Assembly: GCA_904063045.1 (NCBI GenBank)
Contig: CAJFCJ010000011.1
Span: forward strand, 372,001-436,000
Reading direction: 5' to 3'
DNA length: 64,000 bases
DNA from: Dimorphilus gyrociliatus
Taxonomy: Eukaryota > Animalia > Annelida
This document shows, piece by piece, positions 1 to 64,000 of the stretch (position 1 is its first letter; every line of letters begins with the position of its first letter). A model generated the notes under the pieces. It had not been told where the DNA came from, searched no databases, and was given only the letters and a program-made list of their open reading frames with translations. The translations under genes and the position numbers were made by a program.

Positions 1-20
1 TGTCTATCTATGCTCACAAA

Positions 21-1263
21 ATGCCACATCGGTTAAGAAGAGTCGTTATTTTGGGTTTTAGGAGCGTTGGTAAGTTATATTGTCATGTTTTAGTGATAAA
101 GCATGTTTGTTTACTAGTTTATTGAACTTTAGCAACGTTCAACTAGACAAAATGATTAGCTACGAGAATATTCTGTTTTATTTTTTACTAGACATAATTA
201 AGTTTTATTGACTGAAAATATTTAATAAATTTGTGCATATTTTAGTAAAAATTCAATTCTTTTATCCATCCCTTAGGAAAGTCTTCCTTAACCATACAAT
301 TTGTCGAAAATCATTTTGTGGACAACTACAATCCGACCATTGAGAACACTTTTGATAAAGTGATTTCTCACAAAAATGTCGAATATAGATTAGATATTGT
401 TGATACTGCTGGTCAAGATGAATACTCCATTTGCCCGCAGGCTTATACAATGAACATAGACGGATATGTTCTCGTGTTTTCGCTAACATCCAGAAAAAGT
501 TTCGAAGTCGTCAAAGTCATTTATGAGAAACTACTAGATCAGACAGGAAAGAAAACATTACCGCTTATCTTGGTTGCCAACAAAAGCGATTTGGCAAGTG
601 AAAGACAAGTTCAACCCAACGAAGGAAGAGCTTTGGCAAACGAATGGAAGGTGAACTTTATCGAGGCTTCTGCGAAAGACAATAAAGTGAGTTCATATAT
701 TTAATAGTAAACGGAAGTAGCCTAGACAGGATGGGACTCTGAAAAGAGGCATCTGTCTTTAACATTCTATTCCACTAAGAATGCATGCACAATTTAAACA
801 GAAACCCATTCCATATAATTCAAAATAGAATAGGTTTTTATATTTGTTAACGAAAACTCTCGTGTTTCTTTTATAGAAATCGAATAGATGCTTAAATTTA
901 CATTGTAAACAATAGACTTCCCTATTAAAAATGTATCTTTTATAAGAAACAATTTACATTATAACTGCTATAATAAGAGAGTAGTATAACCTTTTAAGAC
1001 TATTCTACCATTGTAATACACATTTACATACTTCTAACGATAGAGAATACTAACAAATTTTTTTATTAATACTATAACTAATTCTATTTACTCATTCTTC
1101 TGCTAAGATAAATAAAGTCATTGGGGAAACTATAGTATTAATCATTATTTTTTCTTTTTTTTTTATTCTTCAGAATGTCAAAAATATATTTCAATCAATT
1201 TTGGACGATATGGACAAATCTGAGGGAAATTCTTCTGACAAACCCAGTTGCAATGTTATGTAA
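21..1263 (+). CDS. Rheb: Rheb small GTPase (3 exons: 21-69, 277-686, 1174-1263)
   Basis: Spliced product [42 protein letters not shown]...DTAGQDEY...NKSDL...SAK...CNVM*. It has the Rheb-type G1 (GxRSVGKS), the effector loop and a CaaX box. Splice sites are canonical. Confidence 0.95.
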
Positions 1264-1651
1264 AAAATAAACTGTTACCACTTGTTAAAGGACTTTATAT
1301 ATGTTTAATAGTTAATAACGTTACATTGAATATTCAGGTACCTATGCTATTCTATAATTTTTCTTGAAGCATGCTAGTTTAAATTTTTTTTTTCTTTTTC
1401 ATTATATCCAGTCATTATTCATTTATAATAAACAATCATTAATTTATCAATTTTGGTTGCATTATAGAATTACGATCAGTTAGGAAAAATTATGAAATTG
1501 TAAATAGACTGTGGCGACATCTATTCCAAACTCGAGAAAAATATTCGTTTATAACGCATATCAAAGTGAAGGTCATCGAAGCTCGTGGAGATTTTCGTGA
1601 AAACCTCGGCAGATTCACTTACTCTATTAATCAATATTGAAAATATTCATC

Positions 1652-1948
1652 ATGTGGACGAGGCTAATACAAACTTTTAATACTGTTAGACCTTTTTTTG
1701 TTCAATCTCGCTACTTCAGCCTGTTAGAACAACACTGGCTCCGTAAACCGAATAAGATTTTATTGCAACCTTCTAATTATATGTTACAATTACAAAACGA
1801 GTATAAAGTCAAAGTTGCTCTAAGAAAACGATGTAAACAATGCTACATGGTTATGAGGAAAAATAGATGGTACGTAGAATGTAAAGCGAAGCCTAGACAT
1901 AAACAGATGCAAAAGCTCGATAAAAAAGATGTTTGGAAGGAAGATTAA
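1652..1948 (+). CDS. MRPL36: Mitochondrial ribosomal protein bL36m
   Basis: C-terminal [37 protein letters not shown] is the L36 zinc-ribbon signature. It is preceded by a presequence-like N-terminus. Confidence 0.92.
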
Positions 1949-2008
1949 AGGAACATTTAATTATTATGCAAAAAATTTTTCGATTGTACCATCTTTGGTA
2001 ATAAAATT

Positions 2009-3163
2009 CTATTTAACATCTTTCTGTTTAAAGGATTGACTCCATTCGGATGCGGATACGGAATGTTTTTGAAAACTTCTATTACTATCGTTGTAATAGT
2101 CATTTTCATTATCATCGTCATCATAATTTGTTGTATCGTTTCGATATTCTCCAACTATACTACTAGATTCCCTAATGCTCATTGTCTTAACTTGTTCCAT
2201 TCTATCATCCACCATAGAGTTATAATAATATGGATCCTCATCTTCGAAATCTTTTTCACTTATAGTTTCCGTACCAATACGACCTGGTTGTATTTTTTCA
2301 GCTCTGGCCACTCCTGATGAATCATGTTGAATAATTCGTATTTTAGGTTCGTCATTCAATTCCTCGTCTGCTGTTATTAAGGATTCGTCTGTTTGAAATA
2401 TACACTCGTTATTTTCTGATATGTCGTCTTCCTCTTCTTCTCTGTCACTCCTTTCCTTCTCTTCTTCGCTGGAAAAACAGCTCCAGTCGTCCGAAGCAAA
2501 ATCCGATATTGATTTCTCGTTATCTTCCTCTAAATCAGTTTCACTTACCGGAGGAATGTAAATACCCTGAGAGGCTAACTCACTTCTCAACTTTTCCTCT
2601 TTCCTTAGTAGTTTTCTTCGTTTCTTTTCATAGCTTTTCTGGTCAGCTATAAAACGCTGTTCGTCCTTTTTTATCTTTTTCTTTACTAACGTTTTAAGCT
2701 TTTCCTCCTTTCTCAGCAACTCCTTTCTTTTCCTCTCCTCCTTCTTCCGTGCTTTCAAAGTGACCTCCTCGTCTTTCAGGTTGTTCAGAACTCCTAGCCA
2801 ATCTTGGACATTTTTTTCCGGTTGGGTGTCTTGTGGCAACAAAATATTTGATTGTACAGATAAGGTCATTGGAACAGAGGCGGGATCATTGCCAATAATA
2901 ATAGATGGTGGAGCTGAAACTGGAATTGGATCCGGAATCGAAGCTGGAGGTGGAGGGGGAGCTGGAACTGCAAGTGGAGCTAAAGTGTTTTCTTCTATAG
3001 TAGGTAATGCATTTTCCGGAATCGTTCTAGCTAAACTGCCACATACAGAACGTTTTGCTGGCAGTGTGAACATAGATTGTTCTATTGCAGGCTTTTCTTC
3101 TACAGTGTTTTGCTTGAGTTTTTGATGAAACTGGACAACGTTTCTGAGGGAAAAAAGTTTCAT
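2009..3163 (-). CDS. Uncharacterised 384-aa intronless protein (Pro-rich, basic coiled-coil and acidic segments)
   Basis: A 1155-nt ATG-initiated ORF in AT-rich DNA, too long to be chance. No family recognised. Confidence 0.65.
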   Translation of the reverse strand: MKLFSLRNVVQFHQKLKQNTVEEKPAIEQSMFTLPAKRSVCGSLARTIPENALPTIEENTLAPLAVPAPPPPPASIPDPIPVSAPPSIIIGNDPASVPMTLSVQSNILLPQDTQPEKNVQDWLGVLNNLKDEEVTLKARKKEERKRKELLRKEEKLKTLVKKKIKKDEQRFIADQKSYEKKRRKLLRKEEKLRSELASQGIYIPPVSETDLEEDNEKSISDFASDDWSCFSSEEEKERSDREEEEDDISENNECIFQTDESLITADEELNDEPKIRIIQHDSSGVARAEKIQPGRIGTETISEKDFEDEDPYYYNSMVDDRMEQVKTMSIRESSSIVGEYRNDTTNYDDDDNENDYYNDSNRSFQKHSVSASEWSQSFKQKDVK

Positions 3164-3647
3164 CTTCTATCAAGAATATAAATGTATATGATTTAAAATG
3201 CTGAATGAGTAGTTCCAAAGAGCGAATAACGGATATTAGATAGATCGCTTATTCCCAAAAAAAAGACATTTTTCTCGCTTTATTGTCTTAATAAATAACT
3301 AATAAACAAACCTGAATTTCGCATTTAATAGTAATACAATTCCGATACTGATTAGAAGAATTACAATTAGGACGATACATATTCCATAAACCCAAAATGG
3401 TACTTCACTCTGTTTAGAAAATTCGTATGTTGTCCTATTAAAAGGCTCTAAGTTGGTTATTGTTGATGTTTCGTTCATACTTTTATATCAATAATAGAGA
3501 GAGAGAGAGCAGAAAATTTATTGTATGTTTGTATTTATGTAAGCCTAATCATTTTTTATTAATGCATAAAAATTTAATTGGCATCAAATAGCACATTAAT
3601 TAATTCGTTTAAGTATAAAATGTCATTCAGAACTTCAATAATTTCCG

Positions 3648-3959
3648 TCAGTCCTCCGATTTCTTATTCTTGCTTAATTGACGTCTGAAACGAACTTCCG
3701 TCGTACTCTCACATACTAAAAATAAAATTGAATAAAATTTTATTATCTTTGAATTGTATTTTATCATTTTTATCTTTTATATGCAGATTTTAGTAATTTG
3801 AAATACATTTTTACCTCTATCGATTGAAATTGATCTATTCAAGTCTGCCTTCTTCTTAGAGGAATCTTTTTTGCTTGTAAAATTTTTTCCATATAGGAAA
3901 TAACACAGTAAAACTATGATTATGACAATTATTATGAAGATGATTGAAGATTGATCCAT
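3648..3959 (-). CDS. Putative 70-aa single-pass membrane micropeptide (exons 3959-3815, 3715-3648)
   Basis: The GT-AG intron joins in frame to give MDQSSIIFIIIVIIIVLLCYFLYGKNFTSKKDSSKKKADLNRSISIDRVCESTTEVRFRRQLSKNKKSED*, an N-terminal hydrophobic helix plus a basic tail. Confidence 0.55.
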
Positions 3960-4511
3960 GTTTAAAAGGAAGCTCCAAGAACTAGTTAGTAAACTTTCTG
4001 CTCTCTATTTGAATAGACAGGCCATAGTGTCTGTACAAAAACACTGAACCGTATAAAAAAATTTATGCCTAGCTCCCTGAAAATAGCGAATCAAAAGTAA
4101 ACTATAATAGTAATAAAAGAGGCTGGATTTTCTTTGTTTCATTTATCACAACATCCTATTTATTGTGTAACTAAACAATAGAAATTTCATACGTTTTGGA
4201 GCGTTTTAGAGTCTAAGCAAGATTTATGACAATAAAATCTTTTTTTTTGACTAAACTGTAAAACCCTCTGAACCACTATAGTTTTTGGTCATTACTTCCT
4301 TGGGTTTCCTATATTAAATCAATATATATGTATTTAATTATGCAGTATCTATATTTATACTAATGTTATTTATTTGAAAATATGTTATATATGTCCTAAA
4401 TATTATGACCAAAAACTAATTTAATTTTATACTAAATCGCCGTTGACATTTAATTGGAATTGACAAATATTTTGAAATTGACTACGTAATCCATCAATTA
4501 ATTCCACATTT

Positions 4512-5266
4512 TTACATAGGTGGTTTATAATTGATATGCAATTGCGGTTTTATATCACAAACAAGAGTTAATAACTTTGCAAACGCCTTCTCCTTGTTCA
4601 AATTATAATCCCTTTCTAGCTCGCTTAATCTTATCTGCGTTTCTTTATCTATCCTTTGTTCAGAATCTCCTTTCGAGCCTAGAATCTGTTTTTGAAAAAA
4701 AGAAGTAATATTATTCATTAGAACTAATTATAGCAATGATACTAATGTTTTTCATAATATTTTGCTTATTTATATAAGTTGAATTGTTAATGCTGATCAC
4801 AATGGTTTCTGTTTCGTGTCTATTTGACTTTTTTTAGCATTAGATTTAATTTAATTTAAGTCTTCGCCAGAAACTGACAGGCCAAGTAAAAGTAAATTTG
4901 TCCAGTTATGAAAATACTTTACATTTGCTTCGTGCTGACGGTATTGCTGCTCTCTTTCCTGTTTGTAGCTATCAATCTCTGCTTGTGCCTCTTCCTTTGC
5001 CTGCTTTAGTCTTCGAGCCTTTCCTGAAATGAAAAGATCGCAATAATTTCATTTAAAAACATCAGTCACATGATTAGTATTCATAGATGAAGACAATTAA
5101 ATTAACAAATTCTCTTAAATAGCACATTGAATTACAATTTTAAATTTCACAATATAATGTTAATATTTCATTTGTTTAACTCACTTTTTCTAGCTTCAGA
5201 CACCTTTTCAGCAGCTCTTTTTTCAGCGGCTAATAATTGTTGAATTCCAGTTGACTGGCTCGCCAT
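4512..5266 (-). CDS. ATP6V1G: V-type ATPase subunit G (3 exons)
   Basis: MASQSTGIQQLLAAEKRAAEKVSEARK...RRLKQAKEEAQAEI...ILGSKGD...LVCDIKPQLHINY. Confidence 0.95.
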
Positions 5267-5280
5267 CTTGATTCTTTTTT

Positions 5281-5290
5281 GTCATGTGAT
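5281..5290. promoter_or_regulatory. M-box/CLEAR-like E-box upstream of V-ATPase G
   Basis: GTCATGTGAT lies about 15 nt upstream of the ATG. A second GTCACATGAT is in intron 1 (5065-5074). Confidence 0.35.
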
Positions 5291-5499
5291 TCGAATTAAA
5301 CTGGTATCCAATTCAACGTCAAAAGGTTATATTTTACAGATTCTGCAAAAAACTGGTAAAGCAAAAGGGCGGGAAATTCTTAAATGTATTTGATATCGTG
5401 CCTTTCATGACGTGGATTATGTATTACAAAAGCATATCAATCATTATATTACATTCATATGAAAGTTGTAAAAAATAATAACAATCTTCATGTTCTTGG

Positions 5500-6250
5500 T
5501 TAGCATTATCCCAAGATCTTTTAATTTTTACAGAGCAATATTATCCTCATTTAGGAGATCACTGTCCAATTATATAATATAACGAAATAATGGATAGTGA
5601 AATGTGTTTATTACTTCAAAAATGTAATAAAATTTAAATCTTTTTCATTTTTTCTATGTTATTTTATGATTAATTATCCTACTTATAACCATTGAATTTT
5701 GTTGCTTTTGCCTCACAAATTAATCTTTATTTACTCACTCATCAGAGATTTTGTAGAGTATCTCCGACATACTTCTCCCATTTTACAGCTAGAGCTACAA
5801 ATTCAATAAGTTCATTTATATTGTAGCTAATTATTTGTGCATTGATGAAGCCCTATAATACTGGGCTATCTTCTATGCTATTACATCAATTTTGAAATAA
5901 ATTTAAGACTTTACAAATATGTAGATTAATGCTTTTGCCTTGTTTATTAGAAAATATTATCCCAAATTTCTGCTCTCATCGTTGTTAGTATCTTTTAGGA
6001 GGAACATAACAGAATATTCAGCTCTTTATCCCTCTTTTAAATGAAATAAACATTTTTCTCTGTGGATCTTATTAGGAAGAAGCAAATGTATTTAACTGTA
6101 TTAAACAAGATATTCTAACAGGAAAATAGTATATGTTTGTCACTAAGTAGAAACTGTTCGACAAAGAAAGGGTAGATACGAAAATGCTTCCTCTGATAGT
6201 AATATGATCCTCGCTTGAAAATGAAAATTTTTTATCCGTTACAAAAATAT
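5500..6250 (-). mobile_element. Possible highly decayed non-LTR retrotransposon endonuclease relic
   Basis: Fragmentary minus-strand motifs IFCYVPPK and IIG-F-NAQI-like, interrupted by stops and frameshifts, reminiscent of APE endonuclease motifs. Weak evidence. Confidence 0.2.
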
Positions 6251-6314
6251 GATATTTTTCAGAGTTAATTAAAATAATTAAAATAATTAAAGTGTATTAT
6301 TAGCCACTAAGTAT

Positions 6315-6413
6315 AAATAGGACATTGCTGTTGTTTTTTCGTTATTTACTTATCTTTCAGGTAATCATCCATTTTCTGGGTCAGATAGAATACTTCTCTT
6401 TCTTTTTTGTGTT
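6315..6413 (+). repeat. Dispersed repeat, copy A
   Basis: Shares the ordered blocks AAATAGGACATTG / TTTTTTCGTTA / TAATCATCCA / GGTCAGA / TTTTTTGTGTT with 11357-11424. Confidence 0.6.
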
Positions 6414-6767
6414 TGAAAGTAAAATAAAGAAAGAAAAACTAGTAAGTTTGCTTGCAAATGAAACAATATACTTTTTCCCTTCTTTATTTTTTTAAGTTTC
6501 TTTTTTTTGCTTACTTCTTAAGCTTTACATAGAAAGAAATGATGGTGTTTTGTTCTTTGGAGGAAAAAAAAAAAAGATAATAAAAACATTGAAAGAAGCT
6601 GTTTTGTAGCATTATTATAAATTTCGTTTGTTTGTAAGATAGATTTTCGCTCATAATATCATATAATACATCCGTTAGTAAGTGATTTCATTATTTACGC
6701 TTTTTATTATGAAAAGTAGGTGAAATTGTCATAAGGAAGTTTAATTTTACTAGACTTAATTGTCCTT

Positions 6768-7365
6768 TTACTCAGCCAATATTCTATTTTTGAATGCAAC
6801 ATTTTCTCTCTTTAAATCCTCGAAAAGGACATAGAATCTAAAAAGAAAACAAGCCTTACTTTTTTCTAATTAAATAGAAATAAAACCACAAAAATGTACC
6901 TGTCATCAGCTATTCCTAGACTGTTTGTTATAAACTGGGTGATATTTCTAGCATGCTGTTTATTTTCTTCCAAGCTGATTTTACCCGCACTTGCAACTTT
7001 AACTATGGCGCATGGTTCGTTAGTAGCTCCAAAAGTCATTTGCTTCCCGGTATTAACTTCAACACAAACGTACTGCAAAACAGAGCGAAAACTGAAAACG
7101 TTGTTGTTTAATCAATAAATATTTAATATGGGGAGTTTAGTCAATTAAATTCCAAAGTTCAAGGATTAAAAGCATAAATGTTGTATTATCAAAAAGGAAT
7201 GAAAAAGGTTTAAGTTTAGTTTTTAGGTTATGCTGAAATTAATTAAGGAAATTAACTACTAACAGTTATAGGTTTTCCGAGAGTTTCGGCAATAACTTTG
7301 CTGCAATTTTGCAGAAAATCGTCAGGTACATTCTTAACATTAGTATTTATTTCACAGAGTGGCAT
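6768..7365 (-). CDS. MIF: Macrophage migration inhibitory factor / tautomerase family protein (3 exons)
   Basis: MPLCEINTNVKNVPDDF...LGKPITYVCVEVNTGKQMTFGATNEPCA...LGIADDRFYVLFEDL. The catalytic Pro1 and the LGKP motif are retained. Confidence 0.9.
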
Positions 7366-7778
7366 TTTAATATCTCAAGCTTAATTAACGCTTCTCTCAC
7401 AGTCTTGGAAAAATTATACTCTTTGCACAATAGGCAGTCGGTAATCTTTCGTTTGTGACGTCACATCCTATAAATTTCCCATCTATTCCTTATCTTACAA
7501 ATTGTTATAGGAGAAAAGCTTAGAAAATATCATTAGAATCGTTTGACAGCCATAACACCTCTAGCATATTTTTAGAATAAAATATGTAAACTATATTTTC
7601 AGTTGAACTTGGGATACAATACTGCGTTAGTTAGTTTTTTTTAATTCGGCATCGTATTCGTTTGAAGGATACAAAATAGAATATTACATAACAATTAACA
7701 ACATTAAATTTTAAAATTTCTCTCGTTTAAAATTAAACATCAATAATCTTTATAAAATGAATTAAAATTCATGCAGTG

Positions 7779-9373
7779 TTAATTCTCATCTTCTTTCATT
7801 AGAGTATAGATAGCATCACGTAGAACTTCGTAGTCTTCCAATGTATTGTAAATCTGCGCTGAAATTCTAACCCAGCATTCGCCATATATAATAAATGTAG
7901 GGACGCAAATCTTAAATCGATCTCTTAAAACCGTTATTAAATCATCATGATCCATATAAACAACATTCTCTGATTCCTTAGGGGGTGGATATTTCTTCAA
8001 TTTTGGTAATTGAATCAATGACATAAAAGGAGCTCTCATACAATCTGGAATTTCTAATAATTTTGTATTCCAGGCTTTTGCCAGCATTGAGGAGGCAGTA
8101 AAATTTAAATTTGTGTTATATTCCATTATTTTTGACTTGAGAGTAAAATGGACAAATATATATATATAAATCAGTTTAATTTATTTAAATATTTACCAAT
8201 CCACCGCATTTCTCTACGAAATTTCTTGATTGCGTCCAACAGAATAGCGAGGAGAAATCTCTTGTTCCGATATAGTGAAATCTTTTTTGGAATGGTCTAG
8301 CTTTGTATTTGAAAGAGGTCATAATATTATGCATGGACTCTTGTCGTCCATCAGCAACATAGAGCATACCGCAACTTCTCGGAACAAAATTCCATTTATG
8401 TAAACTTGCTGTAATAATTAAAGGAAATATATACCTTATTTATTCATTTACAATTGCGAAACATATTGTTAGAAAACTCTTACCAACGTAATAGTCAGGT
8501 TGTAATTCATCTAGACAAACAGAAACTTGCCCTGGAGCGTGTGCACCATCTATCAGAATTATAACGTCGTACGCTCTAAAGAGGTTCATTAGCTTCTCAA
8601 CAGGCCATAGTATAGGAACAGCGCTTGAAATATGATCTAAATTATTTAAACGATTAATTTTCTCTTAATAGGAAAACTTTATGAAAGAAAAACCTAATAT
8701 AATCATTCTGATATCAGGGTACTTTTCCAACTCGTTGGCGTATAACTGAACAATATCGTCATCTGATTTGATAGGTAACCTTATATCCAATGTTCTGACT
8801 ATAAAACCTTTTTGTTCGGCTATTCTTTCAGCAACGCATGCAGTTGCCTTATAAGTAAATGACTGGACCTGGAAAAGGATATGAAATAGTAAAATAATAA
8901 CTATAAAAGGATGAAATATTATCCACCAAGATAGAATCGCCTTCCGAAAGAGGAGCTGACATTATGGAGCTATTTACGCCAAATGTTGTATTATCCGTTA
9001 GAGCTTGTTGAAGAGAAGATAGAAAAAGATTTTTTTTTTTAAATTAATTGATTAACTTAATAAGAGTTATTAACAGATTGATCTTACCAACGCTATTCGG
9101 CTCTGTTCCAACAAATTTAGCTATCGCTTCGCTATTCCTTTCTTGCTCTTCATATAATGTCTTTCTAAAGAAATATTCTGGTAATGCCTCGTGATCTCTA
9201 AGTAACCTGTCAATTAAGATTGCCTAATTTAATCCCTAATTGTATATTCCTTATATATACTTCATCTTATAATCAAACACTTCCTTAGGAACTGCACCCC
9301 ATGATCCATGATTTATCATTGAATAATCATTGTTGAGAAGAAAGTTTTCGAGCATGCTCTTCCCGAACTCCAT
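7779..9373 (-). CDS. PLP-dependent class-V aminotransferase-fold enzyme (Egt2 sulfoxide lyase / L-cysteine desulfhydrase / CefD epimerase-like), multi-exon
   Basis: Motifs INHGSWGAVP, LDHISS, IDGAHAPGQ and the PLP-lysine motif ASLHKWNFVPRSCGMLY. The C-terminus reads VRISAQIYNTLEDYEVL. Confidence 0.88.
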
Positions 9374-9921
9374 AGTTAGACAGTGAAATGGTTCTAGCTG
9401 TAAAGATTTATATTACTTATATGACAGCGGGCAAGATAACCGCTAGGTGGTGAATGTTGGAATAGGAAATACGAGGTTAGGAGAAATCAGGTATTGCGAG
9501 AATACAGGAGTGAATAGTTCATGATAATCACCTTTGATATTTGATAAAAAGAATTTATTGTCAGTACTGATGCACAAAGTTTTTGTGTTATCAATAATTC
9601 AGTGCACAATATTGAAAATCGCCTTTCACGAAGATGTATCACTTTTTACGCCATCTGCATTTTATAATTTGAACCGCATCAACGCCCCCTTTAGAGAGAT
9701 ACTAAACATAACTGCTTTATTAAATAATGAACTTGTGTGCATTTTTATTTTCGGTTTTGTATAATTATTATTATTGATATTAATTCTATAAAATTGCTTA
9801 TTCATGAGCTATTATCAGCCTCTTTTATTTGAAATATAAATTCTATGAACCCAAAGGAATCATTTAGTAAGATTCAGACTATGTATGCCCCAACAATTAG
9901 GAAACACATTTTAATTTTAAT

Positions 9922-10857
9922 CTACTGCAGCTGTTTCAATACAGCCTCGCCGAACTTTGCAGCTGAACTTTTATCAAGAAAGAGTGTTGGCTCTAGAAGT
10001 TCCAATTCCATAACGACCGCTTTTCCTTCGTAAACTACCAGATCTATTCTAGCATATGGTAAATCTCCTCTTACCCAATTTACTATGCGATCTCCCAATA
10101 GTCTAAATTCATCAGGTGGAGTAATTCTCTCAATTTTAATATTGGTCATATCGAACAATCGAAAATCTTCTAGAGGAGTCTTTCTAACTGAATGGGAGTA
10201 TACCTTATCAAAATAGATCAAAGACGTCTCTCCTTGGTCTTGTAAATTTTCAACGAAGGGTTGTATCATCATCGAACAAGACTGCAGGATCTTTTCACAT
10301 ATCTTTAGGCCTATAGATTATAAAAATATATATAAGAACTATTGAATATAGAGCTTTTTTATTTGAAAGTTATGCTTAAAAAAACCTCTTTCAACGCCTT
10401 CCTCAAGGTCGAATTTTTCAACGTTGTGTGAAGAACCGCCAAGGATGGGTTTAAATATCATCTTCTTCCAACCAGTTTTTAACAAAGCCTCCTCCGTAGC
10501 ATCTTTGAGATTACGAAAAAAAATTGTCGGCACTATAGGAATACCATTTCTAATTAGATCATCCAAATAGGTCTTCTCCATATTCCATAACAAAATTTGA
10601 TAGGGATTAAACAATTTGATATTCAACGAATTTAGCTTTGTCAACCATTCTTTAAATTCTTTAGGTTGTACAAAATAGTCCCAAGTTGTTCTAACTATAA
10701 CAGCGCAATATTCTTCCCAACAAGTGTTCGAATTCCAAACCTTTCCGTCAACTTCATAACCCTTTGATCGTAGATATTCGGCTAATAGATCGTCCTTTTG
10801 AATATCTAAGTCACAAATTTCAGGAACTTCATAATGAGTTGCTATAGCAATCTTCAT
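9922..10857 (-). CDS. Bacterial-type ATP-grasp ligase, DcsG/RimK-like, 286 aa (exons 10857-10386, 10310-9922)
   Basis: Motifs VRTTWDY, FNPYQILLWNMEKTYL, IFKPILGGSS, IQPFVE..GETSLIYF...YSHSVRK and YARIDLV....MELELLEPTLF. A 75-nt GT-AG intron restores the frame (EEGVERGLKICEKIL). Confidence 0.88.
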
Positions 10858-11356
10858 AACTTACTGTTGAATCCTTCAGAAATAAGGGCGATCAATTGAC
10901 TTTTGGACTTTGATTTCGAAGGTGTCATATACCGAATTTGATATAAAGATAACATTCCTTATATCGCTCTTCTTTAATTATAATCGTATTTAATTTTGCA
11001 ACGTCATATTTACCAACAGAATTTTTGTTACATTTTTAACTGACATTCTTTTTAGACTTGCGCAATTCATAATAGAAATCATATGCTTTTAGATAGAGAT
11101 ATGGAAAATAAATGAAAGCATAAAAAGTTTGGAATACTTGAAAAACTAATGAATATTACATATCTTTTATAGATGATAATGCAAATTGTTTATTTAGAAT
11201 AGATTTGTATTGAATCTCATCAAAACTATCAACTTCATAAAGGATTTGTAATAAAAAATAATCATATTTAATGAAATTCTCTATTTATCAAGATTCAATA
11301 ACCAATCTGTTTGTGTTCTCAAATTTTTAAGATACCAACTTCATCAGTTAGAATAG

Positions 11357-11424
11357 AAATAGGACATTGTTTTTTCGTTAACTAATCATCCACGTTTTAG
11401 GTCAGACGAAAGCTTTTTTGTGTT
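11357..11424 (+). repeat. Dispersed repeat, copy B
   Basis: Same ordered blocks as 6315-6413, in the same orientation. Confidence 0.6.
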
Positions 11425-11754
11425 AAAAAAAAAAAGAAGTAAAAAAGTAAATGGCACTGAGTCTGATCAAAAAAGAATTTTCATTTTTCCTTTTATTTAC
11501 TATCTAACTTATGCATTCGAATAGTCTGATACAACATTATAATAATTCTCATACATTTTATAGGGAACATTTTCAATGACAAAAGAAGACACAATAGAAT
11601 ATTGAAATTGATTTTTTTGGCCTAGGCTATTTTTGAATGCTGTATTGAATGGTAAAGACTCAACTCGCATGTATATTATAAAACTCAAGTCTGCTAGAAC
11701 AGTTTAAAAAGCACAGTTAACCAAACAACTACGTCAGTTTCGTTAGAACAAAGC

Positions 11755-14242
11755 ATGAAGTCGCTTCTCTTACTACTTCTATTCTCTTTTGTTGTCCAGT
11801 CGGCAGCTTTTTTCGGTTCAGACTTTTTGAAGAAGTTATTCCCGAATCTCGCTGGAAATAAAGACGTAAATTATATTTGCTTCTCCAGACAATTGATTCG
11901 AGTGTTTGATAATCATATCGTTTTCATTTGTTATAGGAAATTAATAATGTCAAAGAAACGTTAGATGATACAAGATTAAGATTTATCCCTGTGAAATCGC
12001 CTGAAATTAAAAAGGTAAGATATTGAGAATCTTTTAAATTTGTCATGTGACCGAGCCGTTTGTTTATTGTCCTAGCAATTGGACGAGACTCTGTCACACT
12101 TACCAACTGCAATTGACCAGAAAAAGGCTGGGGAGGGTGATCAATTCTCTGCCGGTAGTTACGATGGTCGAACTGAAGAAACTAAAAACAAATTTGTTGC
12201 TGGCAGCTACGATGGCCGTTCTGATGAAAAGAAGAACGAATTCATTGCTGGAACTTATGATGGAAGATCTGAAGAAAAGAAGAACCAGTTCATTGCTGGA
12301 AGCTACGATGGAAGATCTGATGAGAAGAAGAACCAATTCATTGCTGGAAGTTATGATGGAAGATCTGATGAGAAGAAGAACCAATTCATTGCTGGAAGTT
12401 ATGATGGAAGATCTGATGAGAAGAAGAACCAATTCATTGCTGGAAGTTATGATGGAAGATCTGATGAGAAGAAGAACCAATTCATTGCTGGAAGTTATGA
12501 TGGAAGATCTGATGAGAAGAAGAACCAATTCATTGCTGGAAGTTATGATGGAAGATCTGATGAGAAGAAGAACCAATTCATTGCTGGAAGTTATGATGGA
12601 AGATCTGATGAGAAGAAGAACCAATTCATTGCTGGAAGCTATGATGGAAGATCTGACGAGAAGAAGAACCAATTCATTGCAGGCAGTTACGATGGCAGAT
12701 CTGACGAGAAGAAGAACGAATTCATCGCTGGAACTTATGATGGACGTTCTGATGAAAAGAAGAACGAATTCATCGCTGGAACTTATGATGGTAGATCTGA
12801 TGAGAAAAAGAACGAATTCATTGCTGGAACTTATGATGGAAGATCTGATGAAAAGAAGAACGAATTCATCGCTGGAACTTATGATGGACGTTCTGATGAA
12901 AAGAAGAACGAATTCATCGCTGGAACTTATGATGGACGTTCTGATGAAAAGAAGAACGAATTCATCGCTGGAACTTATGATGGACGTTCTGATGAAAAGA
13001 AGAACCAATTCATCGCTGGAAGTTATGATGGAAGATCTGATGAAAAGAAGAACGAATTCATCGCTGGAACTTATGATGGACGTTCTGATGAAAAGAAGAA
13101 CCAATTCATCGCTGGAACTTATGATGGAAGATCTGATGAGAAGAAGAACCAATTCATTGCAGGCAGTTACGATGGCAGATCTGACGAGAAGAAGAACGAA
13201 TTCATCGCTGGAACTTATGATGGACGTTCTGACGAGAAGAAGAACGAATTCATCGCTGGAACTTATGATGGTAGATCTGATGAAAAGAAGAACGAATTCA
13301 TCGCTGGAACTTATGATGGTAGATCTGATGAGAAGAAGAACGAATTCATTGCTGGAACTTATGACGGTAGATCTGACGAGAAGAAGAACAACCAATTCAT
13401 TGCAGGCAGTTATGATGGTAGATCTGATGAAAAGAAGAACGAATTCATTGCTGGAAGCTATGATGGAAGATCTGATGAGAAGAAGAACCAATTCATTGCT
13501 GGAAGTTTCGATGGACGTTCTGATGAGAAGAACCAATTCGTTGCTGGAAGTTTCGATGGACGTTCTGATGAGAAGAAGAACCAATTCGTTGCTGGAAGTT
13601 TCGATGGACGTTCTGATGAGAAGAAGAACGAATTCATTGCCGGAAGTTATGATGGACGTTCTGATGAGAAGAAGAACCAATTCGTTGCTGGAAGTTATGA
13701 TGACCAGAAAAACACTTTGAGTGCTGGTAGCTTTGATGGGCGACACGGCGAACATATTAGACAAAGATTAAACTTTTTCGGAACTTCTGATGAAACACCC
13801 GAATCAAACAAGAATTTCGCTGGTTCCTTTGATGGTAGAAAGGAAACAAGGCATCATCATCATGAAGGAAAAATTAACCGTAAAAATTTTGTTGCTGGAA
13901 CTTTCGATGAGTTAGATAATAGAGCTAGACAATTTTCGCATGACTTCTTACCCTTTGAGGAGGACAAGGCTGACAATGCACTCGATAAAAACTTGAAAAA
14001 TACTGCCCAAGGTAAGTTAATAGTTGTTGAATAGAAATAAAGGTTTGATTATACGTTTCATTAATTTAGAAATTGCTGAAGATAGTAAAATGAACAATGT
14101 TCAATTTGAATCAGGAAATATTTCTGATGGTAAAGAAATTATTGGCAAATATGTCAAAATTTCTGGAAATATGGATGAAGACTTTAGTCATCCATTCATG
14201 GAGCTCTTGAAGCAAATCTCAAAAAGAGCTGATATGAAATAA
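11755..14242 (+). CDS. Secreted multi-copy peptide precursor (neuropeptide-like), 765 aa, 4 exons (11755-11865, 11937-12014, 12076-14011, 14070-14242)
   Basis: Signal peptide MKSLLLLLLFSFVVQSAA. It has 32 contiguous units of SDE-KK-N[QE]F[IV]AG[ST][YF]D-GR plus 2 dispersed DGR copies. All splice junctions are in phase. Confidence 0.9.
12124..13700 (+). repeat. 48-bp coding tandem array (about 33 units)
   Basis: Period of 48 nt checked unit by unit, with one 51-nt and one 45-nt unit. Confidence 0.97.
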
Positions 14243-14547
14243 GAAAACAATTTTCTTTTAATTTTATGCCATTTATGTTTTCTGCATCAGCATGTAAACA
14301 ATTTAATAATAATAATTTCTAATAAAACAATTAACAGTGTTTTTATCTTTGAGTTGTTTTTTCTCTAGAGGGCGTAACTACTTTTTCTGAAAAGGAAAAT
14401 TAACAAAAAGGGCTATTATGACCTAAAATTCATTGAACTCTGAATAACTGATATTTCTATGCTGTATTGTTTGATTAGAATTTCGGATACAATAGAACAA
14501 TATAATGGATGTATTAGCCATGAGAAAAATGTTCTTTATTGAGTTTT

Positions 14548-17500
14548 TTAGTCAACAACTGGCAATTCCTCCTCCTCTTCTTTTATTAAGCCTAGCTCCC
14601 TTAAGAAGACATGTTCAGCCTCTAAAAAGGATTGATATTCTTGCTTTTGACGATATTGAACTTCTTCGTCAGTTAGTTGGTGTTGAGGAGCTATTCCAGC
14701 TTTTAGTTTAGCTTCTGCTTCCATCTGCCTCTTTTCATTTTCTCTAAAGTCCCAACGTTCAACGACAAAAGCTCGTCTATTGACTTCGCGCTCAACGTAA
14801 TTAGCGAAAGCTTTACCCTCTTTATCGGCTGGATTGCGAAGACTAGCTGGAACCTATAAATGCACAGATGATGGTTTTCTTTAGAAAACATTACTCAGTT
14901 ATATAAACCCAATACCTCAAGGATGTGAAGTGTTCCAGAAGCATCAGAGACTGCGATTAACTGCTGTCGAGGTGTTACTCTATGAGGATAAATTGCTGTT
15001 ATTGGAGAAGTACTGATGCTCTGCGTTAAACTCGGTTCGTGTGTTCTATCTAATAGATCCCAAACATCAATTGATCCGTCATCCCTTCCTACATAAAATA
15101 CGGATGGTCTAGAAGGAGACCAGTGTGCAATCTTTAGGCGGCGTTTACTAGCCGATGATTGTACAATTGGACCTGAAGAAACACCCTCTTTCCATATGGT
15201 AAAATTCCAGCCACCTACGCACAGAATAACATCCTTGAAGAACGGATTTCGACTAAGCGATACAATCGGACCAGCATGCAGAGAATGATAATAATCAGCC
15301 TTAGGCGTTTGAATCTTTCCTGTATCTTGATCTTTTTGAGGCATCCAATCAACATAAACCAGTTCACCGTCTTCAGTTCCGACATAAAAGTGCGTATTCA
15401 ACATTGTCAAAGCTCTTTTATGCCCCGAACCTGGTTTAATCGTATTGGCAAGACCAGAGAGACCAGCTGCTTTTTCTTTTTCTCTTTCCAACTGATCTAA
15501 CTCCTCAACTGAAATATTTCATTAAAAATATACAGGAGAATACAATATAAGGCATAAAAAATATTGATTTCATACGTATTTTCTTGTCACCATGCTTCTC
15601 GGCTATTGAGAATTTCGTAGGACTGTGATCCCCTCCAGGTTCTGATTTAGGTAATGTAACTCGCAAGAGCGGCTTCCAAGCTAGATCCAAGTGTCTGAAA
15701 GTAGTTGGTATATTCATAGGATTTGGTTCCTTTGTCAATTTGTCCATTAGCTGCTGATGCTGTACAGTCTTTGGAGGTCTGGTATCCCAGAAGAGAACCA
15801 CACTGTTGTAAATTAACAATAGACAGTAAGAAACTAATATTCATATATCAAAGTATGCTTTAAAGTGATTTATAAAATAAAGGACTGTTTCTTCTAAACG
15901 AACAGAGAATATTTGAGGAAAATAAATAACGATAGAAAAAACACACAAAGATTATGATTGATTTTTTAATTCATGCGAAAAGTGCTCATTATTATGAACT
16001 TTAAGGGATTCTTTGAATTTTTGTAAAGTACATTTATTGTGACCATATCGGCATGCTGTAATATCCTCGTCCTACCCTCCATCGCCTACATATTCCTCCC
16101 AATCATCCTCGATATTGTCAGCTTTCTTTTTCTTTTTTTTTTTTGATTTTTCTATCTCTTGCTCCTTATGAGGTTCTTCCGTGCTAGGAAACTCAGTGTG
16201 TAGGGGTATGGAAGTACTAGTTGTTATCGAAGAGATAGAATTGTTTATTTAAATGCTAGTAATCGTTGAAATTTTGTTAATAAGATTATATTTTGGCTAA
16301 ATTTGTTTGTTAGAGGGAAAGAAAAAGAGAGAACATCATTTTAATGTTTAAATTAATACATACTGATCAACGGAGCAAGTCATTAATTGAACGCAGGAGT
16401 TTTCCTTATTCTCTAAGGGAACGCCTAAGCGATTAATCTGTAAAAATTCATTAATTTCTTATATTTGATTAATTAAACATAGAATATTCAACAGAAAAGA
16501 ATCATAAAAAAAATAATAAACCTCCATATGACCAGGAACCCATTTCAAATCAGTTACAGGTCCTTTGTGAGAATGTTCTATATTTGATACAGCACAGTAG
16601 CGAACTTTTATGTGATCTGGACTTTCCTCCTCGAACTGTTCATCATATTTATTACTTAATTCTAGATAAACAAAACTTATAATCTATATTTAACCTAAAG
16701 CCTAAAAAAAATAACATCCGCTTAAAATTACTTCGATTTAAACCTCAAAATGTTTTGGAATCCATTTTAAATCGGCTATTTGATCACTGTGACCAATACT
16801 TGGCGTGCTACGGACAACCCATTTAATTCTGGGTATTTGAGATTCACTCAAAAACTATTTAGATATTCAATATTTACGAAAACTTCTTCAATATTTTTTT
16901 AATAGTAAACTTACAGCTGTATTGAAGTTTTTCTTTTTCTGCGTTCTTTGGGTTTTCAACCTTTGTGAGTAGTTAGTTATATCCCATAAAACTAGTTGAC
17001 CATTTACACAGCCTCCTGCAATTATGTTTGGATCGGATGGATTAAATTTAAAGACAACAATGTCATCTGGTGCCTCGAGTACTAGCTGAGGTCGGATAGG
17101 ATCGTGAAACGACCAAATAAGTATCAGGGATGGAGTCATAAGAATTTTTGCGGATTGATCAACTCTTTCGTCAAATGATACTCTTTCAGTAATAGAGACA
17201 GCAATAATACCCCTAATTGTAGGATGCCATTCAATGCAGCTAATACTCTTTTCTTTAGAAAATTGAAGATCTGTAAAACTCTGATACTCTTTCAAATGAT
17301 TATCAGCCTTGGAACCTAAAGCTGAATCATCTCCAGCTAATTCTGCCCAGTCATCGTAGAAGACATCTATAATTTCATTCTGCTGTAAAGCAACGTGAAA
17401 ACGAGGTAAGCATTTTTCTATAACATCGAACATCTCCTTGCTATTGAATATTTCTTCTCGCTCCTTTTCCTCCATTTCACGTGGTACATATTGGACAGCA

Positions 17501-19286
17501 GCATTTTTCGGATAAGGCCAGGCAGTTTGAGCATAATTTTCTTGTATTTCGGGAACAGCTTGAGTTCCTTTATCAATTTCTTGACGCTTCAAATCAAAAG
17601 ACTTTTCTTCGAAAGGAGCGCATTCTACATAGTCGAAAGCCGGTCTTTTTTCTTTATCGACACGATCACCCAACTCAATAGGAGCTCCAAACTCTTTATG
17701 AGCTTTTTCTAAAGTCATTCGAAGCTAGTAGGAATCAGAAGTTTAAAATTGACATCTTCTTTCTAATAAAGATTATCTTACCAAAGTTCTATTGAGTACT
17801 GTATGACTATTAATAATTTCTTTTTCAGAACCCTGACTTGTCCAAAGTTTTGAAACAGGTGGTACATATTTTGGAATTTCCTCTTCGACTTCTTCACCTT
17901 CAGTCTCAGTAGGAGGCTGTTAAAAGGAGTTATTTAATGAATACAAACAATACAAACAAGCAATAAACTCTGTCATCTTATTTACCGTTAGAATAAAATT
18001 TTTAGCTTCTTCTGTGAAGGCGATGAAAAAATTCTGACCAAAAGACCAATCTCGATCATAGCAGAGAAGCATTTCCTCTCCTTCATAGTCGGTTATCTTT
18101 TGATTGAATATTTGAAAATCAGACACTGCTGCTCTATTGTATATATCTTGTAGCAAGTCGTCTTTTTTAAGAAGAATATATGGATTTTCTAGAGTAACGT
18201 CTTTATCGACGGTACAATTGAAAAGTTCCTGCGTTGACGCAGAAAGGAAGATTGGTTCACAATTCTCGGGTAGTTCAACCACTACTCTATGCTCTATTTT
18301 TTTTGGGGAGGAAAAGAAATTATTAAAGATTTGTTTGAAGGAAGAAATGAAAGATAAAATTTACTGATAGTTGTTTCAGCTGCTGGAGATGAAGTTTCTT
18401 TTTCTTCTAATTCACTTTTGGCTAGAATCGCAGAAATGGGCTTTAATTTTGTGAAATAAACATATTAAGAATTTAGTTTCCTTTTTCTAATAAAACCTCG
18501 TTTGACACGGTTTTTCATGAAACTAGACGATTTTAATCTTTGAACAGGATTCAAAAATTCTCTAGGTAGTTTACTTAATTTTTTAAGTGAATGATTATCT
18601 TGTATTTCAAGTTTTGTATTCTTACTATCTTCCTTATTCTTACTAATTTCGCGAGTTTTTGTTTTTATTTTTTTCCGTTTAGAGATTGGATATAAGGAAC
18701 TATCATCTGCCTCTAAAGCTGCGACTTGGATGATTTCTGATTTAGCCTCATTTAATGATATTTCATGTGTATTTATTCTATCATTCCCTGTATGCTCTTG
18801 TCGTGACTCTCTACTACTGATAGTAAGGATACTTTTTCCTTTCCCGATTTGAAAATTGTTTTCATATCTTAAAATCATTGACAAGATCAACTAACCTGAT
18901 GCTCTTTCCTTCTTTTTAGCTGATTTTTCCTTTGCTGGACTTTTTGACCGTTTTCCAGATACCTCGCTTTTTGCACTCATAGGATTTGATTTTTTTCCAC
19001 TTTTTGCGGTGCTTGGCTTTGAAGCTTCACCTTTACCTGATGCTCGTGACGGAGACGAAGCTTTAACAGAGCCTTTTCTACTGGTGGCCTGCAAGTTGTC
19101 GATCTAATTAAAAACTGCATGATCGGTGTACAACTTAACCTTTTCTTTTTCTTCTACAGGAGTCGCATCTTGTTGGTGTTCGGGACTTGCTGCCTCAGAT
19201 TTATCTTCGGCAACAGCCACCTCTCCTTCTACAGGAGTTTTTGCTCCCGCAACAGGAGTATCTCGCTTATCAGGAGATTCAGACAT
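14548..19286 (-). CDS. DNAI3: Dynein axonemal intermediate chain WDR63/IC140, multi-exon, with a low-complexity N-terminal extension
   Basis: PENCEPIFLSASTQELF, SLILIWSFHDPIRPQLVLEAPDD..FNPSDPNIIAGGCVNGQ, FYVGTEDGE, WSPSRPSVF and IDVWDLLDRTHEP. The 5' exon linkage is less certain. Confidence 0.85.
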
Positions 19287-19544
19287 TATTTATCAAACTT
19301 ATAGACACTACTGTTTAAAAGTAAATTTCACGTTCAAAACAGCGCCATATTGAAACTATAGAATTGTCATAGTAACAGCGGAAACTGGTGAAGCGCTATT
19401 GGCGCATATTTAAAAAAGGCGGGAGTTATGTATTTTCTTAAAACCCTTTGACAAGGTCGGCAGGGAAAGTTCAAAAAAAAAATTTATAACAGTATAAATA
19501 ATTTACATAAACTAGCTTTTTTTGATGTTTAATTCACAAATGCA

Positions 19545-20422
19545 CTATGAAACTTCCATTTCTTCACGAGAGTTTCCATTAATTGGCAATATTCCATTAT
19601 TCTGAGTTTGAGAACCTGCACAATTATCTTCTAATTGGGAGCTATTTTCCTTTGCAGGAGCATCCATAGTTGACTCGTTAATATTGGAATTGTTTAGTTG
19701 AACGCCTGATTCATCAGCATTTTCTTTCTCCTCTTCCTTATCCCAGGTTATTTGAAAGCGAGTAACTCTCGGTTTGGTGGCCAAAATACTTCTTTCAATC
19801 TATTAAGAAATTAATTTTATTGTTGATTTCGTTGAGCGCATGCGTGAATATCAATAAATTCACACTACTATTAACGTCGTAATTAATTACGTCATCTAAA
19901 GTACTCACTAATTCATACTGGGGAGTTTGGGGTGGATTTTCCCTTAATTCAGGTTCAGAGTAATCATTATTTACATAATAACCAACGCGAATGAATTCTT
20001 GTTTTCTATAAGAACAAGTTAATAATACCACAGTTACTCCAATTACGTCTTCAATTGGAATTAGGTTGACTTTTGGGGACTCAGCCTTTTATGAAAGAAC
20101 ATTGTTAATGGTTGTAACATTGGATGAAAACATTAATGCTCACCTCAAAAACAAACATATGCCTTCCTGGAGTTAGAGGACCCACTAAAACTGAATCAAG
20201 AACCTGATCATATTCGGCACTCTCTGCAGAACCTACATAGATGATTTTCCATTCGAGGTCTGCAAATTTGCATACATGTATTTCTGGTTAGCGATTATTT
20301 AGACAGATTTTACCTTCTTGTAAATCCTCCATGCACTCAAAAGTTATTTCAAATTTAAAATTACTTAGAAACGGCGACGGGTTTTCTAAAACATTAACGT
20401 TGATGATATTTACGGTAGACAT
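19545..20422 (-). CDS. ASF1: Histone chaperone ASF1
   Basis: [18 protein letters not shown]...FEITFEC...[25 protein letters not shown]...[22 protein letters not shown]. Confidence 0.96.
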
Positions 20423-20884
20423 TCCAGGATTCTGAATTAATCAAATTTCGCAAAAGTTTTTGATCTGAAATGGCTTCCTTAGATTGCACAGTAAACGTAG
20501 ATTACTGATATCAAGAAATAATTTTAGTAGAAATCCTGATAAAATTAAGAATTGCAAATTAAACTGATTTGGGTGATTTTTCCGCGCAATACTTCGCCGG
20601 CCGTAATGCGCATGCTCCTCACAAAACGGGTGATATGGGTTCAATTCCATTGTATTCCAAATTTGGTCTTTCTGTAACGAAACATGTAACCAATCTAATA
20701 CTAAAAACATTTCTTAAAAAGGAAATCTTAAGGATATCCCCTCTATTCTAAAAGTCAACCACCGGACAACCATCTGGTCGATAGTTGCCGAATAGTCGCG
20801 TGACATCATAAATATTTACAAAGGCGGAAAGTCGAAGAATTATGATTACATAGCAAAATATCTACTGATCGAATCATTAAGACT

Positions 20885-22412
20885 ATGGAAGATAAAAAGA
20901 AAATGGCCGTCCGGCCGTTTGTGAATAAACTCAAATTGAACTGGCCACAAAAAGTGCAAATAGCAGTCATGTCGCTGTTTGTCGCTCCAATACGTGTTTG
21001 TCTGGTAATTTTCTTCGTAACAACGGCGTGGTGTTTCGCCAAAATAGGTCTCTATGGCCATGATCCAAGACGTCCAATGTCATTCTGGAGAAATTTTATC
21101 TTCAGACCTCTAGTGGTTAATTGTTGCCGGTTAATGTTTGCGGGAGGTGGCTTTTATTGGGCAAAGTTCACTGGCGAAAGAGTGTCTGCCGCAAGAGCAC
21201 CAATTCTTGTTATTGCTCCTCATTCGACCTTCTTTGACGCACTCATTATTGTTAAATTAGGTCTAACAACAGTCGTAGCCAAATCTGGTGCCGCAAATGT
21301 GCCATTATTTGGAACACTTCTTCAGTTTTGTCAAGCCATTTTTGTAGATAGGGAGGATCAAAATTCAAGGCAAAATACTATACAAACGATGAAGGATAGA
21401 TCAGCAACAGGCGGGAAATGGCCACAAATAGCAATTTTTCCAGAAGGAACATGTACAAATCGAACGTGTGTACTGAAATACAAATCAGGTGCATTTTTAC
21501 CAGGGGTTCCAGTTCAACCCGTAGTAGTCCGTTATCCAAATGAATTAGACACTTACAGTTGGACATGGCGTGGTATTGGAGTTTGGAAGATATTCTGGTT
21601 TACGCTATGCCAGCCATTTAGCCGCTTCGAAATGCATTTCCTTCCAGTTCATGATCCGTCTGAAGAAGAGCGTCAGAATCCTACTCTATTTGGTGAAAAT
21701 GTTCGAAACGAAATGGCAAGAGCTCTTGGCGTTCCTACATCTGAATATTCTGTCGACGACTGTCTCCTGATGGATTATTCTGATCATTTATTACTACGTG
21801 GCATACAATTGGCAGAAAATATGGTTCAATTTCGATTTCACTTTCGACAAATTAAGGAGTTAACAAAAGAAAATATCTCCAATTCGATCTTATCTACCTT
21901 ACAATCAACATATGCTGATAATTCTAGTATTACGAGAGATGAATTGGTCAATATATTAGATATAAAAACGGAAGCTAGTGAAGAACGTTTAACACTTGCC
22001 TTGTCAACAATAAATGAAACGTGCGAAAAAGTCAATTGGAGAAAATTTTTTGCAATTATATCATTTTACAGCTATCCATATAATATGAGGAAGTCACTTA
22101 TGTCTTTATTGATATCTTACAAGAAAGGTCAGCAACCACTGTTAGGGAAGGATATTCTACAGCTTTTTACTCAAGTGCTTAATTCTTCAACGGAACTTTT
22201 TCAAATTCTGCAAAACCTTTTCGAAGAGGAGAAGCTATACGCAGAAGGTAAGATATATTACTTCTATAAAAACAAATTCATCACTATTTGTAATATTGAA
22301 TTTTTCAGATGAAATTGAAGAGCTTTTAAAAATGGATGAGAAAACATCATTTTTAATTTTTGATAACAAAAGGTCAAGACATAAAGATTTCGAAAAGTTG
22401 AAATCCAGTTAG
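20885..22412 (+). CDS. LPCAT: Lysophosphatidylcholine acyltransferase (LPCAT1/2-like), 2 exons
   Basis: Acyltransferase motifs APHSTFFD (HxxxxD), FVDRED, IFPEGTCTN and PVQPVVVRYPN. Confidence 0.88.
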
Positions 22413-23287
22413 CTTTTATTTTTGGATACATAGGGGATATTTGATAAATCTATTTAAAATCTTTGTCTATTTAATAATCTTCGCCCACATTTATACTCTT
22501 GCTGTAATCTCTCTTTTCTCTTCATTGTCTAGGGGAGGGAATTTTGCTTGAATCTTATAGTTTATTTTTTTAAGCTTTTCTTTTGCTGCTTTAAGATCTA
22601 ATTAAATACACTTTTCTTCCATACTTGTAACGCTTTTTTGATTACTTAAAACTCAAGAATCTTTCTATTTATCTGGATATTATATTTAACTGTTCATATT
22701 TCTTATTTATATTGCTTAATTTGAATGATACTAATCTAGTGATTAAAAAATGAAAATTGTTAAAAAAGTTAGTTTTAAACTCTTGCTTGCTATATTAGTA
22801 TGCTTTCTGTTTAGGAAATTAATTAAACAATCGAGAAATCTCAAATCGAAGTGTTTAAAGTTAAATACATTTGTTCGTTTTGTTGAAATTTTTTTAACTA
22901 TCCGGAGTTTAATTGCTTGTGACCTTAAATTTATTGACCTCAAAGTATTATCTTATGAACTAGGAAATGCATAACTGTTAAAAAAGCACGTGACATAGTG
23001 AACGAATCGTCGTCAATGTTTCAATATACAATATTTCGGTTTTACGCGTTTCACTTCCGTTTCTCTTGGCCAATCAGCTAAGAGATTCCATTCTAGACTT
23101 GCCGGGCCGACGTGGACGCTTGTATATTAAATTCTAAACTAAAAAAGGTTTGTAACAAATTTACAGATTATCATAAGTTTAGGAAAGATTAGAATATTGT
23201 TTTTTAGAGTAGCCTGCAAGGCCTTGAGAGCTAACAACTTTTGATTTAGCTTTTATTCATAGTTTTTGTTTTACAGGAGTTGGCATT

Positions 23288-25621
<2,334 letters not shown>

Positions 25622-25805
25622 GTTATAATAATTGCTATAAAAAGTATAGCATTTTTATAAATGGTTAATTATTTTGCTCAATCGAGAGATACTTTATCGT
25701 TATATTATTATTAAATGCGATGTCTTTAGAAACAAGTGTCCATCAATAAAATATTACACCATTCAGTCATTTTGTTTTTTTTTTCTGATAAATAAGACTG
25801 ATCAG

Positions 25806-27776
25806 TTAGTCTTGTTCGGAATCTTCAAGTAGCGGTCCTTGGTCAATATTTTCATCTTTATTTTTCTTAGCTATGCTCCAAGGTTGTTCAACGCCAGAAC
25901 CAAATATTGCATAGGTTAAAGAGCCGAAAGCATATATTCCCGCTGATATAAAAAAGACTTTTTGCCATTGTTGTACAGAGTTCTGAAACACAAAATATTT
26001 CTTAAAAGTTCAAAGAGTTTACCAAAAAATTAGTATTACATTATGTTCAGTAAATGCAGTAACGACGGCTGGTCCAGCAAATCCGGGTATTGTTGCTATT
26101 GAGTTTGTGATTCCCAACAATGTTCCTAAAAGTAAAATTGTGTTAAAGAAGAGTATGAAAACTATTAAAACTGACCAGCAAAGGCTGGAGCAAGATCGAG
26201 ATGATTAACTTGAAAGCCTGCCGAGGCAATACCTCCTAAACCAACTGATAATGTTAAACAGATTACTGCAGCAGATCTGCTACAACCTATAAAACTAATA
26301 ACAACAAGAAATATTCCTGGTCCCATTAAACCTGTAAATTTAGAACGAGTGCAATTATTCAATTCACAAGAAATTTATTCAGAATTTAACAAACCGATGC
26401 CATTTGCGAGTTTTCTAACAATGGTCGTAGATAAAATCTGTCGTCTTCTCAGCAGATCGGCCACAACACCAGATAGGAACATGAGTATTAATTGTGTAAG
26501 ATAAGGCAAAGCTGACAAAAATCCGTTCTGTTAAACAATTAATCAATTTACTTTATGTTTCAATTTGTAGATATTTTAAAAAAGATAGCAAATTGTATTT
26601 TTAGTAACATACTTCTGATATATTGAACCTTAAAACGATTTTCATATATCTGGGCATGTTTGTTAATAGAGTATAAAATCCCCAGTTGTTACAAAAGTGA
26701 GCAGTTATTAAAGCCCAGAAAGGAACTGATAGGAAGATTGAAAACCATGGGACGGCAGGTCTCTGAAAAGGCGATTTAAAATACTTTTTAATAATCTTTC
26801 ATTTTATTCTTACTTGTTTCGTTGATGCATCTCCTATAGTTTGCTCTAGGAAAAGGCATTCTTCTATTGAAATTCTTGGATGTTTACCTGGTGAGTCGTA
26901 GACAAATACAATCCAAGCAATAAACCAAATAAGTCCTACTGTCCCGAAGATGTAAAACACGGAGGGCCAACCACCAAGGAATGTCGATTGACATAAAATG
27001 CCGGATATTGGAAGCGATATTACTGTTCCAAGCTGTGCTCCTGAATAAATAAAAGACCCTAACTGACTTCTTTCCATAGGAGGAGCCCATTTACTAAGTA
27101 AAGCATGCATGGCAGGAAAAGTAACCCCCTCTCCTATTCCTTCCAAAATTCTCACAGCCACAAAGAGGCCGACACTAGTTCTAGCTGCTAGAGGCGTAAT
27201 TAAAGTCAATATAGATGTACATAACACCCCTAAGCCGTATACAAGTTTAGCTCCAAATTTTTCAGCCATCCAACCCCCGGGAATTTGAGTAACAATATAT
27301 CCATAAAAGAAAGCAGCTAAAATTAGATTTTGAGTATTTGAATCCCAATTAAATTCTCCTGTCTGTTAATTTACTCTATTTAAATATTAATTAAATGAAA
27401 AAGTTATCTTACATTCAATTGTTTAGTTGTATTAGCATTGGGGTTGGGACATTCGTTTGAGGTGTCATTGTCTTTTGAATAGCTAGCATTTACCATAGCC
27501 ACTAAGGCTACGCTTAGATTAACTCTCATAGCATAAACGTTGACAAAACCAAGAAATGAAAATAGAGCCATAATGTGACGACACGAAATCCATCCTGAAA
27601 ATATGTTCGAATAATGGTAACATAAGGTATACACAAAGATGGAATCATTTAGCTATTATAAACCTGAGAAAAATTCGTATTATTATTTAAATGTAAATAC
27701 CTTTATAGCTTGCTATTATTTTTTGGCTAACGTTTTCAGTTTTGTCAGAAGATACTAAAGCTTCTTGATCCGACAT
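25806..27776 (-). CDS. SLC17A5: SLC17 sialin-like MFS anion transporter
   Basis: SCRHIMALFSFLGFVNVYAMRVNLSVALVAMV, GEGVTFPAMH..WAPPMERS, GWPSVFY and NHLDLAPAFAG. Confidence 0.88.
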
Positions 27777-27793
27777 CCTCCTGCCTAAGTCAG

Positions 27794-27821
27794 GTCACAT
27801 GACACTAACATATCACGTGAT
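27794..27821. promoter_or_regulatory. Two E-boxes (CLEAR-like) in the sialin/REV3L bidirectional promoter
   Basis: GTCACATGAC (27794-27803) and ATCACGTGAT (27812-27821), 18-45 nt upstream of the SLC17 ATG. Confidence 0.45.
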
Positions 27822-28033
27822 GAAGACAAAGCTGGACAGGTCTGATTAGTGTGGCTCGTTTTTACTTTATATTTGACGCATCGCCTCCAAATAAAAGGAT
27901 TAAAATCCACTTTTATATTATATTTGCAATACAAAAACAACATGTTTATATAATTTAGAAGAAGGTTCTTATCCTTAGTCTTAAATACGAAATAATGCTG
28001 ATTACATAGTTTCACGATATTAGGAAAAAAATT

Positions 28034-31000
28034 ATGTCATCGGTAATTTCAGAAGAGGAGGCTAAAGTAAGTGTTTAATAACTTAGCCCTTTGTTGAAAA
28101 TCTATAATTAGAAATTTGAATAATATATAATAATAGTGTTTTTATATATTCTATTATAGGAGAGTAGTCAGAAGATGGATAACGAGTCAGATTGTTTTAT
28201 AATAACTCCTCAAACTTCACCTCCAACGACTGAGGAAATAACGAAGGATCAGTCTACACCTACATCAAAGCCAAAACCAAAATTATTAACTAGTACACCA
28301 AGAATATCAATTGAATCTACCGATCAAAACACTCCTGGTCTCGCATTAACACCAATATCTGAAACTTTATCTCAAAGAGAAACGAACTTGTTACGGAAAT
28401 CTTTGTCACTGGAACGAACACCAGTAAGTAGAGAAAATTCCCAAAAAAGGTTGAAAAGAAAAAAACGTCTTACATCTAACGCTTCTTGTATTGAAGAATT
28501 AACTCCAGAGAATACCTATAACTTCAGATTAGACAGCCTTAGAGTAGACAATGAAAAAACTATTGAAAATATGACTGTTATGAGCTTAGAGCTGTTTACT
28601 GAGACACGGCAAAATCTCTTACCAAATCCAGAATATGATCAAATCATTGCTATATTTTATTCAATTTATGAAGACAGTATGGCATCTAAAGAAGAATTTC
28701 TCGTTGGTTGTATGATCGTTGAAGGTAGCGAAGATCATATCCAATGTCACAAAGAGAATGTGCTCCATATTGTTCAAGACGAAGCTACGCTCTTTGAAGA
28801 ATTGGTTCGGGTTGTTCGAAGTCATGATCCAGATATATTTATAGGCTTTGAAATAGATACTCTCTCTTGGGGATATTTGCTGGATAGAGCGAAAATCTAT
28901 GACATTAAGTTAAGATCTCAATTGTCACGTGTTCCTTTACAACCGGAAAATATAAGGGACGTGGTTCTAAAATAATTTAATAATCATTAGTATATTAAAT
29001 ATGTAAAATAAAAAGAGTTATTAATTTTTTTGGAATCACATTCCAGAACTTCTTTTCAAGATAAACATTCAATGCCTGGTCGGATAGTGCTTAATCTATG
29101 GAAAGTTCTAAGACACGAATTAACTTTAAACATCTATACTTTTGAAAATGTTCATTTTCATGTTCTTCATAGGAGAGTGCCTAAATACGATTGGCCTACT
29201 CTACAGTCTTTGTGGAAATGGAATCGTTGGAGACTCATGGATTACTTTTATACAAGAGTCGTTGGAAATAATTGGATTATTCTACAACTAAATTTAATAG
29301 GTCAGACTAGTGAATTAGCAAGGGTATTTGGTATAGAATTTAGGGATGTTCTCTCAAGAGGATCTCAGTATAGAGTAGAGTCTATGATGCTACGGTAAGT
29401 TTTATCATAAGGGAAAAGAGTTAATTTTTTTTCTGTCTTTATTCTAAGAGTAAGTCGATCAAGAAATTACGTTCCTGCTAGTCCCAGCGTAGAGCAGAGA
29501 TCAAGGCAAAAAGCTCCGGAATGTGTACCATTAAATATGGAACCTCATTCCAAAGTTTACAAAGATCCCGTTATAGTCCTTGATTTTCAATCTCTATATC
29601 CGTCGATAATGATTGCTTACAATATTTGTTTCACAACCTGCTTAGGAAAATTATATAATCTTAAGAACTGCGATAAATCTGATATAGAATTGGGATGTTG
29701 TCAGTATTCCATTGATCCTCAAGAAGTTGTTCGGTTAGCCGATAAAAATCTCCTCTACGTATCGCCTAATAAAGTTGTATTCGTTAAGGTTGTTTGATTT
29801 ATTATTGATGATAAGACAAATCAGTTCAATTTTTCTATTGTTCTATTCAGCAAGAGGTTCGGACGGGAGTTATATCAGATTTAGTGGACGATCTAATAGA
29901 AACTAGACAATTAGTGAAAGCTCGATTAAAAGAATGCGACGATAAAAGTAAATCTAGACTATTACAAGCCAGGCAACTAGGTTTGAAATTAGCTGCAAAC
30001 ACTACGTACGGTTATACTGCTGCGTCGTTTAGCGGTAGAATGCCCTGTGTGGAAGTTGCTGACGCTATAGTCCAGACGGCTAGAAAAACTCTTGAAAATG
30101 CCATCGAACTAGTCAAGAAAGAGTTTCCTATGTGTAAAATTTTGTATGGTGACACTGATTCTATGTTCGTTTTGACGCCTGGTAAAACAGTTGCCGAAGC
30201 TTTTGAATTAGGTATGAGTAAGCTATTTATTACATATACAATATATATATATACAGTATATATATGTTATAAGTATACCAATGTTTTAATTATTGAAATT
30301 CCTATCAGGAAAACAAATGGTTAAGGTAGTTACTGATGCTAATCCACCACCCGTTAAGTTAAAATTGGAAAAAGTTTACTCATCTTCCGTTTTGCAAGCA
30401 AAGAAAAGATATGCTGGATGGGCTTACGAAAGTCCTGATGGAGAACCTTTCCTCGATTGTAAGGGAATAGAAACAGTAAGAAGAGACTCTTGTCCTGTAG
30501 TGTCAAAAATACTCGCGAAAACTTTAAATCTATTACTGAGGGCACCGAATATTCAGGAGGGTGTTCGCCTTGTTAAGGAGTATGTCCTTAAGCAATGTTC
30601 TAAAGTATTAGCGGGAAGGGTCAACGTGCAAGATTTCATCTTGGCTAAAGAATACAGGGGCAGCTATAAACAAGATCACATACCTGCTGCTTTGATAGCA
30701 AGAAAGAGATTAGCGGCTGATCCGAGATCGGAACCCAAAATTTCGGAGAGAGTACCTTATGTTATTATAAGTGGCCCTCCAGGAGTACGTCTTAAAGATA
30801 ATGTTCGAGAGCCTATAGAACTTCTAGTTGATTCATCATTAAGAATTAACGCTGACTACTATTTGAGTAAACAAATCCTTCCTCCTTTACATAGAGTATT
30901 ATCTTTAATTGGAATTGACGTGTTTAGTTGGTACCAAGAGATTCCTAGAACGCTACAATTAGGCGGTAGCGTAAATGCAAACAAGAAAACTATTTCACAA

Positions 31001-31303
31001 TTCTTTATGGGCGCGGAATGCGCAATATGCTCGAGTAGGGTTCAACCGAAATCTATTGTCTGCTCAACATGTCGCGAATCGGAAGGAAAGTGTTGCCTTA
31101 TTCTTGAGAAGATGGCTTTCGACATAGAAAAAGCATATATAAACGCTTCGAAAATATGCAAAACTTGCAAAAACTACAACAGTGATGATAAAGAATGTAA
31201 AAGCTTTGATTGTCCTGTTCTTTTTAGAATAGAAAAATTTCGTAGGAAATTAGACCATGCATCACTTTTAAGAGATGCCGCTAAAAATCTAAATTCGCAA
31301 TAA
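28034..31303 (+). CDS. REV3L: DNA polymerase zeta catalytic subunit, short form (about 960 aa, 6 exons)
   Basis: DFQSLYPS, KLAANTTYGYTAASFSGRMPC, YGDTDS, KGIETVRRD, and the CysA (CAIC..CSTC) and CysB (CKTC..CKSFDCP) clusters. The exon 2/3 junction is uncertain. Confidence 0.93.
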
Positions 31304-31933
31304 AAAATCTAACATAGAGAGCTCTTTACAAGATTATGAAAGATTTTTTTCCCCTCTATAGGCCTATTGTCGTTGTTTTGTGCTTATACTATCATTTTTC
31401 CCCCTATTTATTTAAAAGAACATAGAAAATTTTTTATACAATTATTGAAGTTTGTATACAATAAACTCTTTTATGATAAAGTCTGTTTCTATATGATTAT
31501 ACTATATATATTAGTATATGTATATACTGTATATACTTTATACTTGATATATACTAGGTTAATGGATATTTTTAAGAACTTCCTTATATCTTAGAGTAAT
31601 ATGAATGAATTTCCCAAAGAGAAAAAGATTTATACACTTCCTATAAAAATGGATTTCAAATCATTATTTCATTAAGGCAAAGTTATTAATTTTCCGACGC
31701 TTTTTAGGTGTTAAAAAAGGAGTTGAAACGTTATTTGATATCTTAAATTTTAATATTCTCTAATTTCCTTTGAAAAATCTATTTCAGAGATTTTATTTAA
31801 TAGAAACAAAAAAAAGGGAAAAACAGAGAGAAGATACATAAATTATTAGCGATCAGCGCTTGTTCCAGTCACCGGATTTCATACAAGTCAGACGTTTGAG
31901 AGGAGTGAAACAGGAAACAGCTCTTCTCTCGTG

Positions 31934-32347
31934 ATGATGAAATTTATTCTAGTAGTTTCTGTTCTGCTGCTAAACGGAGTTGTTTCACTAGAATATCGTA
32001 AGATTTTAGTTAATTTTCTTTCTTAGGGAATAAAAGATTTTAAAGCAGAAATTAATCTTTTAGAATATTCATCATTTTTGGAATTTCCAAATAGAATTTT
32101 ACAACCGAATTTGTCAACTTCTAAAATAGATAAAGATTGCGTCGAAAATTGTTTAAAGAAGGAACTCTTAACAGAATGTGTACGACTGAGATGTCCAAAA
32201 GAGTACAATTATCTCTGGGCGTCCTTAAAACCCAATCATTCTCTCAATATACGGAATTGCATCGAACAAAATTGTCTAAACTCATTAAAGGAAGGTTTGT
32301 ACAAAGGTTTTCGTCTATGTGTCATGGTTTGTAAATTAAAAGTATAA
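31934..32347 (+). CDS. Orphan secreted 8-cysteine protein, 115 aa (exons 31934-31997, 32064-32347)
   Basis: Signal peptide MMKFILVVSVLLLNGVVS splices in frame to the Cys-rich ORF. Cys pattern C-x3-C-x8-C-x4-C-x21-C-x4-C-x14-C-x3-C. Confidence 0.7.
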
Positions 32348-33191
32348 CTTTATATCAGAAAAGCATGTATAAACACTCCTAATAAGATAATATTAATTAC
32401 AGCATTATAGTTAATACACTAAAAACTATTTATCTCGTAAACAATTACAATTTTCTAAAAATAGCTTGAACAATATATTGAATAATTTAATTATTTAAAT
32501 AGCCATAATCTTAATGGATAATTGGATCATTTGTCACAGTATAAGTTTCATTTTCTTTCTGCAAAGGTACTGATTTACAATCATATTAATCATGTTTAAT
32601 AATTTTTTCCAACTGTAAAAGATGTAAGATAATAATTGAAACAAGCATTGTAAGTAGACAATTTTTTCTTACACCTTCCAACATTCATATCTTTTTTGAA
32701 GTCATCAGAGACTTGCTCAATTTGTCTTCACTGTCTCGCATTTCAAATGAAAGATACTTACTCCTCATAAAATAATAAGGAATCAGTACTTTCGTAAAAG
32801 AATATAATACATTCCTAAACGTGCTCTCTTTCTCTCTCTCTCTCTCCTCGGCTCCTCTCTTTGTTAAATGATAAAATATGAGCAATTAAAAGTTCTATAA
32901 TTAGTCTTGCCCTACCCTTCTTTGTCTCTAACTATATGTTAATTGTATTTTGAAAAATTGCTATATTTCTCTTTCATGCTCTCATAGGAATATGAAAAAG
33001 TCTTAACTATCCTAATAAGTAAAAATTAAGAGAATAACTAATGATATCATTCTTCTCTATTACATTTTGTCTTCTCTTGATACTTCTCTTAAATGGTAAA
33101 CATTTGAGATAATTCTAACTAAAATTTCTATTAATAATCCAGATTAGAGTCTGAAAATAATCTAATTCACTATTTAATCTTGTTGATACCG

Positions 33192-33194
<3 letters not shown>

Positions 33195-33222
<28 letters not shown>
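33195..33222. repeat. (TA)14 microsatellite
   Basis: Seen directly in the sequence. Confidence 0.95.
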
Positions 33223-33228
<6 letters not shown>

Positions 33229-33424
33229 CTATATTAACTATATGCATATTAAAATAATTAAAATCTAGATCAAATTTTCGTTATATATTTTATTTGTGAA
33301 TTAAAACCTTGAAAAAAAAAATTGATTTTTATGAAAATTGTACATAATGATATAATTCTATTATGAGGGAATTTTATTTAAGAAGATATACAACAAAAGA
33401 AAAGAAAAAAAAACAGGCTTGAAA

Positions 33425-36400
33425 TCAAAAATGTACAGTCAATCTATCTATTTCCGTTAAATCGCTAAAAATCTGTTGAAAGGAAAAGAAAACTAATTAT
33501 ACTATTAATAGAAATTAGCGAAGGGTAGCTAACCTGACTGTCAGTAGTACCAATTCTTCTAGCTAGCTCTTGTTGTTCAAGTTTGTTCAGATGAATGTAG
33601 CGCCATAATAGTTCTCCATCGAGTACGTTCTTATTTATATTCGTAAGGAGCTTTTGTTTTTGGCGATACAATCTGAAAGAAAATTTTAAATAGTATACAA
33701 CTATTACTTCAACGAGTAACAATTATTATTTACCTATAACCCTTCGGATTGAGACCACCGTAATGGGCAAGAAATGAGGTAAGCATATTATGTAACATTA
33801 GTAATCTTCGATAAATTTTTTCAGAGACAGGCTGTATATAGCCAACACATCCATCTAGACTAGCTGTAGTTTCATTTTTATCAATAAAATACTTTTTTAA
33901 AAACGAAAATAACAAAATATTTACCATAGTATGTTGTGTGTCTCATGCTGGTGTTTTTATCTACAACGAAGTTCTCTATTGATGGATCAGTCCATCTGCA
34001 TCGAACCCTTACGAAACTGGTAATACTTGTGCCTACGTTAAAATCTCCTTTTCTCAATAATTTTTGACCACCTTCACTCTCTTTCACTGTAATTGTTTAC
34101 ATATATATTTAAATTAGTTTTAAAACAAATCATTCAAGACAAGATTAACATACCTTCGGGAAGAAAAGAATACAGCAATAAATTTTTTTGAGCATCGGAA
34201 GATAAGAAACATAAATTAGCATTATCGACCATAAATTCGCAACCCATGGTCTCCACATATCCAACATCCTTGAGACATAATTTTAAAGTTATTAATTTTC
34301 GTTATAACAACCATAACTTAATATATAGGTGAATTAATTAAGAAATCTTATTCTTACCTTACTAACAACACTTAAAACTTTAAATTCTGGTTGATATCTC
34401 ATTAGGAAAATGCTTTTGCAAACGTCAGCCGCCAAAATGAGATTTTTAATAACACATAATTGATGAATATAAATTGTTGTGTCTATAAAAGCTAAGCCTC
34501 GCAATTCTCCTTCGTGTAATTGCCATATATAAATCTATAATTTATTAATATACAATTAATTATATTAATACCCAAGAAAATATTACTTTTTGGCCAGTTG
34601 CTGAAACCAAATTGCCATCTACAGATGCCAGGCACGATACTGGTCCTTTTTGTTCGTCGTCATGCATTGTCTTTAGATTTTAAAGAGCGTAAAAATATAT
34701 ACTTAAAATATTATGAATTACTTTTGTTTTAAATCGGGTTAATGGTTTATCGGGTTCTGGAACAACTTCAATAATATCCAAAATAACAATCTAAAAATAG
34801 AAACTTGATGTTGAAACATACATTGTCTTTAAATTTATATAATTTTAGAAGTTTTAGAGAAATATAAGCTAGAGACTCACTCTTCCTCTGGCAGTTACTT
34901 CTTCACCGAGAACAGTTGTCGTACAAAAGGCTACATAAGCTTTTAATCCAGTAACAGTACCTTCGCATTTTAGGGTTACTATTTTACAATCAGTTATGTG
35001 CTCAAATTCTTCCAGAGGAAATCTTTCAGAATTAACAAAATTACAATTCAATAATATTAATTCTTCAGACAATGATGTTACTTACGAAACTTGAGGTACT
35101 TGTTCCCACGACGATGATGTGTAAAAATTTAGCGAAAACTTCTCCGTAGTTGGATAGACGTATTTGTCATCTTTAAAGGAATAAATCATCATCAGACGCT
35201 GCTTTAAAGACTTAAATATGTAAATGGTAAAATTACCCCGGGCGGGAGTCTCAAATTCTTTTTCTCCATCATTTTGAATTTTACAAATCTTAACAGCCTT
35301 TTCAGAGACGCTTGTAACAACAGCATACAGCTAAAAAATAATTACATATATAAATATTATTTTTTAAGAAGGTGATTTTTAACCTTCATATCCACATGAA
35401 ACGCTATGTGTTGGGGAGTTGCCCTTAAAGCTACTTTTCTTACGGGCCAATGCGCATCATATGATAAATGCGTTGGCAGGACTGATATCCGTAATTCATC
35501 TCTCTTATTGAAGTAGAGAAAACCCTTAGGGCAATTTACATTGTGGAATTGAGCAAACGATACTATTCTGTTATCAATAGGCATCGGATGTAGACGTAGT
35601 TGACCTCTACCTGTCATTATAACCCAATGCGGACAAGGTCCACAAATAAATAAACCACTATAGCCAGCAACATCAGTGAAAGGTCGAAGCCATTTCATTT
35701 TATCACTTAAGATTTCTTCCTCTTCTTCATCTTCCTCACTTATATTTGAACGAGGACGCAAGATTAGATTATGTTGAAAAAGACGCCATCTAATCTTTAA
35801 TCGATCATTTGGACCATCTGGATACTGAAATGCTTCATAGATGAGCAAATCGTTATCCACTCGAGCCTGAAAGATAGAATATACAAAGTTTTTATAACTA
35901 TCAAAGGGATATGGACTTACGAATATGTAAGGTCTACTTTTCGTTGGTCCAAGAGCAACAATAAGAAGCTCGTGCAGTTGTAAACTTTGTGTTGCCTCGT
36001 TACTTAGAGCGTAAAAATTAAATAAATAAATTAAATTCGTTTCTTTTCAACAATTTGTTCTAGATCTTACTTTATTGTTTTATTCTTCGTATCATCCATT
36101 AAAACTGCATCTCCAATTGGTAGATTTTCGATCAAGTAAACCATTTTATAGTCAGGCAAAGAATAAACTTCAACACTGCCATCTGATCGAGATACAAACA
36201 ACCAATATGTGGGTATAAAGTGCCCTTCATCATAATTTGCTTTTTCTTCGGCTTCTGACAATTTATCATTAGATTTAGATGACTCGATGACATTGTCACC
36301 ATCTCCATAAAGTAATTCATCTTCATCATCTATACTCTTGCTATATACGATCAAATAAGACTGAAAATTGATATGCTTTTGTGCAATTTTTCACATACTT

Positions 36401-39091
36401 TTTTACTTCTACTTTTGGAACTTCAACCTTCTTATCCGGTTCAGTGTCTTTTGGTACAACAATTTCCGTAACAAATAAACCGCTAACATCCTTATAAACA
36501 GATAGGATATCTATTTTAGGCGACTGAAAGAAACAGTACCATCAAAGCACTTATTAGTTTATCTAACCAAAAACCCAATTATCTTACTAGAGCTATCATC
36601 GGTTGTGCAGGCATCAATTGTGCCGACCCGCTTTCCGATTCATTTTCTTTAAGAGTAAACTGTAAGACTTGACCATTTTGATCCACTAGAAATACGTAAG
36701 GATAATCAACAGAACAGTGATGAATTGGTGATCCCATGTCCACGGGTAATTTTTGGATATTTTTTTCGCCAAATAATAATTGAACACTACTAGTTGTTAC
36801 CTATAAAAAGTTAGATAAAAATGAAAATGAATACAATTTACTTATTAACTTTCTCACCTGTATAGTATATTGACCGATATTACCCGCAAAAATAGTACTC
36901 TCATCTGTTGTAAAACCTGTATTGTCTAACTCAAGAATTTCTTGTCCAGTTTGAAGGACCATAGTACAATCCTCTCTACTTAAAATTAGAAAGGAATGCT
37001 CATCAGAATTATTATGAAATACTGTCCACATATCAAGCGTTCCTGATAGTTCAAAAGTAGTAACAATTTGTGGTCGAATTGTTCTTTGCAGAACACACAC
37101 AGCTCCATTCTTTCCGTATCCCGAAGATGTTATTAGTTCAACATCGGGATCATTTCTTCTACTAAATTCATCCGAAAGAAAAGGTGGTTCTCCAAGAACA
37201 GCTCTACCACAAGGCCCGATATTTAAAAGACTATCACATACTTCAAATGTATATTGCATTATTGAACTGCTTTCCTTTACAGCTGCAGCATCGTTTTCAC
37301 CATACACAACTAAATCGAAATTGTCAAAATTATCAAAATCTTCTTTGACTTCATCTAACTTTGGTTTCTTTGTTGTAGGTTCATCCCCAATCGAGAGAGA
37401 GTCTTTCGGTTTATATTTCAATAACAGAGAATTACCTAATCTTGACCCAAGAAATAGATAATTTGGACCACAGATGCTTACCTGAATATATAAAAAAAAT
37501 ATTCAATTGAAATTAACTAGAACTTGTGCTATATATACATACGCAAGTTGTTATAACACTGGCAGCCGCTTTTTCAAAGTGCATATCTCTCACTCCCCTC
37601 ATTGTGTCCGTAATTAAAGTTAGAACGTATCTGATATAAATAAGTATAGTTTCTTATGATCAACTACATTGTAGAAGGTCTACTTACAATTCACCTCCTT
37701 TCAGTGATAAAACCAATCTGTCATAGTCTATAAAGTCTGCATTCGAACAGTCCAATGATAGAGAAATATCATCTAATGATTCTGTTAAAATATATAATTA
37801 ATAAATTCGAGCGACAACCTTTTAGTTAATCACTTACTGAATTTAACCTCTGTTGAAAACTGAGCAATATTGTTAACTGCAATGCACAAAGATGGAACAC
37901 TCTGATTGGCATATGTAAGAGTATTTGCGGCGAACAAGAGAACTCCTCCAATGGGTTTGGGTATAGGTAACACCATGTGAGAATCGTAAGGCAAATTCGA
38001 CTGACACCAAATGATAGGAGGATGAATTTTCTGTTGAGCATTTATTGATAGTGCTGCGAAACTGCAAGTATCACGTCGCATAGCTATCCGACTACAAGTA
38101 AATGATATATCTTTAGTTTCCTACTTTTTAACTATAATGCATCACTTACCCTGACCAAGTTGGAAGTGGATCATATAAAATGAACAAGGTTGGTTCATAA
38201 TAGCCATGTAAGAATTTCATGTCCAAAACGTTACATATTTTCTCATCTAAATTCTTAAGTTTAATTACGTATGAAGGAAAAACTGATTGCTCTCTGCAAA
38301 AAATTCAACTATAATCATCAAAATACAAACTCTTATTATTCTTCATTACAAATCCTCTTTCTCAGTATCAAATTCTTCATCTGGTCCTGATTGTCTTTGA
38401 AATGGAATAATTGCTAATCTACTCTCATAGACAAGCATAGCTGCACATCTATTTTCGGGATCACATCGAACTATGGGAATATATGACGTGGTATCAACAC
38501 ATCCTTCCTATGGACAAACTTTCCTGTTATTACCATTATTCTTCATTAAAATGAAATAAAACCTTAAATTCCTCATCTTGAAATGAGTGCATGGATACCG
38601 TTCGTAGATCATGAATTGCTGGGTCGAATTCGACAATAGAACACTGATAAGAAAATAAATTTCTTTCAAATTTTGTACATCTAGTTAAAATTTATAATTA
38701 TCCAAAGAGCATTAACTTTATGATGAATATAAAACGAGGTTATGACAAATTTAATCCAGAATTTTGCCTATTTTAAAAATGATGTAAACAACAATACCTT
38801 TGCTTCATGAAATGCTAATATTAATGAATCCCTTGTGTTGTGCTTCAATCGCACTTTATCCATTGACATAATATTCCCGAATAGTTTGAATGTGCATATG
38901 CATTCCAGACAATGTGTCTTTTTTGAGGATATATCTTTAGGGGATAATTCAGCATTCTGATTAATCTTATAAACTTGAAGTTCGTTAACACTGGCTACAA
39001 TCAACTGCTTTTCGTAGGGTGATGTAAAATTACAATAAATGCTATGTTCAGCTCCAGTAGGAGGATGAAGTTGACGACAAATCGAATACAT
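33425..39091 (-). CDS. CPSF1: Cleavage and polyadenylation specificity factor subunit 1 (CPSF160), many exons
   Basis: [80 protein letters not shown] and LDGELLWRY. Confidence 0.96.
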
Positions 39092-39145
39092 TTTGAAGAT
39101 AGTTTAGCCGGTGAGCGATAATTGATAATTACAACAATATACAAA

Positions 39146-39156
39146 TGCGCATGCGC
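39146..39156. promoter_or_regulatory. NRF1/ewg-type motif in the CPSF1/FSIP1 bidirectional promoter
   Basis: TGCGCATGCGC. Related GCGCATGC motifs occur in other intergenic promoters at about 20607, 43543, 49391 and 55711. Confidence 0.45.
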
Positions 39157-39396
39157 GCTGGTAATTCGATTTTTAAGAAGTTACAAGGTTTATAATATAA
39201 AATTTTTAAACGCTTTTTCAATAAAATGTCGCTAGAAATTTTTAGCAAGTCATTAAAAATTAAATCCTATCTAGAAATTCGAGTATAACACAGAAAGCTC
39301 TTTATTCCTTCATGGTAATTTAGCTTTTTCTGCGAATAGATACCATGGTTACATATTAAACTTCCGGTAGGAAAAGTGTATTTATCGCTCAACAAT

Positions 39397-41343
39397 ATGA
39401 CTCGGAAAGAAAATAATCACAATATGCTTCCGTATTTGTCGAATGAAGACGATTACGAGGACTTCGAATCTAGTAGAAGTGATGTAGATTATATTGAAAC
39501 AGAAAGAACCTCTCAAATATTTCGTATAGCTGAACCTTTAGCCACGGAAAGACCCACAGAAGATGATTTTGAATCTGATGATGAATCTTTTGGATCGAGA
39601 GAAATGAGTTCCTTAAGTATTGCATCTAAATTCATTATTTAAGTATATGTATTTATATACTATTCTATCACTTAAAGTGGCTGATACTGAAATAGAAGTT
39701 AACAGTGATGATGAAAAGGAAATTATGAAACAAATAAAGGAAGAGATTACTATGAAATTAAAGAAAGATATGAAAACAGAGCTTGATCTTATCGAAGAAA
39801 AAAAGAAAAACTTACATGAAGAGAAACTCGCTTCAGACGAAGAAGACGAAGAAGAAATAGATCCAAAGCTAAAGGAAGCTATTATTCAAATGAAAAAGCT
39901 TGACAGAATACTTAAGAAGAAAGTAAAAAGAGAAAAAGAAGTGAAGCGTGATCGAATACTTCTTGAGAGGAGGTAAAACATAATACACTTAAGTTGTTAC
40001 TATAATAAAAGGATATTAAAAAATTTAGACTAAAAGAAGAATTGCAACAGCTTGCAAATGACAAGGGCGAAAGTCGAGAAGTTAAACAAAATATGTCTAA
40101 ATTTTTGGCGCTGACGTTACCTGTAAGTCATAATCAAGGGGTAGATGTGGAAAAAGATGATTTTTCTATGTCTCCTCCCCTCTCTCCCGTCTTTGCAACA
40201 CAACCCCCTGAGCAACCTGGATCTCAAAGATCACAAAACACTCAGAACAGCGCTTCTGAAAAATCGAGTGAAAGGGGCAAATCAAGAAGTAATCCTAGCC
40301 AAGCTTCGTCAACTTCAATGAAAAATAGAAGGAAAAATTTCATAAAAAGAAATAAAGAGGTAAAATTGAATTTGCTAAAGACAAACTAAAAAGTTTTCTT
40401 TTATTCTCAGCTTGCAGCGGATGCTGCAAATTCAATAGCAATGACTGATGACGAAAAAAAGAGGCTTGCCGACCTTTTGAGCGATATTGACAATATACCA
40501 GACAGTATTGAAGAAAGTAGCGTTGTAAATATCCAAATTTGTATTATTATCACATATTATTTCTTACACTTGTTCTTATAGTATTCAGGGCATACACTAA
40601 CAACAGTATCAGTTCCGAGTGAAAGGGGATTTCAACCTGAAATTGAAGAACAAGAACGCCTTGAAGCAATAGATTCGAAGCTGAAGTTTCTTTTACCACC
40701 AGAAGAATTTGACGCAATGACTTATGTATCAAAAGATGTAAGAATTATTTTTATTTCTGTTCAATATCCTGTTAATAGGTTGTAAATTTCTTAGAGTGAA
40801 AGTTCCAAAAGTCGAATTTTTTCTAGATCTAAGAAGCCTATAATTGAGGTGGATGAACCAGGAGAAGAAGTACTCCTCTGGCAACAAAGAAATAGAGAGG
40901 AATCTGATAAGCTATTATATATTGAAAATCAATTAAAATCTTTGTCAGAAGCTGTAGAGGAAGAGGTAGTCAATTACACAGTCCTTGTCTAAATATAATC
41001 AGTTAAAAAATATGTTTATATAAAGATAGAATCCCCAAAATTGACCGATGAACAACTGCTGGAACTATTAGAACAATGTAACAGAACTATATCTAACGGA
41101 GAGAGCATCACAGGATCAAGGTAATTATGTAGTAAAACTAGCGCATAATTATAACTAAATGTCAATTTTAAAAAATTCAGTCGGTCAGGAGATACCTTAA
41201 CAAATATAACAACCCCATCGACTAACCGGCAACCTTCTCTGCCCGCTATAGATCCAAAGGGAACTCTTATAACACAAAATATTAATAACAGGTCTTCTGC
41301 TTCTTCAATAAGATCTAGTTGTTCTAACTCCAGTCGGTATTAA
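39397..41343 (+). CDS. FSIP1: Fibrous sheath-interacting protein 1-like, multi-exon (start uncertain)
   Basis: DPKLKEAIIQMKKLDRILKKK, NFIKRNKELAADA..MTDDEKKRLADLL and ERLEAIDSKL resemble conserved FSIP1 blocks. Confidence 0.7.
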
Positions 41344-41601
41344 ACGGTGTTTTTTTCTACTTATATACTTATATACTTTCTATATGTTTGAAACAAAGTT
41401 AATAAACTATATTTTTGTTTTCATCGTTGATTTTTTTATAAAAATAAATTTAATAAATAATAATAGGCCTATTAATGAGTAAACTGTATCTATTAATGAA
41501 AAGTTAAAAAAATATTTAACGGAGCAAATTGATGCTGAATGCCAAGTTTTAAGTTTGTATACACTAAATATAGGCCAAAATTGAACGGATATCCGTTTAT
41601 C

Positions 41602-41616
41602 AGCGCCATCTAGGGG
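41602..41616 (-). promoter_or_regulatory. CTCF-like motif
   Basis: The minus strand reads CCCCTAGATGGCGCT. Similar TAGATG[GT]CG cores occur at about 1513, 60941 and 61439. Confidence 0.35.
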
Positions 41617-41691
41617 AAATATTTGTTTTTACCCGCTCATTTTTTTATATTTGACATAATTTTCTGTATAGCCTTAATAGTCTATTCCAAC

Positions 41692-43228
41692 ATGAAGCTA
41701 GTATGTTCGATTGACATGAGGAAGAGATCAATGGGTTGCTCTGTTGGACAGGTACGTTTGAAAATTTAAAAATATATCCGTATTCTTTAAGAGCATAATC
41801 ACTACTTCGATCAGACTAAAAAGGGTAAATCGGTTGTCTCGATCGGTTATATGTCGGCAACAAGTAAAGAACCTCAATTATCTATATGTACAAAACAGGA
41901 CAAAAGAGGATCGGCATTTAGGGTAAATATTATAATAACTTAAACATTCATCAAGACAATTTTCCATTTTAGATTCGTAACAATCTTTTAAAAGTTCATA
42001 CAAAATTTGTTAGCGAAGGTAAAGCAACAATTTCATTAAATGAACCAGAAATGGATATATGTATAAGTCACGTAAATGATCTTAAATATAAATTAAATAA
42101 TGCCATTGTTAAAACTAACTGTCTTATTTAAGGCTGATAAAGAAAATTTACAAAAGTTTCTTAATGCTCTTAAAGCAGTTTTAACTAATAAAGAATTCGG
42201 AATTAATGATTTTAAAATCATTAAGCCTGTCACTGCCAAAAATGTTGGTATATTTAATAATCTTTCTGATACTTTATTCATGATTAAATATTCCTTAGGT
42301 CAAAAATTTACAATCTTCCTTATCAATTACCGATAAAAAAAATTATCCCATTATTAAAAATTTTCCGTCTCAGCTGGAAAAACTGGAAGTCTCGTGTGAT
42401 TTAAAAAAAATTGATAATAGAATCTTCCAGGTGAGAAAGTAATATAGCTATTGGGTATATATGTTTCATACTTTTTTTAATTTACAGTTAAAACGCCTCT
42501 CAACTTTAAATTTAAGTCTAAATGTTATTTCCACTCTACCAGAGTTTAATAAAGAAACACTGCAGAATCTCTCTACTCTAATGCTAAATTCAAATCAGTT
42601 GTGTAATTTACCGGAAAGTATTGCGGTGCTTAAAACTCTAGCAACTGTATCTTTGAAATCGAATAATTTTACAAAATTTCCAACTGTTTTGTTTGATTTG
42701 CCAAGGCTGAGAGAATTACATTTAGATGATAACAATATTCAAAAAGTTCCAAATGGAATTGCTCGATTGAAGCGATGTCTAAAAGAGCTTACTTTATCCA
42801 ATTGTTCGTTGGAGGAAGTTGCTGCAGATATCAGATTCCTTAAATTGAATCATTTAGACTTGTCAAATAATCCCAAGATAGCAACAACTTACGACTTTGG
42901 TTCTATTATTGGTTCGAGTGAAGTCGAAGGAATGTTTCCTTCTTTGTTTGAGTTAACTGCATCTTTAATTGCTGTTAGTGAAATCAATACTAGGATTTTA
43001 CCAAAGACGTTACAGAAATCTTTAGCTGATTATGATTACTGCATAAAATGCTTGAGAAGCGGATGTGTTGTTATGTACGAGACAGCAAGATATGTTTGGC
43101 CACTTCGTAAAATATCTGCTGTCTACCTAGCTGTTAATGATGTCGGGTGTAATACAATAATAACACAGAGTAGAATATGTTTACGCTGTGCCTCAAAATC
43201 AATCAATGAAGTAGCAATTATATGCTAA
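41692..43228 (+). CDS. LRR1: Leucine-rich repeat protein 1 (PH-like domain + LRRs, CRL2 substrate receptor)
   Basis: ICTKQDKRGSAFRIRNN...TKFVSEGKATISLNEP..DICIS, KKNYPIIKNFPSQLEKL, then LRRs and a C-terminal PSLFELTA box-like motif. Confidence 0.85.
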
Positions 43229-43642
43229 TGATGAAAATATAATTGTAAAGAATAGCTTTAAACTTTTTTCTATTTTTTTAGGAAAGTACCTTTATGCCTG
43301 AAAAGAAACTACTCTCTTTTAAATTATTCATAAATGTTTGAAGATTATTTTTTTAAAGACTTTTTTTAAAGACTTTTTTTAATAAAGCACATTTTGTGAA
43401 TTTAGATATTTCGAAATTATACCAAGGTTTTCCTTAAGTTTTGTTGTCAGAAATCATACAATATTGCTTTAGCCTGGTTCCCTGGAAAAATATTGGATAA
43501 TTTGGAAATACCCTCGGGAATGACGAAAATCACGTCACATTGGCGCATGCGTACGAAGAATATCTTCCAGGAACTCATTTTCTGTTTATTGATAAAATGT
43601 GATAAAAGCTTTTAAATATTACCCTTTTCCTCTTCCAAAAAT

Positions 43643-44119
43643 ATGAACCGTTCAAGTATTCAAGAAGCAAATAGTCATATTGAAATGTTATATGAAAGAA
43701 TTCGTGAACTGGAGGCAACTCTCGCTAATCAATCTGAAGCTATGAGAGATATGCAAACGGAACACGAGCATCAGCTTCAGCAATTATCTTCCTATAAAGA
43801 TACACAAATTTCAGCATTACAGCAACATCTTGACTCATCAGAGCATACTGTTAGAAAGCTAATGAAAAAATCAAAATCTAGAGAACTAGAAGCTCAAAGA
43901 AGAGAGCACGCTCTTACTTCCGAATTCGAAAGAATACTATATTATAAACCAACTCTAGAAAAATTAGTTAGCACAATGAATTCATTAGGAGAGAGAATGA
44001 ATGATAAAGAAACAGAGTGCGTCCAACGTGGGGTTTCACCGACTGAATCTCATGATGATAGTGGTTACCCAAGTGATGTTGTTGGCAGTGCAAAATCTGA
44101 TAAAGAACTTTACTTTTAG
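43643..44119 (+). CDS. VMAC: VMAC-like coiled-coil protein
   Basis: IQEANSHI and KDTQISALQQHLDSSEHTVRKL resemble VMAC IREANAHL and KDREIATLQEQLMTSEATVHSL (comparison from memory). Confidence 0.62.
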   Translation: MNRSSIQEANSHIEMLYERIRELEATLANQSEAMRDMQTEHEHQLQQLSSYKDTQISALQQHLDSSEHTVRKLMKKSKSRELEAQRREHALTSEFERILYYKPTLEKLVSTMNSLGERMNDKETECVQRGVSPTESHDDSGYPSDVVGSAKSDKELYF

Positions 44120-44771
44120 TAATTTCAACACAATAGGGTTAAAATCAAAACGAAAATCTTCTAACGAACTTCCTTCACCGTAGATGCATCAATAATTTCA
44201 CTATTTAGAGATGATCAATACAGAAAAACAATCGCATTAGAAATCTAAAAAATGAAAGTTGAATGTTTACGTTCGTGACACACATGTTACAGTTTAAGCT
44301 ATCTAAATTTCATTGTGATTTCCAATGTTTCACTAGTAATATTATTGTAGTAATACTTATACATTAACAATTTTAGAAAATATTTATTTATTGAGCTAAT
44401 ACCGTCCCAAACTCAATGTTTTTACATAAAATCGAATTTCTTTCAATAAAACGACTAATCAGGTTGATGTTTTGTCTCTGATATAAACACATTCGAATAC
44501 AATAATACTGTACTAGACCTCATATTTTGAAATTTTACTCTATTTAGAATAATAAACGCTCAGAATACAAACAAATCTATTTTCATCTCTTCAACGTGAG
44601 GTTTAACTGAGGTTAAATTGGAACAATTCGGTCGTTTGCAAGTAAACTCACAATCATTATCACTAAATACAAATTAGTTCTTATCTATTGGCGTGAGATA
44701 AAGATATTGAGTTAAAGTGAGTAATGTTACTGTATATAAAGCATACTACAAGTTATTTAGCCAAAAGAAGT

Positions 44772-47700
44772 ATGTCCGCGGTTATAGATTCAAACGAAAT
44801 TAAGCTTTTAAATAAAAAAAGGAGGGATAAAGAGCCATTATGGTTAGTGAAGAAAATGATAGAAAATCCCAAGTTAGCCTTCGGTAAGACTTTTTTTTAA
44901 TTAGAGCTTAGTTCTCTATGTAAATTTATCATACAGGAATAACGTTGGGCGCTCATGTATTCATGATATTGTTAACAATTTTACTTGTTATTGCCAAAGT
45001 TAAAGTCTTTCCAATCAATTTTCGAACCTTTCCTGTTGGTATCAAGAATTCTGTTCAGTCTAAAAGAGAGTCTGCATGGGAAGGAAAATTCTCGGACGAT
45101 CCACAGCGCATAAGAAGAGTGGTTATCAATGACACTACTCCATATTGGCCAAGGGGACATACAACTGACGATATAGAAATTTTCTTAAAATCGAAAAAGT
45201 CTGGTAATACTATCTTTACGAAAGGAAACTTAAAACAAATGAAAGATATTGAAGAAAAACTCTTTAAAGTTGAAAAATATAAGGATTTTTGTCAAGTGAA
45301 CAAAGAAAACAAATGTCTTCCTCCCGTTTCTTTAATAAGATTTTTCGACGGAACCTACTCTAATGTCGATCCAATTTTCAACGATCCAGATTTTACAAAT
45401 ATAAATCTTGTATTATATACGGCATATAAGAATCCTCAAACGGCTGGCATATTTCGATATTTTTTAGCAAAGGAACATAAAATAGATGAGAATGCTAAAA
45501 AAATTACAGCAGATCTAACAAGACTTAAATTACCTCTAGGTTGGCCTCTAGAAAATGCTTCAACAACATCAGAAGACAGGGACAAAATAGGAGAGTTCAA
45601 CGAGGACCATATTGAACCAATATTAAAAGAATTTGGAAAATCGGTGGTAGATATGAAATCCTACTATTACATGAATACTATTTTCGGAAATCAAGCTATT
45701 CTTCAGGCAGTTAAGGATATGGCTTTAGCTTTTGGTAGTATGACATTTATATTTCTTTTTATATGGTTTCAAACCAAATCTTTATGGATTACTGGCTGGT
45801 CGCTTCTTGGTATTATCTTTTGTTTCTTTGAGACGAATCTTATTTACCGATTTATATTGGACATGAGATATTTTGGTTACTTTCATATCATCGCTATATT
45901 TATAATTCTGGGGATTGGAGCTGACGATATATTCGTCTTTTTTGACACTTGGAAAGCAACAGGTCTCGAAAGCTATAATTCATTGGCCCATAGGTAGTAT
46001 ACCAGCTATCCTTGATTTGATATCGTGTTTATTTCTCATTTATTTATATTTTTTCAGGTTGTCAGATTGTTATAGGAGGGCTTCTGGCACTATGTTATTT
46101 ACTTCTATTACAACGGCTGCAGCATTTTTCGCATCAGGTGCTTCCCCTATACTTCCTATTGGTACTTTTGGAATATTTACGGGGATATTAGTTATTGTAA
46201 ATTATTTGTCTGTAATTATCTTCTTCCCTACTGTTGTTTTAACAAGTCATTTATACTGGTCGGATTGGAAATGCCCATGTTGTAGAGTCTGCTCTAACAG
46301 AACACACTCTGAAGAAGATTTATCTCAAGAGCAAAACAGCGAAGAAAATTTTATAGTTGGATTCTTTAGAGATAAATATTTTTATTTCATAACGAACAAG
46401 TATGTAAAGTGGGCTATAATTGCTGGATTCACAGGACTTTCAGTATTTTTCGCATGGAGCGCCAGCAGAGTCAAAATTGGAACTGGAGAGGTTAATCAAT
46501 TAGAAAACACTATTGAAATCTATTTTTATGCCTTTTTTTATTATTTCTTAGGTCGAAATATTCAAAAAGTTTCACAACTTAGGCCAATCGTTAGATTATA
46601 AAAACAACGCCTTTCTACCATCAAAAGATACTTATGTCAGTGTAATTATTACATGGGGCATGAAGGAAAGAGACTTTAGTGACTGTCACAAAACTGATCA
46701 TGAATGTAAGGGGAAACAAGTTTGGGATAATGACTTCGACATGAATAAACCAGCAAATCAACTTGCGATAAAGGTAACATAACATGTTAAGAGAAATTGA
46801 ATCTTTCAAATTGACTATTTTGTAAAAGTTAAAGTCTGAATGAGAAAGAACTTCGCCAGAATCTAAAGCTTAATTGTTCATTCTCTAGATTCTTACAAAA
46901 AAAAATACTATTGACTACTTTATCGATCATAAAAGATGAAATATCTGATCTTTATCTACGATAAAAATAACAGCTTTTGTAAACAAGAAGTTGTAACAAG
47001 TTTCTAATTGCGGGACTGAGGGAGGGAGGGGGAAGGGGAGAGGAAATCTTACATTTTATTAATTCCAAATATTAAAGATTAAGACAATATTTATTATGCT
47101 TTTAAACAGAATTTCTGTGATTACATGGAAAATGGATTGATGAAAAAAAAGAAAGATGAGTTAAAGATCGATACTGTTGAATGTTTTATTAAAGCTATGG
47201 ATAACTTTATTCAGGTGGTAAAAATCATTTCTATAAAAACAAATGAATATATTTATCAAGTGGGATATGAAAATTTTACAGAATGATACAGGAATAAACA
47301 ACATAAATCCTATAAAGTTGCCTCTAAATGGAATAAAGGTGCTACCTCTTATGAGAAATCGAACGGATATATATTCAGTAGACAAACTATCTGATAATTT
47401 TTATCGATACTTCGAAGTAAGCTTTAATTAATTGTAACTTGTTTATATTAACAAAAAACACATTTTTTTTATAAATCAGATTGGAACGTCATACTTTTTA
47501 AATAACGCTTATAAAATGGAAGAAACTCAAGATATTAAAACTTATAGTAAGCTTATAGGAGAGTCTTTTGATGGTGAAAATACTCAAGTAGCAAACTTTC
47601 GCTTAGAACGTAATAAAAAATTTTGTATATTTATGGTACAATATATATTCAAGTTTTATTAATTTCGTTAGAAAACGCATCTGATATATTCTATGGAACT

Positions 47701-48649
47701 AAATTAAGGTTCGCTGGTATTAGAGTGAATTTAACATCTTCTTATATGGAATTAGGACAAAGTGAAGGTCTCCCTTTGCAGGACAATTGGGAAGAGTTTG
47801 TTAAAGAAGAGGTAGGAAATTGGAAAAACTTTAAAATTCTAATAGAATTATTCTAATAGTTGATTTTTTTCCAAGGTTGCTAAAATGCCTAGAGAATTAC
47901 AAAATGGATTTCAGCTGACTGAGAATAATGTATGGCATATTTTAGTAATACAAAAGGAATTGACAAGAAATGCTCTACTTGGGATTATAATCGGATTGTG
48001 TATAGCTTTCCCAGTTTTAGTTATAGCCACAGAAAACATCATTGTGGGATCACTTGCGACATTAACAATTGGTTTCGTGACTGTGGGAGTTATTGGTCTC
48101 ATACCAATATTCTCTTGGAAACTGGACGTACTTGTTTCTTTAAACTTATGTCTGGTAGTTGGATTATCTGTTGATTATGTGGTTCATTTAGCTGAAGCCT
48201 ATCATTTATCCGTGCGCAAAACAAGACCAGAACGAGTACAAGATGCTCTAGAGCATATTGGTCTCTCAGTATTATCAGGTGCATTAACCACTTTGGGCGC
48301 CAGCTTCTTTATGATTTTTAGTGGCCTAGTTTTCTTCTTCCAATTCGGTCTCTTCATGTTTACAACAATCGCTTTGTCACTTTTATACTCCATGGTCTTT
48401 TTTATGACCGTCCTATCTATAATTGGACCACAAGGCCAAATTGGCTGCCTTCGCAGTCTATTTAGAATTATAAAGGGTAAAATACTTGGGAAAATACATG
48501 AAAATGAGCAAAAATGTACAGACTGTAAGGGAAAAGGCTATGTACCCATTCAGACGGAGTTAGAAGAGGCTGTTATTGAAAGAATAGAACTTAAAGGACA
48601 AAAAGAGGGTGTTTACCTCGACGAAGTTTTACGCACTGCTCAGCTATAA
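44772..48649 (+). CDS. Dispatched/Patched-family sterol-sensing RND protein, multi-exon
   Basis: GIGADDIFVF and VGLSVDYVVHLA (twin GxxxD motifs), SGALTTLGAS, and two 5-6 TM blocks. Confidence 0.87.
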
Positions 48650-49946
48650 TTAGCATTTGTTAAAATAAGTATTTTTAACGTAGGAAAACACTTTTTTATG
48701 AAATGTACCTGATTTATTTTTACACTAGTGCATTATTTTTTGAGCTTTCATGTGGTGTTATTGTTTGCCTTTTTTTTTTTTTTTGACTTTATGTGGAAAC
48801 TAAACTGCAGAAATTTTTTATCAAAAATTGTTGAAATCTGTTAAATATTTTCTTTTTATAGCTGAAAATTCCATAATACAATCGAATGTTCACGTGCTAT
48901 ACCTTAACAAAAAAATACAGAATTCCTTATGTAATAAAAAGGCGTAACCACTGAACAAAAATACTTTATTTATACCATAGTACGTCGTTTCATAGGCAGT
49001 TAAAAAAATGTATAAGAAATTTTATAAAAATGAATAAAAAAAATTAATTTTGTTGCTTTGGCAACGTCGTGCATCACTACATACGATATAAAACTTATAA
49101 GTTTTTTATATATTACAAAGAGTTATTTCTTTTTACCCTATGTCTAACATCGATATCCACGAAATAAAAGTATGCAGCGGAAATCAAAGTCAGACAGTAC
49201 GTTTTTTTGTTTTTTACAGGTATAACACACAATGTCATCCCTACTTTTTTGATAATTAATGGTCAAAAATTTCATACTATATATTATAAGAAATTGTATT
49301 GTTGAGATTTCGGGGGTTATATTTTCGATTGAACGGCGAATATTAAAGCAGGTCACGAAATCAGACAGTTTGTCTCGGAATCCAGGGCAATGCGCATGCG
49401 TCCAGACTTGTTTACGAGAAGAATGCACCACGTGACCTCAATAGTGTCATGGCGGACACGGTCAAGATGCGACGATGTCGGCAAAATGAGTGATTTTTTC
49501 AATAAAATAATAAAATTTGCAATGAACGTCGGTTGTATTCAATACTATATTTATAGATGAGTATGTTATCTTTTTTTAAATCTTATAAAATGTAGATCTT
49601 ATATGCAATAGCGTCTAACTAATCAACTCGTGAACGTGGGTGTTTAAAGAGTGAAACTAATTGTTTGCAGTATAATGTTAAAACCGTCACGACTCGATAG
49701 TTTAGATACTTTACTCAATATTGTTTTAATCACAAAAAAAGAACTATATCTAAACGATGCTGCTAGCGCAGGTGTTTTAAAGAGAACATTGTTTTCAAGG
49801 CCTGTCAAAACAACTTTATATGTACTGACATTGATTAATGAATATCCCACTCAGACATCATCGAAACATAAATTGTTTACCTCATCACGAAGAACAAATC
49901 TAGTCAATTTCCTGTTAAAGAACATTTTCCTACATAGAAAATAATT

Positions 49947-52900
49947 ATGGCGCAAGCTGGCGGGAAGCAGGCAGCAAAAGTCGGATTTCTGAAAAAGCTC
50001 AGGAATAAAAAGGTAATTTAAAGACAATGAAATTAAAACTCTTAATTAGATTCACTTTCAGGTGACACTTGACCTCTTGCCGCATAATCTTGTTAGTTTG
50101 GTCCTTAGGGAATATTTCAATATTATAATAAAATATTTTATATTTCAACAGTTATCAAAAAAATATTTTATATTGCGATCGGATACACTAAGTTTGGAAT
50201 ACCATGACAACAGCAAACGAGCATTCGAAAGTGCTCCTAAGAAAAGTATTAAGTTACGGGATTGCGTAGGGTAAGTGATGTTGTAAAGTTACTTATGTAG
50301 CTTCGTTTAATTCGTCTTTACTTTACTAAACTGCAACAACTTTATTGATACTTGTAGATTTTGTATGAAGGATGAACATCAAAAAGTGAAAAATGTACTG
50401 GAAATTTACTGGTCGAGAGATGTGCTCAAAATTGCTTTTGATTCTCTTGAAGAAAGGCAACAATGGCATGATGAGATAAAAAGCCTCCTTGCAGATGAAA
50501 TCTTCCTTCCGACAGAATGGACTCCAAAATTTGGTAAACTGAATTTTGAAAAAAATTTGTAGAATTGTATTCTAACAATAGCTTCCAATTCATAGCTAAA
50601 ATATACCAAGGTCACTTGAAACCACAAGCTGAGGGCGACCACGGTAGCCCTTCTGGCCGGCTAACTTGTGGAATTTATCGAGTTATAGTCCTTCCTGAAC
50701 ACTGCATCGTTAAAAAGGCTTCCGACGAAGAGAATATTGAATTTGAAGTGCCAGTAAGTATTAGTTTATTTTGAATAAATTGCAATGGTAATCGAAATAT
50801 TTTTTACAACCAGTATAAAAATTGTGTTCGACGAGTCGGACATAAAGACAACTATTTCATGATTGAATTAGGGAGACAAGCAGAACCTGGGCCAGGAAAG
50901 TTTTGGTTATGTTTGGAAGATAAGAATGATGCAAAATCTTTACATTCTTCATTTAATTTGTAAGAATTTATCAATAGTTAATCATTTCTCTTGCTTATCA
51001 TATATTATTTTATAGACATTTAACTTCCTCATCGAAATCAGAAACCCCAAGTCATAAAAATTCCAGTATGAATTCATTAACGGGGTCAACTGAGGACCCT
51101 ATTAGAGATCGAGCTCCATCGAATACCTCAACATCGTCCAAACCTATATTTGTACCTCAGAGACGTCCACATAACGTAGAGGATTCCCACGTACCAACCA
51201 AAAAAATCAACGTCTCAACTTCTCAATCTAACAGATCTAATAGACCACCCTCTGCTTCACCATCACAGTAATTAATTTTTTATTAAAACAAATCTTCTAC
51301 TATGGATTAAATTTTGCATTATTATCAGGACTTTTTCACCCACCGACTCGTTCTCATATATGAAACGGGCCCGTACGAATAGCTTTGAATCGGCCACTAG
51401 CCATACAAGTGATAGTCCCATGGATAACAATTCTAGGTAAAAACTAAAATGAAGCATAGCTATAGTATTTTTAAAGCAACATCATTTTGTTAATAGTACG
51501 TCAGTTGATGATTATTTACCAATGACGCCTTCGGAGAGCAGTGGTAAGTCATTATTTTACTCTTAAAATCGAAAATTTAATTAATTTATTATGCGAAATT
51601 ATCTGGTTTACTATATTTTGCATAAAAAAAATAGAATTATGAGCAAAAAGTATATTCCAAAAATTTTGATCCATTATAACAACCCAGATAATACTACCAC
51701 CTTAAACGGCGGCATTATACCACGTAAGTTTGGTGTCGGTTTAAAGGGGGCTATGAATAATCACAAGAAATTTATGCATATTATATATACGTACATATAT
51801 ATATATATATATGTATATATGTATATGTATACTCTAATTTCCTTTGTTTTATTTTCTTGTAGAAAATATTAAAAAAAAACTAAGAACACGCCTTTGCTTT
51901 TTTTATTTTTTAATCTTTCGCCAATTTTAATCTAAGACAAAAGAGGTTATACTATTTACTAATTTTATTTTATAATAATTTTTCAAGGTATCACCTTTTC
52001 GCCTTCAAATAGTCGTCAGGATCCACCTCAATGTACTGGATATATGGAAATGAAACCAGGTGATGATGGAGACCACGGTTAGTTTACATCTGATTTTTAC
52101 GTTTTCTTACAAGTGAAGCTTATTTATTTACAAGACAATTATATTACATATATTCACTCTTTTATTAGGGAGTAACGATTATATTGAAATGACACCACCA
52201 CCTGGTAAAAAAGGGAGTTTATCAAATACGCCAGCTCCCTACTTGGATATGACGCCAATATCTAATGCCTTACCACCTGTTGATGAGAAAACATGTAAGT
52301 TATTGTAATTACTCAAGAAAATGAAACAATTAAATTATTTAATACCTTCAAAAGTTTTTGAGGGTTATGTAGAAATGAAGAGTAGCAAAGATCCGTCTGC
52401 TATGAAGTCTAGGACTAATGTCCAGATGGACCGTGTCGTATCTTATCTGAAAGAAGATACGTCTTTACCGAAAAGAGCAAATAGTGTAGGATCAAGACCG
52501 AAGAATAGTCAATCAGGGGATGAAGACGATAAGTGTAATTCAGCACCTCACCTCTGGAACGAACAAGGAAATAGACAAAGGTCCGGGACGGTTTCTATTG
52601 TTAATCATCGACAAAGGACTTCTACAATAAGTGAAGATATGAGAATGAGAACAGGAAGTTTTGGCAGCTTTGCTGTTGAGCGACCCAGATCACATTCTCA
52701 CGGTGGTGGCTCAACCGTTCGTGATCTGAGAATCCAGTCCAAAGAGTTGGCGCTGAAAACAGTAAGAGCAAAGACTCTTAACTCCCAATCGAAAACGAAG
52801 CCTCCAAGTGGGGGTAGCATTGGTCGTTCACAAAGAATTAACACATCACAAAATGATGTACATGAAATTAGTCGTTCCCCCGATTTACGACGCCTAGAAA

Positions 52901-53142
52901 ATGAACCAAATTCCATTCATAATAGGTCAAACTATCTGTCTATGTCGCCTGGGTCCAACACAAGTAAGGACGACGGATATGCTGATATGGACTATACACC
53001 TTCGAAAGGGAACACTTCATCAAGTGCTGGAACCGATGAATATTTTGAAATGGCAATTGAGCCTGCAGCCATTGTTCAAGCTACTACCGTCGATTCACAT
53101 CAACATGAATATACTGAAATTAATTACTGCAAGAAACAGTAA
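49947..53142 (+). CDS. IRS: Insulin receptor substrate (IRS/Chico-like), multi-exon; 3' end uncertain
   Basis: PH domain (VGFLKK...KKYFILR...LEYHDN), PTB domain (RRVGHKDNYFMIELGR..PGPGKFW), RPRSHS/RANS motifs, and about 8 YxxM motifs (YLPM, YMEM, YIEM, YLDM, YVEM, YLSM, YADM, YFEM). Confidence 0.88.
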
Positions 53143-53464
53143 TTTCGTTGTAATACCGTAATTAATCGTTTGTTTATGCTCAATCGGTCGATATAAAAAA
53201 ATCTGCTTATTTATCAATTAATATAAGGAAGATTTCGAATAAATCTTTGATTAAATCTATTATATTAAACTTGCATTATTTGTCATTGATAACTACACTT
53301 TTCTAATTTAATAGTCAAGAATAGGAACCAGTCAAAAATACACCCCAGTGCCATCTGTAGTTAGAATAATTTTACTTCCACATCACCCGATTAAGATATT
53401 TTCCCTATTTACTAGCAATTTTAAAAATCTCTTGTCTATTCGATTTGTCATTCAGTTTTTAATA

Positions 53465-54624
53465 ATGGAATCCAAAGGTCTGTTGATATTATTAACAAAT
53501 TTTGTAGTCGTTCACTTCATGATTTCTACTATTTAGTGAGAAGGTCCGATGTTCGGCCTGATGGTGACGGAATGGAAGAAGAACTGCTCAAATCAACCCC
53601 GGAAATAAAATATGCTAAGCCGACTAAACACCGTCAACTCACTCGATTGAATGATTCCCAAATGATTCGTGTAAAACCGCAAAAAACTGTAATATCGAAA
53701 GAACCTGTAAAAGCAGCAGTAAAAGAAGTTGTGCAACAAAAACCAACAAAGACTCAAAAGAATCAAAATACAGAAACTCCACAGGTTCAGAATGTTGATA
53801 CTTCAGGATCTATTCAGTCTATGACCGCGGAAACGATAGATAAAGTAAGAGAAGAGTGTGAAGGAGAAGAAAATTCAGATTTAGATATACTTAACGAAGA
53901 GTTAGAGGCTACGAGACGGGAGTTAGAAGCACAAATTCGCATAAATAAGGACCTCAAGAAACTACTTATCGCATCTATGGGTGATGATTTGCATCATAGG
54001 GTGGATTGTTTGGTTAAAGATCGTGTAGCATTAGCTGAGAATATTGAAGCATATTCTAAACGACTCGAGGAAGGAGGGTTGATAAGAGAAGAATTAGAGA
54101 TACGAGCAGATATGTACAGATCGAAATTTGCGGCTAGCAAATTGCTAGTTGAAGAAGCTATTGATATGCGGGCCTCTCTACAGCTTCAATTGAATTATGC
54201 TCATCAGGCCATGAAAGAATTGTTAAGCGAAAGGGCACAAGTAAGAAAAAATTTACAAGAAGCTTACGGAGTTTCACAAGCTACAAATGAAGCCCTAGGC
54301 ATTGAAAGGCAGAGTAAGAAAGAACTCCCAATGAACAGTACTATTTTGGAAATATCTGAGAAAGTAAATAACCTATCTCTCTCTTTGAAAAATGCTCTGC
54401 TTCCTGTTATGAACAATTCAAAATATCAAACAATTCCATTTGGATTTTCACCTACTGCAGCAGAAGTTATGGCCATGCAATGCTTGGCCAATAGAGCCAA
54501 AGAACTTGATGGTTCTGATATTAGGCAAATTTATAAGCACAACCGATTTCATTTAGCAGCAAATTTTGATAATCTTACACTCAATTGTTGTTCAAATTGT
54601 ACTGGCAAAATTCATGCCGTTTAA
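53465..54624 (+). CDS. BLZF1: Golgin-45
   Basis: A short first exon (MESK) splices to VRR..GDGME. Then INKDLKKLLIASMGDDL, ADMYRSKFAASK and C-terminal NLTLNCCSNCTGKIHAV. Confidence 0.88.
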
Positions 54625-54705
54625 ACAAGTTACGTTTTATTGTCTAAAATATTTTTGACAGCATGTATAAGAAAATGACAATGTAGCTATTTTGTGTTTC
54701 TATAA

Positions 54706-55668
54706 CTAGCTTCTTAAGGCTTGCAGGCGAGCCTGCATTTCTGACATATCTTCTGCATCCTCTTCTTGCGGCTCTTCCACAACAGGTAGGGAGTCATTAA
54801 CAGCAGTAGGAGCCCTTTTAAGAGGTTCTATATAAAATAAAAAATATTAAATTTATGATGAGAAAATTAATAGAATTTTCAACCTCCTATTATTTCATTA
54901 ACAACGGCCTCAACTTCTTTTTCGACTTCATCTTCCATATCTTCTTGATCAATGTCTTCGAAAGTATCCTCAATCATTTCTTCAATGATACCCGCGCGTG
55001 TCATTTCTTTTGATAGTTCTCGCATAGTGTTCTGAATTTCAGGCACTTTTACCAATCTTTGCATGCTGGACATTACTTCAGTGCTTCTTTGTATACAACC
55101 AGCCGTTCTTATGGTTGCTGATGACAAATAGATTTCTTGCATTTAATAGAATATAAAAACAGATTATTCCTATACCTAGTTGAGCGTTCATTCCATTTTC
55201 AATAGTTGTCAGATGAGCTTTTGCTGCATATATTTTACTTATAGCTTTCTTACTCTGAACGATTTCTCTAGCTAGAATCTTAATAGAGTCAATGTCCTTT
55301 TTTTTCGCGGCACTCTTAATGGCCAGTTCTACTTTTTGTTTTTCTCTCTCAATACCTGAATATTTATATTAGTAAGGAAATAACATTGAGACTATAACTC
55401 AACCTCTAATCTGCCGTTCGAGTTGACGACCCTCCTGACGAACTTTTGCGGTCCATTCTCGAACCTAAATAAAAATAAAAGTTCCTTATCTTAGTTATTT
55501 GAAAATTAGTCATTCAGCAATTTCAAACATCTTCACTTCAGTAATTATGATTAAAGAATCAAAGAAAAAATGTTTTAAAATTTATGAAAGATTATATTCT
55601 TGATCAGAAAAATTTGTCACTTTTTCCTTCGTTGGTTGACTTGGCTTGTCCTTTCCAAAGAGACCCAT
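54706..55668 (-). CDS. CHMP3: ESCRT-III subunit CHMP3/VPS24
   Basis: MGLFGK..., IQRSTEVMSSMQRLVKVPEI..MRELSKEMTRAGIIEEM and MQARLQALRS*. Confidence 0.95.
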
Positions 55669-55845
55669 TAGGTTTTAATAAAATAGAGGTTCGTGTTTAC
55701 TTCGGACGGGGCATGCGCAAGAAATCAATGACTGTATTTATCGCTGGTTCCAAATTCCGAGTCTTTATAGTGACTAGTATCTATGACGCGCACTACTTGT
55801 AGTACTACAATAACGGAAACAGGAAACGGAAACTGAATACCGAGA

Positions 55846-57776
55846 ATGGAAGATTTGAGTTGTCCTGTTACATTTTCCTCCAATCCTACCTCAACCGTTA
55901 TCTTAAGTGAATCCCCATTGTCATTAAACAGTTTCTGTGTTGATAACGACAAGTCTGACATATTTACGGATAAGCTCGACTGTGTGACAAGCTCAAATTT
56001 TATATCTGATTCCAATGTTGTTGTCGATAGCCGAAGGTAAATTAAATGATTTTTTTGGTACGCTTTAAGTTTATTACTATTTTTTCAGTCTTTTATATTG
56101 TTCTGATTTATCTTCAAATGTTACCTTTTCAAATCTTCCCGAATTATCTAACTCTGCAATGCTGGAGGAATGTCATCAACAAGAAGGTGACCCGATTCAC
56201 TTTCCTTCAATTAATGGTACATAGATAAGAACCCTGACAACAAATAATAGCTGATCACTGTAATTAATTTTCCAGGTAACCTAGTAGGTGGAGAAAATGA
56301 TGAAACTCAGCTTTTTCATATAGAAACAGAGGAAGTAGGAGATGGAGTAAATTTAGATAATATAAGTGATCAGTACACATTTGTGACAACTGAGCCATTG
56401 GTAAATGATCGTGCTGACATAACAATCAATGAATATGAATCTGAGGAGTTAGCAGAGCCCCCAAAGGAAAAAAAGAAGGGTGGTTGGCCAAAAGGAAAAA
56501 AGAGGAAAATGGAGTTGATAGATAAAGCCCCTCGAGCCCCCATGTCAGGGTAAGAGTTGTGGTCTAAGGATAATTAACTTAGAATATATAAATGTTAAAA
56601 ATGTTTTAGATATGTTATATTCTCATCTCGAAAACGTTCGAAATTAAAAGAAGAAAATCCAAACAAGACTTTTACTGAAATCACTAAAATGCTAGGTAAT
56701 GAATGGAGTGCTATGTCAGAAGAAGACAAACAAGGATATTTAGAGGAAGCTGAAAAAGATAAAGAAAGGTATCTTAGAGAAATGAAAGAATATAGAAACA
56801 GCGAAAATTACCGTAAATTCCGGAAAAGCCAAAATGGTATGAACTTTTTAATATATAAATAAATTATTTTAAAATATATATATCAGAAATAAAAAACTTA
56901 TTTTTATTAATAAATAGCAAATGGCGTTGAACCAAATACAGATGAAGAGGATGATGATGTAAAATAACATAATATTATAAAAACTTTTAATAATCATATT
57001 ATTCCAACAGAATAACTTATATTGTTCAGTCTGCGACGTTTGTTTTGTAAGTGCTCATAATAAGAGGGAACATTTATTGGGAAAAATTCACTTTGACAAA
57101 GTTACTCGTTTGTAAAAATATTTACTTAAAGCGTATATTTATTAAAAATAAACATTCTTCAATTTCAGAGAATTACAATAAAGATTTATTAAGGCAAAAA
57201 AATGAAAAAGAGAAGCAGGAGAAAGAATTAAGAGATAGTTTTTTAACTCGAAAAGATATCGATCATTTAGATTTAAATTGGTTTTCTGAAGTTCTAATGA
57301 AGAAAAATACCGGTTGGCATACATTTTTAGATACTTTTATTGCTAGAAGTAGGTGATTGAGTAAATATTGTATCTATAAGAAATTTTTATCTTTAAGAAA
57401 TATGTTTACTAGGTGGCGTTACCGATTGTAATGCACTCTAATTTTTCGCAATCTTGATCTTAACAAAACCAAAAGTATTTTACTCTGTTCAATTAAAATT
57501 TTTATCACTCTCTAATACGTTATTAACCTGGTATCAATTTTTATCTTAACAGAAAGAGAATGTGAAATTGAAACTTTGACAAACTCACTACAAGCTAGTC
57601 AACAAAAATTCCATGCAATACAACAACAAATTAACCAGTTGAAGGCTTTTAAACAAAATTATCTAGAGACACTTAGTCACGAGCGAAAATTAAAAAAACA
57701 ACTAGTGAACGATATAAACACTTTAAGAATCGTACCAACTTTATTTGGTGTTAATAGCTTTCAAAGTATGAGATAA
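55846..57776 (+). CDS. HMG20-like HMG-box protein with a U1-type zinc finger and C-terminal coiled coil, multi-exon
   Basis: KKGGWPKGKKRK..KAPRAPMSGYVIF...FTEITKMLGNEW..KQGYLEEAEKDKERY, and CSVCDVCFVSAHNKREHLLGKIH. Confidence 0.75.
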
Positions 57777-57991
57777 TGTTTGTGAAAAGCGTACAAGAAA
57801 GAAAATTGTGTTTCCTATAAAAGAAAAAGTTATATACTTTCTAAAAGAAAAGCAAAATAAGCGAAAGTATTTTTACTGTAGAATGTACTTAAAGGCAATC
57901 TTTGAGTATTAATTTTAACAAAAAACATAAGGAAAGAACATGCGTATCTTGTGAAAATTTAGAGATGTACCATCTGTCGTTTGACCTTGAT

Positions 57992-58318
57992 TTATTCTTG
58001 ATTCTGCGTATAAAAAGCATCAGACTGATCATAAAAGCTCTTGCTTCCGTTTGAGTTACGTTGAAGTAACTTCTCGCTAAAGAAGATATTAAGGAGAGGG
58101 CTAAAGACTATTCGGTTTTCTTTTTTAAATAGAAAGTCTCGACGTATGAAATATTTAGCAAACCACGTACAAAATAATTCAAGATGTGGATTGTCACTGG
58201 TACTATTGCTGTCTGTCATAGAGCTAACGGGAGGGGAGGAGAAGGAATGAAAGGTGAACGGCTTGGTAAAATGACGAATTTCGGTTGGAGAAGAATCGTT
58301 GGAGAGAAAGGTAAACAT
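57992..58318 (-). CDS. Possible 108-aa orphan protein
   Basis: The ATG lies immediately after a polypyrimidine-AG acceptor and the frame is open to 57992. No family recognised. Confidence 0.3.
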   Translation of the reverse strand: MFTFLSNDSSPTEIRHFTKPFTFHSFSSPPVSSMTDSNSTSDNPHLELFCTWFAKYFIRRDFLFKKENRIVFSPLLNIFFSEKLLQRNSNGSKSFYDQSDAFYTQNQE

Positions 58319-58861
58319 TTCTAAATTTAAGAAGAGGAAAACACTAAAAACTAAATATAAAAGAAAATGTATATATGTTATCTCTCTATTAGTCTGATAT
58401 TTCATCTGGGCATTTCTTTCTAGCCGCTTTACTACCGATCACCGTAGTCTGGAGCAGAGCAATTGGCTTCAAGATGGAATAGCGCGGACCATAAGATAGT
58501 GGAGGATGTATTTTGTGTATGAATAACGAACACTTCCTAAGACTGATAAAAAGAAATGGATAATCGCATTTAGTTAAATCCTTCTTCCCCCTCCCTAAAA
58601 CATTTCTTATATTTTTTTGTCTTTATTCCGTAAACGAATAAAAAACGGATTATTAACACGAAGATATATTGTATAATTGTCATTGTGATTAATGGACAAC
58701 TAGTATAAGCATTCATTTTTAAGTACTTTTTTCGCTAGACAAACAAACGGCCCAGTTCATAATTCTATTGTTTCCAATTACATCTGGTAGGCCTGTTGGA
58801 GATAATATAGATCCTGCCGATAGGCCATAATTAGTTCTACAGGGCACTAGTTTGCTAAAAT

Positions 58862-59900
58862 ATGTCGATTAGATCGGAGAACTTTATCGGTTTCTGTTTA
58901 TTAAGCTTCTGCTTATTACTTTGTGGACAAACGTTTTCCGTGACCGACCCGTTTTATGGCTCTGAAGAGATCTCTTCGACAGCAACGACGTTCAAGTCGA
59001 CAGGCAAGGGATTTGATGGTTTTTTAGGAATTGATATAAAGATGATAACCTACATATGCATTGCTCTAGGATCTGGTATATTTTTAAGCATGGTTCTTAT
59101 AACTATTTGTATGGCGTGCTTGAGTGCAAATGCTAGCTTAGATAAGGAAGAAATAGCCTTAAAGAGTGTAAAGAAAGCTGAAGCACCGGCATATTTTGAA
59201 TACGATGTCATCCAAGGAGATATGCCAGAGCCGGAAGTTCATAAACCAAAGCCAAGACCAAGAGATTCTGAAGTTCCTGGAACTTTTAATATATTGAAGC
59301 ACAAACGTATTGAAGATTGTCAGGTTAAAAGTTCCGAGTATGGTTTAAACGGGTGGTCAAAATCGTTAGTTCAAGAAGTTATAGATCAGAATTTGCTCTA
59401 TTTAGCGGTATACAATTTGGATATGCGTAACAGAATTCATGCTGTCGCCACACTATTTGAGGAGGAGGTCCCAAATTTACATATTGCCGATATTGCTTCT
59501 TTTGTTCTAAGCTCACAGAAGGATAAGGCAATTCAGTTCGGTTCGACCATTTTCCACATGAAATTCATCCATACAGACTGCTATGCTGCTACCGGAATCG
59601 CTCAAACAAACAAAGGTAGATTTTCAAATAGGCCCTTAATAAGAAATTTATAATCAGTTTGTTTGTTCAGGTCAAAACCTCACAATGTTTGCCGCTGCCG
59701 CTCCGAAATCTGATAATGCAGCCTTTATAGTAATAGGTATAACCGACACCTCATTGGACGAAGGTCAATGCGAGAGTAGCGTCGCAAGACTAACTGACTG
59801 CTTTCCATTAGAACCCAGTCGACCGCGTAGTTTTGTTGTAGAAGATGAATCAAATGCCTCATATACTCCAATTATTAGGACGGACTCAAAAACAAAATGA
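58862..59900 (+). CDS. Type I membrane protein with a cytoplasmic profilin-like domain, 327 aa (exons 58862-59615, 59671-59900)
   Basis: Signal peptide (aa 1-26), TM helix (aa about 61-88), and residues about 163-295 aligning by eye to profilin from NGW to GQCESSVARLTDCF. The 55-nt GT-AG intron is in phase. Confidence 0.8.
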
Positions 59901-61664
59901 ACGAAAAAAGCAAAACAATCTGTCTGTTTTCTTTTGCTTATGTAACAATGAATGTATCTTAAGTTATTTCTGCTTTTTGTTTGTTTTGCTTATTGGAAAC
60001 ATGCACATTTTCTAATTATAAATGTTATGTTTTTGTAATTTTTTTTTTTTAAAAAAAGAAAAAAAAAGATGCTCAAAGTTTATATTCTACTGTTTTTACA
60101 ATGTAATAAAAACTGGAACGAGTTGTCCTATTAACTTATAAGTTAATTAGCCAAAATGACTTTTGATCTTTAAAAAGAGACTATTTTTGACAGAAATAAA
60201 TTGCAAAGTGTATACGTCATTTAACTGTTTTGGTTTTTATATATATTAAATACAACAGACAGCTACCTGTCACATCTGAGTGTCTTTTAGCATAATTTAT
60301 CTTCTCTTTAGAAAGTACTCGACCGTGTTATACGTGTTTGTTCTTTGGAACAAACTATCACAAAGTTGTACAGAGTTCAAATGAAGTGAGATAGAAAGAT
60401 AACGAATTACATTATAATTTAATTTTGTCTTTCAATTAGATTAGATATACAGAAGGGAAAAACAATTTGCAATATAGTTCACTATGAGTAACAGTATCAG
60501 CACGAACTAGACTAAAGAATATATAAATATGGATATATAAAATACATTCATAGCGTACTCTAATATATTGTATTCTCCAATATATTATATATGATAATAA
60601 TTATCTTAGTTAATTCAATTATATTAATAACAACTAAATAACTTGTACTAAATTGTTTAGCTTTTCTTGTTTTTTTTTTACAGAACTGTTTACTTAAAAT
60701 GAAGCAGTTCCTTTCTCTTTTGAAAGTGAAAATATCCATATTACTAATAAATTTATCTTACATTAAAATAAACCTAAACTTGCAACTTTATTAAAGCGAA
60801 GGTAAAGTTTATATTTGGAAATTTTCCCATACTTGTTATCTTATAGATACCAACCTCTATCATATTTTTTTGAAATTGAACAAACTTTCTATCTTATCTC
60901 TTTTTCACTTTTTCCTTCTATCTATTATATTTAGAATTTAAAACTAGATGGCGTTTTGTTAGAAAAGCTAATGCTTTTACAAAAATCGAATTAGTTAAAT
61001 CTTCAATATATTGATATAATTGATTTGAATGATCTTATACAAGTAAGACAAGATTTAGATAAATCTTCTTAAAAACCTATTACGAAAAATTAGAATTTAT
61101 TAAATTCTCTTTTGTAGATAATAAACTAATCCTTATCGCAAAGTTTTCACAAAGCCAGTTTTGTTAAATACTATTCTATGATAACAAATGCATTTTTAGC
61201 TTTAATTACAACTACAACTATCGATAGGTTATTGGAATGTTGACTAAGTTGATTCAATTGAATTACTTAGAGATGTTAGATAATGAAATCCTATTCCAAA
61301 CTTACAATGTTTAAAGATTGCATAACAAAAATGTTAATGTAATTGTATTGGGGGCCATTTTCTGTTTTATCCTTTATTCAACTCTTTTTGACTTTATGTA
61401 AACTGCAATAATTTTTAGCATTTATGAATTACTTATCCACAATAGATGGCGCGTCAGTATATAATGTTTATTAATGACGTGTGATAAATGAATGAATTAT
61501 ACCATAAAATACCAATTAAGGGCCCGTCGTAAATACTGACGTATCAAAACATGTTCAATTAGTAAAGTAGAAATAAGTTTTTATTGATAAAAAGAAATTT
61601 ATTTCTTGATTTCCGCTGATGTCAAAGTAATTTGTGTTTTGTTCAGTTTTGTCTATTTTTTTGG

Positions 61665-61961
61665 CTAAGAAGTTTTCTTTTCTGAAAGTTGATAACATAC
61701 ACATCCTGGCGGCGGAGGGCAATGAGGATCTTTTAAGCATGGTAGAGTTGGCCTGGGTAACGGTGCTTTTGCCCTACACGACTCTATAACTGTACAACAT
61801 TGTTTGAGGTTAACGTTGCACGGATTAAAGTTATATTCGCAAACTTTTGGTCGATTGGGCAGATACAAAGGTGGACAAATCTTTTTATTCTTCTCACAAT
61901 TCTTTGCGCAAGCTTTTGGCACTGGTGGTACATGTGTACATCTACTCGAAGCCAGAACCAT
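61665..61961 (-). CDS. Small Cys/Pro-rich protein (98 aa, 13 Cys, no signal peptide)
   Basis: ATG-initiated ORF with higher GC than its flanks and a strongly biased Cys/Pro/Lys composition. Confidence 0.55.
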   Translation of the reverse strand: MVLASSRCTHVPPVPKACAKNCEKNKKICPPLYLPNRPKVCEYNFNPCNVNLKQCCTVIESCRAKAPLPRPTLPCLKDPHCPPPPGCVCYQLSEKKTS

Positions 61962-62246
61962 ATTATTTTTTTTTCTTAGGCAATAGTTTTCTTAGTCATA
62001 AATTGTATTTTTTTGGTTTTTCTCAGTTTTTCAATTTAAAAAAATAACGTATTTTTATGACATAATAAAAAAATCATAATTTGTATCTCTAAAAAGCGGC
62101 TACAGTCGTATTTTTGTACAAGTTCAAAAAAACAATTAATGAGCTCACCATTAAACCCAATCAAGACGTATAAAAGATTATAGAAAAAAATATGAAAAAA
62201 GCAGAAGAACATTTTTTGAGTCTTTTTTTTATGTTTCTTCTATTCA

Positions 62247-63518
62247 TCAGCTTTTCGAATTTTCCGCATCGGAGAGATGATCTACTTTATCGTCGGAAAT
62301 AGAAACATTTGTTGTATCTGTCTTTTTTGGTTGATAATCGATAAACATAACCGTTACGCCATTTACAGTTATCTTCGTTCTGACAGCAGTTGATCTTATT
62401 ACATTCTTATGCTTAGGCGGTCTCCTATGAAAAGAAGAAAGGAATTGTTAGAGAATGTCTTTTTAAGAGGCTTGGGATAGTTTATTTGGGCTATAGAAAC
62501 AAACTTCAACCTTAAATGTGTTTCTCATTTATCACATGGAAATGGGGGCAATTTAAGTTCTATTGCAATAGGCAAGAGCAATACAAAAATATGAAAGGGA
62601 ATGCACCTAGGGGTATATATCGTTTAAATGCTAACATAAAAAGAGTAATGTACCGTCAAATTTGTTCTGAGCACTGACAAACTGTCATAAAAGTGGGCAA
62701 TAAAAAAAATACTATAAATTTTACTCGTGGAAGAATATTTTATATATTCTGTCCAAACTTTTGTGCCTTTTTTGCTTCTATTTTTTAATATTCTATCTAC
62801 AAATAATATCAAACAGTTACTCACTTGCTTTTTGTTCTGGGATTTTTCTGAAAAGAAAAATTTCGTTTGAAGAGACAAGATTGTGTGGTAGGTTCAGGAG
62901 GTTCCTGTTCCTGTTCCGGTTCCGGTTCTGGTGCGTTTTCCTCGACTTCATATGAACGATCCGTGTTTGGTACTTCCGCACTCGGTGAGGGACTAATACT
63001 ATTATATCCTGCTGGACTAGTAGTAATTTGAGGTTTTTCCACTGATTTAGGTCTTCTTCTCTTGGCTTTGGTGGACGCTACCGAGAATTCCTGAGATATG
63101 CCGACACTTGCGGGTTTTCTGAAAGTTTTTTTATATACATTTACTTATTACTCATGTTTGTTTAGTAATTTACCACGATATAACCTTTTAAAGAAGATTG
63201 TAACACTTGTATAAAAAGTAAGAAAAGGAATTTTTGTCACCTATAGTTATAATATTGTCTCTATTGCTATAACTTTTAAAAAACTTACCTTGTGCTGGTG
63301 CCCTTTTTCGTTTCACACATTTGGCAGGCGAAGGATTCACTAGGATTTTCAAATGTACACATTGTACATTCCCAAGTTTCCTCAGCTGTCTGTTTAGCTC
63401 GTTTTCGACTAGAAAACAATTATATACATAGTTAAACAATCACAAATCACAATATACTGCTGTCAACATTGTTATTGTTAGTTATTTTAACAATTACCAA
63501 CCCTTTTTTCGTTTCCAT
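62247..63518 (-). CDS. RYBP: RYBP/YAF2 Polycomb factor (4 exons)
   Basis: RanBP2 zinc finger WECTMCTFENPSESFACQMCETKKGTSTRKP (a frame not in the ORF track), and C-terminal KNVIRSTAVRTKITVNGVTVMFIDYQPK. Confidence 0.92.
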
Positions 63519-63770
63519 AACGATCTTAGGGCGAAAAACAGCAAGAATATATAAAAACTATGAGAAGACAATGAAAGAAACCTCTGGTCACGTGATAACT
63601 GATATCCAATAGACTTCCAGAAGTTCAGCTTAGAATATTCTATTTCCGCTTCCGCAGTGCGGTCTAACTCGAATGAAACGAGATTTTAATTCGGTAACTA
63701 ATTAAATTCTTGTTGATTCTTAATGTTTTTATTTGAACTAATAATTTTTTTGTAATTATTAAAAGAAAAA

Positions 63771-63941
63771 TCATTGAGGAATTTCATTACGAGGGTCGTA
63801 AGTAAAACCTGAAAAAGCGTTCTGATCAGTCTGACCCCCTGCTCCATCAGTCATTCCCGGATTTCCACCTGTTTTTACGGAAGAGGTGATAGGCTCAGAC
63901 GTAAACTCCCCTGAAATATGTCTAAGGTCTAAGTCTCCTCC
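63771..63941 (-). CDS. SGK: Last exon of an AGC kinase (SGK-like); gene continues beyond the window
   Basis: DLRHISGEFTSEPITSSV (turn-motif region) and the hydrophobic motif AFSGFTY, ending at a stop. Confidence 0.75.
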   Translation of the reverse strand, partial: GGDLDLRHISGEFTSEPITSSVKTGGNPGMTDGAGGQTDQNAFSGFTYDPRNEIPQ

Positions 63942-64000
63942 CTGAAAATATAACTTAATAAATATTTATCAATTAATGAGTTTTTAATTTGTCGTTTTTA

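Follow-up and report, generated by a model that had tools for sequence, protein, structure and literature searches.

A two-exon gene of Dimorphilus gyrociliatus encoding a predicted single-pass membrane protein with a possibly profilin-type cytoplasmic domain

The + strand of the window, by which we mean the whole 64,000-nucleotide stretch of the Dimorphilus gyrociliatus genome that was analysed (contig CAJFCJ010000011.1, positions 372,001 to 436,000), carries between positions 58862 and 59900 a real, two-exon gene under strong purifying selection, and its 327-aa product is predicted to be a type I single-pass membrane protein whose cytoplasmic part may contain a profilin-type fold. In the arrangement that we propose, a cleavable signal peptide would be followed by a short, O-glycosylation-type stalk, a conserved transmembrane (TM) helix flanked by Cys residues, a cytoplasmic linker, an alpha/beta domain of ~135 aa and a conserved 29-aa tail, and this gene model and layout account for the data better than the public annotation does. 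As a whole, a type I protein with a likely profilin-type domain acting as a membrane-tethered adaptor is the best explanation we can offer, and we give it an even chance of being correct.

Gene model and purifying selection

The two open reading frames at 58862-59653 (263 aa) and 59685-59900 (71 aa) lie on the + strand at the coordinates reported in a preliminary description of this DNA, which had proposed that they are joined across an intron into one protein. This was borne out. Removal of a 55-nt, phase 1, GT-AG intron (59616..59670) leaves exon 1 (58862..59615, codons 1-251 plus 1 nt) in phase with exon 2, giving a 984-nt CDS of 327 codons, and the same junction (59615/59671) is present in the public model DgyrCDS8406 (P0001, 300 aa), where it reads ...AQTNKGQNLTMFAAAAP...; this NCBI protein is also the closest database match to the exon-1 product and is identical to it across the shared part. 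An intron of 55 nt is ordinary here, since a median intron length of 66 bp has been published (PMC7854359). Further support came from two related worm assemblies, Logan SRR23372228/9 (locus L001, proteins P0002 and P0004) and ERR14224706 (proteins P0003 and P0007), in which the start codon, open frame, intron position and stop are all kept; in both, the exon-1 reading frame runs on into the intron, and exon 2 appears as a call of its own. The L001 intron interrupts the same codon position and has GT...AG ends, is 59 nt long and shares little sequence with that of D. gyrociliatus, and as neither 55 nor 59 is a multiple of three, only splicing preserves the conserved frame of exon 2.

The public model departs from this structure at its 5' end. 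In the affected interval (58184-59071), DgyrCDS8406 begins in an exon at 58184-58312 (+), to which the N-terminus of P0001 maps, and then splices into the middle of the TM helix; everything from the conserved start codon through signal peptide and stalk to the first half of the helix is thereby left out, and the perfectly conserved stretch GIDIKMITYICIALG becomes intronic. This 5' end appears to be wrong for the main product, because all three species (P0002 and P0003 in the relatives) retain the ATG at 58862 together with an open frame downstream of it, because the indels in the divergent signal and stalk part are of 6 and 3 nt, multiples of three, and because GIDIKMITYICIALG is identical at the protein level despite synonymous changes. 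Given the conserved ATG, the frame and the coding character of GIDIKMITYICIALG, the 58184-58312 exon was rejected as part of the main coding sequence, outside which it probably lies. The surrounding block (58116-58320) shares ~80% DNA identity with L001:3258-3460, though nearby synonymous sites are saturated; within it a + strand reading frame (58184-58324) is open in both species and shows conservative replacements, and on the - strand the frame is interrupted by a stop in L001. Possible identities for the block are an alternative first exon, a small ORF or uORF, and a UTR or regulatory element. A second conserved, non-coding block of ~120 bp directly adjoins the start codon (58740..58861, +) and is ~85% identical to L001, again against saturated synonymous divergence in the CDS; TAATTA, CCAAT-like and GATAA motifs occur in it, as does a TAGGCC repeated twice, and the block is a candidate core promoter, enhancer or 5' UTR. 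Searching the conserved blocks upstream of the start codon against Rfam gave no match.

Between D. gyrociliatus and L001 the synonymous differences are saturated (pS 0.82-0.97), and pN rises in steps along the protein. It is lowest in the TM helix and juxtamembrane part (0.025 against a pS of 0.97; 98% aa identity), followed by the C-terminal domain (0.088; 83% identity), the linker (0.20) and the signal and stalk part (0.39; 41% identity in the stalk), and the C-terminal tail is 73% identical. The upstream neighbour is also shared: this multi-exon gene (56096-57773, +) encodes an HMG box (56605-56838), a U1/matrin-like zinc-finger motif (57011-57109) and a coiled-coil exon, and its exons have 76-98% protein identity to L001, so that synteny is kept. 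The shared HMG-box gene and the low pN at saturated pS together mark an old gene under purifying selection and not a chance ORF.

Predicted topology and the membrane-spanning segment

The layout given in the preliminary description, namely a signal peptide, a Ser/Thr-rich ectodomain, one TM helix and a tail, holds as a prediction from hydropathy in all three species. Residues 1-25 (58862..58936, +) form a signal-peptide-like N-terminus, with a 12-aa Kyte-Doolittle value of 2.74 in D. gyrociliatus and 1.7-1.9 in the relatives, and small residues occur at -3/-1 in each species. The poorly conserved stalk that follows (residues 26-60, 58937..59041, +) is 24-29% Ser and Thr. The TM helix itself (residues 61-87, 59042..59122, +) reaches a 19-aa Kyte-Doolittle value of 2.45-2.65 in the three species and ends in Cys residues (Cys83 and Cys86); by the same scale, no other segment in the rest of the protein comes near its hydrophobicity. 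The near-invariance of this helix suggests an intramembrane partner.

Beyond the membrane, the juxtamembrane part and linker (residues 88-160, 59123..59341, +) contain in the three-species alignment a conserved Y-D-V-I motif (residues 114-117, 59201-59212) and a KPKPxPR stretch. At the other end of the protein, after the alpha/beta domain, the conserved tail (residues 299-327, 59811..59900, + strand, ending in the stop codon) has 73% identity to L001 at a dN/dS of about 0.2; its motifs include N-A-S-Y and Y-T-P-I (59862-59873), and the tail is conserved as PRSFVVE..SNASY.PIIR.DSKT, with N-x-x-Y and Y-x-P-I. The two Tyr-x-x-hydrophobic motifs could serve in sorting or in phospho-signalling.

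Hydropathy and the charges flanking the TM helix agree in all three species with a type I single-pass protein, with a cleavable signal, a stop-transfer helix and a cytoplasmic C-terminus, an assignment made from sequence. Cleavage of the signal would place the C-terminal 240 residues in the cytoplasm, where they probably lie, and were the signal uncleaved or unused, an N-out orientation would still be favoured because the N-terminal flank is the more acidic. The same protein could instead be oriented differently, the N-terminal segment being no cleaved signal and the C-terminal domain facing the lumen or the outside, as might be argued from the weakness of the N-terminal hydrophobic stretch in the two relatives, from TM-flanking charges that are nearly balanced in D. 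gyrociliatus, and from three conserved N-x-S/T sequons in the C-terminal part (N89-A-S, N254-L-T and N313-A-S), which would also fit a lumenal orientation. We consider this quite improbable: in both relatives the acidity of the N-flank exceeds that of the C-flank, favouring N-out, the number of conserved Cys residues in the domain is odd (three), and the Tyr-x-x-hydrophobic motifs and the basic, Pro-rich stretch are typical of cytoplasmic tails.

The predicted cytoplasmic domain and its possible profilin-type fold

On the AlphaFold model and the VIA structural alignments, the candidate profilin-like domain is split by the intron into a first part (residues 161-251, 59342..59615, +), with the invariant Trp165 at 59354-59356, and a second part (residues 252-298, 59671..59810, +). 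It had been proposed from the order of secondary structures and from six short motifs that residues ~163-295 adopt the profilin fold. Pfam returned no match to the profilin family (PF00235) even at E 10, whether exon pieces, the whole of P0001 or the domain alone was searched, and a sequence search of the PDB by phmmer with a single sequence, or with a first profile, found nothing. To compare the family with profilins directly we used a narrow, plant-only profile of 31 rows, made from natural plant profilins in metagenome contigs that were retrieved using a degenerate DNA pattern encoding the motif KYMVIQGE and were confirmed as profilins at E 6e-78 to PDB profilins. Aligned to this profile with hhalign, the three-species family gave one local match, of residues 271-296 (IVIGITD...GQCESSVARLTDCF; 59727..59804, +) to columns 101-126, with 42% identity, a score of 28.7 and P 3e-4, a score that 0 of 300 column shuffles reached (null 12.3 +/- 2.4). 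This segment, corresponding to the last strand and the C-terminal helix, is the sole part of the domain with above-chance similarity to profilin.

As the preliminary description had chosen profilin from this very motif, an unbiased search of the PDB is the fairer test. Against 177,635 distinct PDB sequences, a 43-residue profile around the motif retrieved profilins as six of its eight matches, plant profilins first and aligned in the correct place, at E-values of only 0.3-1.5; a value of 0.3 is at noise level, as marked by the unrelated C2 protein that the N-terminal piece of the domain matched at E 0.8. The middle piece of the domain found nothing in the PDB. Outside the motif, similarity to the plant profile is slight at best: local hhalign of residues 161-269 gave P 0.5, and in a global alignment of our own with shuffles (the global mode of hhalign having given only meaningless end-overlaps) residues 163-268 showed no significant similarity (z 1.1), the N-terminal 44 residues were marginal (z 2.0, reached in 10 of 300 shuffles) and the middle of the domain had no similarity (z 0.07, 129 of 300 shuffles). 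Of the six motifs, then, only the last two stand, FIVIGITD and the GQC...ARLTDCF helix, which form the one stretch 271-296, and the others are no better than chance. The GQC of D. gyrociliatus is GNC in both relatives.

Trp165 is invariant in the three species and aligns with profilin Trp3 in the global alignment; the VIA ranges put the two at most one residue apart. This Trp is the only one of the four aromatic residues of the poly-proline site (Trp3, Tyr6, Trp31/33 and the C-terminal Tyr) that is kept, in agreement with the preliminary description: in the global alignment Tyr6 falls in a gap, the position of Trp33 is not conserved as an aromatic, and the C-terminal Tyr is replaced by Cys295. 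Canonical poly-proline binding is for this reason unlikely, and a role as an actin regulator, as had been suggested, could at most be inferred, because the aromatic cluster is not kept. We regard it as very doubtful, judging by these replaced residues, that the domain would retain the canonical functions of profilin.

The structural comparisons started from a single-sequence AlphaFold model of the cytoplasmic part, which is of low confidence (pLDDT 47, five models 33-47, and 52-73 across the domain). Its elements are a helix at 167-174, a strand at 178-185, helices at 194-202 and 208-216, five strands between 223 and 276 and a helix at 282-294, so that the order over residues 167-294, H-E-(E)-H-H-E-E-E-E-E-H, is that of profilin with the second strand unmodelled. 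A model built with a 5-row alignment was worse (pLDDT 34.5) and different, did not reproduce the fold and was left out. Foldseek against the PDB gave no match at E<1e-3 to the model, its matches being a mixture of Bet v 1, Mog1 and SciW. By VIA-align against 48,161 chains, the KICS2 tail (Z 8.0) and the Gse1 roadblock domain (7.8) led the list and about ten profilins stood in the top 28 at Z 6.0-7.6, and in a second VIA comparison about 20 profilins at Z 7.0-7.6 came directly below KICS2 (8.0-8.1), with 12-18% identity to plant and mite profilins; since models that have no true match commonly reach Z 7-8, and entries less than 1 Z apart count as equal, the profilins tie with the KICS2 tail and roadblock within the noise range of the tool. 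The profilin alignments run from residue 1-2, set against model residues 71-77, to the last residue of the profilin (for example 2v8c_A, 118 of 139 residues, rmsd 3.6). Neighbours in the ESM Atlas, compared by shape and features, were bacterial proteins of DcrB, PsbP and DUF4946 type, all below the reliability marks, with no profilin among them. The proposal of a profilin fold thus finds partial support in the order of helices and strands and in the end-to-end matches to profilins, both of which come from the pLDDT-47 model, but none in Pfam or in a Z score set apart from those of non-profilins.

These results can also be accounted for by an orphan, lineage-restricted membrane protein with a cytoplasmic domain that has no kinship to profilin and is some generic alpha/beta sandwich, be it roadblock/KICS2-like, Mog1/PsbP/DcrB-like or new, with the C-terminal motif arising by chance or convergence. 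The tie at the head of the VIA list, the mixed Foldseek matches, the ESM Atlas neighbours, the empty Pfam result and the four fifths of the domain without profilin similarity, together with the PDB E-value of 0.3, all fit such a protein, yet roadblock has three strands past the central helix where the model has five, like profilin, the profilins are covered end to end and outnumber each other family in the top ranks, and the only above-chance sequence match is to profilin, in the same structural position. We rate the generic sandwich as a serious possibility that nonetheless falls clearly short of even. A remnant papain-like (C39-like) peptidase fold, by comparison, seems extremely improbable. 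It was raised by matches of the domain profile to 9jdd_A and 9jg8_C ('Peptidase C39-like domain-containing protein', E 0.022 and 0.11, over 70 columns), in which the conserved Cys240 lies opposite a target Cys that may be the catalytic Cys of the C39-like protein. Papain-like folds carry this Cys on a helix; the AlphaFold model makes the Cys240 stretch a strand, no His follows Cys240 anywhere in the protein, the top 50 structural matches include neither C39 nor papain-like chains, Pfam gave no peptidase match and the single-sequence search was empty. The bacterial match at E 0.022 was accordingly rejected, for want of a His after the aligned Cys and of structural support.

A profilin-type fold for residues ~164-298 is, on the model and alignments, the best available reading, and a profilin-type sandwich is reasonably probable. 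It gains weight because one small family supplies both the most numerous structural matches and the only sequence match above chance, because that sequence match occupies the equivalent position in the structure, and because the limits of the domain, with the invariant Trp first and the helix last, fit a whole profilin; the sequence and structure lines are not fully independent, as AlphaFold may be steered by the same motif. On this reading the domain would consist of an N-terminal helix bearing the invariant Trp, two strands, central helices, five strands and a C-terminal helix, and it may be a very diverged copy of profilin, for which descent we put the chances at nearly, but not quite, even. 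In the membrane-tethered adaptor that we infer, this small alpha/beta binding module would sit at the cytoplasmic face, and its strand surface would face a cytoplasmic partner; the strand block 220-276 is the most conserved surface of the domain. The most specific version, that residues 164-298 are a true, highly diverged profilin descendant, permanently tethered to the membrane as a type I cytoplasmic domain and coupling a membrane site to a partner in the actin machinery without a soluble intermediate, is unlikely on present evidence, if worth keeping in view.

Known systems, neighbourhood and distribution

Profilin is usually treated as a free, soluble regulator. The domain described here resembles it in size (~135 aa), in the predicted order of a helix, two strands, helices, five strands and a helix, in the Trp at the start of the first helix, and in a last strand and C-terminal helix that recall I-G-I-x-D...G-Q-C...V-x-R-L-x-D; profilins are also the most numerous of its top structural matches. 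It differs in having no Pfam match, in the replacement of three of the four poly-proline-site aromatics, in a middle part without detectable similarity, and in its fusion to an N-terminal signal peptide, TM helix and 70-aa linker where profilin is free and soluble. In our literature search, no paper describing a membrane-anchored profilin was found.

The longin-domain SNAREs (Sec22b, VAMP7 and Ykt6) likewise hold on the membrane a cytoplasmic domain that has been described as profilin-like (PMC6523435; 10.1101/2021.01.02.425092), but in these tail- or lipid-anchored proteins the fold is N-terminal and a SNARE motif is present, whereas the protein described here lacks a SNARE motif and has its TM helix ahead of the domain; the longin domain also ranked lower by VIA (Z 5.9). 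Roadblock/LC7 proteins (Ragulator/LAMTOR, Gse1) and the C-terminal domain of KICS2 share the alpha/beta/alpha sandwich at an equal or slightly higher Z (7.8-8.1) but have fewer strands past the central helix, and sequence similarity to them was not found. Ragulator is also membrane-tethered, though via the lipid anchor of a partner protein and not by its own TM helix. If the profilin reading were true, the protein would represent a new way to localise the profilin fold, as part of an integral membrane protein; should the domain prove to be something else, this is still a deeply conserved, taxonomically restricted membrane protein with an almost invariant TM helix.

An exhaustive phmmer search of 1.84 billion representative proteins recovered as homologues the two relatives and two false positives (P0005 and P0006), the latter rejected as having matched via tandem repeats, and word-index searches found the same two relatives only; searches of this kind may miss very diverged relatives elsewhere. 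No paralogue of the D. gyrociliatus protein was present among the representative proteins at E<=1e-3 (phmmer). The suggestion that the gene is lineage-specific is thus supported, its relatives being confined in these searches to two assemblies, which share synteny and are presumably of dinophilid worms. The interval 55809-56218 yields long conserved translations against L001 on both strands (81% over 81 aa on the - strand, 90-93% on the + strand). Finally, of the sampled words of the locus (58700-60000), 17% occur in a coral metatranscriptome run and 9% in a marine metatranscriptome run, with one probable DNA run also listed, which hints that D. gyrociliatus or a close relative was present in the coral and marine samples.
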